Shown here: in pieces, positions 1-64,000 of the stretch
Layout of the letters: each line of letters opens with the position of its first letter
Position numbering within the stretch: position 1 is the first letter of the stretch
Source of the DNA: an uncultured Chroococcidiopsis sp.
GTDB lineage: Bacteria; Cyanobacteriota; Cyanobacteriia; Cyanobacteriales; Chroococcidiopsidaceae
Reading direction: 5' to 3'
Assembly (NCBI GenBank): GCA_964248365.1
Contig: CAXTYC010000008.1
Span: 1 to 64,000, forward strand
Length of the DNA: 64,000 bases
Made by a program: the position numbers and the translations under genes
Notes under the pieces: model-generated
Told to the model about the DNA's origin: nothing
Databases searched by the model: none
The model's input: only the letters and a program-made list of their open reading frames with translations

Positions 1-116
1 AACTTTTGCTAACTTACTATCTCTACTACTTATTATAGTCAAGCACCAGATCTAAAACACTACCCGCCAGGAAGCCAGGGTTAGGAGGTTTTACCTCCAA
101 AAACATAAAGCAACAG

Positions 117-890
117 CTAAAACTTGTAACTCAAAACTTCAATCACTGACCCATTTGATGGCAAATCACTTGCCCTAATAGTAACCGTATCGCTATTACT
201 ACGACGCACCTGCATTCCTTCCATTAACTTGAGGAATTCATCAACTGCAACTATATCACAGCTACCAGCATCGGCTGCTTGAGTGCGGTAATGGGTGGGA
301 ATTATTAACTTAGGATTGAGAGCCTTAACTGCTGTTTGTGCTTCTTGGGGTGTATAGGCTTTAGCACCGCCTCCCACTGGAACAAACAGTACATCAGGTC
401 GCCCCATGAGGATTTTTTGTTCAACGGTAATAGGTGCTGCTGCTCCCCCCATATGTAAAATATTAATTCCCCCTTGTGTCCACTTCCAAGCCACATTTCT
501 ACCAAACCGCTTTCCACCTAAGCGATCGTGATCGGTAGCTATCCCTTGGATCTGCATTCCTTTAAACTGATAGACACCAGGTTCGTAAATTAACCGAGGA
601 TTACCAGGTAATTCATCTACTACTCCTTCATCGAGCAACTGGCTACTAATCAGCACCAAATCTGTCGCCACACTTGGCGTTCTGTATCCTGCTGTGCAGC
701 CAAGCGTCCGAAAGGGATTTACTAGAATTTTTGTACCACCACTGCTAAATTGAAAGCAAGTATGACCCAACCATTGGACTGATAATCCACTGTCTTTTGC
801 CGCCGTAGCCTTATATTCTGAAGTCAAGGTAGCCCATAGGGTAGTTAGCATCCCTGCTCCAACGTAGCCAATCAACTGTCGCCGTTTCAT
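117..890 (-). CDS. MBL-fold metallo-hydrolase with Tat-like signal peptide
   Basis: MKRRQLI N-terminus; WLGHTCF, HMGG, IIPTHY beta-lactamase-fold motifs. Confidence 0.85.
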   Translation of the reverse strand: MKRRQLIGYVGAGMLTTLWATLTSEYKATAAKDSGLSVQWLGHTCFQFSSGGTKILVNPFRTLGCTAGYRTPSVATDLVLISSQLLDEGVVDELPGNPRLIYEPGVYQFKGMQIQGIATDHDRLGGKRFGRNVAWKWTQGGINILHMGGAAAPITVEQKILMGRPDVLFVPVGGGAKAYTPQEAQTAVKALNPKLIIPTHYRTQAADAGSCDIVAVDEFLKLMEGMQVRRSNSDTVTIRASDLPSNGSVIEVLSYKF

Positions 891-901
891 TCACTTCTCC
901 A

Positions 902-1504
902 TCACACCACTGACGAAGGCAGTTGTTTCAGGAAATTTCGCAGTATTTGCTTTCCTGAAGTCGTCAGGACACTCTCTGGGTGAAACTGGACACCCTCTAT
1001 GTGAGGGTATTGCCGATGTCGCACTCCCATGATTGTCCCATCCTCAACCCAGGCTGTGATTTCCAACACGTCTGGGCAAGTCTGCCGTTCAATCACCAAA
1101 CTATGATACCGAGTTGCGGTCAGCGGATTTTCTAAACCTTCAAAAACGCCCACACCAGTATGAGACACCAAAGAAGTTTTGCCATGCATTAACTGGGGAG
1201 CAGAAACTATTTGACCGCCGAAGGTTTGCCCAATGCCTTGATGCCCTAAGCACACACCTAGAATAGGTACACTCTCGCCTAAATGTTGAATTACATCTAG
1301 GGAGATTCCCGCATCCTCTGGGCGACCTGGACCTGGTGAAATTACCACGCAGGCTGGCTTAAGATGGCGAATTTGCTCTAAGGATATTTGGTCATTGCGG
1401 TAAACTTGAATTTCAGATGCTACTGGGAATTCTGCTGCCAATTCGCCCAAATACTGCACCAAGTTGTAGGTAAAGCTGTCGTAATTATCGATAACTATAA
1501 TCAA
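902..1504 (-). CDS. trpG: Anthranilate/aminodeoxychorismate synthase component II (glutamine amidotransferase)
   Basis: IDNYDSFT, SPGPG, GVCLGHQ, QFHPES motifs. Confidence 0.93.
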   Translation of the reverse strand: MIIVIDNYDSFTYNLVQYLGELAAEFPVASEIQVYRNDQISLEQIRHLKPACVVISPGPGRPEDAGISLDVIQHLGESVPILGVCLGHQGIGQTFGGQIVSAPQLMHGKTSLVSHTGVGVFEGLENPLTATRYHSLVIERQTCPDVLEITAWVEDGTIMGVRHRQYPHIEGVQFHPESVLTTSGKQILRNFLKQLPSSVV

Positions 1505-1633
1505 AGCTTATACTCCTTTTTTGACATGGATTGGTAATGGGTAGTTGGTAGTTGGTAGTTGGTGAAAGGGTAAAGGGTAATTTCCCCTGAATGCCCCCAA
1601 AAGCCCCTGAATGCCCCCAAAAGCTATAGACTT

Positions 1634-2143
1634 TCAGCTAAGAGCTGATTTGAGCGCCACGATTAAGGGAGGAAGCAAGAGTACCCCTGCGACCACAACT
1701 GCTGTCAGCGCAGATACAAGGACTGCTCCTGCGGCACAGTCCTTGGCAATTTTAGCTAATTCGTGGTAAGCCTGCTTGACTGTTAGATCAACAACTGATT
1801 CGATCGCAGTATTAAGTAGTTCCATTACCAGCACTAATCCACTGGTAAGACTAATTACAGCGATTTCGACCGAACGTAGATGTAAAAAAATGCCCAAGCA
1901 GATTGCTAGGGTTCCTATACTTACGTGAATGCGAAAGTTACGTTGAGTTTTAAGAGCGTAGACTATGCCACTCCAAGCATATTTGAAACTAACAAATAAA
2001 TTTGCGGCTACCTGCCAGGACTCTCGCTTTATCTGTATCACCTTTTCCGTACTGCTTGGCGTTGAAGTCGTCACTTTTTTGGACATAGACAGGAAACTAT
2101 AAAAAGGATTTGGATGAGTCCTATAACGATCGCAGTTTAACAA
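1634..2143 (-). CDS. dgkA: Diacylglycerol/undecaprenol kinase family (true start may be ~2086)
   Basis: SFKYAWSG, ELLNTAIESVVD, AKIAKDCAAGAV; follows ybeY as usual. Confidence 0.88.
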   Translation of the reverse strand: MLNCDRYRTHPNPFYSFLSMSKKVTTSTPSSTEKVIQIKRESWQVAANLFVSFKYAWSGIVYALKTQRNFRIHVSIGTLAICLGIFLHLRSVEIAVISLTSGLVLVMELLNTAIESVVDLTVKQAYHELAKIAKDCAAGAVLVSALTAVVVAGVLLLPPLIVALKSALS

Positions 2144-2259
2144 CCTTTAATTAAAAAGTTTTAATTGTGATTTTATCTCCACAAAAAGTTTAATTTAGCT
2201 AAATCAATATTTAATAATGAGAGCGAAGGATTTTCTCAAATGACCTTTTGAGTTTATGC

Positions 2260-2826
2260 CTAAACTATGTTGCTCGCAATACCAACTGTCTGTAGCATGA
2301 TAGTTTGTTGAGCCAACATCTCTTGCAAACTGTCTTCATCTGGGTGATCCCAGCCTAAAAGATGTAATAAACCATGAGCAGCTAACGTAGCTAACTCGGT
2401 TGTCAGAGTATGTCCTTGCTGTTGGGCTTGCACTCTTGCTGTATCAACAGAAATTACAATATCACCAAGATATAGGGGTAATTGCGATCGCATCTCCAGG
2501 GGCTGGGGAAAATCTACCTCCAACGCAGCGAAGGCTAAAACATCCGTAGGTTTATCCTGGTGACGGTACTGAGCATTGAGCGCTTGAATTTCGGCATCGT
2601 CTGTCAAGCGCAAACTCAGTTCATATTTTGGTGCAGGTGGTAGATCTTTATGTAAAATTGCCAACCATCGCTCAAAAAGACTTTGCCAAGTTGAGGCAGA
2701 AATTGGGCTATTATCGCTGCTGCTTCTTGCTAAATTTGATGCTGCTAAGTCGGAATCGTCCCAACAATCTTGTACACTAACTTCGACTTGCACATCCGAA
2801 TTTTCTATGCTAATGTTTGCTGTCAT
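2260..2826 (-). CDS. ybeY: rRNA maturation RNase YbeY
   Basis: [33 protein letters not shown]. Confidence 0.95.
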
Positions 2827-3035
2827 TAGCGAGTTAAGTAGGCAAGACCTACAAGTACAGCCAACAGTCCGATGGTTGTCAGTGCAAAGTGTCTCAGAGA
2901 TGTACCTCCCTTACGCACCATATTTCGCATAGCAAGCTTAATATAACTAGGCTTTGGTTCTGTTACAGTTGATGTCGAATTATTGACATCAGAATCCGAA
3001 TGTGTTAGGGGAGCAGATGAAGATGAATTGGGCAT
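2826..3035 (-). CDS. DUF3285-like small membrane protein
   Basis: [22 protein letters not shown] plus C-terminal TM; conserved cyanobacterial prfB-ybeY context. Confidence 0.75.
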
Positions 3036-3227
3036 GGCATTTAGCTTGAAAGTTAGGCTGATTATTTTCTCAATGTAACAGTTTTGGGTGAGGGGCTAGA
3101 AGAGGGCAGGGGGGCAGAGGGGCAGGGGGGACAAGGGGAGAAAACAACCTCTAGCTATAGCGCTATAGCGCCTCTCGCCTCTCGCCTCTCGCCTCTCGCC
3201 CCTCTAAGCTTGCCCCTCGCCCCTCAT

Positions 3228-4344
3228 TCATTCACTCGCAACTAATTGATTTTCCTGGCGCAGGAGGGCTTGGATAAATAAGTCAATTTCACCGTTCATC
3301 ACATCTATAATTGCAGTTGTTTCCACATTGGTACGCAGATCCTTTACCATTTGGTAAGGATGAAATACATAGTTACGAATCTGATTACCCCAAGCCGCCT
3401 CTACCATATCTCCTCGAATCTGAGCAATTTCTTGAGCGCGTTGCTCTTGAGCGACAATCAGTAGCTTAGCTTTTAGAATAGCGAGAGCTTTTTCTTTGTT
3501 TTGCAGTTGAGAGCGTTCTTGAGTACAGCGTACTGCAAGCCCAGTCGGAATGTGTACTATCCGTACTGCTGTTTCTACTTTGTTAACGTTCTGTCCACCC
3601 TTACCACCAGCACGGGAGGTAGTAATTTCCAGATCCTTCTCTGGAATTTCCAGCTGCACCGAGGTATCTATTTGTGGCATTACTTCCACGCCAGCAAAAC
3701 TCGTTTGCCGTTTACCATTAGCATTAAAGGGCGAAATCCTCACTAAACGATGAGTTCCTTTTTCGCCATGCAGATAGCCATAGGCGTAGCGTCCTGAAAT
3801 TTCTAGAGTGGCAGATTTTACCCCAGCTTCATCTCCTTCTGAGATTTCCGCTAGATTTACCTTATAACCGTGATTTTCGCCCCATCGGGTGTACATTCGC
3901 AGTAACATTTCTGCCCAGTCCTGAGCATCAGTACCACCAGCACCAGCATTAATCGTAAGAATTGCTCCCTTGTCGTCGTAAAGACCAGACAATAGCTGTT
4001 GTAGCTCCCACTGATCAAGTTCCCGACTTAGGTTGTCGAGCGTTGTTTCGGCTTCTTGTAGTAGTGACTCGTCAGTTTCTAACTCTAGTAGCTCGACCAC
4101 TGCCTTAGTATCTTCCAGATTAGCTTGCCACTGGTCATATTGCTGAAGGTGAGCTTTGAGATCGTTAAGTTCTTGTAAAGTTTGCTGGGCTTTTGTTTGG
4201 TCGTTCCAAAATTCTGGCTGTGCGGCTATTTGTTCCAAGTCTTGAATTTTGGCATTGAGTGCAGGTACGTCAAAGATAGTCCTGGGTTTTACCCAGGCGC
4301 TGAGATAACTTTTCGACTTCGCGTTTAATTTCTAAAACTTCCAT
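3228..4344 (-). CDS. prfB: Peptide chain release factor 2, +1 programmed frameshift at CTT TGA C (4275-4269)
   Basis: ATG at 4344 reads [24 protein letters not shown] then CTT-TGA-C; downstream frame has SPF and GGQ motifs. Confidence 0.97.
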
Positions 4345-4488
4345 ATTGGTCATGTAGGCGATCGCGCTAGACTTAGGGCATCATGCAATGAATTACTTAT
4401 ATACTCGATCTTAACTTTGAATTTAAAGCTATTGGGACAATAGCCATAAAAAATCGTGGTTTATTGCACTCAAACCACGAAATATTAA

Positions 4489-4543
4489 GTAGGGTGGGCA
4501 ATGCCCACCGTTCTATATGGTTGGTGGGCAATGCCCACCCTAC
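4489..4543. repeat. GTAG-type REP doublet (gtagggtgggcaatgcccacc ... ggtgggcaatgcccaccctac)
   Basis: Two inverted palindromic units; related units at ~9121-9152, 39458-39490, 47488-47551, 52526-52557, 55560-55625. Confidence 0.75.
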
Positions 4544-4548
4544 TTGAT

Positions 4549-5277
4549 TTAATCACGACTATTGAGGGCAATCAGCAACCGCAAGATGAAGACAAACAAG
4601 TTGATGTAAGTCAGATACATCGACAAAGCAGCTGGTAGATACTCGTCATTGCGGTAGGTACGGGGCAAAATGTAAAAATCTACCACCGCCGCACCGACAA
4701 ATAGAAATACCCCTAGCCCTGAAATGGCGATTTCCAACCATGTTGGCGTATAAACACCAAACATGGCAAATAGGAATTGAGCCAAGCAGACAACGATTAG
4801 GGCAATAACGCCTAAGCTAATCGTTTTTGATAAAGCCATACCGTCTTTTTCGGACAGATTAGAGCCGATTTGACGGGCAGCAATAAAGGTAATGCCACAG
4901 CCAAGAGCAGCAAAACCAATGCCAGGGATGCCAACACCTTGGGTTCTCAGCGCTACAAACACTAAACCGCTAAGTGTGTATCCCGACAGCAAACTGTAAG
5001 CTGCCAAAAGAGGCAACGCAACGCTGTTATTACCTTTCTGGGCGACATTACTAGCGACAAAGAACAAAATCAACTCAACGATAACCGCACCGATAAAGGT
5101 GGGGAAGAACAATCCAGGGTTGGTACGGATAACTCCCAAACCGCCGTAAGTTCCTAGTGCTGTCAATACCAGCCCACCACCTACATAGGGTAAGGCGTTA
5201 GCAATGACATTTGGACCTACAAGAGCTTGGGACTTTGCTTGACGAAATGCGTCACGGAAGTTGCTGGTGTTACTCAT
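4549..5277 (-). CDS. Bax inhibitor-1/YccA family membrane protein
   Basis: About 7 TM segments, C-terminal AALSMYLTYINLFVFILRL; likely start MSNTSNF at 5277. Confidence 0.85.
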   Translation of the reverse strand: MSNTSNFRDAFRQAKSQALVGPNVIANALPYVGGGLVLTALGTYGGLGVIRTNPGLFFPTFIGAVIVELILFFVASNVAQKGNNSVALPLLAAYSLLSGYTLSGLVFVALRTQGVGIPGIGFAALGCGITFIAARQIGSNLSEKDGMALSKTISLGVIALIVVCLAQFLFAMFGVYTPTWLEIAISGLGVFLFVGAAVVDFYILPRTYRNDEYLPAALSMYLTYINLFVFILRLLIALNSRD

Positions 5278-5605
5278 GGGAGCAGCTTTTAATTTAAGAG
5301 TTGAGCAGAAGTAACAATGTTGTGATATACGCCTATTGTTACCCAGATTTTCCTGTATTAGCCAGGGTGTAGATAGGAGGATGGGTCGTTTATCCACCTT
5401 AAGAAATCTAAACAAACGATTCATAACTCAGTAATTTCACCGAGAAATCTTAAAATTGCCCAAATGAGCCTTCACAAGTTCAGTGAAACGACGATGGTTT
5501 GAAAAGCTTTCTCCACCGACAATAATTTTCAGCTTTGATGACAAATTTATGTAACTCCTATCAGTTCCCTTTCAAAGGAAGCTGTTATCACTGTTGAGGA
5601 TTTTT

Positions 5606-6391
5606 ATGACGGGTACTCACTCCTACGGCTGCTCTGAAGGCTTGGAGCTTTTAATTTCCTATTATCACAATCCTTCTATTCAATTACGCAATAAACTCGT
5701 AAAGTTACATACTGGTTTAGTGCGGAAGATGGCGCATCAATTTAGCCGTCAATGTACTGAACCTTATGAAGATCTAGAACAAATCGGTTATTTTGGTTTA
5801 ATTCGTGCTATAGAAAGATTTAATCCCAGTCAAGGATATGCTTTTAGTTCCTTTGCTATTCCTTATATTCGGGGAGAAATCTTACACTTTTTGCGCGATC
5901 GCACTGGAGTCGTAAAAATTCCCCGTCGCTGGCAAGAACTCCACAACCAAGGGCAAAGAGTACGCAAAGAATTGGCTTTATCTCTCGGTCGTTGTCCTAC
6001 AGATAACGAAATTGCTCAACAACTGAATGTATCACTCCAAGAATGGCTAGATAGCAAATTAGCCTTTCAAAATCGCATGGTTTTAAGTTTAGATAGCACT
6101 GTTATTCAGCATCATGATTGCCAAATTAAACTAGCTGATGCACTACCAGATCAGCGCTCAACTTCCCTCCAACAACAAGAAGAAGAAAGACAACAACTGC
6201 AAGGCGCAATGAATCAATTGGAGGAAAAAACTAGAAAAGCAGTCGAGTTTGTGTTTTTAAAAGAATTTTCGCGCAAAGAAGCAGCTAAGCGAATTGGTAT
6301 TAGCCCCATGACAGTAACCAGATATCTACAAAAGGGCAAGGAACAGTTGTTCTCTCTACTGGAAACACAGGTTCTGCAAACAGGAGCTTGA
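5606..6391 (+). CDS. Group 3 RNA polymerase sigma factor, SigF/SigJ type
   Basis: YEDLEQIGYFGLIRAIERF, FSSFAIPYIRGEILH, region-4 HTH ISPMTVTR. Confidence 0.88.
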   Translation: MTGTHSYGCSEGLELLISYYHNPSIQLRNKLVKLHTGLVRKMAHQFSRQCTEPYEDLEQIGYFGLIRAIERFNPSQGYAFSSFAIPYIRGEILHFLRDRTGVVKIPRRWQELHNQGQRVRKELALSLGRCPTDNEIAQQLNVSLQEWLDSKLAFQNRMVLSLDSTVIQHHDCQIKLADALPDQRSTSLQQQEEERQQLQGAMNQLEEKTRKAVEFVFLKEFSRKEAAKRIGISPMTVTRYLQKGKEQLFSLLETQVLQTGA

Positions 6392-6406
6392 TATTATTGG
6401 GTAACT

Positions 6407-7633
6407 TTGTGCTTTGATACAATTCCCCAGCGCAAACACTCAGTTACTGACAACTTGTGCAACCGCTCAAACAATACAACCCAAAAACTTATGAAAAACA
6501 TCAATTCAGTACTCACCTCTAATTCCTCAAGCCTGAGAAATACTGAAGGTGTAAAGTTTGATTACCAGCAAGTTGTAAAATTTAATCATAAGTGGTTGCA
6601 GATCTTAGAGCCGACAGATATGGATAGCTCTGAAATTAAAGCTTTGGAAATAGATGCTCAAATTGACAGCGATCCACTGTTAAAATTGCTATGCTTGTTA
6701 TTTGAAGAAAATTCTGAAATTCCCTCAGATACTTGCCAGCTATATAAAGAAGGTTTGGCAATCTTATTAAGAAAATGGGATGACACACGCTGGGTAAACG
6801 GAGAACAGTTTTACAAAAAGCTATCTTTACAGCGCAAGCAAGATTTATTAAGTAAAATTGCTCAGGTAACTTTTGAAGAAGGAGAATTTTTTTTTAAGCG
6901 GGATATAGAGCAATATATCATTGATTACTTCTTCAATTTGCCTAATGTTCCTACCAATCCAGAAGTATTGAAATTGGCAAGTGAAGCGACTCTGAAATCT
7001 ATTGAGAGCCAACACACGTTATTGGTAGAAAAGGCAAAAGGAATTTACTCTTTCTCTGATGTCAAATTTCATCAGTATTTTGTAGCCAGAGCGATCGCCC
7101 AAGGATCTAATCCACAGGAATCAGATCAAAGTTTAAAAAAATTAATCAGCCACCTGAGCGAAACTCGTTGGCGTGAAGTATTTGTGCTAGTAGTTGGAAT
7201 GTTGCAAAACTCTGATTACTTGCTGAAATTAATGAGGCAAAAAACTGATACAATATTAGCAGGGAATGAAGAGTTACAGCAGTTCCTGATCTGGCTTAAT
7301 CAAAAGTCAAATTCAGGCGAGAGTATTTATAAACCATCAACTTTTCGGGCTTTTTACCTAGAATTTATCCTTGATATAGACTCAGAAGATGGTTTTGAGG
7401 ATGAAGGTATCGATTTCGATCGCATTAATGCTATCGATATCAATACTATGAGTGAATTGCTATTTCCGTTCACAAAGCAACAAAAGGCTATATTAAAGCA
7501 GTATTATGATGCAAATAAGTTGCTAATAGATTGCCTCCAGCAAGCTCGTTACGTCAGTCGCTCTCTGCGAGAGGAAATTGAGAAGACATTGTTAGTACCA
7601 TCAAACTTTAGCAAAAAAAGTGCGATCGCTTAG
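6407..7633 (+). CDS. NACHT-protein C-terminal half (helical/winged-helix + C-terminal domain), no P-loop
   Basis: DPLLKLLC, YSFSDVKFHQYF, QYYDANKLLIDCL resemble cyanobacterial NACHT proteins; no Walker A visible. Confidence 0.65.
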   Translation: MCFDTIPQRKHSVTDNLCNRSNNTTQKLMKNINSVLTSNSSSLRNTEGVKFDYQQVVKFNHKWLQILEPTDMDSSEIKALEIDAQIDSDPLLKLLCLLFEENSEIPSDTCQLYKEGLAILLRKWDDTRWVNGEQFYKKLSLQRKQDLLSKIAQVTFEEGEFFFKRDIEQYIIDYFFNLPNVPTNPEVLKLASEATLKSIESQHTLLVEKAKGIYSFSDVKFHQYFVARAIAQGSNPQESDQSLKKLISHLSETRWREVFVLVVGMLQNSDYLLKLMRQKTDTILAGNEELQQFLIWLNQKSNSGESIYKPSTFRAFYLEFILDIDSEDGFEDEGIDFDRINAIDINTMSELLFPFTKQQKAILKQYYDANKLLIDCLQQARYVSRSLREEIEKTLLVPSNFSKKSAIA

Positions 7634-8042
7634 TTTATCCGAAATAGCGCTTTCTACCCTCAGAAGCACAAGTAGGTATGCAATCACACGTTTGCAATGT
7701 AAGACAGATTTTGGCGATTTTTGGCGGAAAACTTCTTTAATGTCGTAAGCCCTGCAACAAAGAAATTTTCCCTAATCTGTTTGAAAAAAACTGAAGGCAG
7801 GTAGAAGCATCCGACTTTTACAAAGACGTTAAACAGCCAAATAAATCATCTTCTATCCGAATATGGATGGACACATTAGGTGAGGCATTCCTAATTCACC
7901 TAGTTAAATGGTCGCTCTTGTTGTCAGATTAAGCTAGCAACTACTTTGGTTAGCAACAAAAAAAAGTACCAGTATATACAGATATTATGTGGCAGTACTA
8001 TGGTAGCTTAATAAGTAAACTCCATATAAACACAATTGCCGG

Positions 8043-9089
8043 ATGACAAATGAAGCAGATTTGCTGCTCAAACAAGGAATTTCCCAATATCAATCAAGTG
8101 ATTTTGAGGCTGCGTTGCACTCTTGGCAACAAGCATTAAGTCTCTATCAAGCAAGCCAAAACTTGCGGCGAGAGGGTGCAGCTTTAGGAAATATGGGTGC
8201 AGCTTATCAGGCGTTGGGAGATTTACCACAAGCGATCGCCTGCTTTGAAAAGCATAGGGTGATCGCACACCAAATTCAAGATCTCCAAGGCGTGGTTAAT
8301 GCACTAACCAACTTGGGATCGGCTTACCTGGCATTAGAAGAGTATACAAAAGCGATCGCATACCTTCAACAGCGTTTGGATATTGTTCAAAGCCTAGCAG
8401 ATCGTCAAAGCGAAGGGCAAGTTTTGAGCAGTTTACGACTAGCTTATACTGCGCTGGGAGACTTTATACACGCAAGTGAGTGTCAGCAGCAACAGTTAGT
8501 AATAGCACGAGAATTGTTGCAAACGGCTAAAGTAGATGATTTTATTAGCAGCTTGAAAATCGTAGGTTTAAATTCATCTGAGGATTTGGCGGGTGCCGAT
8601 CTAAGTGGGCTGAATCTCAGTCATGCTAACTTGATTGGTGCAAACTTGAATCATGCCATCCTCACAGAGGCAGATTTAACTTTTGCTAATTTGAGCCGTG
8701 CTAAGCTAAGCGGTGCTTGTTTAACTCATGCTCGTCTAAGTAATGCTAATCTGCGTGATGCCGATCTAAGTAGTGCTGATCTTAGTCATACAGATCTGCG
8801 TACCATGTTCCCTCGTGCTAATTTGAGTGATGCTAATTTGAGCAGTGCAAATTTATGTGGTGCTTATCTGGTGAGTGCTAACTTGAACGGTGCAAATCTA
8901 AGTAATGCTATTTTGCGCGATGCTGATTTGAGTAAGGTAAATCTCAGAAGTGCCAATTTGCAAGCAGCCGATCTGTGTCGGGCTGAATTGGATCAGACCT
9001 TGGTAGAGAATGCTAGATTTAGCCATACTTTGGGGTTGTCTGAACAAACCAAGCTTGACTTGCAACAGCGTGGGGCGATTGTTGAGTAA
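8043..9089 (+). CDS. TPR + pentapeptide repeat protein
   Basis: ALGNMGAAY/ALTNLGSAY TPRs followed by A(D/N)LxX pentapeptides. Confidence 0.9.
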   Translation: MTNEADLLLKQGISQYQSSDFEAALHSWQQALSLYQASQNLRREGAALGNMGAAYQALGDLPQAIACFEKHRVIAHQIQDLQGVVNALTNLGSAYLALEEYTKAIAYLQQRLDIVQSLADRQSEGQVLSSLRLAYTALGDFIHASECQQQQLVIARELLQTAKVDDFISSLKIVGLNSSEDLAGADLSGLNLSHANLIGANLNHAILTEADLTFANLSRAKLSGACLTHARLSNANLRDADLSSADLSHTDLRTMFPRANLSDANLSSANLCGAYLVSANLNGANLSNAILRDADLSKVNLRSANLQAADLCRAELDQTLVENARFSHTLGLSEQTKLDLQQRGAIVE

Positions 9090-9169
9090 GATGTGGGCAA
9101 GTTACAGCGAGGACTTAGATGGTGCGTTAGGGCGAAGCCTAACGCACCCTACATATCTGCTACCATCTG

Positions 9170-12100
9170 CTATTGATTCCCAACGCCATCGCAAATTTGG
9201 CGATCGCGAAAGCTAACATCGGGATTCGTTTTGAGATAATCATGCGCCCAATTACAACCATACACCATTAACTCATCTAAATCTAAAACACGATCCAAAT
9301 TCCACAGAATCACTGTCTTATCTTCACTTGCCGACGCGATCGTTTTACCGTCGGGGCATAAAGCAACTCCATTAACTACACCACTATGCCCCTTGAGGGT
9401 AGCCAGCAAAGTTCCGTCACGTCGCCAGAGTTTGACTGTTTGGTCGTCACTTGCCGAAGCAATCATCTTACCATCGGGCCACAAAGCAACTCCTCTAACT
9501 CCAGCGCTATGCCCCTTGAGGGTAGTCAGTAGAATGGGCATCTTGCCTGAATCAAGTTTCCAGAGTTTAACAGTATTGTCTGCACTTGCCGAAGCAATTG
9601 TTTTACCGTCGGGGCTGAAAACAACTTGCCAAACGAGATCGTTATGTCCCTTGAGGGTAGTTAGTAAAGTGCCGTTTGGCTGCCAGAGTTTGATTGTCTT
9701 GTCTGCACTCGTAGAGGCAATGATCTTACCATTGGGGCTGAAAACTACTCCCTTTACCTCATCGCTATGCCCTGAGAAGCGATCGTACTCAACCGCCCCA
9801 TAAACTGCCCGCCGTAGCACCGATTCAACCTGAGTCTGGGTGTCTGCGTCTACCTGACCTAGCTGTTGCAGTTTTCGCCTTGCCTTAATTGCCTCTATCA
9901 GCGCGTCCAATTTTTTATTTGAGGCAAACAGCGCTTCCCCAGATGCACTGATAGCCCCGATCTCGCTTTTGGCTGAATTCTGCCATTGCCACCAAGCTAT
10001 ACCAGCCAGCATCAAAGCTCCCACCAAGCCACAGCTTAGCCAACAGATTATCTGTTGCCGCAAGAGCTTCTGCTTGTTGATCTCACTATCTTGAAGTGCC
10101 AAAGAAAGCCCAATGAAACATCTGTCCCCTGAACTTAATTCATCCAGTCGTTTGCTCTGCCAAAATTCTGCATCTGCTAAAGGCTTTCCTCGCAACAAAG
10201 CTCCTTCATCTTTGCCGCTACTCTCCCATTGATGCCTTGCTGCCCTTAGCTGCTCTTGCCAGCGGCGAAAGTCACCGTCAACCTGTATCCACTGCTCCAG
10301 CCGTCCCCAGCTTCTAATCAGCGTTTCATGGACGATTTCGACTGTTTCTTCGCCAGTGGAGGAGTTGCGATTTGTTACCACTAACCGAGAAGATGCCAAG
10401 CGCGTCACCAAATCCCAGTTTTCTGCCTTGACTTCATCACGGGTAGCGGGGCGACGGGTAGGCTGCGATTCCCCCAATCGCACTAGCTGCATAAACACCC
10501 GCTGCGCCCCCCGTCTATCTGGTTCAGAAAGCTGGGCATACACTGCCTCTGCATGGTTAGCCAAAGCAGACTCTACACCGCCAATCTCGAAGTAAGCTTG
10601 ATGAGTCAGCAACCCATCTGTTTGTTTTGCCCATAGAGTCGTTAGGGCAAACTCCAGCAACGGTAAACATCCTGGCTGTCCTTGTACAGCATCAATTAGT
10701 ACACTTGTCAAGCCTTTCTCCAGCCGCACTTGCATTTGTGCCGCTGGCTGCTCAATTGCCGAGCGCAATTCTTCGCGGTTCATTGATCCAAGGTTATAGA
10801 CTGCCCCCTGTAAGGCATCGCTAAAGGGACGATAAGAGAGGGCATATCCATAAAAGTCAGCCCGCATCGTCAGAACTAGGTTAAACGCTGGAGCTAGTCT
10901 GAGTGCGGTTAGCAATAAATCCAAGAAAGGCTCTTTTTCTTCTTCTGGACAAAGGGTATAAATTTCCTCAAACTGATCGGCTATTAGTACTAGGCGAGTA
11001 CCAGTTTTTTGCTGCACCAACCTTTTGATGATTTTGTATAAGGCTGCATTATCTTCTTGGAATGGGATCGCCAATTCCTGTTCAACTAACCGACGGGCAG
11101 TTTCGTCCTCACACCAAGTTGCATTCAATCGTAGAGACTGATCGGTCGATGGAAGTTTCTCTAAGGTGGTGCTGGGTGATGGGGTGAACCGATTTTGGAT
11201 TTTAGATTTTGGATTAGTGTCACGCAAAGACGAGGACACAAGCGATTTCTTCGGGTTTCCCACGCGAGGTGCTTCAAGCGGGGTTCCCCCGCCAACGCAC
11301 TCGCTTGACTTGAGCCTCGTGTCCGGTGCAAAGGCGCAAAGAGACGCATTTTCTTTTGCTCCCGACTCTCCCGACTCTCCCTCAGCTTTCAATAGAAGAG
11401 GCGCGATCGCGTGGGCTAATGCAACAAAAGGGCTGTTCCCTGGGCGAAAAGAGACGATATTTGCAGGGGGAAAGCCTTGGGAACAACCCCGTAGGTGAGG
11501 AATTAAGCTGGCAAATACTAGGGAAGATTTACCACTTCCAGAAGAACCAACCACAGCTACTAAGGGCTTTGTTTTCAATGCCGTTACTAAATCTTGAGTG
11601 AACTGCGATCGCCCTTTAAATAAAGGCGCATCCTCCTCCCGAAAGGCAAATAAACCTCGATAAGGACAAGGGGGTATCCCGCCCAACTGTAGCCAAGTGA
11701 GCGGTTCGAGGGCTGGATTTTGGCAGATTACAGGCAACCAAGAAGCACCTGGAAAGTCATCTTCCAAACCTTGTAACTTCTTTCGTGCTTGCTGTACTGC
11801 TACATATAAAGGAAGTCGCCCTGCTGCGAAAGCATCCAAAAAGTGCTTGAAAAATTCCTGTGCCACCCGATTCGGCACTGGTTCGCGCATGACAATAACC
11901 TGGGGAATATTCAATTTCTCCAGAGCATTAGCCAATCCCAACCCATCACAGGAGTTGAAAATCGCTAACTTTAAACCTTTCTCAATCGCTTGTTTAAGTC
12001 CTGACTCTAACTGTTCAATTGTCAGGCTGTTGTTTGTCTTGTTCTCATTGATATAAATTAGCCCTGTTTCACCTTTAGTTTGACTATGACCTGCAAAAAA

Positions 12101-12802
12101 GAGGATGTCCCAACCTGAGTCATGCCAAAGTTGCTTGTTTAATTCCTGACGTGAGGGGTTGACAAGAAAAACAACGTGGGCATCTGGTAAGCTCTTGAGT
12201 AAGCTGGCATCTGCCTCTAAATCAATGCCTTGGCTGTTGCCCAAAATTGCCAATATTCTGACTTTGTTTTGGGGTTTTGGCTGCTGTGAGGAGCGGGCGC
12301 GTTTATACTCTAATCTAGAGAGCGCCATTTCTGCCTTGGGATAATCCTCAAAGAAATGCCAGCGATGCCAAGGTAATCGCTGTAGCTTTTCATCGTTGGT
12401 TTCAATAATAACTCGAATTTCTGCTGCTGGATCTAGTGCGGAGCGTAGCTGTTGCTCAATGTGAAGAAACTCTTGAGATTTGAGCCAAGTATTGATGCTC
12501 TGTTGTAGCTTTTGGCATAATTCATCGAAACTGACAACAGAGACGTTTGTTATCGCACCTTCATCGATTTCCAGTTCATCATCTTCTTGATTGGAACGGG
12601 AAAGCAGGTGGAAGCGATCGCACAGATTATGATAAATTGATTGCCAATTCCGATACAGTTCTACTAGTTCTGGTTGGGCGGGTAAACTGCCGATAAATTG
12701 CTCTGGAAGAGGATCGCCTGCTGCCCACAATTGAGCAGTAACTCTTGGAAATCCGCCCATCAAGTCACCATGTCCCAGATTAATGACAACTGACTTGCTC
12801 AT
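9170..12802 (-). CDS. CHAT (caspase-like) protease - STAND NTPase - TM - WD40 protein
   Basis: FAGHS and FNSCDG catalytic dyad; CPYRGLFAF, GSSGSGKSS, ADQFEE; TM segment; four WD40 repeats. Confidence 0.9.
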   Translation of the reverse strand: MSKSVVINLGHGDLMGGFPRVTAQLWAAGDPLPEQFIGSLPAQPELVELYRNWQSIYHNLCDRFHLLSRSNQEDDELEIDEGAITNVSVVSFDELCQKLQQSINTWLKSQEFLHIEQQLRSALDPAAEIRVIIETNDEKLQRLPWHRWHFFEDYPKAEMALSRLEYKRARSSQQPKPQNKVRILAILGNSQGIDLEADASLLKSLPDAHVVFLVNPSRQELNKQLWHDSGWDILFFAGHSQTKGETGLIYINENKTNNSLTIEQLESGLKQAIEKGLKLAIFNSCDGLGLANALEKLNIPQVIVMREPVPNRVAQEFFKHFLDAFAAGRLPLYVAVQQARKKLQGLEDDFPGASWLPVICQNPALEPLTWLQLGGIPPCPYRGLFAFREEDAPLFKGRSQFTQDLVTALKTKPLVAVVGSSGSGKSSLVFASLIPHLRGCSQGFPPANIVSFRPGNSPFVALAHAIAPLLLKAEGESGESGAKENASLCAFAPDTRLKSSECVGGGTPLEAPRVGNPKKSLVSSSLRDTNPKSKIQNRFTPSPSTTLEKLPSTDQSLRLNATWCEDETARRLVEQELAIPFQEDNAALYKIIKRLVQQKTGTRLVLIADQFEEIYTLCPEEEKEPFLDLLLTALRLAPAFNLVLTMRADFYGYALSYRPFSDALQGAVYNLGSMNREELRSAIEQPAAQMQVRLEKGLTSVLIDAVQGQPGCLPLLEFALTTLWAKQTDGLLTHQAYFEIGGVESALANHAEAVYAQLSEPDRRGAQRVFMQLVRLGESQPTRRPATRDEVKAENWDLVTRLASSRLVVTNRNSSTGEETVEIVHETLIRSWGRLEQWIQVDGDFRRWQEQLRAARHQWESSGKDEGALLRGKPLADAEFWQSKRLDELSSGDRCFIGLSLALQDSEINKQKLLRQQIICWLSCGLVGALMLAGIAWWQWQNSAKSEIGAISASGEALFASNKKLDALIEAIKARRKLQQLGQVDADTQTQVESVLRRAVYGAVEYDRFSGHSDEVKGVVFSPNGKIIASTSADKTIKLWQPNGTLLTTLKGHNDLVWQVVFSPDGKTIASASADNTVKLWKLDSGKMPILLTTLKGHSAGVRGVALWPDGKMIASASDDQTVKLWRRDGTLLATLKGHSGVVNGVALCPDGKTIASASEDKTVILWNLDRVLDLDELMVYGCNWAHDYLKTNPDVSFRDRQICDGVGNQ

Positions 12803-13145
12803 TTGACGGTGTATCTCCCTTTGGCAAAGATGCTGTGTTAACTACAAACTGAAGTTACAACTTTTCGCATTTTTGCACCAAATATATTTGCAAGTTGCAA
12901 ATATTAATATTGTTTTATAGAAAACGAACCACCTTCACGAAGTGTAGCGTAGCGTTTAGACGCATAGCCTGGGGTTTAAACCCCAGGGAAGCAGAGATAA
13001 GAGAAGAAGAGAGCTATTGCGCGATGTTAAAAATTTAAACTGCTCGTCCCTTTATTTCCTCTATTAATAAAATGAGGAAGGGGAGAGCAGAAGGTTGAGA
13101 TATATATCTTATAGTTGGATCTGTCCCCTGTTACGCCTTTACAGG

Positions 13146-13252
13146 TATAGCAAGATGCATTAAGATTAGGACAAGTTTACAAGGGTTAGTTGTTGAGCTT
13201 TAAGGCGCATAACATGAGCTAATAGCTAATAGCTAATAGCGCGCTCGCTATA
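13146..13252. mobile_element. MITE-like element, copy 1 (TATAGC...GCTATA ends)
   Basis: Near-identical 5' segment (tatagcaagaygcattaagattaggacaa) also at 58611-58708; inverted ends. Confidence 0.65.
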
Positions 13253-13276
13253 TTTATTTGCACACAACTACTTGTT

Positions 13277-14323
13277 TCAAAGTTCAAAGTCTTCTCTGAC
13301 GCTAATATCCAAAAGGCTAACTTCGATACTAAATTGTTTTCCCCGTTCGCCTTTAAAAGGTTTGAGTTGAATATAATTATCCTCACCTCTTGATGGGACT
13401 TCTTGAAGTGTTTTCCCCGCTTTAGACAACAAAGTTAGTTTGACATTGGGCGGCAAATACCTTTCTCCCCCTGTGGGGTGTAACTGTATCAAAATACCTA
13501 ATTTATCTTCAGCATCTTGTGTGATATTTACTAGCAGTGCTAAAGTTTGATTACCCAGTTGCATACCCAAGTCAATTAGTTTACCTCTATTTGTACCCGC
13601 CATAACTCTCCTGGTACTGAATGCTAAATTGGCTTCTGAGCTAATAAGTGCGTCAAAGCAAAGCCAACTTTCGTCGCAGACACCTTGTAACCAGTGGCTT
13701 AAAATAGTTGTGGTTTGCTTTAGGTATCTCAGTAAATTTTTTTCAACAGGTTTGTTTGAAACTATAGGTAGAGGAATAGCTGTTGGTTCCAAGCAACGAG
13801 AGTAGAACAACAGGTGATTTGGCTCGGTATCAAATTCCTCAAGCGGTAGCTCGTAACAACCATCTCGAATTTGTAAATTGACTTTATTGCGATAATTAAT
13901 TAGTTGGTCATACCGCATAAACCCTCTAATAATAACTTGTTCCTCTTCTTCTAATACTTCAAGCACTACATAAAAATGAGCCGCAAATTCTGGTTTATCA
14001 ATCGCATCTTGAGGTAAATTCACTACTTCATCAAGCAGATGTTCAGTGGCAATCACAGAAAGTTTAAAATTACCAACATTGAGATTACCAACAGCCTCAA
14101 TTGTATTAGTATCTCTAGTTACTGGCTGTTCTGGGATTCGTTCTTTTAGCCATTGTTCAAAGCCAAGTAACCCCAAGGCATTCAGATATGTTTGCCACTG
14201 GTGCGCTTCATCAGTCGCTTGGTTGCTAATCTTGCTGGCACGGGCAAAATATTCTGATTCCAGCCAAATTATTTCGGGCAGCAAGAGCCTTAAGCCAGTT
14301 GAATTAACTAGAGTATTATGCAT
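13277..14323 (-). CDS. DUF1822 family protein
   Basis: WQTYLNAL, AHFYVVLEV, IIRGF, LSHWLQG, RGKLIDLG, IQLHPTG..YLP motifs. Confidence 0.85.
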   Translation of the reverse strand: MHNTLVNSTGLRLLLPEIIWLESEYFARASKISNQATDEAHQWQTYLNALGLLGFEQWLKERIPEQPVTRDTNTIEAVGNLNVGNFKLSVIATEHLLDEVVNLPQDAIDKPEFAAHFYVVLEVLEEEEQVIIRGFMRYDQLINYRNKVNLQIRDGCYELPLEEFDTEPNHLLFYSRCLEPTAIPLPIVSNKPVEKNLLRYLKQTTTILSHWLQGVCDESWLCFDALISSEANLAFSTRRVMAGTNRGKLIDLGMQLGNQTLALLVNITQDAEDKLGILIQLHPTGGERYLPPNVKLTLLSKAGKTLQEVPSRGEDNYIQLKPFKGERGKQFSIEVSLLDISVREDFEL

Positions 14324-14334
14324 TACTTGACTCC

Positions 14335-15777
14335 TTATGCATATTGAAATTCGTATTGATACATTTTGCTCAAAACAAGGCGAAGTTGCTGAGCATAAAA
14401 GCTGTTGAGGGAACGACTTTTACCTGCTCTGATTTCTTCTGCTGCTTCTTGAAAGACTTCTGCATCAACAAAAGCTTCAATATGTTCAAGCAAAGTTTTG
14501 AGATAAAGGGGTTCTGCGGGAATTTTGGTTAGACCTAATTCGGCAGCCTTTTCTAACATCTTGTCGAGAATCTGTTGTACTGTAAGAGCGCGAACTTTGT
14601 TGATAATTTCCCCAGGATTTAATACTCGCCTAGCTTGATCCCAGCTTGTCATTCCCAATAAGGGCGCAATCTCTTTCAGAGGCAGGCCTTGACAGTAATA
14701 TAGTTGCAAACCATGAATGAATTGTTGAGCAAAAGGAGCATATTTTTTGCTTTTTTCTAATCGAGTAATACAATTGTTAATTTCTTGCTCTATCGCGTCG
14801 TTCAAAGCTAAATTTAGTTGCTGATATAATAACTCTAAAACTTCCTGCTGTTCTACATCTGATTCATTTAGGGAATCAGTAGGTAAATCTAACCTGGGTG
14901 TATAATTTCCAGTATCAGGGTCTTGGATTTCTAGAGGTTCTCTGTAATTCCAGATATCATACTGACGTAGTTGTGTTGCTACCTGTTTGAGTGCGAGAAG
15001 CAACTCGGCTGGGGTGTTGATGAGGACACCTCGTTCTTGCAAGCGAGTAAGCATTTCTTGCAGTTGAGCGATTGAGGGGTCTGGACATCGAGTTGCACCT
15101 ATCTGGCGCTGCTTTTGTCTGTCTCGACGATAGACTGCATGAAAGACTTCTACTAGGTGGCGATCGCGCTGGTATAATCTTTCAAGTTGTTTAGGTCTAG
15201 CTCTATTCATCAGCGCCCAATCACTCAGATGCTGAAAACCAAACTCGGATAAGAAATTTTTGAGTTCTGGATTTTGTTTTGTTTGCAAGTATGCCCAGTT
15301 GTCTAGGCTCATGCTCTCGTCGGATGGTTTAAATGTGCGTAAAACTTCAACCGTAAAAAATTTATAAGCTGTTTGTTGAGCTTTGCCATTTTCATCTAGA
15401 ATGAGTTGGGTTTTGCGATCGCTATCCAAAATAATCTCAGTTTTACCATCGTCATTGAGAACAAATGGCAGCAAATCTTTGTAGGTAAAAGACTTTTCTC
15501 CACCAAACAGACTATCAATTTTTTGGCAGGCTTTAAGAATGGGGTCAGAAACATAGCACCTCAAACAAAGTCCAGCCCTGGCGCGACTTGTGGTATCAGA
15601 AGAATCCTTGGCGTAAAAATATGAATTCAAAGTTGCTTGAATGTCCCCGTTTTGATAATTGGGAACTTGTTTTTGAATAAACTCCTGCGCGGTTGGAACT
15701 AAACGGTATTCATATCCAACTTTTTCACTGTTCAGACTAATTCTATAAATCTTCCAGTATCTTAGTGCAGCACCCAT
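14335..15777 (-). CDS. Hypothetical protein with C-terminal sigma-70 region-4-like HTH
   Basis: LYYCQGLPLKEIAPLLG motif; directly upstream of DUF1822 gene. Confidence 0.6.
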   Translation of the reverse strand: MGAALRYWKIYRISLNSEKVGYEYRLVPTAQEFIQKQVPNYQNGDIQATLNSYFYAKDSSDTTSRARAGLCLRCYVSDPILKACQKIDSLFGGEKSFTYKDLLPFVLNDDGKTEIILDSDRKTQLILDENGKAQQTAYKFFTVEVLRTFKPSDESMSLDNWAYLQTKQNPELKNFLSEFGFQHLSDWALMNRARPKQLERLYQRDRHLVEVFHAVYRRDRQKQRQIGATRCPDPSIAQLQEMLTRLQERGVLINTPAELLLALKQVATQLRQYDIWNYREPLEIQDPDTGNYTPRLDLPTDSLNESDVEQQEVLELLYQQLNLALNDAIEQEINNCITRLEKSKKYAPFAQQFIHGLQLYYCQGLPLKEIAPLLGMTSWDQARRVLNPGEIINKVRALTVQQILDKMLEKAAELGLTKIPAEPLYLKTLLEHIEAFVDAEVFQEAAEEIRAGKSRSLNSFYAQQLRLVLSKMYQYEFQYA

Positions 15778-16035
15778 ACCTACTGTTTCTCCTTGTATTA
15801 ACTAGCTACTGTTTTGCTTCTAATTAACTAACCTCCCAGGTTCGCTGCATAAAGTAATAAATAAATAGATGCAAGCCTTTGGAGCTTATGCAGTTTCTAC
15901 GCAGCCACCTAAAAGGTAATTTATTAACTAATTGCTATCGTAGAGAAAACGGCTATGAAATGCTTTCACTTTAGCGGATAATCAATTGCAGATTTGGGAA
16001 AACTAATTTCCAAATTTGGAAAGTTATTTAAATTA

Positions 16036-16167
16036 GGGCGTGTCTGCAAACTACAAAATCAATGATTTTGAACTTAGGAATATTACCTCAAGGCTACGCC
16101 TTTCTTTTCCAGCAAGATGTTAGTTCTCTTAACAAATCTTTACAAAATCTACTTTGCAGACACGCTC
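16036..16167. mobile_element. 132-bp MITE with IS5-like terminal inverted repeats
   Basis: gggcgtgtctgcaaa / tttgcagacacgctc (15 bp, 1 mismatch), TA on both flanks, no ORF. Confidence 0.75.
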
Positions 16168-16404
16168 TAACAAGAGAACAGCATTTCCCTAACCTCCAAT
16201 CTATTCTATTAGCTATTAGCTTTTGATTTGAAGCGCCAACCCCAAAGTGCCTTGACCATTTCTATTTCAAAAGTGCATAAGGTGATTTTACGTTCAACTA
16301 CTAAGACTTAGAAGAAAGGCAAACAAGCTAAACCTTCTGTTTAGCAAACAATGACTTTCTTTGTATCAAACCTAAACTTCCTAATTGAATCAAAGGAGAA
16401 AATC

Positions 16405-16572
16405 ATGACTACTTACACCGTACTACCTGGTGATTACCTATCAAAGATCGCTGAAAAAGTTTACGGAGATGGCAGCGACGCAAATGCCAACAAAATTTAT
16501 GAGGCGAATAAGGCAGTGATTGGATCTGACAAGAATTTGCTACAGCCTGGACAGGTTCTTAACATTCCTTAG
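16405..16572 (+). CDS. Stand-alone LysM domain protein
   Basis: YTVLPGDYLSKIA...IYEAN...LQPGQVLNIP; RBS aaggag upstream. Confidence 0.85.
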   Translation: MTTYTVLPGDYLSKIAEKVYGDGSDANANKIYEANKAVIGSDKNLLQPGQVLNIP

Positions 16573-16713
16573 CCCTAAATCCCTTGGGGGAACCCCAACG
16601 GGCTGAAAAGCAGAAATAGAGCATGAGGCAACCCAGGAATCGTTCTTCCTCTTGCTCTATTTCTTCTGCTTTCTATCGACTGAATTACTGCAAACAAATT
16701 CTACTTTTTTTGG

Positions 16714-17352
16714 ATGTCATTTATGTCTAACACTACATACAGTATCAAGCAGGGAGATACCCTTTTTAGCATTGCTCAAAGAGAATTAGGCGATGGTCAT
16801 CGTTGGACCCAAATCACGAAATCTGATGGTACTCCGTTTACAGAAGCAGAGGCACAGCAGTTACAGCCAGGTCAAGAAATCTACTTACCAGGCTCTGACT
16901 CCTCGAACGGTGGGGGGAGTGCAGATAATGGACACGACATGGTGCAAGAAATTTTGGACGCTCACAACAAATACCGAGCAGAAGTCGGAGTTCCTCCACT
17001 GCGATGGTCAGACAGTTTGGCAGCAAATGCTCAACAGTGGGCAAATCAGTTAGCTGCAACGGGTAAATTTGAACACAGCGGCGCTGGGGAAAACCTAGCG
17101 CAAGGCAGTGCAGGTAGTTTTTCCGTTACTGGGCTAGTAGAAATGTGGGGTAATGAAAAGCAACATTTTACCCCTGGTACTTTCCCCAATGTTTCTGATA
17201 CTGGGAATTGGGCGGATGTGGGTCACTATACCCAAGTTGTTTGGAGAAATACGACAGAAGTTGGGTGTGGTTTAGCAAGCGGTAATGGCAATGATGTCCT
17301 GGTTTGTCACTACAATCCGGCAGGCAACTTTAGGGGACAAAACGTTTTTTAG
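16714..17352 (+). CDS. LysM + CAP (SCP/PR-1) domain protein
   Basis: YSIKQGDTLFSIA LysM; AHNKYR, GENLA, GHYTQVVW, CHYNPAGN CAP motifs. Confidence 0.92.
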   Translation: MSFMSNTTYSIKQGDTLFSIAQRELGDGHRWTQITKSDGTPFTEAEAQQLQPGQEIYLPGSDSSNGGGSADNGHDMVQEILDAHNKYRAEVGVPPLRWSDSLAANAQQWANQLAATGKFEHSGAGENLAQGSAGSFSVTGLVEMWGNEKQHFTPGTFPNVSDTGNWADVGHYTQVVWRNTTEVGCGLASGNGNDVLVCHYNPAGNFRGQNVF

Positions 17353-17477
17353 TCATCGAAGGGCAAGTACGCGCCAATTTCGTAACGCTCAAAAACACGC
17401 TAGCAAGCTTTCCTTCTATTAAAGCAGATGCGATCGCACAAAACGAACAAACTCCACTATGCGTCAACGTTTAATTT

Positions 17478-17508
17478 GCCCTCTAATTCAGGATTAGGGG
17501 GCTTTTAT
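17478..17508 (+). terminator. Probable intrinsic terminator
   Basis: gccctctaat-tcagg-attagggggc followed by tttt. Confidence 0.5.
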
Positions 17509-17831
17509 CTGAAGGCTGGAAAACCGTGTAGATAGGTTCGCCTATCTCCTTAATTGACAAGTCAAGTCAATACGATCTCACTTTAAACGTGAACTTCACC
17601 ACGCTAACAAAGAAAGAAGAAAACCCAGTCCTAGTTGCCTACTCACTTCTGGCTACAAGATTACCCATCTTCTGTAGTCTTCTTCCTTAGTGTTCTTTGC
17701 GCGGACACTTTGCTTCCTTCGGGAAACCCGAAGCATCGCTTGTGTCCTTGTCTTTGTGGTTGGTTAAATAAATATTCTTCCCCCGCAAAGGAGTAAGCAC
17801 AACCGAGCGATCGCAAACGTTTTATCAGCGA

Positions 17832-19403
17832 TCAGCAGGTACCGATAACTTCGTTAAGCTGCGCTAACGCACCATTTCTGCGCTCGTCACCTGCACCTGA
17901 AATCAATCCTGCTGATTCCATCACAGTATGAACGCCACCAAAAAACATATTCTTTTTATTCCATAAAACCAGTTGCTCATTCGAGGCGAGTAAACTTTCT
18001 TTCGCCTCATCACTAAATCCTGGTTCTATATATAATACCCCATTTTCCCAATGAATGCGAGGACTATTTACCGCCGCATCAACAGGCATTTTAAAATCAA
18101 TTATATTACAAATTACTTGTAAAATTGCTGTTCTAATTCGATTAGAACCCCCAGAACCTAAAACAATTTCAGGCTGATTATCTTTAAGCACTATTGTTGG
18201 TGTCATCATTGAAGAAATCCGCACATTTTCTTGCCATTGATGAAACCCATGCGGATTTAAATCTTCTTCTCCCAGCATATTATTCATCATTATGCCCGTG
18301 CCTGGAATCACATAACCACAACCTTCGCCATGAGTAGTAGTCACACTAGCGGCATTACCTTCGGCATCGATTACACTAATATGAGTGGTGCTGCCCCATT
18401 TATTAACAGAATTTCTTAATTGACTCTCATATTGAGCTATATGTTCAGCAGATAAAAATATTTTCTCAACATCCGAGTGATAAATATTAGTATTATATCT
18501 ATCTTCTCTCGCTACATTAGTTAAACGCATCACCTGGGACATAGTTTGTAAATGCTGCCCAGTGCCAAAACCCATATTTGCTAAATCTACTTTTGATAAT
18601 AACTCTAAGGCAAAGGCAATTAGTATACCCCCAGAACTGGGAGGAGGATTAGTTAAAAATTGATTGCCTCGATAGTTTATAATTAAAGGCTTTCTTTCTA
18701 TAACTTGATAATTTTTGAGATCTTCTAAGGTTAAGTAACCGCCATACTCTTGACAATCCTTTACTAATTCTTGACCAATTTCTCCTTCATAAAATTCTTC
18801 AACTGAGTTTTCGGCTAAATAACTTAAAGTATCAGCAAAATTCGGCATAAATAATCTTTCTCCCAATTGGAGAAGCTTGCCATTCGGCGCATATACTTGG
18901 CGCATCTCTTCAGGTGTAGTAATAATCTCTGTGAGTAAGTTTAAGCAAAAAGATTGATACTCATTTATTTCTACACCATTTTTTGCATACTGAATTGCTG
19001 GTTCGGCTACAACTTTAAAAGGTAATCTGCCTAATTTTTGTTGAACATGAAAAATTCCCCGCATATTTCCAGGCACTGCCATTGAACCAAGCCCGATATG
19101 AAACTCTTGTACGGCATCGCCAAAGTTAAGTTTAATCGGATAGAAATTAATTTCTTCCTTGGTTCTTTTATGGCGTGGAGTTTGGGAAAAAAAGTCAAAT
19201 AAAATATTTTCGTTTTCTTTGGTATGTGCCAGTAGAAAACCGCTACCACCAGCAGAAGTTAGAGTCGGTTCGGTAACAAAAGTTGCTAAAACTGCCGCCG
19301 CTGCCGCATCAAACGCATTACCACCATTACCCAAGATTTCAATACCTGCTTGGGCTGTTTTGAGATGTCCGGCTGCAATAGTTCCGCGAGTAGGTTTATA
19401 CAT
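17832..19403 (-). CDS. ggt: Gamma-glutamyltransferase
   Basis: GGNAFDAA, PPPSSGG, TTHISVID, GSGGSNRI. Confidence 0.92.
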   Translation of the reverse strand: MYKPTRGTIAAGHLKTAQAGIEILGNGGNAFDAAAAAVLATFVTEPTLTSAGGSGFLLAHTKENENILFDFFSQTPRHKRTKEEINFYPIKLNFGDAVQEFHIGLGSMAVPGNMRGIFHVQQKLGRLPFKVVAEPAIQYAKNGVEINEYQSFCLNLLTEIITTPEEMRQVYAPNGKLLQLGERLFMPNFADTLSYLAENSVEEFYEGEIGQELVKDCQEYGGYLTLEDLKNYQVIERKPLIINYRGNQFLTNPPPSSGGILIAFALELLSKVDLANMGFGTGQHLQTMSQVMRLTNVAREDRYNTNIYHSDVEKIFLSAEHIAQYESQLRNSVNKWGSTTHISVIDAEGNAASVTTTHGEGCGYVIPGTGIMMNNMLGEEDLNPHGFHQWQENVRISSMMTPTIVLKDNQPEIVLGSGGSNRIRTAILQVICNIIDFKMPVDAAVNSPRIHWENGVLYIEPGFSDEAKESLLASNEQLVLWNKKNMFFGGVHTVMESAGLISGAGDERRNGALAQLNEVIGTC

Positions 19404-19634
19404 GATTTAAAATTAATCCGGCTGCTTTATCAATTTTGTCACTTGATGCGCGCATCAAGTGGCTCATAGTTGATTAGAACATAGCTCTTGTCCCAATTTC
19501 TGTAGCGCATATACTTTAGCTCGATCATCTATATGTGTATATCACTTATTGGGTGGATTTGCACAGAAAACAAATTTTATATATTTTAAGATTACTTGGG
19601 CTGTTATTTATTTAATAATATATTTGATAGATAC

Positions 19635-20477
19635 ATGAAAATCCATCACTTTGATAATGCTCAGCAATATTATGAACGGGTAAAATACTATTTGCTCCAA
19701 CATGAAGCTGATCATAGTTTAATACTAGGAATTATTAATACTCTACTTCGCTCTCCTGAGCATTTTACCCAACAACCCTATTTAGTGGCTGTCGAAGATG
19801 AGACAATATTAGCTGTTGCACTCAGAACGCCACCTGGTAAGCTTATTTTATCAAGGGCTGTAAATACAGAGGCGATAAGAGCGATCGCGCAACACCTTTA
19901 TTCACACTCACAACCTTTACCAGGTGTAATTGCACCAGCAACAGTTGCCAAAACTTTTGCCTCTTTGTGGCAAGCATTAACAAGTCAATCCTATAAAATA
20001 GGAATGCAAGAGCGAATTTATCAACTTGAAACTGTACAGCCAATCCCAAAAGCAAGCGGTTATTTGCGACGTGCAAAGGAATGCGATCGCTTCCTTCTAA
20101 TCGATTGGTGCAAGGCATTTATTAGAGAAGCGATCGGTGATAATGCAGTTAAAAATGATGAAGATCGCCTTGTAGATCGTCATTTAAGTGAAGGTTCTCT
20201 TTATCTGTGGCAAGATAACATCCCAGTGTCGATGGCGGGTTTTAGTGGAGCAACACCAAATGGAATTCGGATTAATTTGGTATACACCCCACCTCTGTAT
20301 CGGAAAAAAGGCTATGCTACATCGTGCGTTGCTGCGTTGAGTCAAACCTTACTTGATGCGAGACGTAAATATTGCTTTTTGTTCACAGATTTAGCCAATC
20401 CCACATCAAATCATATCTACCAAACTATTGGCTATCAGCCTGTATGTGATATGAACAATTATTGGTTTGAAGGCTAA
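19635..20477 (+). CDS. GNAT acetyltransferase
   Basis: VYTPPLYRKKGYA, LFTDLANPTSNHIYQTIGY. Confidence 0.88.
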   Translation: MKIHHFDNAQQYYERVKYYLLQHEADHSLILGIINTLLRSPEHFTQQPYLVAVEDETILAVALRTPPGKLILSRAVNTEAIRAIAQHLYSHSQPLPGVIAPATVAKTFASLWQALTSQSYKIGMQERIYQLETVQPIPKASGYLRRAKECDRFLLIDWCKAFIREAIGDNAVKNDEDRLVDRHLSEGSLYLWQDNIPVSMAGFSGATPNGIRINLVYTPPLYRKKGYATSCVAALSQTLLDARRKYCFLFTDLANPTSNHIYQTIGYQPVCDMNNYWFEG

Positions 20478-20493
20478 CTGGGGCAATCTACTG

Positions 20494-20931
20494 TCATCGA
20501 CAATTACTATTGCCCCTGATCGCTCTGTTGGCTGCGCCGACACCAGCGCCAATTATTGCTCCCCTAGCAGTGTTCCCTGTGATCGCACCGCCTACGGCTC
20601 CGATAGCACCACCCGTTAAAGCTCCACGACCTACATTACCTGAACGACTTGTTGCACTATCAGCCGCACCAACACCAGCGCCAACAATTGCTCCCTTGCC
20701 AGCATTCCCACTAAGTGCGCCGCCAATGGCTCCAATAGCAGCACCTGTCGCAGTTTCACGAACTATGTTAGGACGACGACGAGATTCTGCTCTACAGTCG
20801 TGTACTTCTTTACGTTGCTGAGCCAAAATATACTTTCTATGTGAATAAGACGGTTGTGTCAATCCTATGTTAGGACTAGCTACTACAACGCTTACTACAG
20901 TGCTTACTATTGTTAAAACAATCTTTTTCAT
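20494..20931 (-). CDS. Secreted/membrane glycine-zipper protein
   Basis: Signal peptide plus duplicated GAAIGAIGG...GAGVGAA. Confidence 0.75.
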   Translation of the reverse strand: MKKIVLTIVSTVVSVVVASPNIGLTQPSYSHRKYILAQQRKEVHDCRAESRRRPNIVRETATGAAIGAIGGALSGNAGKGAIVGAGVGAADSATSRSGNVGRGALTGGAIGAVGGAITGNTARGAIIGAGVGAANRAIRGNSNCR

Positions 20932-21188
20932 AATTGCCTTCGAGTTTCCACTGCCAAATACCGTTGTCTATATAAATAAAAATTTTGCCCCTTTTTCATC
21001 CTCTTTTAGGTAGATAAAAGTGTAAAATATTACAACAAAACTACAACCATTTTCAAATGAGTCGGTTTTATTGAATATTCTCCTCATCCCCTCGTTACCA
21101 AGCGATCGCTGGGTAACGAGTAAAAAGAGGCAAGGAGCGAGGTTTACTTAAATTTTTTGTTGGGGGGCATGGGTGGCATACGTTTACT

Positions 21189-22397
21189 TTACACAAATTG
21201 ATGAATAAATTCATAGATCAAATCTACTCTTCCTTTGCGTAAAACGGCTGGATCTAGTCTTTGGGTCGTGTTGCAAGTCATCAACACAACCAATTTTTGC
21301 TCTGCTTGAATACCAGCCTCGTCAATTACACTTTGGTATAAAGTTCCATCTAACAAACTGAGAATATGCTCAGTTTTAGTATTGTTTTGAGCAACGTGGG
21401 TAGAGCGATCGCAAGCCAAATTATCAGCTTCATTGATAATAATACAAATCCGCTCCAAATAACTTGGTGGGACAAAATTTTCTACAGCATCATGGTCTAG
21501 GATAAAAATCACATATCCCAAAGGTACAAGAATTTCTTTTGCTACTGCTTGCGTCCATGCAGTTTTACCTGTACCTGGCTTACCATGTACTAGCACAGCT
21601 AACTGATTTTGAGCCAGAATTGCTTGCTGTACTGTGTCAGTAAAGCATTGAATATCCGCAGTAAAGGTTTTAATCGGAAACTGACTATGAACCTTTCCCA
21701 CACGACTTTGATAACCACTTAGCATCACTGCTAAGTTATAAGTTGCTTTGTTAACTATTGATCCTAGTTCTTTGCCAATCAGCGTATATCTTCGCTGGTT
21801 TAAGCTAGCATTATTGATTTGTAACCAAATCTCATATCTTGACCAATAAGCTAAAACCGTACCGATATTTTCAATGCGTTTCCAATCAACAAATCGGTCT
21901 ACAGGATAATAAAAATATCGCTCTCCAAAGCACTGAGTAATAGTATCTGGACAACCTAATATATCCAGAACTTTGAGAACAGTAATTTCCTGTAAACGAT
22001 TCAGAACATATTCAATTGGAATACTGTCACGGCTAACAGTTTGAGTAATGGGTGTTTCCGTACTCAAAATGTCTTTGTATTGATGATCTGGTGCTGGTGG
22101 TATGGGAGTAATATAATCCCAAAACTCATCTATATCAGAACGAGTGTAATCAGAAAAAATGTTCAATATATTTGCCCACCAGCTATAATCTCGACGAGTG
22201 AGGGCATCAGCAAGATCGCTAGCTAAGTCTACAGCTTTTTGAGTAAGCTGTTTTGGATCGCTTTGTATAAGTTGACAGAGATATTTCCAGTCAAGATCTC
22301 GGTGCAATGGTTGCCAACCCGATCCTAATAAATCTTGATCTCTACGCTCACGGTATTGAGGATGACCCTGATAATTATTAAAATGTCTAATTCCCAT
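21189..22397 (-). CDS. AAA+ family ATPase with unknown N-terminal domain
   Basis: GKPGTGKT Walker A, IIINEAD Walker B variant, TCN...LDPAVLRKGRVD second region of homology. Confidence 0.85.
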   Translation of the reverse strand: MGIRHFNNYQGHPQYRERRDQDLLGSGWQPLHRDLDWKYLCQLIQSDPKQLTQKAVDLASDLADALTRRDYSWWANILNIFSDYTRSDIDEFWDYITPIPPAPDHQYKDILSTETPITQTVSRDSIPIEYVLNRLQEITVLKVLDILGCPDTITQCFGERYFYYPVDRFVDWKRIENIGTVLAYWSRYEIWLQINNASLNQRRYTLIGKELGSIVNKATYNLAVMLSGYQSRVGKVHSQFPIKTFTADIQCFTDTVQQAILAQNQLAVLVHGKPGTGKTAWTQAVAKEILVPLGYVIFILDHDAVENFVPPSYLERICIIINEADNLACDRSTHVAQNNTKTEHILSLLDGTLYQSVIDEAGIQAEQKLVVLMTCNTTQRLDPAVLRKGRVDLIYEFIHQFV

Positions 22398-22423
22398 AAT
22401 TTTAATGTGGTTGTTGAAATGTA

Positions 22424-23410
22424 TTAATGTAGTTCAATTGGGTCTTTACGCAACAAATATCTATCGCTAATAAGTTTCATACAAACCCGCCCAATTTCAG
22501 GATGTGTTCTCTCCACAGTAGGCTGTATAATTACACCTTCCATCATGCACTTTGGGTCTAGTACACTATTACCATTATTGAATTGAGATACTGCTTCCCA
22601 ACTGTAAGAACCAACGTAGAGTATAGGCACAGGAGGTAAAGCAAATTCCTCACAAAACGCCACGAACCCATCGTGATTCAGAAATCTACCGTTGCTTTTA
22701 ACAGCAAATAAAGCAATGTCAATACCGTTACTCAAGCCATATTTGATGTCTTGAACACCGTATATTTCGCCAAATACTTGAGTGTTTATTGGTAGTTTAT
22801 GTAAAGCATTATTTTCGTTATAAGCTCGAACATAAACTAGGTTTTTATTCGTCGCATTATTCTTCCAAAAGTAATTGTGACTACCTATATGGACACCATC
22901 GTCATCTACCATAACGGTGAAATTGGTTCCGTGTATTTTCTCGGTTACGACTACTTTTTCTCCTACTTCTAAAACATCTCGATAACGTTTGAGATGTTCT
23001 GGACTAGGAAATTTGTACTGTCCAATTGGAGATTCTACATCCCCACTCATATTGTGAGGTATAGGATACTCGTATTTTTTAACTCCAAAATATTCAGTAT
23101 AGTCATCTCCTATATTTCCCTGAAATCCTTCACCAACAGGAATCAGTAAACCTTCAGAAAATATTCCCCTTAGTTTAGCAGCCCGTAATTTTTTCGAGTA
23201 ATAAGGACGAATGCCAAATTTATCGAGATATTCATCTGGAATAACGCTATCAATGGGAAAGTAAAAAGCAATATCGCCTGGTGCAAAATTACCTTTAGCC
23301 GTAACTACTTGATATTCCATGCCTTCAATCGTGGCAATATCCAAACGGTCAGCATTGGGATGAGAATTAACACTACTAATTTTGACAAATTCTACTTTAA
23401 AAATGCTCAT
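22424..23410 (-). CDS. ATP-dependent RNA ligase, Rnl2/DRB0094-like, with N-terminal tRNA-binding OB-like domain
   Basis: HPNADRL..SEGL OB-fold motif; nucleotidyltransferase motifs EKIHGTN, FGEIYG, EGVII, MKLIS. Confidence 0.9.
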   Translation of the reverse strand: MSIFKVEFVKISSVNSHPNADRLDIATIEGMEYQVVTAKGNFAPGDIAFYFPIDSVIPDEYLDKFGIRPYYSKKLRAAKLRGIFSEGLLIPVGEGFQGNIGDDYTEYFGVKKYEYPIPHNMSGDVESPIGQYKFPSPEHLKRYRDVLEVGEKVVVTEKIHGTNFTVMVDDDGVHIGSHNYFWKNNATNKNLVYVRAYNENNALHKLPINTQVFGEIYGVQDIKYGLSNGIDIALFAVKSNGRFLNHDGFVAFCEEFALPPVPILYVGSYSWEAVSQFNNGNSVLDPKCMMEGVIIQPTVERTHPEIGRVCMKLISDRYLLRKDPIELH

Positions 23411-23528
23411 AATTATCCTAAAAATTCGTTTTCAATAACTGTAAACCTCTACTTACCAAGCTGCGGCTGGAAACTAGGAAAAGGCTGTTGCGGGAAATAA
23501 AAAAATTTGTTTTGAGCCAAACAGTTAA

Positions 23529-23951
23529 TTATTTGAGAGGTTTCAAATCAGGCTCTATCCAACAAATACGAGCTTGCCAAGTCATTAGTAAATCGCGGCT
23601 GTAATATTCGAGTGGAAGACGTGAATTTTTATAACTATTAATCAGTCCATTAGTAAGAAGTACAATATTATTATTCCCAGCGTTAGCCGATAAATAATCA
23701 ATAATAATCTGTACCCAAAATAGTGTTATAGTTTCGTGATAGCCAGTGTCTTTTGTAGTTTTGATACCGTTAGCAGCATTGTATTTTTGGATGCGATCGC
23801 GCAAACAATTTATTGCCTCATGCTGGGAATGAGTGAGATACCACAACGCAACAGTCTGGTGTGCAGAATGACTCCATTCAGATCTTGGTAGCGTACAATC
23901 TTCAAATGCTCTTACAATATTTTTGATTTCATCTAATGACTTGTATGTCAT
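23529..23951 (-). CDS. Conserved hypothetical protein
   Basis: 140-aa ORF (W.H.AH...GYHETIT...W.EPDL) co-oriented between tRNA array and RNA ligase. Confidence 0.7.
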   Translation of the reverse strand: MTYKSLDEIKNIVRAFEDCTLPRSEWSHSAHQTVALWYLTHSQHEAINCLRDRIQKYNAANGIKTTKDTGYHETITLFWVQIIIDYLSANAGNNNIVLLTNGLINSYKNSRLPLEYYSRDLLMTWQARICWIEPDLKPLK

Positions 23952-24010
23952 GAAGTAGAACTATAAGAAATATTTGAATAAAAAGCGATCGCGCCTTCTA
24001 TAGAATGAAA

Positions 24011-24083
24011 TGGGTGGTAGAGGAGTCGAACCTCTCTAGTGTCGGTTAAAAGCCGACTGCACAAGCCGCTATGCCAACCACCC
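24011..24083 (-). tRNA. trnK: tRNA-Lys(UUU), apparently intact
   Basis: GGGTGGT/ACCACCC acceptor, GTCGG-CT-TTT-AA-CCGAC anticodon arm, AGAGG-TTCGACT-CCTCT T arm. Confidence 0.92.
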
Positions 24084-24092
24084 ATATATAAA

Positions 24093-24161
24093 CCCCTCTA
24101 GATGCAGTTGAACCCCGCACTCGAATTTAGAACATTCAACGCCAGTTCCCCTGGTAGAGGG
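24093..24161 (-). pseudogene. Degenerate tRNA-Arg(UCU)
   Basis: CCCTCTA/TAGAGGG acceptor, TGAAT-GT-TCT-AA-ATTCG arm; T stem disrupted. Confidence 0.65.
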
Positions 24162-24162
24162 T

Positions 24163-24240
24163 AATCCACAAAGGGAGGTAGGGCAACTCCTAAAACACAG
24201 TTATCAGCTGTGTGCGTCACTATTTCCGCCTCCAGTGGAT
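24163..24240 (-). pseudogene. Degenerate tRNA-Ile(GAU)
   Basis: CACAG-CT-GAT-AA-CTGTG arm, ATCCAC/GTGGAT acceptor; no intact TTC loop. Confidence 0.65.
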
Positions 24241-24242
24241 AG

Positions 24243-24325
24243 AGTAAGATGGAGGACTCGAACCCCTACAGTTTCCTGTACCCTAGATTTCAAATCTAGT
24301 TGCCGACCATTTAGCGGCATCTTCC
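24243..24325 (-). tRNA. trnS: tRNA-Ser(UGA), class II, one acceptor mismatch
   Basis: CTAGA-TT-TGA-AA-TCTAG arm, long variable arm TACAG-GAAA-CTGTA, GGTTCGAGTCC. Confidence 0.82.
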
Positions 24326-24329
24326 TTAA

Positions 24330-24407
24330 GGGTGTCGGAAGGAGGCTTGAACTCCCTAATTACTTGTTCCACAAACAAGCGTCTCGACCACTTCGACTTC
24401 AGACACC
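24330..24407 (-). tRNA. trnH: tRNA-His(GUG), one acceptor mismatch
   Basis: CTTGT-TT-GTG-GA-ACAAG arm, GGGAG-TTCAAGC-CTCCT T arm, GGTGTC/GACACC ends. Confidence 0.85.
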
Positions 24408-24412
24408 ATCAG

Positions 24413-24471
24413 TGGATACTGGTGGGGGTTGAACCCGCATCTTTCTACTTGCAAGGTAGAAGCATTATCAA
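24413..24471 (-). pseudogene. 5'-truncated tRNA-Ala(UGC)
   Basis: TCTAC-CT-TGC-AA-GTAGA arm and GCGGG-TTCAACC T arm present; 5' acceptor strand absent. Confidence 0.75.
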
Positions 24472-24549
24472 TGGTGGCGGGGGTGAGAGTTGCACTCACT
24501 GATTTTGAGGGTATGAACCTGACAAGCCACTCTTGCTTTATCCTTTGCG
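24472..24549 (-). pseudogene. Degenerate tRNA-Met(CAU) with encoded CCA
   Basis: AGG-TT-CAT-AC-CCT arm, GTGAG-TGCAACT-CTCAC T arm, 3' CCCCGCCACCA; 5' acceptor strand mutated. Confidence 0.7.
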
Positions 24550-24560
24550 TTGTCACCAAA

Positions 24561-24636
24561 TGCCCCTGACTGGATTTGAAGGTCGTAACCTCTGCGTTTT
24601 TGATAGAAAGATGTCTTTTCATTGCACTATAAAGGT
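24561..24636 (-). pseudogene. Highly degenerate tRNA remnant (identity uncertain, possibly Phe)
   Basis: TTCAAATCCAGTCAGGGGCA 3' end and tRNA-length spacing; stems largely broken. Confidence 0.45.
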
Positions 24637-24669
24637 ACAATTTGAGGGTGAAATTTAATTGGAAAAAAT

Positions 24670-25521
24670 TTTTACCTCAGCTTTTTTCTTAGCCCAGTAT
24701 CCTCTTGGCGGCTTCTCAATTCCATATGCTTTACACCATTTTTCAATTGCCTTGTCGCTAACTCCAAAATCTTGTGCTATTTGAGTTGTTGGATTTGTCC
24801 AAACTAGCTGTTGCAATTCTTCTTTTGAAGGACGTTCAACTTTTCTGGCTGCTAATCTAGAGCATTTTCAAAGAACAATAAGCATCTTGCCATTGTGTAG
24901 TTAATGCTTTACCACAATATAAGCAGGTTTCCTGTTTAACTGATGTATTCAATTTGTCATTATTTTTAGATACAAGCTGCTGGATTTCTGGATGTGCATT
25001 TTGCCAGCGCTGATAGCTTTCTGGATTATCAAACACTAATACACTTACAGGTCGATTATGAACTTTATCTATATCATCTATATCAATTATTTGTTCAAAT
25101 TATTGAGATTTAAAACTTGACATCAAACTTTTACGAGATTTACCTGCATAGTTATCTGTTAGAGCATGACAGTTGAGATATAAGATTTGAATATTTTCCA
25201 GTCTATTATCAAATCTGTCACCATTAATGTGATGTAGCTCCAAAGGGATAGGACCATTAAACCAAGTATTTAAATGGCAAGATTCATATTCTGCTGCTTT
25301 AATTCCATCGCAAATTAGTTTTAACCTTAAAGCATGAGCGTTTATGCTCGACCCTTTATAGAGGTAGGTTATTGCTGGCTTGCGTTGGGAAGATTTTCGT
25401 CCTCGTCCACCTTGATTTCCCTTGTAAACAATACCTAGTTTTGCTAAATTATGAATTCAGAGTGGTGGGCTTACAGTGCAGCTGTCTACAAATGAAAGCT
25501 TTAGAACGATGTTCGCTAATC
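24670..25521 (-). pseudogene. HNH endonuclease pseudogene (HNH + Zn finger + HTH) inside tRNA array
   Basis: Manual translation: ELHHINGDRFDNRLENIQILYLNCH; CLYCGK; IAQDFGVSDKAIEKWCK..PPRGYW; frameshifts ~25450 and ~24865, stop at 25100-25102, no start. Confidence 0.85.
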
Positions 25522-25522
25522 C

Positions 25523-25553
25523 TCAGAAGTGTTGCCAATTACACCACAGGGCA
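25523..25553 (-). pseudogene. 5' fragment of a tRNA (probably Gln) fused to the HNH remnant
   Basis: TGCCCTG-TG-GTGT-AATTGGCA-ACAC-T-TCTGA, ends before the anticodon. Confidence 0.65.
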
Positions 25554-25561
25554 ATGAATAG

Positions 25562-25634
25562 CTGCCTCAATAGGATTCGAACCCGCAACATTTCCGCAGA
25601 CAACGGAACGCTCTAATCATTGAGCTACAACCTC
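25562..25634 (-). pseudogene. Chimeric tRNA-Asp(GUC) with non-cognate 3' end
   Basis: Good D arm and TTCCG-TT-GTC-TG-CGGAA arm, but after GGTTCGAATCC the sequence TATTGAGGCAG does not pair with the 5' strand GAGGTTG. Confidence 0.75.
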
Positions 25635-25667
25635 ATGAAATGGGTGTTTTATTTATGCCTTATTAAG

Positions 25668-25679
25668 TTTTCAAGGTTC
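25668..25679 (-). promoter_or_regulatory. boxA antitermination sequence upstream of tRNA array
   Basis: GAACCTTGAAAA matches the cyanobacterial rrn boxA, ~35 nt before the first tRNA. Confidence 0.7.
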
Positions 25680-25934
25680 AGAAAAACTACAAAAAAATAC
25701 TTCTTTTTTTACAAAAACAACCAATTTTGTAAGTAATATCGGTGAATATTACAAATAGCAACGTCCGTTTTTGTACTTGCAAATCGAAAATTTATCCTCC
25801 TTTTTGGCTTTACTTTTTGATTGTTTGGAAGTAGGTGCGCGTCTGTTTGAGCAGGAATTTATTAAATTCCCACGAGTCAATTATTTGTATGTAGAACATG
25901 AGTTTTGTGGATGAGAACGTTTTGTCTTTCGACT

Positions 25935-25973
25935 TACTACATTTATGTTACATAAGCACTACAGAACTGTCAA
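25935..25973 (-). promoter_or_regulatory. Sigma-70 promoter of tRNA array with overlapping putative TrcR operator
   Basis: TTGACA(25973-68)-17nt-TAACAT(25950-45); + strand TACTACA/TGTTACA/CACTACA at 25935/25946/25957. Confidence 0.75.
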
Positions 25974-26048
25974 GAGGGTGAGGAAAAAATTTTTCGCAGG
26001 CTTTGTGTATATAACTTCTGGGAATAATACAAGGTGTAACTTAGGTGT

Positions 26049-26233
26049 CTCAGATCTTGCAGCATTCTCAAGACGTATCAATAACCCGCTTTGAGAATTA
26101 ATTCTCAAAGCTAATAGTGGAAGTCTACTGAAGTAGACTATCGGGCAAACTCTAACCCATTTCAATGGGTTTTGGTTATTGGTTTGGGGTGAATTGATTC
26201 ACGCCGCAGTTGTTGCAACAGGTGCAAGATATC
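26049..26233. mobile_element. Multi-hairpin MITE/REP composite, copy 1 (AGATCTTGCA...TGCAAGAT ends)
   Basis: Inverted ends plus four internal palindromes; same layout at 54321-54494. Confidence 0.65.
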
Positions 26234-26369
26234 AAGTGTATGGAATTGAAATAAAACAGCGGCTCAACTACTAAAACTGCATACTAAAAAAGCGCTCGCC
26301 CAAAATCTAGCAAATAAAAAAAGATCCACCCAAAGGGCGCAAAAATAAAAATATGCGCCCCCTTATGTA

Positions 26370-26759
26370 TCAATCGCTCAAAACAGAAGCACCAATTTGC
26401 GCACAGTGCCACAACTTCACTAGCAAAAACTCAGTAGAGTAAGATAAAGCTGCAACAAATACACCCTCTGCACTCTCTGCTTCTGTTGCTATCCAAGTAC
26501 CTTTGAGAATAACCTCAACATACTCGGCATCACAGGTGCAAAGCTCAATTTCATCTGTTTCTTGCCGTCTAACCTCAGCTGTAAGTAAATTCAATTGGGG
26601 CAAATCAGCAGGTAACAAAAAGGCAGCTGTGCTAGGTTCGACGTAGATGCGATCGCTTACTCTTAGAGCAAAAATCACTCTTTGGGCTACCCACTCCTCC
26701 AAAGACTGAGCTAGAGATTCCAAGTAAAAGCCAGTTTCGATATAAGTCAATTTCAGCAT
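26370..26759 (-). CDS. alr0857-family protein
   Basis: MLKLTYIETGFYLE.L..SLEEWVAQRV..ALR N-terminus; follows HNH gene. Confidence 0.8.
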   Translation of the reverse strand: MLKLTYIETGFYLESLAQSLEEWVAQRVIFALRVSDRIYVEPSTAAFLLPADLPQLNLLTAEVRRQETDEIELCTCDAEYVEVILKGTWIATEAESAEGVFVAALSYSTEFLLVKLWHCAQIGASVLSD

Positions 26760-27295
26760 GAGCTTGGGAATCCTCCTATTGTTGGTAGGACCTCTCCCTT
26801 GCGCCAGAATTTTTCCGCAAAGGCAACAGTTGGATGTATTGGCGCTTTTGGCTTAGTACGTAGAGCCATACCAGCTTCTAGCAACGTGCGATCGCTTTTA
26901 TGCTGGTTACACCTTTCACACGCCGTCACCACGTTAGTCCAGGTGTGTTGACCACCCTTAGAAAGCGGGATGACGTGATCTAATGTCAGGCGTTTATTAC
27001 TACCGCAGTATTGACAAGTGTGGTGATCTCGTCGCAGCACTTCTCGCCGATTTACTGGGGGAATTTTCCAAATTCGCTCCCGACTGGTGAGTGTTAAACG
27101 GATGTAAGCTGGGACAGCAATGACTCTTCTGGGCGATCGCACCACATATCCAGTATCGTTGCCCAAGTCTAGTGCTTCAGCCTTACCTGCCACCAACAGC
27201 GCGATCGCTCGCCTGACGTTAACTCGGCTAACTGGCAAGTAATTGCGAGAAAACACTACTACAGATTGGTCTAACACCTGACGATCGCTTGTCAC
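26753..27295 (-). CDS. HNH endonuclease (McrA-like, alr0856-like)
   Basis: RREVLRRDHHTCQYCG, LTLDHVIPLSKGG..TWTNVVTACERCN..K; GTG at 27295 behind aaggag. Confidence 0.9.
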   Translation of the reverse strand: MTSDRQVLDQSVVVFSRNYLPVSRVNVRRAIALLVAGKAEALDLGNDTGYVVRSPRRVIAVPAYIRLTLTSRERIWKIPPVNRREVLRRDHHTCQYCGSNKRLTLDHVIPLSKGGQHTWTNVVTACERCNQHKSDRTLLEAGMALRTKPKAPIHPTVAFAEKFWRKGEVLPTIGGFPSSC

Positions 27296-27314
27296 CCCTT
27301 TACTCCTTGAAATA

Positions 27315-27352
27315 CAAAAAACCCCGCTTCTAGTCATTCCTGAAGCGGGGGG
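27315..27352 (-). terminator. Terminator-like hairpin just upstream of HNH gene (possible attenuator)
   Basis: ccccgcttc-loop-gaagcgggg followed by T-tract on minus strand. Confidence 0.65.
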
Positions 27353-27672
27353 CTGAAATTACCTACAGTCTTTTATTCCTATATTGGTACAGCATTATAC
27401 TTGTACCTCCCGCTTATTGTTTTTAGTCTCGGTGTGGCTAAATGCAGCCCACAAGGAGCGGCTATGCCCAAATCATAATTAATCTGTCCACGAAGCTCCC
27501 CATGAAAGCGATCGCCCAGCAATTTGAGCAAAAAGCCCTCTAAAAATAAAAACTCCACCGCCATATACACTGATTTCCAAGTGCCAAAACATTTGGCACA
27601 AACCAGCGGATTGGAGATGAAGTCTAGACGTTTCACAGAAAGTTGCACCTATGTGGCGAGAAATTTGAACAT

Positions 27673-27711
27673 TACTTTAAACATACTACACTTGTATTAC
27701 TAACCTGTCTA
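27673..27711 (-). promoter_or_regulatory. Divergent promoter region with putative TrcR operator
   Basis: TAGACA(27711-06)-17nt-TAGTAT(27688-83); + strand TACTTTA/TACTACA/TATTACT at 27673/27684/27695. Confidence 0.72.
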
Positions 27712-27731
27712 GATATTTAAGGAGAAAAACC

Positions 27732-28067
27732 ATGCATACAATTACTCGCACTTCAACCACAGATATGGAAGTAACCAGTATCCGTCTGGAGCGGGAACTA
27801 AAAGATAGACTCAAGGAATTGTCCGGCAACTCTGGATATCAAGCCTTGATCCGAGATATCCTGTGGAACTACGTACAGCAAAAATCTGGAGACTGGAAGC
27901 CACAATTTTCCCCTTCTGACATTCGTGCCAGTATTGCCGCCACAGCGCAGACAGAAGAACACTGTGTTCTCACAGGGCAATTAATCCGACCGCAAGAAGC
28001 CATGTTTTTAGGACTCACGACCAAGGGCGACTTAGTTCCCATTAGTATGGAGAGTTTGGCAGGATAA
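27732..28067 (+). CDS. trcR: Ribbon-helix-helix repressor, TrcR (All0854)-like
   Basis: VTSIRLERELKDRLKELSG..GYQALIRDILWNYV RHH; synteny with alr0856/alr0857-like genes and a downstream kinase. Confidence 0.75.
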   Translation: MHTITRTSTTDMEVTSIRLERELKDRLKELSGNSGYQALIRDILWNYVQQKSGDWKPQFSPSDIRASIAATAQTEEHCVLTGQLIRPQEAMFLGLTTKGDLVPISMESLAG

Positions 28068-28438
28068 AACGGGTGACTAGTGGCGAGAGGCGCTCGTGCG
28101 AGAGGCGAGAGGAAGCCTGCGGCAGGGGGGCTGAATACCGCTGAAGGAGAAATTACCTTTTCCTTTTCCCCTTTTCCCTTTTTCTGATTCCTCTAGCCTA
28201 AGCGCCTCTCGCCCCAAGCCCCAAGCCCCTCACTGAATTTGCGTATGTCTTAAATTTATTGAGCTAACAATCCGCGAAAATACCGATTTTGTGCTATTAG
28301 AAGCAAGATAATCTGGACTATCAGAGATCAAAATCAAGTCAAGGCAGAAATAGCCCTAAGTTTTTTTAAAAAATTTAGTGCCTGCTTGGTCACGCTCAGG
28401 TTAATTTGGGCATCCTAAGTAGGAAGGAGTAAGTAAAG

Positions 28439-30592
28439 GTGAGAAAGCGTGTTAGCTCTGACTGGACAATCTATAAAAAATTTGCTGCTAAACGCTGGAG
28501 TCAGGGGATGCCCAAAGTGTCATCCTCAGATGAGCGATTATCATCAACAAGAGTACCAGCAATGAAAAAATTTTCAGTATCGTCAGCACACTGTTCAGGT
28601 TCACACTTGCCTTTGGCAAAACACTCCGTCACACTGATGCCCCATGAGTCAGACCCAGAAAGACTTGAACAACAAATTCATCAAATGATATTAAGTAGCT
28701 CTGTCCCCCAAGCAGTGTTACAGGAGATGGCACAACTGTTAGGATCTGCTTTCCAAGTAGACTGCTGCTGGGTAATGATTACAGCCCAAAACCAAGAAGA
28801 TACAGCAGTAACAGGCAGTTGGTATGCTCCATCACTTGCTGCTCCTACAGGAAAGGAGCAAAAGCAGCTAGTAGAGGCGATCGCATTGATGATGCCAATA
28901 GCTACCGATCTTCTAGTAATTGATGACATCAATGCTGACTCCGCCAGTCCGATGCTCGAATGGCAACATCTAGAGCCTAAGTGGGGGGCAATTTTGCAAA
29001 TCCCCGTAGAGTCTCAAGGCAAACTGATTGGCTCGGTTAGTCTAATGCGCTCCCAACCTTATCATTGGAGTGATTTAGACATAAAACGAGCTAGAGCTAT
29101 AGAGTCATCAGTAGCGATTACCATTTCCCACCTTGCCCAAAATCTTTTAGTCACTTCTTTACAGCAGCAAGTGCAAAGGTCAGCTCTGTCCAAAACCTTG
29201 CTCAACTCTTTGTCAATGCTCAGCCGCAGCTCTTTGGAATTGAATCAAATTCTCCAGATGGCGATCGCAGGAGTGGCTAAAACCCTTGAAGTTACTCGCG
29301 GTTTCATCCTGCTGTTGAGATATGTCGAGCCGCAGCTCAAGACCAGAATTAGAGAAAAAATTCCTAAAGCCAAAGCCAGCGTTGTTTGTGAATGGTCAAA
29401 AGATGACGATTCAGGTGAGTTCCCCAGCGATCAAACTAGTACTTTACTCAATCAGTCCTTTTGGATATCTGAGTGTTTCTTAAGTCAGCTTGCCTTCACC
29501 CACTTTCCTCAACCAGTCATCATCACTGATCAACACGACCTACCCTCAATTGATTGTACAACAGATAATATTGCACCACTATTTAATCTTTCTCACTTAC
29601 CGTCCCTGCTGATGTTACCTCTGGAGAATCAAGGAACGGTATTAGGCTTTTTAGTATTACAGCACTCCAACGTTCGCCCTTGGCATCCAGAGGAAGTATC
29701 ACTTGTAGAAATGGTTAGTGGGCAAATAAGTACAACCATTATTCAAAACCAAACTTTGCGCTCTGTGCAATCCTTGGTAGAAGAGCGTACAAGTCAACTA
29801 CAACGCAGTTTAGAAGTTCAAGGCAAATTGTATGAAAAAACCCGCCAACAGATCGATCAACTGCGGCAACTTAATCAGTTAAAGGATGAATTCTTAAGCA
29901 CTATGAGTCACGAGTTGCGTACACCTCTGACTAATATGAGCTTGGCAATTCGTATGCTACGTCAACCAGGAATTAATCCAGAGCGTCAGGCTAAGTATTT
30001 AGAGATACTAGAGCAGCAGTGTAGTCAAGAAATCAATTTGATCAATGACTTACTTAAGCTCCAGCAACTAGAATCCAATCAAAGTGATTTAAAATTAGAA
30101 ACTATAGATATTAAACCATTACTTAAAGACTTAGCTGACTGTTTCACCCAAAAATGGGCAGATAAGGGATTAGCTATCCAGTTAGATCTACCAAAAACGT
30201 CTTTGCTATTTCAAACCGATACGGAAAGTTTTGAGCGCATTCTTCAGGAACTCCTGACCAATGCTGGCAAGTACTCCGATCCAGACACTACTGTAGTCTT
30301 AAAAGTAGCTCGTCAAGTGGGTGGGCAAACTAATCAAATAGTGCTAACTCTGACTAACATTGGTTCTGGCATTTCTCCAGAGGACTTAGACCACATATTT
30401 GACAAGTTTAGGCGTGGTCAAGGAGTTACTCAACAAGCGATCCAAGGTACTGGTTTGGGGCTTGCTCTGGTAAAGTGCTTAGTACAGCAGTTAAATGGCA
30501 GCATCTGTGCTACCACTAGCCCTATTGATGATTCTTCTGCTTATGAAACCTGCTTTACCCTGACTCTTGGGCAGTTACTTAGTCCTAGCTAA
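28439..30592 (+). CDS. GAF-GAF sensor histidine kinase (start uncertain)
   Basis: EFLSTMSHELRTPL H-box, ELLTNAGKY, GTGLGL. Confidence 0.9.
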   Translation: MRKRVSSDWTIYKKFAAKRWSQGMPKVSSSDERLSSTRVPAMKKFSVSSAHCSGSHLPLAKHSVTLMPHESDPERLEQQIHQMILSSSVPQAVLQEMAQLLGSAFQVDCCWVMITAQNQEDTAVTGSWYAPSLAAPTGKEQKQLVEAIALMMPIATDLLVIDDINADSASPMLEWQHLEPKWGAILQIPVESQGKLIGSVSLMRSQPYHWSDLDIKRARAIESSVAITISHLAQNLLVTSLQQQVQRSALSKTLLNSLSMLSRSSLELNQILQMAIAGVAKTLEVTRGFILLLRYVEPQLKTRIREKIPKAKASVVCEWSKDDDSGEFPSDQTSTLLNQSFWISECFLSQLAFTHFPQPVIITDQHDLPSIDCTTDNIAPLFNLSHLPSLLMLPLENQGTVLGFLVLQHSNVRPWHPEEVSLVEMVSGQISTTIIQNQTLRSVQSLVEERTSQLQRSLEVQGKLYEKTRQQIDQLRQLNQLKDEFLSTMSHELRTPLTNMSLAIRMLRQPGINPERQAKYLEILEQQCSQEINLINDLLKLQQLESNQSDLKLETIDIKPLLKDLADCFTQKWADKGLAIQLDLPKTSLLFQTDTESFERILQELLTNAGKYSDPDTTVVLKVARQVGGQTNQIVLTLTNIGSGISPEDLDHIFDKFRRGQGVTQQAIQGTGLGLALVKCLVQQLNGSICATTSPIDDSSAYETCFTLTLGQLLSPS

Positions 30593-30606
30593 ACTATAAT
30601 CTAACT

Positions 30607-31182
30607 GTGAGCGAACAATACGATACCAATCTGGAAGTAGATTTTGCTGGCGATCTTGACCAGATCGATACCTCCTCCCTCGATCAGTCTGTGGAAGTAC
30701 AAACTGAGGAAGTAGCACAACGCCAGCGACAAATCACCGCCAAAATTCAAATTCCCCACTCAGTAGAGCAAGTTTGGCAAGTTTTAACAGACTACGAGGC
30801 TTTGGCTGACTTTATCCCTAATCTTGCTAAAAGCTGTCGGCTCAAGCATCCAAACGGAGGAATTCGCCTAGAGCAAGTCGGTACTCAACGGTTGCTGCGA
30901 TTTAACTTTTCGGCGCGGGTGGTTTTAGATTTAGAGGAAAGATTTCCCCATGAAATCCTTTTCGATATGGTTGAAGGGGATTTGAATGCTTATTTTGGTA
31001 AGTGGTTGCTAGAACCTTATACACTCTGCGATCAAAGAGGAACAAATCTTTGCTATACCGTGCGGGTGTGGCCTAAGCGTACCATGCCAGTTGCTCTGAT
31101 TGAGCGCCGTCTTAGCAGCGATTTACGGCTAAATCTCTTGGCAATTCGCCAGCGAGTAGAGAAGTTATTTAGCAATGCTTAG
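30607..31182 (+). CDS. SRPBCC/polyketide cyclase-dehydrase family protein
   Basis: VWQVLTDYEALADFIPNL, FDMVEGD. Confidence 0.85.
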   Translation: MSEQYDTNLEVDFAGDLDQIDTSSLDQSVEVQTEEVAQRQRQITAKIQIPHSVEQVWQVLTDYEALADFIPNLAKSCRLKHPNGGIRLEQVGTQRLLRFNFSARVVLDLEERFPHEILFDMVEGDLNAYFGKWLLEPYTLCDQRGTNLCYTVRVWPKRTMPVALIERRLSSDLRLNLLAIRQRVEKLFSNA

Positions 31183-31579
31183 CGAGTGTGCGATCGCCTT
31201 TTAAGCAATGATTACAAATCTTTGCCTAAAGTCCCTATGTTGATTATTTATAAACTTACTTTTGGTGTATAATACTTAATTATCTTTGTTCACTTTTTTG
31301 AGCGCTCTAACTTTAAATTAATTTAAATATCTTTACAATTCGCAACACTAATAGACAAAAAATTAAGAAATTATTAGGAAACTCATTAATTATTACTATT
31401 GGTGGGAGACTAAATTTTGGTTCAAACGGGGTCAGCTAATATAAAGACCCTGAATATATAATTATAATCCAACAGATCAAAGGGTTCAACAAAAATAAAA
31501 GATACCAAAGTTAATAAAACTATAAAATCTCAAGTGCCAGACTGCCACATGGTAGTACTGGCGCTTTTAAATTAGTTAG

Positions 31580-31855
31580 GAGGCTAGGGGCTAGGGGCTA
31601 GGGGCTGGGAAAAGGGAAAGCGAAAAGTGGAGCGGGTGACGGGTACGTGGGGGTCTCCCCAAGTGGAGCATCCCGCGCTTTTGTGTTTTTACATTAGGGG
31701 TTTCCCCGTCAGAACCCCAGCAATTCATGCCAACAGACGGGGTTTCCCCCTCTTTTCCCCCAACTTTTCAAGAGAAGGGAAAAGGGAAAAGTATAAATTA
31801 ACAATTCAGCCCCCCTGCCCCCCTGCTTTCCCTAGCCCCTAGCCCCTAGCCTCTG
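31580..31855. repeat. STRR heptamer (ggggcta/tagcccc, gggaaaa) inverted array with nested palindromic elements
   Basis: Tandem heptamers; similar arrays at ~3090-3225, 28080-28230, 36755-36860, 49380-49512, 59470-59610. Confidence 0.8.
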
Positions 31856-31866
31856 GTTCCACTAGC

Positions 31867-34677
31867 CTAAGCGCCCTTATGCCGCCAGCGAATAAACAAC
31901 TTCTCCAGTTCTATCCACACAAACATCAAACTACTAAAGCCAAAACAAATTGCCAATTCCGGTAGACTGAGTATGTGAGTACCAAAGAAGGCTCGTAGTG
32001 GCGGAACGTAAATTAGCAACATTTGCAAAATTGTAGTTACAACTACAGCCCCCAGCACGTAGGGATTCGAGAATGGATTCATTTGGATAAACAACCTTGT
32101 GTTGGAGCGAATCGCTAAGGCATGACCCATCTGAGCTAAACAGAGGGTTGTAAATACCATTGTCTTCCAGCGATCGCGATCAAGTGTAGGAGTGACAACC
32201 GCTTTGGAGTGAAAATAAGCCCATTCCATCAGCACAATGCTGAGAATGGCAAAAATAATCCCAATGCGGATCATGTACCATCCCAATCCCCTGGCGAAAA
32301 TACTCTCACGGGGACTGAAGGGCGGACGCTTCATCACGTTGGGTTCAGCGGGTTCGACAGCCAAAGCAAGGGCAGGTAAACCATCTGTCACCAAGTTCAT
32401 CCAGAGAATTTGCAGGGGCGACAGGGGAACACCACCTAATCCCAGGATAGGTGCGGCGGCAATTGTCAATACCTCACCGATGTTGCTACCGAGAATGTAT
32501 TTGATAAAGCGGCGAATATTAGTGTAGACAACTCTACCTTCTTCAGTTGCAGCGACGATTGTAGCAAAGTTGTCATCTAACAGTACCATGTCACTGGCTT
32601 CTTTACTCACGTCAGTGCCAGTGATACCCATAGCGATACCAATATCAGCTTGTTTGAGGGCAGGGGCATCATTAACCCCATCTCCCGTCATTGCTACAAA
32701 TTTGCCTCGGCGTTGCAGTGCTTGGACAATGCGTAATTTGTGTTCTGGAGACACCCTAGCGTAGATGCTAACACGATCAACTTCTTGCTCTAGCTCAGGT
32801 TGGCTCATGCGTTCCAATTCTTGACCAGTTAGAACTTGATCGCCCGCTTGGGCAATTCCCAAATCGATGGCGATCGCTTTTGCTGTTAATTGGTGGTCGC
32901 CAGTAATCATCACTGGGCGAATCCCCGCATCTTGGCATCGGGCTACTGCATCTCGCACCTCTGGTCTAGGTGCATCGAGCATTCCCACCAGTCCTAGCCA
33001 AACTAAATCCCGTTCCGATGTTTCTTCCGACTTTTCTGGTGGTAGTTGATGCAAGGGTTTGTAGGCAAAGCCCAAAACGCGCAAACCATTACCTGCCATT
33101 GTGTCATTTTGCGCTAGGATTTGCCGACGTTGAGCATCGATTATCGGCACAGCGCGATCGCCTGTATGAATTCGATTGCACCGCGCTAAAACTAGCTCTG
33201 GTGAGCCTTTGGTAAACATGATGTAATCTTCATCTGGTGCTAACCTCCTTCCACCTACCCCACTGCTAGCCTCTGAACGCACAATGCTACAAATTACACT
33301 CATTCGCTTGCGTTCCGAGGAAAAGGGAAATTCCAAAACACGGGGTAAGCGACTCGCCCACTGGTCTTTTTCAACGCCTCCTTTACCTGCTAGAGTTAAC
33401 AGTGCGCCCTCGGTTGGATCTCCTAAAATTATCCACTGCCCATCTTTTTGTTGCAAAGTAGAATCATTACAAAGCGCACAAGCGATCAGCATTGCTTCTA
33501 TTTCAGGATGCTCGTCAGGATCGACTGTGTGAGTGTCAAGCAAAAACTCGCCGCGGGGAGTGTAACCCTCGCCTGTTACCCGCAGGGATTTATTATTCAT
33601 TTCAATCGCCTGCACCACCATTTTATTTTGTGTCAGGGTTCCAGTTTTATCTGAGCAAATGGTGGTAACACTACCCAAAGTTTCCACCGCTGGCAGTTTA
33701 CGAATGAGTGCCTGACGGCGTACCATTCGTTGAGTTCCCAGTGCCAAGGTGACAGTGATTACAGCTGGCAAGCCTTCTGGTACTACGGCAACAGCCATAC
33801 TCAGAGAAACTTCCAATAGGTCTTCAAAAGCGCCCCAGCCTAGGCGGAGTACTCCGCCTATCACTACCAGAGCAACTAAGATGAGAGAACCGGATACCAG
33901 CACATTACCAAGCTGAGCCATTCGCTGCTGTAAGGGAGTTGGTTCACTCTCTACCCCTTGGATCATGGCAGCGATTTTGCCCAATTCAGTCTGCATTCCA
34001 GTGCCTGTGACGATCACCTTAGCGCGTCCTTGGACAACTTCTGTGCCTTGAAATACCATGTTGATGCGATCGCCTATTCCGGTTTCTTCCGGCACTTGAA
34101 TATCTGCTTGTTTTTCCGCTGCTGCCGCTTCACCAGTTAGGGCAGATTCTCGCACTTGCAGGTTAGATTCTTCAACTAAACGTCCGTCTGCTGAAAGCTG
34201 AACCCCAGCTTCTAGCAGCATGATATCTCCAGGTACGAGTTGCTTTGCCTCAACCTCAACCAATTTGCCGTCGCGCTGCACTCTCACCAAAGGAGCTGAT
34301 AGACGTTTGAGCGCTGCTAAAGCTTTTTCAGCGCGGCTTTCTTGGACATAGCCCAGAATGCCGTTGAGGATGACAATCAAACTAATGGCGATCGCATCTT
34401 TGGGAAAGTTGTTACCACGTAAATCTAGAACCGCAGATACTATTGCCACTGCGATCAGCATCAATAACATAATGTTTTTGAACTGATCGAGCAAAATCGT
34501 GATGGCGCTGCGTCCGCCAGTTTCTTCTAGTTCGTTGAGTCCGTACTGTTGTAGCCGCTGTTGCACTTGCTGGGTGCTTAAGCCACTATTGCGATCGCTC
34601 TCTAACAGTTGTATTGTCTTATCAACTTCTAGGGCGTGCCAGACGGCGGTTGGTTTGGGTTGAGAATGTGCAGACAT
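31867..34677 (-). CDS. Cation-transporting P-type ATPase, type IIA (PacL-like)
   Basis: [29 protein letters not shown]. Confidence 0.95.
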
Positions 34678-35094
34678 GGATAGCCAGGAGAATGCTTCTT
34701 GAACATAATCATAAATTAGACATCATATTTGAGCTATCACTAGTGGCGAGTCTAAGAGTGAAAAGATAGAAATCAGGAGTTGTGGAGTCAGAAGACAGAA
34801 GACACAAGACAGAAGACACAAGACAGAATATTTAATTCCCCCTTGCCCCCTTGTCCTCAACACTAGCCCCTAATACGATCGCCCCTCTATTTACCTGGCA
34901 TCACTCTTGTGACTGTTATGTGTTCCTAACTAACAGTTTAAAATTCTTAAAAGTGTTTAGGATTTTATCAAGTTCACAAATTGGCTTTGATCAAACCCCA
35001 CCCCTGCGTCCTCTTGTTTCTCGCTTTGTACTATAGTATGGGCGAACCGCCCATAGTTCCTAGCCTCTAGCCTCTAGCCCCTAGCCCCTCCATT

Positions 35095-36747
35095 ATGATC
35101 GCCACATCTGTTTCTACCACCCAGACAATTCGACCAATTGGCGCTGCTGCCTTATACGGCATTGCCTGCTTTCAAAATCAGCTCTTAGCTATTGATACAG
35201 TTAAAGGGCATCTACTACAAATTGACCCAGGCACGGATAACAGCACAATATTGAACTTTCGTCAAGTAGCTTCTTTTGTAGATGTCACAGGTCTAGCTGT
35301 GTGGGAAGATACCCTTTGGTGTACGCGGGAAAACACGGTCTACTCGTGCCAGATGGGAGATTATACCCTCAAGCCTTTTGTTGACCTACCCTATCGGGCA
35401 GATGGTGTTGCCGTTTGGCAAACAACCGTATATGTTACCTGTCAAAAAGCTGGCTACATATTCATTTTTGATCGGACGACTGGTCGCTCTATTACCAGGT
35501 TTTATGCCCCTGGAGTTGGAGTAGAAAATATTACTGTGCGACAGGAGGAACTGTGGATATGCGATCGCACTGAACAAACGGTCTACTGTCTTGATCGTGC
35601 AACCGGAGAAATCAAATTTAGTGTTTTGACTCCGTTTGAATGTCCGACTGGCTTAACTTTCTATCCCAATGGGCAATCAAAAGAAGCAACGCTTTATGTT
35701 GCTTACGCCAGTGAAGAACCTTACATTCGGGATAACCCGAATCAGGAACCGCCCCATGAATTAACCTACCGCGATCGCACTTTCATTCACCCGCTACATT
35801 ATCATTACGACCCAGCCAAACGCTATGCCTTATCCAACGGCTATCTGATTGAAATGTCTTATGTAGAGGAGCTAGATCCTTTAGAAGAGGTAGACGTAGA
35901 ACAGGTAGAGTGGCGAATTGCCTTACCAGCCGAAACTGATCGCCAAAAGGTACGACATATCGAACCAATTGGTTTACCCTTTAGCGAAGAACTACAAGAA
36001 GGACAACGGGTAGCAGTATTTAAATTGGATCGTTTGCAACCAGGCGATCGCCACTTGTTTGGTTGGAAAGCGCTTTTAGAAGTCCGAGGAATTAAGTACC
36101 GCTTCACGCCAAAAGACACACAAAAGATTCCTCCTCTTTCACCGCAATTCCAACAGCGCTATCTGGTTGATGATGACGAATTAGCGATGGATACATCTAT
36201 CGTTCGCCGCGCCGCCGAGGAAGCGATCGGGACTGAAACCAATCTGCTGCGGAAAATGTACAACATTCGTAACTACGTCTACGATCAGTTGTCCTACGGC
36301 ATTAAACCTCACATTGACACACCAGACGTGGTGCTAGAAAGGGGTATAGGCTCTTGTGGTGAGTATGTGGGCGTTTTACTTGCCTTAATGCGGTTGAATG
36401 GCATTGCCTGTCGCACTATTGGTCGCTACAAGTGTCCTTCCTATGCCGATTATCAGCGTGTACCACTACAACCAGACTTTAATCATGTGTGGCTAGAATT
36501 TTACTTGCCTGGATTAGATCTTTGGCTACCGATGGAATCAAACCCTGATGATGTGGTAGAACAAGGTCCCTATCCCACCAGGTTTTTTATGGGTTTAGCT
36601 TGGTATCACATTGAAATTGGCAAAGGAATTACGTTTGAAAGTATCAAAAGCAAAGAAGTACAGCTAAACAAGGAAGAAATTTCAATTGGCAATTTAGCAA
36701 TTAATCATATTCGGTTCACAATTCTCGAAGAACTGCCACCTTTTTAG
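35095..36747 (+). CDS. Transglutaminase-like domain protein with N-terminal beta-propeller
   Basis: GSCGEY (Cys) and FNHVWLEFY (His) motifs; repeated beta-strand N-terminus. Confidence 0.82.
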   Translation: MIATSVSTTQTIRPIGAAALYGIACFQNQLLAIDTVKGHLLQIDPGTDNSTILNFRQVASFVDVTGLAVWEDTLWCTRENTVYSCQMGDYTLKPFVDLPYRADGVAVWQTTVYVTCQKAGYIFIFDRTTGRSITRFYAPGVGVENITVRQEELWICDRTEQTVYCLDRATGEIKFSVLTPFECPTGLTFYPNGQSKEATLYVAYASEEPYIRDNPNQEPPHELTYRDRTFIHPLHYHYDPAKRYALSNGYLIEMSYVEELDPLEEVDVEQVEWRIALPAETDRQKVRHIEPIGLPFSEELQEGQRVAVFKLDRLQPGDRHLFGWKALLEVRGIKYRFTPKDTQKIPPLSPQFQQRYLVDDDELAMDTSIVRRAAEEAIGTETNLLRKMYNIRNYVYDQLSYGIKPHIDTPDVVLERGIGSCGEYVGVLLALMRLNGIACRTIGRYKCPSYADYQRVPLQPDFNHVWLEFYLPGLDLWLPMESNPDDVVEQGPYPTRFFMGLAWYHIEIGKGITFESIKSKEVQLNKEEISIGNLAINHIRFTILEELPPF

Positions 36748-36905
36748 AGAGACTGGGGGCTGGGGGCTAGGGGCTAGAGGAAAGCAGGGGGGCAGAGTTG
36801 CCCAGGGGCAGATGAAAGAATTAAATATTCTGTCTTCTGTCTCCTGACTCCTGGCTCCTGTTTTCTATCTTTTCACTACTTTTCTACTCACTGTTCACTA
36901 CAAAT

Positions 36906-38054
36906 ATGCATCGTCGTCAATTTTTACAATATGCCAGTTTAGCTGGAACTGGATTTGCATTTGCTGCTTGTAGTCAGGGCAATAATTCTAATTCTTCAAC
37001 GGGACAATCTAACTCACAAGCGTCACCCCTCGCCGCAAATGAACCGTTGAAGGTGGGATTTGTTTACGTTGGTCCTGTGGGTGATTTTGGTTGGACTCAT
37101 GCCCATGATTTAGGTCGAAGGGAAATGGAAGCCAATCTCAAAGGCAAGGTGGTGAGTAAGTATGTGGAAAGTGTCAGCGAAGGCGCAGACGCGGAGCGAG
37201 TAATTCGCCAGTTAGCGCTAGATGGCAACAAATTGATTTTTACTACTTCCTTTGGCTTCATGAATCCGACACTTAAGGTGGCAAAAAACTTTCCTAATGT
37301 TGCCTTTGAACACTGTACAGGCTATAAACGCGCTGCCAATGTCGGGACTTATATGGGACGGTTTGAAGAACCCCGCTATTTAACTGGCATGATTGCGGGT
37401 AAGATGACAAAATCAAATATTATTGGCTATCTCGGTGCTTTTCCAATCCCAGAGGTGATTCGGGGAATTGGTGCTTTTACCCAAGGACTACGGGCGGTAA
37501 ATCCTAAAGCAACGGTCAAAGTGGTTTGGGTGCAAAGTTGGTATGATCCGGCAAAAGAACGAGATGCAGCTGGAGCCTTGATTAACGCAGGTGCAGATGT
37601 GTTAGCACAGCACACTGACTCTGCTGCTACTGTTGGGCTAGCCCAGGAAAGGGGAATTTATGCCTTTGGTTACAACACCGATATGAGTAAGTTCGGTGCT
37701 AAAGCTCATTTGACTTCTGCCATTAATACCTGGGGCGAATTCTATACAGCAAAAGCCCAGGCTGTATTAGACGGCACATGGAAGCCCCAGAACGTATGGG
37801 CAGGTATTGGTGAAGGTATGGTAGATATTTCTCCCATGAATGACGCCATTGGTCAAGATGTGCAGAAATTAGTAATGGCAAAGCGCCTGGAGTTAATTAA
37901 AGGTACTGCCCATCCATTTGAGGGACCAGTCAAAGATCAAACTGGGACAGTAAGAGTACCGCTCGGTCAGGTATTAGATGATCAAGCTCAACTCGCAATG
38001 GACTGGTATGTACAGGGCATTGAGGGAGCAATCCCAAAAGGGGCTAGTAGCTAG
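36906..38054 (+). CDS. BMP-family nucleoside/purine ABC substrate-binding lipoprotein
   Basis: Tat/lipobox (RR..FAAC), VGFVYVGPVGDFGW, SWYDPAKE. Confidence 0.9.
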   Translation: MHRRQFLQYASLAGTGFAFAACSQGNNSNSSTGQSNSQASPLAANEPLKVGFVYVGPVGDFGWTHAHDLGRREMEANLKGKVVSKYVESVSEGADAERVIRQLALDGNKLIFTTSFGFMNPTLKVAKNFPNVAFEHCTGYKRAANVGTYMGRFEEPRYLTGMIAGKMTKSNIIGYLGAFPIPEVIRGIGAFTQGLRAVNPKATVKVVWVQSWYDPAKERDAAGALINAGADVLAQHTDSAATVGLAQERGIYAFGYNTDMSKFGAKAHLTSAINTWGEFYTAKAQAVLDGTWKPQNVWAGIGEGMVDISPMNDAIGQDVQKLVMAKRLELIKGTAHPFEGPVKDQTGTVRVPLGQVLDDQAQLAMDWYVQGIEGAIPKGASS

Positions 38055-38077
38055 GATAATAATTCATAGTTCCTAAG

Positions 38078-38491
38078 CTAACAGCTAATAGCTTTTTTAG
38101 TGGCGGGTTGTCTTTTGGTAGCTAAAAGTTGTTCAATTTGCTGTAATATTGCCTCTAATCCAGCATCTTTAGCTAAAAAACCATCAGCTTCAGGACAAAT
38201 TTCTTGACCTATTTCTAATTCACTTCTACTTAAAAATCCTGTTGCTAATATGAGCAAAGGAGGGTTAGGTAAAGTTGCTTTTAGTAGACAAATTAGCTCA
38301 CAGCCATCTATTTCTTTTTCATAATTAGCACATGGCATAGAGTAATCTACTATCACTAAGTCATAGGAGTCTGGTTTTTGTAGAAAAGCAGACACTTTTG
38401 TAAAGATAGTGACTTCAAACTCTCGGTTTAAAAAATGCTTAAGAGATAAGCAGTAAAGTTCATTATCATCTATTACAGCAATTTTGTACAT
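38078..38491 (-). CDS. Single-domain response regulator
   Basis: VIDD, IVDYSMP, FLAK. Confidence 0.88.
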   Translation of the reverse strand: MYKIAVIDDNELYCLSLKHFLNREFEVTIFTKVSAFLQKPDSYDLVIVDYSMPCANYEKEIDGCELICLLKATLPNPPLLILATGFLSRSELEIGQEICPEADGFLAKDAGLEAILQQIEQLLATKRQPATKKAISC

Positions 38492-38733
38492 CTGTTCTAC
38501 CTTCTAAGCCAATAATGTGCTTCTAATATTTTCGCTAAAACTATTTTCCTCCTAAATTGGAGATTTGGATGGAAAAGTTAAAAAAACATTAAAATTCGAT
38601 GATTTTTTACGTCCTTGTGCATAGTGACTACTTCTTCATCTATCTTTAGATAGGTTTCCTTGTAACCAAAGGAAGTAGTAAGAGGTAAGTAATTCTACTC
38701 ATTATTCCCTAGAGTGAAAACCCCAGGCTATAC

Positions 38734-39126
38734 TTATACCTTGCACAATTGATGAATCAAATCTAAGAGGGCGGCATAATCGGTAATCGGTTTGGCAATG
38801 AACTCATCGGCTTGCGAATTTTCAAGCAGAACTTTTCGCTCGGCGATCATTGCATAGGCTGTCACTAAGATGATGGGAATATGGGCTGTGGGCGGATGAT
38901 TTTTTAAAATACGAGCTAAGTCAGCGCCACTAACTGCCGTCTCTTGCCACTGCGCGTGGGGCAGGTTAACATCCATAATTACCAAATCTACATCTTTAGC
39001 TTCGCATCGCCAGAAAATTTCTGCAGGCTCGTCTGTGATGTAAACATTGTGACCACCAATTCTGTGAATAAGTTTAGCGGTACTATAAGCTAAAGCGTAG
39101 TCATCATCAACAAGTAATATGTTCAA
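38734..39126 (-). CDS. Single-domain response regulator
   Basis: LVDDD, MDVNLP, VTAYA, IAKP. Confidence 0.9.
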   Translation of the reverse strand: MNILLVDDDYALAYSTAKLIHRIGGHNVYITDEPAEIFWRCEAKDVDLVIMDVNLPHAQWQETAVSGADLARILKNHPPTAHIPIILVTAYAMIAERKVLLENSQADEFIAKPITDYAALLDLIHQLCKV

Positions 39127-39531
39127 TATACCTTTAACAACTCCCTCCTTTGCTCTCTTGTGAGTGCTATAAATGACAGTTGTGGCACAGATGACATCAA
39201 GTGTATTGCACTAATATAATTTAACAGTTTCTGTTATTATCTACTTCGTTCTATTGATACAAAATATGTAAAAGCAAATACAACTATAAATATAATAATT
39301 TTATTGAAATATATAAAGCCAAATCTGACTGTAGATATAAAAAGTGTATTGGAATAATTTATAATTATTAAAAAAGTTACAAGGATTGTAAATACAACTT
39401 TTCTAAGCTCTAGGTGCATATAAGTTGCATTTTATGCCGCACCACAAACTTTATGCGGGTGCGTTAGGTCTTTGCCCTAACGCACCCTACAATGGTGCTT
39501 TACATTTGGTAACTGGTAACTGGTAACGGGT

Positions 39532-41544
39532 TTAATCGTGGGAGGGGAGAGTAAAAACTACAGTTGTTCCTTGAGATAAACCGGAATCTAACCAAATTTC
39601 ACCACCCATTAGTTCTACTAAACGTTTACAGATAGTTAAACCCAAACCTGTACCACCGTAGCGACGTTTAATAGAACCATCAGCCTGCACAAACGGTTCA
39701 AATAGTAAATCTTTTTTTGTAGGATCAATACCGATACCAGTATCAGCTACAGAAATTTCAACGAAAGGTTTGTCAGTGCGTTTGATTGCTTTAACGCAAA
39801 CTTTGCCTTTGTGAGTAAATTTGAAGGCGTTGGAAAGCAAGTTAGTGAATATTTGTCTGAGCTTAACTTTATCGGCGTAAATGGTATCAACTTCGCATTC
39901 AATTATTAGGGAAATTCCCTTGCGATCGCTATCTAATCGAAATAGGCGACACTGTTCTTCTAGCAGGCAATCAAGCTTGATTGTCTGCCAATTCACCTGC
40001 ATTCGCCCTGCTTCTATTTTAGCAAGGTCGAGGACATCATTGATCAAAGCGACAAGATTTTCGGCTGACTGATAGGCAATGTTGATATATTCTTTTAACT
40101 CTTCCTCATTGTCATAAAAACCTTCTTTTAGCAGTTTTAGGTAGTTTAGTGTAGAGGCTAGAGGTGTGCGTAATTCATGGCTGGTGGATGAGAGGAAATC
40201 TGACTTGAGGCGATTAGCTTCCTCTGCTACTGTACGAGCAGCATTTAGTTCTCTCGTTTGCATTTCCAATACCAAACGCTGCTGGTGTTCGTATTGATAC
40301 AGTCGATTCTGCATTACTGCCATTGTTAAATGATTTCCCAATGACTGCACAAGTTGAATTTCTTGGTTAGTCCAAATTCTTGCTTGATTCTTTTTCAACT
40401 CTCGCCAAGCTGCAAACGAGTTTCTTACTCTGAAATTGCGCTCATCTGGATCGAATTTGCCTGCCCAGATTATGTCAGTATCAATTTCATCCCGAAAGAT
40501 GGTGAGGCAACCCAAAGATTGTCTACTATATTGCAGGGGCATTACTAGCAAGCTGCGGATACTGGTATGCTTGAAGGCAGGAGCAACATCTAGTAATCGT
40601 ATTTCTTGGTAGATATCATCGATCGCTTCAATTGGTTGTTCTTTACCTTCACTCAATATTAGCTGTTGCCAAAACGGGTAATCCTCAAGCATTGCTTGTG
40701 TTTCACTCAATGCAACCGATTGAGCATTGTAAGTATAAACAGCAGCACACTCTTGCCCTGTTGAGGTAAGATACAGTCTCCCCCCAGAACCTTCGACGCT
40801 GTTAACAATTCTTTCTAAAACAATTTGGAGAATTTCTTGAATTTTGAAAGGAGAGTGAAGCAGGGTAGAAAATTGGTTAATCAGTTCTTCACGACGAGCT
40901 TTTTCTCTAGCTTGAGTAAGCAAATCGGATTGGGCGATCGCAATTGCTACTTGATCGGCGATCATTTGGACAATCTGTAACTCTTGCTGTTTAAAAGCTT
41001 TCGGCTGAGCATGATGGGAAACCAGTAAACCCCATAGCTGCTGTTGATGTAGAATCGGTATTACTAGAGAAGACTTTACCCCCATTGAGGACAGATATTC
41101 AACGTGACAAGGATCAACTGGGCGCTGGAGAATGTCTGCGATCGCACATTTTTGCACTTGTTCAACTGTCAAATCTCCAGTGTCAAGACTATCCAAGTGA
41201 TTGAGGGTAATCTGCTGCTGCCCAACGTCTACAATTGAGCGTGTGCGAGCTTTGACGAACATCTCTCGCGCATGAGGGGGGATATCTCCGGCGGGAAAGT
41301 GTAGCCCCAGCAATGATGGTAAACGATGAGTTACAATTGATTCGGCGATTACTTGTCCCGTTCCATCAGGATCAAATTTGTAAATTTTGACTCGATCTGT
41401 ATGCAAAAATGACCGAATCTCCTGCACTGTACACGATAGAATCTCTCCCAGTTCCAGAGATTGACGGATACGATGAGTCATCCGGTTGAGCAAAGTTTCC
41501 TCAGTGATAGCCACTTTACTGTTATTTCTATTTTTATGGCGCAT
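39532..41544 (-). CDS. Knotless (Cph2-type) phytochrome histidine kinase, GAF-PHY-HK
   Basis: HFPAGDIP, PVDPCHVEYL bilin-binding Cys, tongue WAG...VRNSFAAW, SHELRTPL, GGTGLGL. Confidence 0.85.
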   Translation of the reverse strand: MRHKNRNNSKVAITEETLLNRMTHRIRQSLELGEILSCTVQEIRSFLHTDRVKIYKFDPDGTGQVIAESIVTHRLPSLLGLHFPAGDIPPHAREMFVKARTRSIVDVGQQQITLNHLDSLDTGDLTVEQVQKCAIADILQRPVDPCHVEYLSSMGVKSSLVIPILHQQQLWGLLVSHHAQPKAFKQQELQIVQMIADQVAIAIAQSDLLTQAREKARREELINQFSTLLHSPFKIQEILQIVLERIVNSVEGSGGRLYLTSTGQECAAVYTYNAQSVALSETQAMLEDYPFWQQLILSEGKEQPIEAIDDIYQEIRLLDVAPAFKHTSIRSLLVMPLQYSRQSLGCLTIFRDEIDTDIIWAGKFDPDERNFRVRNSFAAWRELKKNQARIWTNQEIQLVQSLGNHLTMAVMQNRLYQYEHQQRLVLEMQTRELNAARTVAEEANRLKSDFLSSTSHELRTPLASTLNYLKLLKEGFYDNEEELKEYINIAYQSAENLVALINDVLDLAKIEAGRMQVNWQTIKLDCLLEEQCRLFRLDSDRKGISLIIECEVDTIYADKVKLRQIFTNLLSNAFKFTHKGKVCVKAIKRTDKPFVEISVADTGIGIDPTKKDLLFEPFVQADGSIKRRYGGTGLGLTICKRLVELMGGEIWLDSGLSQGTTVVFTLPSHD

Positions 41545-41748
41545 TTCCTATTGGGGAGATTAAAAAAGTTGTAGTTTATCAAACAAAATTTAATTACCTT
41601 TAATTATATATGACCATAACAATTCATAATAAGGGTAAAGGCTAAAGGCTAAAGGGTAAAGGTAATTCGTAATTAATAATTCTCACCTTGCGCCCCTTGC
41701 GCCCCTTGCCCCTTGCGCCCCTCTGCCCACTCTCGCCCTCGCTCTTTG

Positions 41749-42186
41749 TTACCAACGACTGCGGTGATTAGATTTTAATTGTTTATCAGCATCATTTTTT
41801 GGGGAAACCAGAAGTTGTTGCAGTTGCTGCAAAATATTGTCTAGTCCTGCATCTTTTCCTAAGAAAGCATCAGCTTCTTCGCAGATTACTTTACCACTTT
41901 CCAATTCATTTTTACCAATAAACGCTGTTACTAAAACAAGTATTGGTGGTGATGGGAAAATTTTTCTAATATGCTGAATTAGTTTACGTCCATTAATTTC
42001 TTTATATTGGCTGGGTGGAAGAGATAGATCGATCATAATTAAGTCATATCGATTTGGCTCCCGTTCTATATCTTCTAAAAGAGAGTTGGCATCGCTAAAA
42101 CTAGATACTTCAAAAGTATTTCTGAAGAAGCGCTGAACTGCCAAACACCACAGATGATCGTCATCGATAATAGCAATTCTATTCAT
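41749..42186 (-). CDS. Single-domain response regulator, paralog of 38078-38491
   Basis: IIDDD, IDLSLP, shared ELE.G..IC.EAD.FL.KDAGL. Confidence 0.88.
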   Translation of the reverse strand: MNRIAIIDDDHLWCLAVQRFFRNTFEVSSFSDANSLLEDIEREPNRYDLIMIDLSLPPSQYKEINGRKLIQHIRKIFPSPPILVLVTAFIGKNELESGKVICEEADAFLGKDAGLDNILQQLQQLLVSPKNDADKQLKSNHRSRW

Positions 42187-42420
42187 TCAATTCTTACCTT
42201 ATCTAAATTGATTATTTCTTACTCCTAGAGGAGAAATAAATATTTTTTGATTGTCTATGGTTTGAAAAATTATAATTTTTTTTAAAACATTAATATTAAA
42301 CGTGTTATTATTATTATTAGTAACAAAACTTGAGTATAAAAATTTATTCTATTTAAAATAAAAATAATTTCTTAAGCAAGTGGCATGGAATGAGTTGAAT
42401 TAACTCTAAATCCATTTCTA

Positions 42421-45400
42421 CTATTGTTGGATGATGTTCGCCACGACTGCAACCAATTGGGCTGGTTCAACAGGTTTGGCTAAATGGATCTGGAAACCAG
42501 CGGCGATCGCCGCTGCTTGATCTTCACTACGAGCGTAAGCTGTCAGCGCTATAGCAGGAATTCTCCCTCCTCGTTCTGCCTCAATATTCCTCAGTTTGCG
42601 AATAAGCGAATAACCATTTTCGTGGGGCATCCCAATATCGCTTACTAACACATTGGGCTGCAATTTTTCGAAGGCATCTAGTGCCTCAGCCACAGATGCA
42701 ACTGCGGTTACTTTAGCTCCGTACTGTTCCAAAACGGTAGTAAGCAACTCCCGCGCATCCGCTTCGTCGTCTACGACAAGGATTTGTAAATTTTCGAGTG
42801 CCGAGTAGCGAGAGGAATTTTGGATTTTAGATTTTGGATTAGTGTCGCGCCTCGACACAAAGGCGCAAACAGAGGAATTTTCTTGTGCTCCCTCAGATCC
42901 CCCATCTCCGTTTTGCTCCTCTGCCCCTCTGCCCTTCTGCCCCCCTGCCATTTCCAAAAGAGGGAGCTTTACAGTAAACGTAGAACCTAGCCCTTCGCCT
43001 GGACTTTCAACATAGACACTACCGTGATGTAACTCAACTAAACTTCGCACGATCGCTAATCCTAATCCTAATCCACTTTGCGCTCTGGTAATAGTGCTAT
43101 CAGCTTGGCGAAAGCGCTCAAATACATAAGGCAAAAATTCTGGGCTAATGCCTTTACCCGTATCACTAACTTGTAGCTGAGCGTAGCTGGTAATTGGTAA
43201 TTGTCCATTTCTACCATCTATTACGGTTGATAGCTTAATTTCTACCTTTCCTCCTTCTGGGGTAAACTTAACGGCATTAGAAAGTAAATTCCAAACAATT
43301 TGTTGCAAGCGCACCGGATCACCCAAAATCAAAGCAGGGGGAGAGGGGGAGATGGGGGAGAATTCCGAATTGGGATCTTCCAATTGCGAATTTCGACTTG
43401 TTCTGTCTTCTATGGTGAAATTTAATTGAATGTTTTTGCTCAGAGCGCTGGTGCGGATCACATCAATCGCTGCTTCAATCACTGATATAAGGTTAACTTC
43501 GGTCAAGTTGAGAAGCAGCTTGCCCCTAATCATACGCGAGATGTCTAGCAAGTCTTCAATTAACTGAGCTTGTAAACGAGCGTTGCGCTCAATGATTTCT
43601 AAAGCTTGAGCCGTTTTGGCAGCATCAAATTTTCGTGTTCGCAGTAGGCGAACCCATCCCAACATGGCATTTAAGGGCGATCGCAGTTCATGAGAAACAA
43701 TTGCCAAGAATTCATCTTTAGTGCGATTTGCTGTTTCAGCCGCCCCCCGTGCTGCTTGCTCAGCGGATAATAGCATCTGATATTCTGCTTCTTGTCGCTT
43801 GCGATCGCTAATGTCTCGCTGAATTGCTACCCAGTGCGTATAACAGCCTGTTTCATCTGCCACTGGCACAAGGCTGATTTCTGTCCAAAATTCTGAACCA
43901 TCTTTGCGATAGTTAATTAGTTCGACGCAGATTGATTCCCATCGGCTCAAAGCAGCGCGAATTTTATCTAGGGTTGGGCGATCGCTTTTTGCTCCTTGCA
44001 AGAAACGGGGAGTTTTCCCCAATATTTCCTCGCAGGAATAGCCAGTCATGCGAGTAAAGGCTGCATTAGCATATAAAATTTTTGGTCCAGGATCATCAAT
44101 TGGTTCAGCTTCGGTAATTAAAATTGCATCTTTGGCATTGACTACTACTGACTCTAAAAGACGCAACTGCTTTTCTATTTGCTTGCGCTTGGTGATATCG
44201 ATGTCTACCCCAGTCATCCGCACTGGATTACCTAATGAATCTCGAAAGACGTAACCTTTGCTTTGGCAAAAGCGAATTGTACCATCAGCCCATACAACCC
44301 GAAATTCGATATCGTATTGTGCTTCCTCCTGAACTGCTTGCATTACCGACTGGTTAACGAAGTCCCGATCTTGGGGATGAACATAGTTAATAAAACTTTC
44401 ATATGTACCGTCAAAAGCGCCTTGCTCTAGACCAAAAAGCGCTTCTAGGTTTTCTGACCAAGTAATTTTATTGGTTAAAATATTCCATTCCCATCTGCCC
44501 ATGCGCGCAGCACACAAGGCAAATTTCAGTCGCTCCTCACTTTCCCTCAGTTCTTCCTGCAACTGCTTGCGCTCAGTAATGTCGTCTGCAATACCGACGA
44601 GCCGCTCAACTTCTCCCTGGGCGTTGAAAATGGGAAAGGCGCGATCGCGAATCCAGCGCTCTTGATTGTCGGGGCGGATGATGCGATATTCTATTTCTGC
44701 CTCACCTTGAAGTTGCTGATCCTGAGCAGCAATTATGTGAGCGCGATCCATAGGGTGGACAGAATCTATAAAACAAGCAGGATTGTCATACAGTTGCTGA
44801 CGATCGCGTCCCCAAATTTCCTCATAGGCGGGGCTAATGTAGAATATTTTGCTATGACAGGGAGAAACTATCCAAAAAACTTGACGGATGTTTTGAGTCA
44901 GTTGTTGAAATAACTCTTCGTTTTGCTGTAACTTATCCTCGGTTGAGATGCGATCGCTAATGTCTCTCAAACTCACAGCACGATGCTGCAATTCTGACTC
45001 CTGATTCCTGACTTCTGACTTCTGACTTTTGACTCCTGGCTGCTGACTTTCGTTGTAACTGCGGAAAAATTCAACTAACTTTGGTTCCGCAGCAAACAAA
45101 TTACCCAGAACAGCCGTAGCTGGTGGATCAATTTGATAAGTAAGTGCGGGATGAGCTTCTACCCATAGATGACAAGTTTTTATATAAGCCAGAAATTTCA
45201 TTAAGTGGTTGTAGTTGCTCACTCCCAGAATTCGGCGCAGTTCTTCACGACAATTAGCGTCTTGCTTCGGGTTAAGGAAGATATAAATACAACAGGAGAA
45301 TATCGCCTTTTCCAGTTGGTAATCTGGTTCAGGCAAAGATGTTAGGGGAGAAGCGTTGGCTAACAACGCCTTGATTTCCTCAAGTTCTGCCAGCGTGGGA

Positions 45401-45684
45401 GCAGGAGATTCCAACAACTGCAAAATGTGTTTTGCACTCATTCCCAGTCGCCCCAAAGCGCAACTATGGCAGACAATGCAGTAAGAAACACTACAGTAGC
45501 GCGATAGATAAGCAAACAGCTTTTCTTTAAATAGCGTTGGCAAAGGATTATTGACATACGCTGCCAATGTTTGTTGCCAGAGGTTATCCAGTACTTGGGT
45601 ATTTTCCTGATCTGGCACAAACAAGGACGGCAAATAGCCAAAACACGCCGAAACCTCTGAAATGATTTGTTTATTGGTTCGCAT
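42421..45684 (-). CDS. Hybrid histidine kinase: Cys-rich AhpD/CMD-like N-terminus, 3 PAS, HK, receiver
   Basis: FKEKLFAYLSRYCSVSYCIVCH; PAS/PAC motifs; SHELRSPL; SDIGMP receiver. Confidence 0.9.
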   Translation of the reverse strand: MRTNKQIISEVSACFGYLPSLFVPDQENTQVLDNLWQQTLAAYVNNPLPTLFKEKLFAYLSRYCSVSYCIVCHSCALGRLGMSAKHILQLLESPAPTLAELEEIKALLANASPLTSLPEPDYQLEKAIFSCCIYIFLNPKQDANCREELRRILGVSNYNHLMKFLAYIKTCHLWVEAHPALTYQIDPPATAVLGNLFAAEPKLVEFFRSYNESQQPGVKSQKSEVRNQESELQHRAVSLRDISDRISTEDKLQQNEELFQQLTQNIRQVFWIVSPCHSKIFYISPAYEEIWGRDRQQLYDNPACFIDSVHPMDRAHIIAAQDQQLQGEAEIEYRIIRPDNQERWIRDRAFPIFNAQGEVERLVGIADDITERKQLQEELRESEERLKFALCAARMGRWEWNILTNKITWSENLEALFGLEQGAFDGTYESFINYVHPQDRDFVNQSVMQAVQEEAQYDIEFRVVWADGTIRFCQSKGYVFRDSLGNPVRMTGVDIDITKRKQIEKQLRLLESVVVNAKDAILITEAEPIDDPGPKILYANAAFTRMTGYSCEEILGKTPRFLQGAKSDRPTLDKIRAALSRWESICVELINYRKDGSEFWTEISLVPVADETGCYTHWVAIQRDISDRKRQEAEYQMLLSAEQAARGAAETANRTKDEFLAIVSHELRSPLNAMLGWVRLLRTRKFDAAKTAQALEIIERNARLQAQLIEDLLDISRMIRGKLLLNLTEVNLISVIEAAIDVIRTSALSKNIQLNFTIEDRTSRNSQLEDPNSEFSPISPSPPALILGDPVRLQQIVWNLLSNAVKFTPEGGKVEIKLSTVIDGRNGQLPITSYAQLQVSDTGKGISPEFLPYVFERFRQADSTITRAQSGLGLGLAIVRSLVELHHGSVYVESPGEGLGSTFTVKLPLLEMAGGQKGRGAEEQNGDGGSEGAQENSSVCAFVSRRDTNPKSKIQNSSRYSALENLQILVVDDEADARELLTTVLEQYGAKVTAVASVAEALDAFEKLQPNVLVSDIGMPHENGYSLIRKLRNIEAERGGRIPAIALTAYARSEDQAAAIAAGFQIHLAKPVEPAQLVAVVANIIQQ

Positions 45685-46140
45685 TGAAATACAGCTTTTT
45701 TGCCTTAGCGCTCAATTACTCAAGCTTAGTTAGCCCATGCAGCGCACTTTTTTGATCGTTTATTGATTTTATTAAGTATCTTCTCTGAATATCTAATAAA
45801 CCTGCTGCAATTATCTTGAAATATTATTAAGGTTTGCTTTCAAAAGTTTATGCCCTTATTCCCAAGTTTACAGTACAAGTATTGTACAAAAATGTGGGAT
45901 TGAATTCAAAACTGGTAACTGGTAACTGGTAACTGTAAAAGTTTCGGCGGCATCAGTTACTAATCTTGACTAGAGTTACACCTTAGTATACGTATCTTCT
46001 GTAAACATCTTGCAATACCTTTTGCAAGATGTCTATTGTTTTTTCACCATCGCGCCGCGTCCGGCGCACAGTTGGGCTGAGCGATAAGGGTCTGTTATAT
46101 AGACTATTAGTAGGCTTTTGAGCAAATTATTTCAAAAACA

Positions 46141-46158
46141 TTTACATAATTTAAGAAT
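46141..46158 (+). promoter_or_regulatory. HLR1-like (RpaB) site upstream of hli-ocp
   Basis: TTTACATA-AT-TTAAGAAT direct repeat resembling (G/T)TTACA(T/A)(T/A). Confidence 0.5.
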
Positions 46159-46209
46159 ACTGTTAGATTGTTTTACATTAAGCTAAAACCAGAGATTAAG
46201 GAAGGCTGC

Positions 46210-46425
46210 ATGAGCGTAGGCAACTATGTGCTAGATGAGCGAGGTTTAGCGAATAATTTTGCTGTTGAACCAAAGATGTACTTGCAACAAAGCCCTCGAA
46301 CTGGCTTCACTACCCCAGCCGAAAAGCTCAATGGTCGCTTAGCCATGATTGGTTTTGTGTCTGTGATAATTTTGGAAATTTTGACTGGACATGGCTTGAT
46401 AGGTTTTCTTGCTAGCCTGTCTTAG
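46210..46425 (+). CDS. hli: High-light-inducible protein (HLIP) with Psb34-like N-terminus
   Basis: DERGLANNFAVEPKMY; AEKLNGRLAMIGF CAB motif. Confidence 0.9.
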   Translation: MSVGNYVLDERGLANNFAVEPKMYLQQSPRTGFTTPAEKLNGRLAMIGFVSVIILEILTGHGLIGFLASLS

Positions 46426-46487
46426 CTTTAGAGTCCTTTTGTAAAACTTGACAACTATTTAGCAGATAAATTTTGGAGATTCTAATC

Positions 46488-47459
46488 ATGACTTACACAA
46501 TCGAGTCAGCGCAGACAATTTTCTCTAACACTCAAGTTCCTAGTCCGATTCCTGCAACCATAGCGCTGTTCGATCAACTCGGTGTTGACGATCAGCTAGC
46601 CTTCCTCTGGTATGCTTATACTGAAATGGGTAATACAATTACGCCCGCAGCCCCTGGCGCAGCGCGTCTGCAACTAGCAGAAAGTTTGCTCAATCAAATT
46701 AAGCAGATGTCTCCAGCCGAGCAAACGCAAGTCATGCGCGATTTGGCTAACCATGCTGACACTCCTATCAGCCGTTCCTATGGATTTTTCAGCGTCAACA
46801 CCAAGCTAGCTTTTTGGTATGAGCTAGGAGAGTTGATGAAACAGGGTATCGTCGCTCCTATCCCAACTGGCTATCGAATGACTCCAGGTGTGGAAGTAGT
46901 GCTAGCAGCAACCCAGAAACTCGATCCAGGTCAGCAAATCACAGTATTGCGTAATACTGTAGTAAACATGGGATTTGATACTTCTGAGCTTGCACCTAGC
47001 AGTTATCCAAAAGCTGCTAAAGAACCGACGTTCCAACGCACCGAGCCAGTATCTACAGCTAAGGTGAAGATTGAGGGAATTAGTGAGCCTGCCGTTCTAA
47101 GCTATATCGAAGCCATGAACGCAGACAACTTTGATGCTGCTGTAGCTCTGTTTACTTCCGACGGTGCTTTGCAACCGCCATTCCAGAAGCCGATAGTCGG
47201 TCATGAAGCGATCGCTAAATATATGCGTGAAGAAGCACAAGGATTGAATATGATGCCACAGCAGGGCATCACCCAGACGCTAGAAAATGGCTCTAAGCAG
47301 CTTAAAGTCACAGGTGTAGTCCAAACTCCTTGGTTCGGTGTCAATGTTGGGATGAATATTGCATGGCGGTTCTTAATCAATTCTGAAGGTAAAATTTTCT
47401 TCGTGGCAATTGATATGCTAGCATCTCCCCAAGAACTCCTAAACCTGCGTCCAATGTAG
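46488..47459 (+). CDS. ocp: Orange carotenoid protein (full length, probably OCPX/OCP3 clade)
   Basis: LAFLWYAYTEMG, TKLAFWYELG NTD; LQPPFQKPIVG, VQTPWFG NTF2-like CTD. Confidence 0.93.
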   Translation: MTYTIESAQTIFSNTQVPSPIPATIALFDQLGVDDQLAFLWYAYTEMGNTITPAAPGAARLQLAESLLNQIKQMSPAEQTQVMRDLANHADTPISRSYGFFSVNTKLAFWYELGELMKQGIVAPIPTGYRMTPGVEVVLAATQKLDPGQQITVLRNTVVNMGFDTSELAPSSYPKAAKEPTFQRTEPVSTAKVKIEGISEPAVLSYIEAMNADNFDAAVALFTSDGALQPPFQKPIVGHEAIAKYMREEAQGLNMMPQQGITQTLENGSKQLKVTGVVQTPWFGVNVGMNIAWRFLINSEGKIFFVAIDMLASPQELLNLRPM

Positions 47460-47847
47460 AACGCGATCGCGTTTGATTTTAAGTCGGGTAGGGGCGGGTT
47501 TACTAAAAATCTTTATTCCTAACTAAAAATTTTGACTATCCCCACCCCTACAAAACATTCATGCAAGAGGTTTCTTAACTCAGACGACAGTTGGATATCA
47601 GTAGACTTCTTGCGATCCTTGTGGGAAAAGGGAAAAGGGAAAGGGGGAAACCCATTGAATTTTCCTTTTCCCTTTCACCTTTAACCTTTTCCCCTGGCGC
47701 GCAATTGGGACTTTTGCAAGAGGTTTTGTAACTACACGCTCGCCCCAGTGGGATTATCTTGAAATAATGTTAAGACTTGCTTACTAACTTATGTTCTTAT
47801 TACCAAAGTATAGGGAACAAAGTTATATAAAAAGATGGTAAAAAAAT

Positions 47848-49380
47848 ATGCCGCTTGCCCGCTTAAAGCTAACCAACATTAGCAAGTCATATTCTGGAGT
47901 GTTGGCAAATAATCAGGTGAATTTGACGATTCAACAGAGCGAAATTCAAGCGTTGCTGGGTGAAAACGGGGCGGGCAAGAGTACCTTAATGAAAATTATA
48001 TATGGAGGAGTGCGCCCCGATGGGGGAAAAATTGAGTGGGATGGGCAGGAAGTTAATGTAAGTAGTCCAGAAAAAGCGCGAAGTCTGGGCATTAATATGG
48101 TATTTCAACACTTTTCTTTGTTTGAAAGCCTGACTGTTACAGAAAACATTGCTCTGGCTCAACCCAAAACCGAAAAGTGGAATTTAGCAAGACTTGCTAA
48201 AAAAATTCGTCAATTATCAGAGCAGTATGGCTTAAGTGTAGATCCTAACCGTTTGGTACACTCGCTCTCGGTGGGGGAAAAGCAGCGAGTGGAAATTCTT
48301 CGCTGTTTATCTGTGACTACCAAATTACTAATACTAGACGAACCGACAGCAGTTTTGACACCTGGGGAGACAGAAAGATTGTTTGCCGTGCTGCGACAGA
48401 TTGCCTCGTCTGGGTGTACTATTTTAATCAGTAGCCATAAATTACAGGAAGTGCGATCGCTCTGTAGTAGCGCTACCGTTTTGCGTAATGGTGAAGTTGT
48501 CGCCCAGTGTAACCCTCAGCTAGAAACACCAGCTAGCCTCGTCCGAATGATGATCGGTACTGATGTACCAGCTAGGAGGGGACGAAAAAATCATTCTGTT
48601 GGTTCTGTCTGCTTACGAGTAAACGATTTGTGTCTAGAACCAGAAAATCCCTTTGGTACAGCATTACAGCACATCTCTTTTGAGATTTATGCTGGAGAAA
48701 TTGTAGGTATTGCTGGGGTGGCTGGTAACGGACAGAGTGAACTGCTAGCAGCCTTAAGCGGTCAAATCCTCAGCCCCAAAGCGTATATGATCCAGCTAGG
48801 TGAAATGCCCATCGGTCATCATGGTGTTGTCAAGCGTCGCCGCCTGGGTTTAGCATATGTCCCCGAAGAACGCCTGGAAAAGGGGGCAGTACCCAATTTG
48901 AGTTTGCTAGAAAATGCCTTGCTGACAGGGTATACTCAAGGGCTGGTGCGACGTGGGGTCGTTCGCCAAACCCGCCTGAAAGTTTGGACTGGGAGAATTT
49001 GTGAAGCATTCAATGTGAAACAGGCAGGGTTAGATTCTCCTGCTAGCAGTCTATCAGGAGGGAACTTACAAAAGTTTATCATCGGGCGAGAAATTTTGCA
49101 AAATCCATCTATATTAATTGCAGCTCATCCGAGTTGGGGTGTGGATGTGAATGCGACAGCCAGTATTCATGAAGCTTTGATTGAACTGCGAGATGCAGGG
49201 ACAGCGCTCCTAGTGATTTCTGAGGATTTGGATGAACTATTTAGCCTGTGCGATCGCATTGGTGCTATATACAAAGGTGAACTATCACCCCTCAAACCGA
49301 TTCAATCTACCAGCCGTGACGAAATTGGACGCTTAATGGGGGGAGTTATGTTGTCTCCGGTTAAATATTCTTCGATCTGA
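47848..49380 (+). CDS. Nucleoside ABC transporter ATP-binding protein (double NBD)
   Basis: GENGAGKST, LDEPT, LSGGNLQK. Confidence 0.92.
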   Translation: MPLARLKLTNISKSYSGVLANNQVNLTIQQSEIQALLGENGAGKSTLMKIIYGGVRPDGGKIEWDGQEVNVSSPEKARSLGINMVFQHFSLFESLTVTENIALAQPKTEKWNLARLAKKIRQLSEQYGLSVDPNRLVHSLSVGEKQRVEILRCLSVTTKLLILDEPTAVLTPGETERLFAVLRQIASSGCTILISSHKLQEVRSLCSSATVLRNGEVVAQCNPQLETPASLVRMMIGTDVPARRGRKNHSVGSVCLRVNDLCLEPENPFGTALQHISFEIYAGEIVGIAGVAGNGQSELLAALSGQILSPKAYMIQLGEMPIGHHGVVKRRRLGLAYVPEERLEKGAVPNLSLLENALLTGYTQGLVRRGVVRQTRLKVWTGRICEAFNVKQAGLDSPASSLSGGNLQKFIIGREILQNPSILIAAHPSWGVDVNATASIHEALIELRDAGTALLVISEDLDELFSLCDRIGAIYKGELSPLKPIQSTSRDEIGRLMGGVMLSPVKYSSI

Positions 49381-49515
49381 CAGCAGGAGAGCAGAGGGAC
49401 AAGGGGACAAGGGGACAAGGGGACTCTTGTGAGAATTACTTTAAGCTTTCCCCCTTTGTCCTTGTCTCCCCCTCACCTTGTCCTTTTCTAGCCTCTAGCC
49501 TCTAGCCCCTAGCTT

Positions 49516-50580
49516 ATGCAAATTAAACTAGAATCTCGCAAAGTGAGTTCAAAAACATGGCTTGTGCTATCGCCTGTTGTCGCAATGCTTGCAACAGTAA
49601 TTTGTGGCATCTTACTGTTTGGCATCTTGGGGAAATCTCCCTTTGCCGCCTTAACTACCTTATTTGTCGCTCCTCTGGGTAGTTTTTACGGACTCTCTGA
49701 ACTGGCTGTGAAAGCTGCGCCTATTGTTTTATGTGCTGTTGGTTTAGCTATATGTTTTCACGCCAAGGTTTGGAATATTGGTGCTGAAGGGCAGTTGACA
49801 ATGGGAGCAATTTTAGGTACTGCCACCGCTTTAGCATTTCCGCATCTGAATAACTACGGCTTACTCCTAATGTGCATTTTGGCTGGGGTAACGGGTGGTG
49901 TTGCTTGGGGGAGTATTCCGGCGTGGTTGAAAGTACAGTTTAATGCGAATGAAATCCTCACCAGCTTGATGTTAAACTATGTTGCTATTTCAGTTTTAAA
50001 TTATCTGGTACGGGGACCATTAAAAGATCCTCAAGGCTTCAATTTTCCTGAATCTGCAACTTTTTCCCAGTTTGCTAGTTTACCAACCCTAATTGCTGGA
50101 ACCAGGGTTCACTTAGGTGTTTTACTAGCTATTGTGGCAGGGGGGTTAATTTGGGTGTTACTGACACAGACGTTTTTTGGTTTTCAAGTGCGGGTAATTG
50201 GTTCTAGTTCAGGTGCGGCTGATTATGCAGGGATAGAACGCGATCGCATTATTTGGCTTAGTCTAATTATTAGTGGTGGTTTAGCTGGTTTGGCTGGGGC
50301 GTGTGAAGTCCTTGGTCCTATCGGTCAACTTCGCCCTACAATATCTCCTGGCTATGGTTATACAGCCATCATCGCCGCTTTTATTGGGCGTTTAAATCCT
50401 TTGGGAATTATTTTATCGAGTCTCTTAATGGCACTGCTATACGTTGGCGGTGAATTATTGCAAATCAAACAGGGTTTACCTTTAGCTTTAGCTGGTGTTT
50501 TCCAAGGTATTTTATTCTTCTTTCTCCTGGCGGCTGATTTGTTAATTTCTAATCAATTACGAATTAGAACTAAAGATTAA
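49516..50580 (+). CDS. Nucleoside ABC transporter permease 1
   Basis: WNIGAEGQ, NEILTSLMLNY, GYGYTAI. Confidence 0.9.
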   Translation: MQIKLESRKVSSKTWLVLSPVVAMLATVICGILLFGILGKSPFAALTTLFVAPLGSFYGLSELAVKAAPIVLCAVGLAICFHAKVWNIGAEGQLTMGAILGTATALAFPHLNNYGLLLMCILAGVTGGVAWGSIPAWLKVQFNANEILTSLMLNYVAISVLNYLVRGPLKDPQGFNFPESATFSQFASLPTLIAGTRVHLGVLLAIVAGGLIWVLLTQTFFGFQVRVIGSSSGAADYAGIERDRIIWLSLIISGGLAGLAGACEVLGPIGQLRPTISPGYGYTAIIAAFIGRLNPLGIILSSLLMALLYVGGELLQIKQGLPLALAGVFQGILFFFLLAADLLISNQLRIRTKD

Positions 50581-50783
50581 TTAGAATTTGTCGTGCTGCA
50601 TAGATTTATGATGATAGTGTCGCGCAAAGACGCAAAGTTAAATTTCTAGATCATCTACTAACAGCCCTCTGCCAAATACAGTATTTAGCAATTTATTTTG
50701 AAATATTGGTGTAGGAACCTCCTACCTGCACATGAACCAAAAATCATATACCACAACTGCTGATATTTTATTTTTAAAGGCAG

Positions 50784-52517
50784 ATGTTTAATTATCGATT
50801 TAAGAACAATTATTTCACCTGGCTGCGGATTTTGCTAGTAACTATATTGGTGCTAGGTGTATTTTTTCGCTTAGTTAATCTTGATCGCAAAGTTTACTGG
50901 TATGATGAAGGATTCACCTCTTTACGAGTTGGTGGCTACACTATCCCAGAAGTAGTTCAATCTTTCAATGGGCAAGTAATTAGTGTCGCAGATTTTCGTA
51001 ATAAGTATTTAAGCCCTAACTCTGAAAGAGGTTTTTTCGGTACTATAAAGTCTTTGGCAGTAGAAGATCCGCAACATCCGCCACTGTATTATTTAATGGC
51101 ACACTTGTGGATGCAATGGTTTGGTAATTCAGTGGCGGCGATTAGAAGTTTACCCGCTTTTATTAGTTTACTAGTATTCCCCTGTGCCTTTTGGCTATGT
51201 CTAGAATTATTTAATTCTCCCCTTACAGGATGGATAGCAGTTGCAGTAATAGCTGTCTCACCGTTTCATGTCCTATTTGCTCAAGAAGCACGAGAGTATA
51301 GTTTGTGGACTGTAATGATCTTGCTATCAAGTGCAACACTATTGCAAGCGCTCCGAGTCAAAACTGTCTATAGTTGGGGAATTTATGCATTAACTTTAAC
51401 ATTATCACTTTATTCATTTCTGTTTTCTGCTTTTGTTGCTCTTGGACATGGAATTTATGTTATAGGTACTGAAAGCTTCCGCTTAAGTAAAACAGTTATT
51501 GCTTATTTAGGGGCAACAGTTATAGGATTTATAGCTTTTCTACCTTGGATTTGGGTTGTTATTAAGAACTATGAGCGGCTCAATGATTCCACGTCTTGGA
51601 TGACTGAGGCTAAAATCCCTTTATTACAGCTAGCTAATTTATGGGCTAAGAATATCGGTATTATTTTCTTTAAATCTACCCAGTTTGACAATATTTTTTT
51701 GTTACTTATTTTAAGTATAATAGGCTATTCTATTGATTTTATTTGTCCTTACAGTTCAAAAAGGATTTGGTTATTTATTATAACTTTATTTGGAGTTCCA
51801 GCCCTAGCTTTAATTATTCCTGATTTAATTTATGGGGGACAAAGATCAGTTATGGCTCGATTTTTGATTCCCTGTTATTTAAGTATTGAGCTAGCTATTT
51901 CTTATTTAATTGCTACAGGTATTACGCCTAACCCAAAAATAGTTTTAACGAACCGCCAAGTCGCCAAGAACGCCAAGTCAGGAACAAAAAGAAAATTTCA
52001 ATTTTTGTCAAGGTTTTATGTTAATAAGATTACTTTTAAGCAGATTCGGATAAGGCAACAGCAGTTTTGGTTACTTGTGATGATTGTAATATTTACAGGG
52101 GGGGTGATTTCTTCTGCTATCTTCACTGAATCAGAGGTTCCCTGGACTAAGTTAAAAAACTATAATGACTACAAAGTTGCTCGGATGATTAATGGGGCTA
52201 GCAGTCCGCTTGTGGTTGTTAGTAACTATCAAAGTCGTTACGATTCCAATGTTAGTTATTTATTTTCTTTTAGTCATTTACTTGATGCAAAAGTTAAACT
52301 TCAATTAGTGAATGGAAAAGATATACCCCAGATTCCTAATGGCTATAGTGATGTGTTTTTATATAATCCTTGCGCCCAAGCATCTAAGCAGGGAATAGAG
52401 CAAGAATTTCAAGTATTATTGTCTGAGTTGGAGCAAGAACAAAATTACAAAGCAGAACCTGTAAAAATTTCTCAACCTATATTGCTTTGGCATTTAGCGA
52501 GGAGCAAAAAAATTTGA
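50784..52517 (+). CDS. GT-C (GT39/PMT-like) membrane glycosyltransferase
   Basis: YWYDE, HPPLYY, AQEAREYSL; many TMs. Confidence 0.85.
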   Translation: MFNYRFKNNYFTWLRILLVTILVLGVFFRLVNLDRKVYWYDEGFTSLRVGGYTIPEVVQSFNGQVISVADFRNKYLSPNSERGFFGTIKSLAVEDPQHPPLYYLMAHLWMQWFGNSVAAIRSLPAFISLLVFPCAFWLCLELFNSPLTGWIAVAVIAVSPFHVLFAQEAREYSLWTVMILLSSATLLQALRVKTVYSWGIYALTLTLSLYSFLFSAFVALGHGIYVIGTESFRLSKTVIAYLGATVIGFIAFLPWIWVVIKNYERLNDSTSWMTEAKIPLLQLANLWAKNIGIIFFKSTQFDNIFLLLILSIIGYSIDFICPYSSKRIWLFIITLFGVPALALIIPDLIYGGQRSVMARFLIPCYLSIELAISYLIATGITPNPKIVLTNRQVAKNAKSGTKRKFQFLSRFYVNKITFKQIRIRQQQFWLLVMIVIFTGGVISSAIFTESEVPWTKLKNYNDYKVARMINGASSPLVVVSNYQSRYDSNVSYLFSFSHLLDAKVKLQLVNGKDIPQIPNGYSDVFLYNPCAQASKQGIEQEFQVLLSELEQEQNYKAEPVKISQPILLWHLARSKKI

Positions 52518-52587
52518 TATATGGTGGTGCGTTACGGCGAGGACCTAACGCACCCTACTCAAACAATTAATAATTGATAATTGATTA

Positions 52588-53211
52588 TTATGCGGCTTTT
52601 TCTGTTGATACCAGGTTTACTAGAGTGGAGGCGATCACCTTTAGGGGAAGAACGAGATCTACTTTCCCTGTGGCAATTGCAGCCTTGGGCATATCGAAAC
52701 ACTCAGAAGTCGCTTCATCAGAGGCGATCGCTATGCCGCCATGCTTTTTAATTGCTAGCACCCCTAGAACGCCATCAGTTTGTTTACCTGTGAGAACAAT
52801 GCCGATCGCCCGTGCTTTGCAACTGGTAGCTACCGATTCGAACAGCACATTAGCACAGGGGCGAGTAAAGTTTACTTTTGCCGCATCTGAGAGAAACAGC
52901 TTACCGTTTGGGTTGACTATTAGGTGCTTATTAGGAACGGCAGTGTAAACTGTACCCGGACGTAATATTTCCCCTGACTGTGCGTGCTTAACTCGCAAAG
53001 CCGTGCGGCTACTCAAAATCTCAGGCAGATAGCTGGGACAATGAGCATACATATGCTTGACGATGATAATAGCTGCCGGAAAATCTGACGGCAAGGCAGA
53101 CAGAATCTCGATAATGGCTTGCTGCCCACCCCACGAAGCCGCGATCGCTACTACATTATACGCAACGTTGGGAAAGTGAGACAGGATTTTGTGTTCGAGT
53201 TTGCTTGTCAC
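52588..53211 (-). CDS. Stand-alone CheB methylesterase domain
   Basis: AASWGG (Ser), VKHM (His), LTG..TDG (Asp), DMPKAAI; no receiver domain. Confidence 0.85.
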   Translation of the reverse strand: MTSKLEHKILSHFPNVAYNVVAIAASWGGQQAIIEILSALPSDFPAAIIIVKHMYAHCPSYLPEILSSRTALRVKHAQSGEILRPGTVYTAVPNKHLIVNPNGKLFLSDAAKVNFTRPCANVLFESVATSCKARAIGIVLTGKQTDGVLGVLAIKKHGGIAIASDEATSECFDMPKAAIATGKVDLVLPLKVIASTLVNLVSTEKAA

Positions 53212-53414
53212 GTTTTTTCTTATTCAATGGTTCGCCCTGGCTCACCCTGGTGGCGTACAAAGTAAAACGCTTATGTAAGCTACCTGACATATATATATTA
53301 ACACTATATCTCAGGTAGCTGACATAAATTCTTTACAACTAAGTCAACCTTTCGCCAGAAGTCGAAGACCAATGTTGTGAGTTATTGATTTAGATCAGAC
53401 CGATTCAAAAAGGC

Positions 53415-54137
53415 TTGGTGATCGACCTGTCAAAATCTCGTAAGAAGAGTGAAAATCGACTTTTAGCTGCTTTGCCCAAGGAGGAATACGAACGTCTTGT
53501 GGCTAACATGGAGAGTGTTTCCTTGAAGTTCAAGCAAAGCGTCTACGAGCCTAACGAACTGATCGAGTACGTCTATTTCGTCAAGCATGGCGTAGTTTCT
53601 CTACTCAACGTCATGGAAGATGGTAAAGAAGTCGAAGTGGCTACGGTAGGCAATGAAGGAATGGTAGGTCTGCCCGTGTTCCTGGGAGCTGATAGAGTTC
53701 CTGGCAGGGCTTTTTCCCAGGTTCCTGGTGATGCTTTCAGGATGAAGGCAAATGTATTTAAAGACATAGTTACCCCAGGTAGTCCGCTTCATGATTTGCT
53801 GCAACGCTACACACAAGCGCTGTTTAACCAAATCGCGCAAGGATCAGCCTGCAACAGTCTGCACTCAGTAGAAGAGCGAATGTGCCGCTGGCTGCTGATG
53901 ACTCAAGACCGAGTGGGACAAGACGAGTTTCCGCTTACCCAAGAGTTCCTCGGTCAAATGCTGGCTGTGCGCCGCCCCACTGTTAGTATGGCAGCCTCCA
54001 TTCTTCAAAAAGCGGGGCTGATTTGCTACAGTCGAGGCAAAATCACAATCCTCAATCGGGAAGGTTTGAAAGATTCATGCTGCGAGTGTTATGCGATCGT
54101 CAAAGCGGAGTTTGACCGTTTGGTCGGCGGCGATTGA
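53415..54137 (+). CDS. Crp/Fnr family transcriptional regulator
   Basis: ENRLLAALP, VGNEGMVG, ERMCRWLL, LTQEFLGQMLAVRRPTV. Confidence 0.9.
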   Translation: MVIDLSKSRKKSENRLLAALPKEEYERLVANMESVSLKFKQSVYEPNELIEYVYFVKHGVVSLLNVMEDGKEVEVATVGNEGMVGLPVFLGADRVPGRAFSQVPGDAFRMKANVFKDIVTPGSPLHDLLQRYTQALFNQIAQGSACNSLHSVEERMCRWLLMTQDRVGQDEFPLTQEFLGQMLAVRRPTVSMAASILQKAGLICYSRGKITILNREGLKDSCCECYAIVKAEFDRLVGGD

Positions 54138-54320
54138 GCTTATAGCTAGTAGAACTAATGAAGTATGAAGTATGAAGTGTGAAGTGTGTACGCGCAGCGG
54201 AGTCCGTAGGCTAGGAGTTGTGGAGTCAGAAGAGAGAATATTTAATTGTTTCCCTTTCCCCTTTTCCCTTTTACCTTTCCCCTTTATCCTTTATCCTTCA
54301 ACCTTTAAGCTTCAACCTTT

Positions 54321-54494
54321 AACTTAGATCTTGCACCTACTTTTTCGTCCGCCTAGAAATTTATTTCTAGGCTCAAAGCTTAACTAAGCTAAAGCTTACT
54401 GGATACATATTTGAGTGGGTTAAAACCCACTTGGGCTATAAGCCTTGAACTTCAGTTCAAGGCGTACGAGAGGGCGAGGTGCAAGATTTGAGTT
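54321..54494. mobile_element. Multi-hairpin MITE/REP composite, copy 2
   Basis: 18-bp TIR with 2 mismatches; interrupts a ttcaacctttaagc tandem repeat with TTAA at both junctions. Confidence 0.75.
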
Positions 54495-54584
54495 AAGCTT
54501 CAACCTTTTCCCTTCATCCTCGCCACTGCGCCTCTACAAACGTGGTTGAGCTAAACTGAACCGTATTAACTCAACACTCACCCG

Positions 54585-55511
54585 ATGAACATAGAAACCC
54601 TGAGTTCCTTACTTAGTGATACCCTACGGGCGGCTACACCTCTAGTTTTGGCAGCACTGGGAGAATTGGTATCAGAAAAAGCAGGAGTGTTAAATCTTGG
54701 AGTTGAGGGGATGATGCTAGTGGGGGCGGTATCTGGCTTTATCGCCGCCTCGCTGACAGGTAATATTTATTTGGGGTTAATCATGGCAATAGTGGCGGGG
54801 ATAGCGATCGCCCTGATCCACGCCGTACTAACCATTAGTTTGGCTGCAAACCAAGTCGCAACAGGTTTGGCTTTAACTATTTTTGGTTCTGGGTTGAGTG
54901 CATTTATCGGGGAAGGCTATGTAGGTAAAACAATCACTGGTTTACAACCGATTGGCATTCCTATCTTAAAATCAATTCCCTTAGTTGGTAGTACCGTCTT
55001 CAACCAAGATATTTTGGTTTATGCTTCAGTTGCTTTAGTAATTCTGGTATGGTGGTTTCTGCGATCCTCCAGATCCGGATTAGTGTTACGCAGTATTGGC
55101 GAATCTCCAGATTCTGCCGATGCTTTGGGATTACCCGTGACGCGAATGCGGTATCTAGCCGTCTTGTTTGGTGGGGCATTGGCTGGGTTAGCGGGTGCTT
55201 ATTTATCCCTGGCGTATACACCGCTATGGGCTGAGAATATGTCATCTGGTAGGGGATGGATAGCGATCGCTCTAGTTGTCTTCGCTACCTGGAAACCAGA
55301 ACGTATTCTTCTGGGTGCTTACTTATTTGGTGGAGTTAGTGCAATTAGTCTAGTTTTGCAAGCAATAGGGGTAAATGTCTCCCCGTATCTTTTATCTTCC
55401 TTGCCCTATCTAGCTACAATCTTGGTACTAGTGTTAATTTCCAAGGACGAGAGACACATTCAGTTAGGCGCACCTGCTTCTTTGGGACAGCCTTTTCGTC
55501 CAAGTCATTAA
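54585..55511 (+). CDS. Nucleoside ABC transporter permease 2
   Basis: SEKAGVLNLGVEGMM, GRGWIAIALV, APASLGQP. Confidence 0.9.
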   Translation: MNIETLSSLLSDTLRAATPLVLAALGELVSEKAGVLNLGVEGMMLVGAVSGFIAASLTGNIYLGLIMAIVAGIAIALIHAVLTISLAANQVATGLALTIFGSGLSAFIGEGYVGKTITGLQPIGIPILKSIPLVGSTVFNQDILVYASVALVILVWWFLRSSRSGLVLRSIGESPDSADALGLPVTRMRYLAVLFGGALAGLAGAYLSLAYTPLWAENMSSGRGWIAIALVVFATWKPERILLGAYLFGGVSAISLVLQAIGVNVSPYLLSSLPYLATILVLVLISKDERHIQLGAPASLGQPFRPSH

Positions 55512-55659
55512 TAAATGTTTCACGCAAAGACGCAAAGGCGCAAAGAAGAAAGAAAGAAAGTAGGGTAAGCATTGCCCACCACACAATTTGAATTTAATCT
55601 CAAGCATTGCCCACCACACAATTTAAACCGACTTTATTTAATCTCAAGAATATCTACGA

Positions 55660-56385
55660 AGAAATAAGGCGGGTTCATACTCATTTTTATCGCACTATTC
55701 TTTGACCTTATTTTCAATCATAGCTACTTCTTCTCTAGATAGATCTTCTTGCCATCTTCCCACCTTAGCTGAACCGATATGATTCATGTGTAGCAAGCTT
55801 TCTTCATCGTGATAATCAACAATACTCCTATCTTTGTCTTCATGAACATGAGGCATTTTTAGCTACTTTTCTTTGAATTGTTCCATTCGGTTTTTTTGAA
55901 GTTCTAATGTGTATTCCCCCGCAACTTGATGGCAATAATCTGAATTAATATTAATTTTAAGATGTTGGGCTTGCTCAACTTCCATCCTAATATTCTCTAC
56001 TACATCCTCATATTTGGAAATCTGGACTTTTGGTAAGCTAGTCCACTGTTTATAGTTATCTAAACAACGTTCTATCAAGCCTTCTTGCCAAAAATAATTA
56101 AAAGTTTTTAATCTTTGTTTCATGTAGGAAATATATACATCCCGAATATCCCTGAATATATATACACCCATTGTAAAATTCTGAGCTAATTGCTTCACTA
56201 CAAATATGAACTTTACAAACCTTTAATCCACTATGATTAACAGATTTATTTCGTACCTCTGGAAACCGTTTCCAATCTATCCAACCGATTTGCTCACCCA
56301 AGCCAGCATCTTTGACAAGCCGAGTTGCGATTTGAAACTGTAAAGTTGAAGCAGAACGATACATACCACAACAAAAAATCCACAT
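55660..56385 (-). pseudogene. Sulfotransferase-domain pseudogene
   Basis: GMYRSASTL PAPS loop, VCKVH, IFRDIRD, KVGRWQEDL; frameshift ~56180 and in-frame TAG at 55863-65. Confidence 0.75.
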
Positions 56386-56424
56386 AAATTCTCCAGGCGC
56401 TTATCTCAAAATCATGCTATAAAA

Positions 56425-56970
56425 TTAATATTTGGGAATAAAACCTCTAGTAGAGAAATATTTTAAAACTTTTTCAACGCACTGATTAACAGTCTCTTCG
56501 TGAGGTTTGAGAATCACATCTGGATTTAAAGGTGCTTCATAAGGAGATGAAATTCCTGTAAATTCAGCAATTTCCCCAGCTATAGCTTTTTTGTACAAAC
56601 CCTTTACATCCCTTTCTATACAAATTTCTAAGGGGGTGTCTACGTAAATTTCTATAAAATTTGGCAGATAACTCCTCAGTTTTTCACGGGAATATCGAGC
56701 AGGAGAAATTAAAGATACAATGGTACTTACACCATGTTTATTCAAAAGTTTACAAACAAAGCTAACTCTCTCAATATTACTATTTCGATCGGCGCGAGAA
56801 AAACCTAATTTTTTAGAAAGATTGGTGCGTATTAGATCACCATCTAGTTGCTCATAAGGAACTAATAACTCATTCAAAGTTTTAGCAATTCCTACTGCTA
56901 TTGTAGATTTGCCTGCTCCTGAGAGTCCAGTCAACCAGCAAGTGAAACCGAATCCTTTGAAGCTACTCAT
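56425..56970 (-). CDS. cysC: Adenylyl-sulfate kinase
   Basis: WLTGLSGAGKST, LDGD, RDVKGLYKKA..GEI..FTGISSPYE. Confidence 0.95.
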   Translation of the reverse strand: MSSFKGFGFTCWLTGLSGAGKSTIAVGIAKTLNELLVPYEQLDGDLIRTNLSKKLGFSRADRNSNIERVSFVCKLLNKHGVSTIVSLISPARYSREKLRSYLPNFIEIYVDTPLEICIERDVKGLYKKAIAGEIAEFTGISSPYEAPLNPDVILKPHEETVNQCVEKVLKYFSTRGFIPKY

Positions 56971-57172
56971 ATTTATTGTTTCAGTTGGCTATATTTTACA
57001 GAATTAGTATATAGTTAGCTAGAACATATCCTACTAACCTAAGCTGGAATTTTCAAAAGCTATGACTGTTAAAGTGTTAATTACAGTACATTAATTTAGT
57101 TTGTTAATTGACAAAAATATTGACAAACTATTTTGACTACAATCGTTGGATATATCTATTTAAAAATAATTT

Positions 57173-57955
57173 ATGTCTAATTTAGATGCAACACCGCTGT
57201 ATGCAATGAACCCGCTAAATCGATTTAGCGATCGCGCAGCGGATTATGTAAAGTATCGACCAAGTTACCCCAGCGTAGCAATTGACAAGATACTAGAGGG
57301 GTGGAGTTCGCCCTCCCAACTTGTAGCAGCGGATATAGGTGCTGGAACAGGGATTTCCTCGCGGCTGCTGGCGCAGCGGGGGGTAAGGGTGATAGCAATT
57401 GAACCAAACCAGCAGATGAGACAAGCAGCACAATCTCATCCTCTGGTGGAGTTTCGAGACGCAACAGCAGAAGCTACTAGTTTAGCTGACACAAGTGTCG
57501 ATCTAGTGGCTTGCTTTCAATCATTTCATTGGTTTAATCCACAGCCTACTTTGTTAGAATTTCATCGCATTGTGAAATCTTCAGGAAGGTTGGCTGTAGT
57601 GTGGAATGAACGAGATCGCCATGATGAATTTACTGCTAACTACACCCAGATCGTCCAAAGAGCCTCAAACAATCATCCAGCAGAACAACGTCGTGTAGCA
57701 GTAGAACCACTTTTAACAAGTCTTTTATTCCCCAATGTCCAGCAATATACATTTGCTTACAGGCAAAATCTAGATTTAGCTGGACTAATTGGTCGTGCTA
57801 TGAGTACCTCATATATACCACGTACAGGGGAGGCACACCAGCAACTGATTTCTAATTTACAGCAATTGTATGAAAGTAATTGCGATCACAATGGTCGTGT
57901 TTACCTGTCCTATCGAACTATAGTATTCATTGTCGAACCAAAACCCAAAGCATAG
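57173..57955 (+). CDS. Class I SAM-dependent methyltransferase
   Basis: YRPSYP, DIGAGTG, QSFHWF. Confidence 0.9.
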   Translation: MSNLDATPLYAMNPLNRFSDRAADYVKYRPSYPSVAIDKILEGWSSPSQLVAADIGAGTGISSRLLAQRGVRVIAIEPNQQMRQAAQSHPLVEFRDATAEATSLADTSVDLVACFQSFHWFNPQPTLLEFHRIVKSSGRLAVVWNERDRHDEFTANYTQIVQRASNNHPAEQRRVAVEPLLTSLLFPNVQQYTFAYRQNLDLAGLIGRAMSTSYIPRTGEAHQQLISNLQQLYESNCDHNGRVYLSYRTIVFIVEPKPKA

Positions 57956-58111
57956 CAACAATCTTTGGTATTTTTTAAATTTATTTATCAAGCTTTTTCA
58001 AGCAATAAATCACTGAAAAATAAAAACTTTTAGTTTATTATCTTTCAGTGATGTTTCAATGATATTTCGATTTAACTACCTAGATTTCGGTAGTTTCTGC
58101 CAATGCTAGAA

Positions 58112-58351
58112 CTATTGTGCGTACGAGGTAGAGGCTGCTAAAGAGGACGCGGTATGATACTTATCGCCAATAGCATTATAAGCACTTGTCACTGCCAAAG
58201 TGGAAGTATTAGCAACTTTCTCACCGAAAGCATCTGCGCTAGCCACAGCATCTGCAAAAGCCTCTTGCTTGGGAAGTGCCAAGCCTCCTTGAATGCTAAT
58301 TTCATCTTCTTCACGAATTTCTTCCAGATAGTCTAGGTTACGAATATCCAT
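58112..58351 (-). CDS. Small Ala/Ser/Thr-rich protein with double-glycine-type leader
   Basis: MDIRNLDYLEEIREEDEISIQGG then low-complexity core; ggaggg RBS upstream. Confidence 0.6.
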   Translation of the reverse strand: MDIRNLDYLEEIREEDEISIQGGLALPKQEAFADAVASADAFGEKVANTSTLAVTSAYNAIGDKYHTASSLAASTSYAQ

Positions 58352-58610
58352 GAAATTTCCCTCCAATTGCAAAAATTTTATTGGGTTTTTACGACCAAAC
58401 TTTTTTATTTGGTCTTATTAACCCTAGCAGCTAATTTTTTTTTAAAACACTAACTTTACATTACTTAATTATTGTTAAAATCCTATAAAAACAGCATATT
58501 TTTATATTTTAATACTGCTATAAAGCTATAAAATGAGTAAGTTAAAATGAAAATTATTTCTAAACTAAACTCTGACAAAAATACTGGTTTTTTAATCTAT
58601 ACATTGGTTG

Positions 58611-58708
58611 TATAGCAAGACGCATTAAGATTAGGACAAATTTACCAAGTAAAGTTGTTGAGCTATAATTCCTTGAAAAAAGCTAATAGCTAATTGCTAA
58701 TTGCTATA
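58611..58708. mobile_element. MITE-like element, copy 2 (TATAGC...GCTATA ends)
   Basis: Homologous to 13146-13252. Confidence 0.65.
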
Positions 58709-58846
58709 CGTTGTGCAAATTACTAATAAAAAATCACCCCTGAGCAATATAGAAATGTAGTCTTATAAAACTCAGGGAGTGAATTTTTAGATTATGCAGT
58801 TAAGGCTTTACTGTTTGCACTAGGGCTATTAACTTGAAATCCTTAG

Positions 58847-59347
58847 CTATGCTGCTGGGGTATTTTCAGTTTGATTCGCTTCTGTTGCAGTTTCAGTTGT
58901 TTGGGTATTGGTATCTGCCAAATTGATTTTTACTACAGAGCTGCGAGCTTCAGCTACTTTGGGCAGAGTTAGGGTGAGAATACCATCCTTGAACTCGGCT
59001 TGCACTTGGTCATTGACCACAGCCACAGGTAGGGGAATCACACGCTGAAATTTGCCATAGCGGAATTCAGTGCGGAACAAGCCTTTATCTTCGGCTTTCT
59101 TTTCATAGCGATGCTCACCTGCGATCGCAACTGCTTTGGGTGTCACCCGAACATCGAGATCTTTTCCTTCAACACCTGGAATCTCTGCCCGTAAAATTAC
59201 GCTATCTTCGGTATCTTTTATTTCAATTGCAGGCTGCCAAGTCAATTGTGATTCGCGGTTTACAGTTGTCATTTCGTCAAAAATTTGATCCATTTGACGA
59301 CGCAGAGTTTCGATTTCTTGGAAGGGTTGCCAACGAATTAGTGCCAT
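58847..59347 (-). CDS. hspA: Hsp20/alpha-crystallin small heat shock protein
   Basis: MALIRWQPF, AEIPG, EFRYGKFQR, FKDGILTLTLPK. Confidence 0.92.
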   Translation of the reverse strand: MALIRWQPFQEIETLRRQMDQIFDEMTTVNRESQLTWQPAIEIKDTEDSVILRAEIPGVEGKDLDVRVTPKAVAIAGEHRYEKKAEDKGLFRTEFRYGKFQRVIPLPVAVVNDQVQAEFKDGILTLTLPKVAEARSSVVKINLADTNTQTTETATEANQTENTPAA

Positions 59348-59731
59348 AATTAGCTCGTATGAAAGTATTTCTTACTACGTTTGATTCACACATCTCTATA
59401 ATGCCGAACCTGTAAAATATCCTCAGTGAGGTAAACCGGATTTATGTAGTGGTAAATACCCAACTTTTAGAGGGGCTAGGGGCTAGAGGCTAGAGGCTAG
59501 GGAGAGGGAAAAGGGAAAAGGGAAAAGGGAATTCATAATTTCTCCTGTGCCCCCCTGCCCCCCTGCTCCCCCAGCTTTCCCTAGCCTCTAGCCCCTAGCC
59601 CCTAGCCCCTTCTTATTACAGAATTTAAAGTTATGTAGCCTTTTGGTGAAGTGGACACAGGCTGTACGGTACACTATGCCTTGATTATGACTCTCAACTA
59701 ACCACAACGCTGACTTTGGAGTCTAGATTCA

Positions 59732-59980
59732 ATGTCTCATACAGTTAAAATCTACGATACCTGCATTGGCTGCACTCAATGCGTCCGAGCTTGCCCAACT
59801 GACGTTTTAGAGATGGTTCCCTGGGACGGCTGTAGAGCTGCTCAGATTGCCTCATCTCCACGCACAGAAGACTGTGTGGGTTGCAAGCGGTGTGAAACTG
59901 CCTGCCCCACCGACTTTTTGAGCATCCGCGTTTACCTAAGCAATGCTGAAACAACTCGCAGTATGGGTTTAGCTTACTGA
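59732..59980 (+). CDS. psaC: Photosystem I iron-sulfur center protein
   Basis: [22 protein letters not shown]...[12 protein letters not shown]. Confidence 0.99.
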
Positions 59981-60236
59981 GAAGGTGTAGATTTCTCCGC
60001 CTGCGGTGAATTAAACATCGATGGAGTGCAAGTACCATTAGACGATTGCTTTTTCTTAGCTGCTTTTTCTTAGCTGCTTTTTACAATTGGGCTGCAATTG
60101 TCAGGGGGAGAAATTTACTCCCTCTTTTTTTTGCAGAGGTACCGTCCTTGTGCCATAAATGTAGAGATATTTCTAGATTGCGATCGCAATCTAGGGCATA
60201 CCCATAAATTATAAATACTAGCAGGAGTGATATATT

Positions 60237-62129
60237 ATGTGCGGCATCGTTGGTTATATCGGCACTCAAGCAGCGACAGGAATTTTGCTGAGCGGGTTGG
60301 AGAAACTGGAGTACCGGGGTTACGATTCCGCCGGAATTGCTACAGTTTTGGAAGGTGAAATACATTGTGTCCGAGCAAAAGGCAAACTCCACAACTTGCG
60401 CGAAAAGCTAGAACAAATCGAAAATCCCGCCCGAACTGGCATTGGGCATACTCGTTGGGCAACTCATGGCAAGCCAGAAGAGTACAACGCCCATCCTCAC
60501 ATGGATATGGCAATGCGAGTAGCCGTAGTAGTAAATGGCATTATTGAAAACTACTGTGAGTTGCGCGAGAAGCTCAAACAACAGGGACATGAGTTTCGCT
60601 CAGATACTGATGTTGAAGTAATTCCCCACCTAATTGCACAGTTCTTGACAGAAAACCCCTCACCTGCTACTAACCACGCCTCACACTTTGTAGAAGCAGT
60701 ACGACAAACAGTAAACAAGCTAGAGGGGGCATTCGCGATCGCTGTTATTTGTGCTGATTACCCCGATGAAATAATCATTGCCCGACAACAAGCGCCGATC
60801 TCGATTGGTTTTGGACAAGGGGAATTCTTCTGCGCCTCTGACACTCCCGCCCTTGTACCCCACACTAGAGCAGTATTAACCCTGGAAAATGGCGAACTGG
60901 CTAGGCTGACACCATTAGGAGTTGAAGTTTACAACTTTGCAGGCGATCGCCTCAAAAAACAACCCCGTACTCTTAGTTGGAATCCTGTCATGGTGGAAAA
61001 ACAAGGTTTCCGACACTTCATGGTTAAGGAAATTTATGAGCAACCAGGAGTAGTTAGAACTTTCTTAGAAGCTTATGTAAACGATAATTGGAATTCCTCT
61101 GAACCATCAAGTCCAATTAAGCTTGGTTTACCAGACTCTATTTATGCAGTGTCACAAATTCAAATTGTTGCCTGTGGCACTAGTTGGCACGCTAGCTTAA
61201 TAGGTAAATACCTGCTCGAACAGCTAGCGGGAATTCCCACAACGGTGCAGTATTCCTCTGAATATCGCTATGCACCACCGCCTCTAACTGCCAATACTTT
61301 AATGATTGGTGTTACTCAGTCTGGGGAAACAGCCGATACGCTGGCAGCTTTAACAACGGAAAAAGAGCGCCGTGCTGGTAAGTCTTCTGAGTACCAAGCG
61401 AGATTGTTGGGTATTACCAATCGCCTTGATAGCTCGATCGCCATATTAGCAGATCATATCATCGACACCCATGCCGGAATTGAAATCGGTGTTGCCGCGA
61501 CTAAAACTTTTATCGCTCAGTTATTAGCTTTTTACAGCCTAGCTTTGGATTTAGCTTACCGTCGTCAAACTCTTTCAGCAACTCAAATCGAGAAAATTCT
61601 CGATGGATTACGTCAGTTACCAGCTCAAATTGAATTGATTTTAGAAAGCCAAGAGCGTTATATTCAAGAATTAACCCATCAGTTTACTGAGACGCAAGAT
61701 TTTATTTTTATTGGACGAGGAATTAATTTCCCGATTGCCCTAGAAGGGGCGTTGAAGCTCAAGGAAATTAGCTACATCCACGCTGAAGGTTATCCAGCAG
61801 GAGAGTTGAAGCATGGACCGATCGCCCTGTTGGATGCGAAGGTTCCCGTAGTAGCGATCGCTATGCCTGGTAGTGTTTATGAAAAGACTCTCTCAAATGC
61901 TCAGGAAGCTAAAGCGCGTGATTCTCGCTTGATCGGTGTTACTCCTATGCATGAAGAGGAAGCAGCCGAGGTTTTTGACGATCTAATTCCCGTTCCAACC
62001 GTTGATGAGTTGCTTTCTCCCATCCTCACAGTAATTCCTCTGCAACTACTGGCTTATCATATTGCGGCACGTCGGGGTTTGGATGTGGATCAGCCCAGAA
62101 ATTTAGCTAAGTCTGTGACAGTGGAGTAG
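60237..62129 (+). CDS. glmS: Glutamine-fructose-6-phosphate transaminase
   Basis: MCGIVG, GHTRWATHG, QSGETAD, PRNLAKSVTVE. Confidence 0.98.
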   Translation: MCGIVGYIGTQAATGILLSGLEKLEYRGYDSAGIATVLEGEIHCVRAKGKLHNLREKLEQIENPARTGIGHTRWATHGKPEEYNAHPHMDMAMRVAVVVNGIIENYCELREKLKQQGHEFRSDTDVEVIPHLIAQFLTENPSPATNHASHFVEAVRQTVNKLEGAFAIAVICADYPDEIIIARQQAPISIGFGQGEFFCASDTPALVPHTRAVLTLENGELARLTPLGVEVYNFAGDRLKKQPRTLSWNPVMVEKQGFRHFMVKEIYEQPGVVRTFLEAYVNDNWNSSEPSSPIKLGLPDSIYAVSQIQIVACGTSWHASLIGKYLLEQLAGIPTTVQYSSEYRYAPPPLTANTLMIGVTQSGETADTLAALTTEKERRAGKSSEYQARLLGITNRLDSSIAILADHIIDTHAGIEIGVAATKTFIAQLLAFYSLALDLAYRRQTLSATQIEKILDGLRQLPAQIELILESQERYIQELTHQFTETQDFIFIGRGINFPIALEGALKLKEISYIHAEGYPAGELKHGPIALLDAKVPVVAIAMPGSVYEKTLSNAQEAKARDSRLIGVTPMHEEEAAEVFDDLIPVPTVDELLSPILTVIPLQLLAYHIAARRGLDVDQPRNLAKSVTVE

Positions 62130-62437
62130 ATTTGTTGCTTGGAAGAACGATAAATCAAACCGTTGAATAACAGAAAAAATAGGATTTCACAGAAGTAGAT
62201 GCGCGATCGCTTTTGGAGATCCTTTTTTATGGGCAGTAGAAATGGTCGAGCCAAGAACTTGAGTTTTGATGTTAACCGGAATTAGACAAGGGGAATTCTA
62301 TAAATAGTAACTCACTTATTACTCGATTGGTGTAACCCCTATGAGCAATTACACTAAACACAATCCTCCACCGAATCCACATTTATCTCTCATTGCAAGA
62401 AGCATTCACTCGCTTGGATCGATTGAGTGGATTGAAT

Positions 62438-63613
62438 GGCTTTGGTGCATGAATACTAGAAATGTTAGGGTGTAAGCAGAGCCTCAAGCCAAACGCGACG
62501 CATGAAGACGAAACCGAAAACCAGCTATCGAATCCGCAACTGGCAGGAGTACGACGGGGCCCTAAAGCAACGAGGGAGTATTACCTTTTGGGTGAGTGAA
62601 CAAGTAATTCAACAGTGGCGCAACGAGCAGAAAACTGGGCGCAAAGGAGCATCCAACTACTACAGTGATCTGGCAATCACGACAATGGGAACACTCAAAT
62701 CAGTGTTTAGATTAGCTTCAAGGCAGACCGAAGGGTTTTTGGAATCGTTATTTACATTAATGGGAATCGATTTGGCAGTGCCAGATCACACGACGCTCTC
62801 ACGGCGATTGGGGAAGTTGACGGTGGAGTTGCCTGTAGTACCCAAAGCTAAAGGAGTACACGTAGTGGTGGATTCTACCGGAGTGAAAGTGTATGGTGAC
62901 GGTGAGTGGAAAGTCCGGCAACGGGAGGCTGAGCTTGAAAAAATAGTGGAACCGTATTCGGTTGGTTGGTTGTATGTAACGAGATATCTTGTTGGGTTGA
63001 CGGTTCCACTATTTTTTTGTCGCCATATTCCAAATAAAGCAAGTAAGCGACGGACATGGCGTAAGCTGCATTTAGGAGTGGATGAAGCGTCGGGGGAGAT
63101 TTTAGCCCCCGTGGTGAGCACCAATAACATCAGCGACAGTGAAGTTTTACCCCAACTGCTTGATGCTATTCCTGAAGAGATTGAGCAAGTATCTGCCGAC
63201 GGTGCTTATGACACGGCAAGCTGCTACGACGCAATTGACCAACGACGAGCCACTGCTGCCATTCCTCCACGCCGCAATGCTCGGATTTGGCAACATGGCG
63301 ACCGCAAAGCACCGCCCCATCCACGGGATGAAAATTTGCGGCAGATTAGAAAAATTGGGCGAACAAAGTGGAAGCGTCAAAGTAATTACCATCGCCGTAG
63401 TCTAGCTGAAACTACCATGTTTCGCGTTGCACCCATCTTCGGTGGCAAGCTCCTTTCACGTTCATTCGACAATCAAGTAGTAGAGTTATTTCTTCAATGT
63501 GCCGCGCTCAACCGCATAATTGGAGTAGGTAAGCCCGATAGTTATTTAGTCGAGAGCTAATTCAACACTGTTTTCAGGGGAAGTCTTCTTCTGCTGATTC
63601 ATGCACCAAAGCC
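62438..63613 (+). mobile_element. IS5-family (IS903-group) insertion sequence
   Basis: Perfect 17-bp TIR ggctttggtgcatgaat; 9-bp TSD ggattgaat at 62429-37 and 63614-22. Confidence 0.95.
62502..63560 (+). CDS. IS5-family DDE transposase with foreign in-frame insertion
   Basis: YRIRNW.EY..AL.QRGS, VDSTG.KVYG.GEW, WRKLH, ADGAYD, YHRRSLAET. Confidence 0.92.
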   Translation: MKTKPKTSYRIRNWQEYDGALKQRGSITFWVSEQVIQQWRNEQKTGRKGASNYYSDLAITTMGTLKSVFRLASRQTEGFLESLFTLMGIDLAVPDHTTLSRRLGKLTVELPVVPKAKGVHVVVDSTGVKVYGDGEWKVRQREAELEKIVEPYSVGWLYVTRYLVGLTVPLFFCRHIPNKASKRRTWRKLHLGVDEASGEILAPVVSTNNISDSEVLPQLLDAIPEEIEQVSADGAYDTASCYDAIDQRRATAAIPPRRNARIWQHGDRKAPPHPRDENLRQIRKIGRTKWKRQSNYHRRSLAETTMFRVAPIFGGKLLSRSFDNQVVELFLQCAALNRIIGVGKPDSYLVES

Positions 63614-64000
63614 GGATTGAATCAAACATTTGCAACTTGTTGATCTGGGCTATTCATGAGTGTGGATATTGGTCAAAAATAGACTATATCTTTCCTGAGC
63701 CTTGCCAAGAAAACGTATGGCTCTATGATGTAGACACTAAAAGTTTTATTGGTTACTTCATCGCACAATACGAAGGATTATACGGCTACTAGTCTAATAA
63801 TTACGCATACCGTTCGCATTTCTTCTAAATTTCGACAGAGCCAGGTATCCAGTCTTACTACACTGCGGGAGATCCGCCTCAATTTCTGATTGATACTTTT
63901 GCGGATAAAGGAAGTGAAATTGTAATTTGGGAGAAAACTTTGAATAAAGATCATCCCTTACTACAAAAAGCTAAGGCTGAGTGTGCAACCTTGAATCCAC

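Follow-up and report, generated by a model that had tools for sequence, protein, structure and literature searches.

Predicted TrcR-type control of a decayed tRNA array, an Rnl5-type RNA ligase and an AAA ATPase at the trcR locus of an uncultured Chroococcidiopsis sp.

Results and Discussion

A second promoter as a proposed slot for TrcR-regulon cargo

Our preferred reading of this locus, to which we assign a probability of about 0.68 as a whole, is that a second promoter behind trcR and its divergent partners forms a slot for interchangeable cargo of the TrcR regulon, here orf140, an RNA ligase and an AAA ATPase behind a decayed tRNA array. The locus lies in the window (the whole stretch of 64,000 nucleotides analysed), on a 150-kb contig of a 102-contig draft, and is likely chromosomal. 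The gene order given by an earlier sequence-only reading (trcR, HNH and alr0857-family genes, array, orf140, ligase, ATPase) was confirmed, with trcR on the plus strand and the rest on the minus strand (Table 1).

In the mechanism we propose, TrcR would repress both the divergent promoter region that it shares with HNH-alr0857 and the region at 25973-25933. Impaired translation would lead to loss of TrcR, as has been shown in Anabaena, and a single transcript may cross about 2 kb of tRNA relics before it reaches orf140, the ligase and the ATPase, so that the working output would be one redundant tRNA-Lys(UUU) and three proteins. The second promoter probably still drives these three intact genes, including that for a predicted nick-sealing RNA ligase. 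Elsewhere in cyanobacteria the slot would be filled by a full L-type tRNA array, rtcB, kptA, the ATPase or the ligase. The Rnl5 ligase as a probable TrcR target is the new element; most other parts are already known.

Table 1. Features of the trcR locus, in window coordinates.
Feature	Position	Strand	Basis
Single-domain AAA ATPase, Bcs1/YjoB-like, lid-less	21189-22397	-	domain search, alignment, model
Rnl5-type RNA ligase, 328 residues	22424-23410	-	PF21189 + PF09414
orf140, conserved all-helical protein, no named family	23529-23951	-	homologue alignment, predicted model
tRNA-Lys(UUU), looks intact	24010-24084	-	default ARAGORN, Rfam 54.7 bits, cloverleaf z -3.4
Arg-like relic	24089-24168	-	best library match Arg(ACG), 62.5 vs shuffle maximum 38
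Ile(GAU)-like relic	24172-24238	-	library match; uncalled by ARAGORN in L019 and PCC 7120 too
Ser(UGA), near-intact; one acceptor-stem mispair	24242-24325	-	relaxed ARAGORN
His(GUG), near-intact; extra base and acceptor-stem mispair	24330-24407	-	Rfam 29.8 bits
Ala(UGC) relic, 5' end deleted	24414-24472	-	alignment to L019/array tRNAs
Met(CAU) relic	24472-24549	-	ARAGORN only at ps80
Leu(UAG) relic, heavily decayed	24560-24637	-	score 61.5 vs shuffle maximum 45; no cloverleaf
Broken HNH/zinc-finger/HTH gene inside array (~860 bp)	24658-25522	-	start lost, frameshifts, stops
tRNA-Gln(UUG) 5' fragment, deletion-joined to nuclease pseudogene	25523-25554	-	library alignment
tRNA chimera (relic), Asp(GUC) in its 5' part and Asn(GUU) in its 3' part	25559-25635	-	aligns to both L019 tRNAs
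Predicted second promoter, sigma70-type (10/12 consensus bases), with three overlapping TrcR-type half-sites spaced 11 bp apart	25933-25973	-	
Terminator-like hairpin 3' of alr0857	26310-26362	-	fold of 26310-26372, -20.2 kcal/mol, z -4.09
alr0857-family protein	26370-26759	-	NF045647 172.5 bits, cut-off 75
HNH endonuclease, alr0856/all8564 type, intact	26753-27337	-	PF14279 + PF01844
TrcR autoregulatory operator (predicted) over divergent -10 elements	27683-27701	unstranded	exact match, published 18-nt motif
trcR, putative ribbon-helix-helix repressor, 111 aa	27732-28067	+	ORF translation

trcR and its divergent partners

The locus shares with trcR (all0854) and asr0855-alr0856-alr0857 of Anabaena sp. 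PCC 7120 (PMC10272220) the divergent layout, the exact 18-nt operator (here at 27683-27700), Leu44, and the HNH and alr0857-family partners. We regard it as the TrcR home locus of cyanobacteria; operator binding, repression and loss of TrcR under translational stress are known only from PCC 7120. Leu44, in helix B, is required for DNA binding by the Anabaena protein (PMC10272220) and is present in the translation here. While the trcR product had no match in a Pfam search, an antitoxin-type profile matched residues 14-50 weakly (E 0.03). The gene is single-copy in this genome and had matches in 35 of the 41 genomes in our sample of relatives.

A minus-strand promoter-like site (27711-27683) overlaps the predicted trcR operator. 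The HNH protein is 68.6% identical to that beside the plasmid trn operon of PCC 7120; no clear asr0855 homologue was seen at the trcR locus. In Anabaena, deletion of trcR derepresses alr0856, alr0857, all0263, rtcB and trn. In PCC 7120 a plasmid carries the trn operon, and all0263 is at a different place from trcR (PMC10272220), whereas here alr0857 is followed by the second TrcR-type promoter, array relics, orf140, the Rnl5 ligase and the ATPase.

An Rnl5-type RNA ligase

The ligase had been described as OB-fold/Rnl2-type, and the first half of that description holds: PF21189 matches residues 9-92, which align with the N domain of NgrRnl. The Rnl2 assignment was rejected, as TIGR02307 gave 13.5 bits against a cut-off of 197 and the C-terminal domain that is the Rnl2 signature is absent. 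We take Lys158 to be motif I and residues 312-315 of 328 to be motif V, labels based on family knowledge and the NgrRnl alignment; the chain stops 13 residues past motif V, with no C-terminal appendage. Against TIGR02306, the DRB0094 family, the ligase scored 141.1 bits, just below the cut-off of 151.15, and covered positions 7-341 of the 341-position profile. All nine matches among PDB sequences were to Naegleria NgrRnl, and the D. radiodurans ligase is resembled over its full length at about 27% identity (26.6% over 92%). The protein is of the Rnl5 type, with the duplex-nick-sealing DraRnl and NgrRnl, and not Rnl2; its activity is predicted. With Deinococcus DraRnl (DR_B0094) and NgrRnl it shares the N-terminal OB domain, the nucleotidyltransferase motifs and a chain end soon after motif V (PMC4408790, PMC5397189).

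The Rnl5 enzymes that have been characterised join 3'-OH/5'-phosphate nicks within duplexes and have little activity on single strands, and their physiological substrates are described as unknown (PMC4408790, PMC5397189). Because of this preference for duplex nicks, the proposal that the ligase repairs anticodon-nicked tRNA is doubtful; such repair fits an Rnl5-type enzyme poorly. Going by the biochemistry of the family, the enzyme most likely seals 3'-OH/5'-phosphate nicks in base-paired RNA or RNA-patched DNA. It would thereby complement the two RtcB enzymes encoded elsewhere in the genome, which take cyclic-phosphate/5'-OH breaks such as anticodon cuts. A role as RtcB replacement was rejected because RtcB was found in 36 of 41 genomes and occurs twice in this one.

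DraRnl belongs to a radiation-induced two-gene operon, while the ligase here stands behind a predicted translational-stress operator. A bolder, tentative extension of our reading is that the trcR locus has long been the chromosomal home of L-arrays, largely vertically inherited and repeatedly lost, that plasmid operons like the one in PCC 7120 are escaped copies of its HNH-array segment, and that the Rnl5 ligase provides the TrcR response with a true RNA-repair arm by closing nicks in the stems of tRNA or in rRNA once translational stress has occurred. If true, the Rnl5 family would gain its first RNA substrate in a cell.

A rather unlikely alternative is that the TrcR-controlled ligase serves DNA repair by closing RNA-patched gaps, such as those that follow cleavage by co-induced HNH enzymes, and has no part in RNA quality control. 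Deletion of DraRnl sensitises Deinococcus to radiation in a setting where rRNA is unbroken, Rnl5 enzymes require RNA on the 3'-OH side only, and HNH genes are constant neighbours. However, recurrent neighbours of the ligase are related to RNA or translation (kptA, EF-Ts-like, L7/L12 and NUDIX), and the TrcR regulon responds to ribosome inhibitors.

The predicted second promoter and its TrcR-type boxes

The sequence-only reading had the array following HNH-alr0857 on the same strand. It starts 734 bp beyond alr0857 and is preceded by a promoter-like site of its own; in between there is also a strong hairpin (z -4.1), along with another short stem that carries a T tail (26339-26327, minus strand). 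Physical linkage of the repressor to its targets was borne out, and a predicted TrcR-type operator lies upstream of the array, orf140, ligase and ATPase. The half-sites span the -10 element (25950-25945), the whole site aligns with its equivalent in locus L019, and the layout, with tandem repeats over the -10 box and start site, matches the mapped trn promoter of PCC 7120.

The published strict TrcR motif was too insensitive as a test of regulon membership (6/76 upstream regions against 18/605 controls) and a half-site pair was therefore used in its place, a pattern picked after the data had been seen. Genome-wide, the 11-bp spacing was not enriched, with five sites at one mismatch or fewer and 39 with two, versus 1-5 and 40-58 at other spacings, and the 22 promoter-like sites in the region were no excess over the 19.4 expected by chance; hence only the position and conservation of the boxes carry weight. 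The 600 bp around each of orf140, ligase and ATPase yielded no separate box (5-6 mismatches at best), and in this genome neither rtcB nor kptA is preceded by one with at most two mismatches.

Conservation was assessed across ligase and ATPase loci, counts that overstate independence since the loci are related. Of 76 ligase loci, 31 (24/37 non-Nostoc, 7/39 Nostoc) carry a box on the sense strand in the 4 kb upstream of the ligase, compared with four antisense and two downstream; the other 45 have no box within that distance. In each of the 11 ligase loci in which trcR is also present, a box separates alr0857 from the ligase, and nine of them have no tRNA there. Such boxes before the ligase in many genera point to translational stress as a condition under which the ligase may act. 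Boxes were found within 1.4 kb upstream of the ATPase in only 6/42 loci and, at two or fewer mismatches, within 300 bp of none of 18 stand-alone ATPase copies.

It is unlikely that the block has become uncoupled from TrcR, with promoter and array decaying and the three genes read from cryptic pseudogene promoters or barely at all. The boxes have drifted (two mismatches per half-site pair versus none in L019), the -10 element differs from that of L019, the promoter is about 250 bases further from the first tRNA than in L019, and several weak promoter-like sites occur at 25233-25086, in the AT-rich nuclease pseudogene. Nevertheless, the -35 element is a perfect consensus, the identical drifted box recurs directly before the ligase in locus L084, and all three frames are intact, with ligase and ATPase 76-82% identical to relatives in an equivalent arrangement.

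Cargo of the proposed slot in other genomes

A survey of trcR neighbourhoods, which the sequence-only reading had suggested, found full arrays behind trcR-HNH-alr0857 in 10 of 69 loci and remnants in seven. In the 34 relatives the content was a full array (5), remnants (7), the ATPase (8), rtcB (6) or the ligase (3), and a further 35 trcR loci included five full arrays. Since it also occurs in other genomes, the trcR-array linkage is not special to this one, and its recurrence bears on the published view that L-arrays spread mainly by horizontal transfer (PMC8421152). A fixed module of array, ligase and ATPase is not supported: only one of 80 ligase loci has an intact array nearby, the ATPase is within 10 kb of the ligase in 28 of the 80, and the gene preceding the ATPase is kptA in 12 of 42 loci and the ligase in six.

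A decayed tRNA array

The array was said to run with short gaps into orf140, ligase and ATPase. Short gaps are indeed present (58, 118 and 26 bp from Lys through orf140 and ligase to the ATPase), but the array itself is decayed and is split by a broken nuclease gene that the earlier reading did not list. Genome G152 has an intact counterpart of about 290 aa at the equivalent array position, to which this pseudogene is 68% identical over 845 nucleotide columns. Ten tRNA-derived units remain, all on the minus strand and in the conserved order of array tRNAs. When compared with 321 library tRNAs, taken from ten loci linked to trcR and four on plasmids, all ten outscored their shuffles, so their array origin is real and not due to chance.

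ARAGORN, proposed earlier as a check on the array, called Lys(UUU) by default, the only such call in the window, and left the other nine units uncalled; relaxed settings added Ser, His and Met, and two tRNAs in the window passed the Rfam gathering threshold. The nine units look damaged by fusion, truncation or mispairing. The Asp/Asn chimera, which implies deletion of the intervening genes, scored 81 and 83 against shuffle maxima below 39 and reached 28.9 bits in Rfam, below gathering. Among four sequencing runs, contigs from three continue into an intact 5' end of Ala(UGC) and contigs from three lack the extra base of His(GUG), and the pairing base of Ser(UGA) was read in all four. The anticodon stem of Lys(UUU) shows compensatory changes relative to L019. 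With nine of ten units failing and the survivor duplicating a housekeeping Lys(UUU) on contig C23, the claim of spare tRNAs is unsupported.

The PCC 7120 trn operon and other cyanobacterial L-arrays (PMC8421152) share with this locus the promoter layout, the upstream HNH gene and the order Asp ... Asn, Gln ... Met ... Ala, His, Ile-like; 23 of 26 trn tRNAs are charged in PCC 7120, compared with one intact-looking unit in ten here. That paper reports that most cyanobacterial L-operons have an HNH gene upstream and that RNA-processing genes abound in their neighbourhoods, discusses RtcB and Hen1-Pnkp as RNA ligases, and lists strain CENA595, the organism of L019, in the legend of Fig. 6A; trcR/all0854, alr0857 and an Rnl5 ligase are not named in its text or searched supplement. 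The present genome is a poor model for spare tRNAs and a clear snapshot of array decay with the downstream protein genes intact.

We consider it improbable that the locus is a working spare-tRNA operon with a dedicated ligase/ATPase module for nicked tRNAs, as first read. L019 does show this arrangement of genes and has 20 intact tRNAs, the present array retains an intact Lys(UUU) together with almost intact His and Ser units, and operonic tRNAs are cleaved under stress in Anabaena. Against this stand the damaged units, the rarity of intact arrays near the ligase, and the requirement of Rnl5 enzymes for 3'-OH/5'-phosphate duplex nicks; moreover, two RtcB genes are present and no full-length Pnkp was found in this genome (best match 46 bits, cut-off 750).

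Three other candidates were discarded. A CRISPR repeat at 26148-26185 (27.7 bits versus 50) was rejected because the site is part of a dispersed genomic repeat; the group I introns that ARAGORN -i suggested are artefacts, the embedded HNH gene being free-standing in G152; and a single contig in which the promoter region connects directly with the ligase (23413-25875, with a 31-base side) was too weak to count.

orf140, the ATPase and the origin of the block

The earlier reading called orf140 and the N-domain of the ATPase uncharacterised; the ATPase is better known than that, its probable orthologue being a published TrcR target. Homologues of orf140 numbered 337 among 341 candidates, and an alignment of 65 shows invariant His28 and His31 and a YHE motif. 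Its structure model (pLDDT 87) had no Foldseek match at E 0.001 or better and a best Z of 5.3 against 48,161 chains, no clear fold match and not in itself proof of a new fold; Rnl1-type ligase domains (Z 4.8 and 3.9) were within noise. The ESM Atlas places it in unnamed clusters only. It may be a co-regulated passenger, possibly metal-binding.

Across 69 aligned rows of the ATPase, Lys278 (Walker A), Thr374 and Asn376 (sensor 1) are invariant and the arginine-finger residues Arg387 and Arg390 nearly so, while Walker B has Asn instead of Asp in 61 and canonical hhhhDE is absent. The similarity of the model to Bcs1 and YjoB extends outside the ATPase core. Like most of its homologues, the protein stops after the last strand; it differs from the Bcs1/YjoB-type ATPases (PMC9565160) by its missing C-terminal helical lid, as well as by the Walker B Asn. 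Atlas matches to the N-terminal region were all below 0.9, DUF5925 at 0.80 being a lead only. Based on length and gene order, the protein is probably the orthologue of all0263: homologues of 400 aa, 66% identical to it, lie beside a response regulator and a threonine dehydratase, and the PMC10272220 supplement describes all0263 as 1203 nt, BCS1-like, next to a 456-nt response regulator and threonine dehydratase, and a TrcR target in Anabaena. The ATPase would most likely be a co-induced protein chaperone or remodeller and not a ligase subunit.

That the block is a recently acquired mobile or anti-phage island beside trcR by chance is very unlikely: its GC content is low (36-38% in orf140, ligase and ATPase versus 43% for the genome), a close ligase orthologue is absent from all six same-genus genomes and the ATPase shares 78-82% identity with copies from two other genera versus 58-63% with those of its own genus, but HIP1 sites occur inside the block, PADLOC had no family for ligase, orf140 or alr0857 and weak generic matches only for ATPase and HNH, 50,697 phage records held no full-length relative of the ATPase, and arrays fill the equivalent slot in five families.

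Composition of the locus and proposed mechanism

The six protein genes named in the sequence-only reading were all present and intact when their ORFs were read, in the orientations claimed, and profile searches upheld the HNH and alr0857-family assignments. The 111-aa product of the trcR-like gene had no match in Pfam. The gene has an exact 18-nt TrcR operator upstream, encodes Leu at position 44 and diverges from HNH-alr0857, as is described for all0854 of PCC 7120 (PMC10272220). Gene content and a HIP1 density of ~1 per kb identify the source as a cyanobacterium. Since the window is part of a 150-kb contig in a draft assembly, the chromosomal location is only probable.

The trcR-HNH-alr0857 block and its boxes (TrcR-type half-sites at 11-bp spacing) are published (PMC10272220), as are the HNH gene upstream of most cyanobacterial tRNA arrays and the finding that array neighbourhoods are enriched in RNA-processing genes (PMC8421152). 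The locus is a known system, varied here in that the array has decayed in the window genome. In the text available, literature and paper-text searches found no statement placing trcR beside arrays, although Fig. 6A of PMC8421152 may already draw the locus (its legend lists the organism of L019, a locus used below), and no statement naming an Rnl5 ligase as a TrcR target. An Rnl5 ligase under TrcR-type operators is a useful new lead.

In Anabaena, TrcR keeps promoters with boxes repressed, and its level falls when ribosome inhibitors are applied (PMC10272220). The sequence here retains operators, a promoter and intact frames. We propose, with a probability of about 0.68 for the whole, that stress would lift TrcR repression, that one transcript would cross the tRNA relics into tRNA-Lys, the 140-aa ORF (orf140), the ligase and the ATPase, that the ligase would mend duplex nicks, either in RNA or in RNA-patched DNA, and that the ATPase would act on proteins. 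What the sequence-only reading described at the locus is confirmed in part. The earlier proposal, that the locus couples spare tRNAs with a ligase/ATPase repair module, is partly supported.

Coordinates of features discussed in the text (window positions unless a locus of a relative, L, or a contig of the same genome, C2, is named)
Feature	Position	Strand
Best promoter-like site	25973-25945	
Palindromic repeat	26050-26240	
AT-rich segment	25690-25900	
tRNA-Lys(UUU)	24010-24084	
Tandem box, one mismatch	21027-21045	-
Glycine-zipper ORF	20494-20931	-
GNAT acetyltransferase	19596-20477	+
Small P-loop kinase and overlapping gene	C2:376753-377980	-
480-aa protein	L020:8232-9674	
CUA-anticodon tRNA	L223:6163-6234	

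Promoter, operators and probable coupling to TrcR

A strong hairpin lies 3' of alr0857, with 734 bp to the first tRNA unit. Three TrcR-type half-sites, spaced at 11 bp, overlap the region's best promoter-like site, which aligns with a counterpart in L019 and has the same layout as the mapped trn promoter of PCC 7120. The region held 22 promoter-like sites against 19.4 expected, and a genome-wide box scan found no excess at 11-bp spacing. Such matches are not rare in themselves, and it is their position and conservation that make the case for a second promoter. Within 600 bp of orf140, ligase or ATPase no box was found, and the gaps after Lys(UUU), toward orf140, ligase and ATPase, are 58, 118 and 26 bp, which together fit read-through.

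The palindromic repeat, the source of a weak CRISPR-DR46 match, has ~18 further matches in the genome. The AT-rich segment that separates the promoter from the first tRNA relic is single-copy in the genome and not found in L019, and part of it matches the leaders of three other arrays.

One alternative is that the block is uncoupled from TrcR; we prefer coupling. Our ligase survey covered 80 of 83 GTDB relatives and up to 10 kb per side, many contigs being short. The ATPase was near the ligase in 28/80 loci, trcR with HNH and alr0857 in 11, orf140 in nine, and at least five tRNAs in only one. In each of the 11 loci linked to trcR, a box falls between alr0857 and the ligase, and nine of these loci have no tRNA in that interval. 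Four loci with less than 1.5 kb upstream were dropped; of the other 76, a sense-strand box lies within 4 kb upstream of the ligase in 31, an antisense box in four and a downstream box in two, as counted with a half-site pattern picked once the strict published motif had turned out to be insensitive. Leaving out the trcR autoregulatory box, a sense box occurs in 24/37 loci with non-Nostoc genus labels and 7/39 with Nostoc labels; many of the Nostoc loci without a box share one neighbourhood.

In 13/80 loci a homologue of the GNAT acetyltransferase lies within 10 kb of the ligase, often a few kb past the ATPase and on the same strand; in the window it is on the opposite strand. A short EF-Ts-like gene (201 aa) is directly upstream of the ligase in 7/80 loci and an L7/L12 copy in 2/80; of the loci with either (L014, L054, L056, L063, L071, L075, L079 and L082), several have it straight after a box.

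The RNA ligase

The ligase carries an OB domain at its N terminus, and its chain stops 13 residues past motif V. It matches the Deinococcus ligase across 92% of its length, and all nine PDB sequence matches were NgrRnl of Naegleria. By sequence it is Rnl5-type, yet 10 bits below the TIGR02306 cut-off. The Rnl2 identity suggested earlier was rejected, the Rnl2 model scoring 13.5 bits.

Cleavage in the anticodon usually yields cyclic-phosphate and 5'-OH ends, to which the two RtcB genes in the genome are suited. A search of the genome for full-length Pnkp found none; the best partial match is the small P-loop kinase, which overlaps another gene, presumably a tRNA-His guanylyltransferase.

The Rnl5 enzymes that have been characterised close duplex nicks with 3'-OH/5'-phosphate ends and act feebly on single strands, and radiation survival depends partly on DraRnl, the Deinococcus member (PMC4408790, PMC5397189). 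A role in DNA repair, another alternative, would fit that dependence; genes that recur beside the ligase include kptA, L7/L12, the EF-Ts-like gene and a NUDIX gene. We favour nick mending in RNA or RNA-patched DNA.

The ATPase and the 140-aa ORF

The ATPase model matched Bcs1 (E 2e-13) and YjoB (Z 12.3, 229 residues aligned); the protein is without the C-terminal lid, and its Walker B has Asn in 61 of 69 aligned rows. Nostocaceae-type homologues, 400 aa long and 66% identical in the pair compared, adjoin a response regulator or threonine dehydratase. This matches all0263, a probable orthologue judged by length and gene order; all0263 is a BCS1-like gene of 1203 nt, 24-fold up without TrcR, with a promoter shifted by TrcR (PMC10272220). 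The gene before the ATPase is kptA in 12 and the ligase in six of 42 loci (one fragment dropped), so its pairing with the ligase is not fixed. Two relatives (L134 and L147) have an internal stop codon in the ATPase, indicating that downstream cargo can decay too.

The conserved orf140 product is modelled as all-helical and has invariant histidines; family and fold searches gave no named family and no clear fold match. In eight phylum loci (one partial dropped) orf140 is followed by another unknown protein in five, by the ATPase in two and by the ligase in none.

The glycine-zipper ORF is directly downstream of the ATPase, 114 bp beyond a TrcR-type tandem box that may mark a further TrcR target or may be due to chance.

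Decay of the tRNA array

The spare-tRNA array claimed from the sequence alone is wrecked: default ARAGORN recovered Lys(UUU) only. His also passes Rfam gathering (29.8 bits), and relaxed ARAGORN settings recovered Ser and Met as well. When the array was scored against 321 library tRNAs, taken from ten loci linked to trcR and from four plasmid loci, ten units exceeded shuffled controls; along the array they run Asp/Asn, Gln, Leu, Met, Ala, His, Ser, Ile-like, Arg-like and Lys. Aligned to the intact array of 20 tRNAs in Aliterella atlantica CENA595 (L019), unit 1 is an Asp-Asn chimera, Gln retains the 5' part alone, Ala lacks its 5' end, His carries an additional base as well as a mispair, and Ser contains a mispair. 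An 860-bp HNH/zinc-finger/HTH gene within the array is frameshifted; its counterpart at the matching array position in one relative (G152) is intact. Contigs of four environmental runs, which are relatives of mixed likeness and not the window's strain, carry the undamaged Ser pairing base in 4/4 runs, His without the insertion in 3/4 and Ala with an intact 5' end in 3/4.

Lys(UUU) folds as a cloverleaf, and its stem changes relative to L019 are compensatory, but a housekeeping Lys(UUU) is also encoded in the genome. A working spare-tRNA module is a further alternative, which we consider improbable here.

Arrays and other genes behind trcR

Behind trcR, 34 relatives have a full array in five cases and one to four tRNAs in seven (two ended by the contig), with a same-strand ATPase in eight, rtcB in six and the ligase in three. 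A further 35 trcR loci, from an even phylum sample, added five full arrays and no ligase, giving 10/69 loci with full arrays, in five families. The HNH carried by plasmid arrays, the PCC 7120 array among them, is 58-71% identical to the window HNH; none of the four plasmid-array regions viewed contained trcR.

In the ten arrays linked to trcR, similarity among the tRNAs followed TrcR/HNH/Alr0857 similarity modestly (Mantel r 0.43, p 0.004), a result partly driven by close pairs and from which one pair departs. This sequence comparison hints that array and trcR block co-descended, contrary to the weight that published work gives to horizontal spread of arrays (PMC8421152). A mobile island is the least likely of the alternatives.

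The rtcB gene fills the slot behind trcR-HNH-alr0857 in six loci of two genera (L109, L110, L111, L116, L117 and L118). A conserved 480-aa protein, with no match in Pfam or NCBIfam, recurs near TrcR-type boxes beside orf140, arrays or the ligase (L020, and also L012, L046, L079, L082, L103, L168, L212-L216 and L224) and is a candidate for an unstudied member of the TrcR regulon. Two arrays, L223 and L127 (in the latter ~5029 bp from trcR), include a tRNA with a CUA anticodon, labelled 'Pyl' by ARAGORN, which is possibly amber-reading or mutated.
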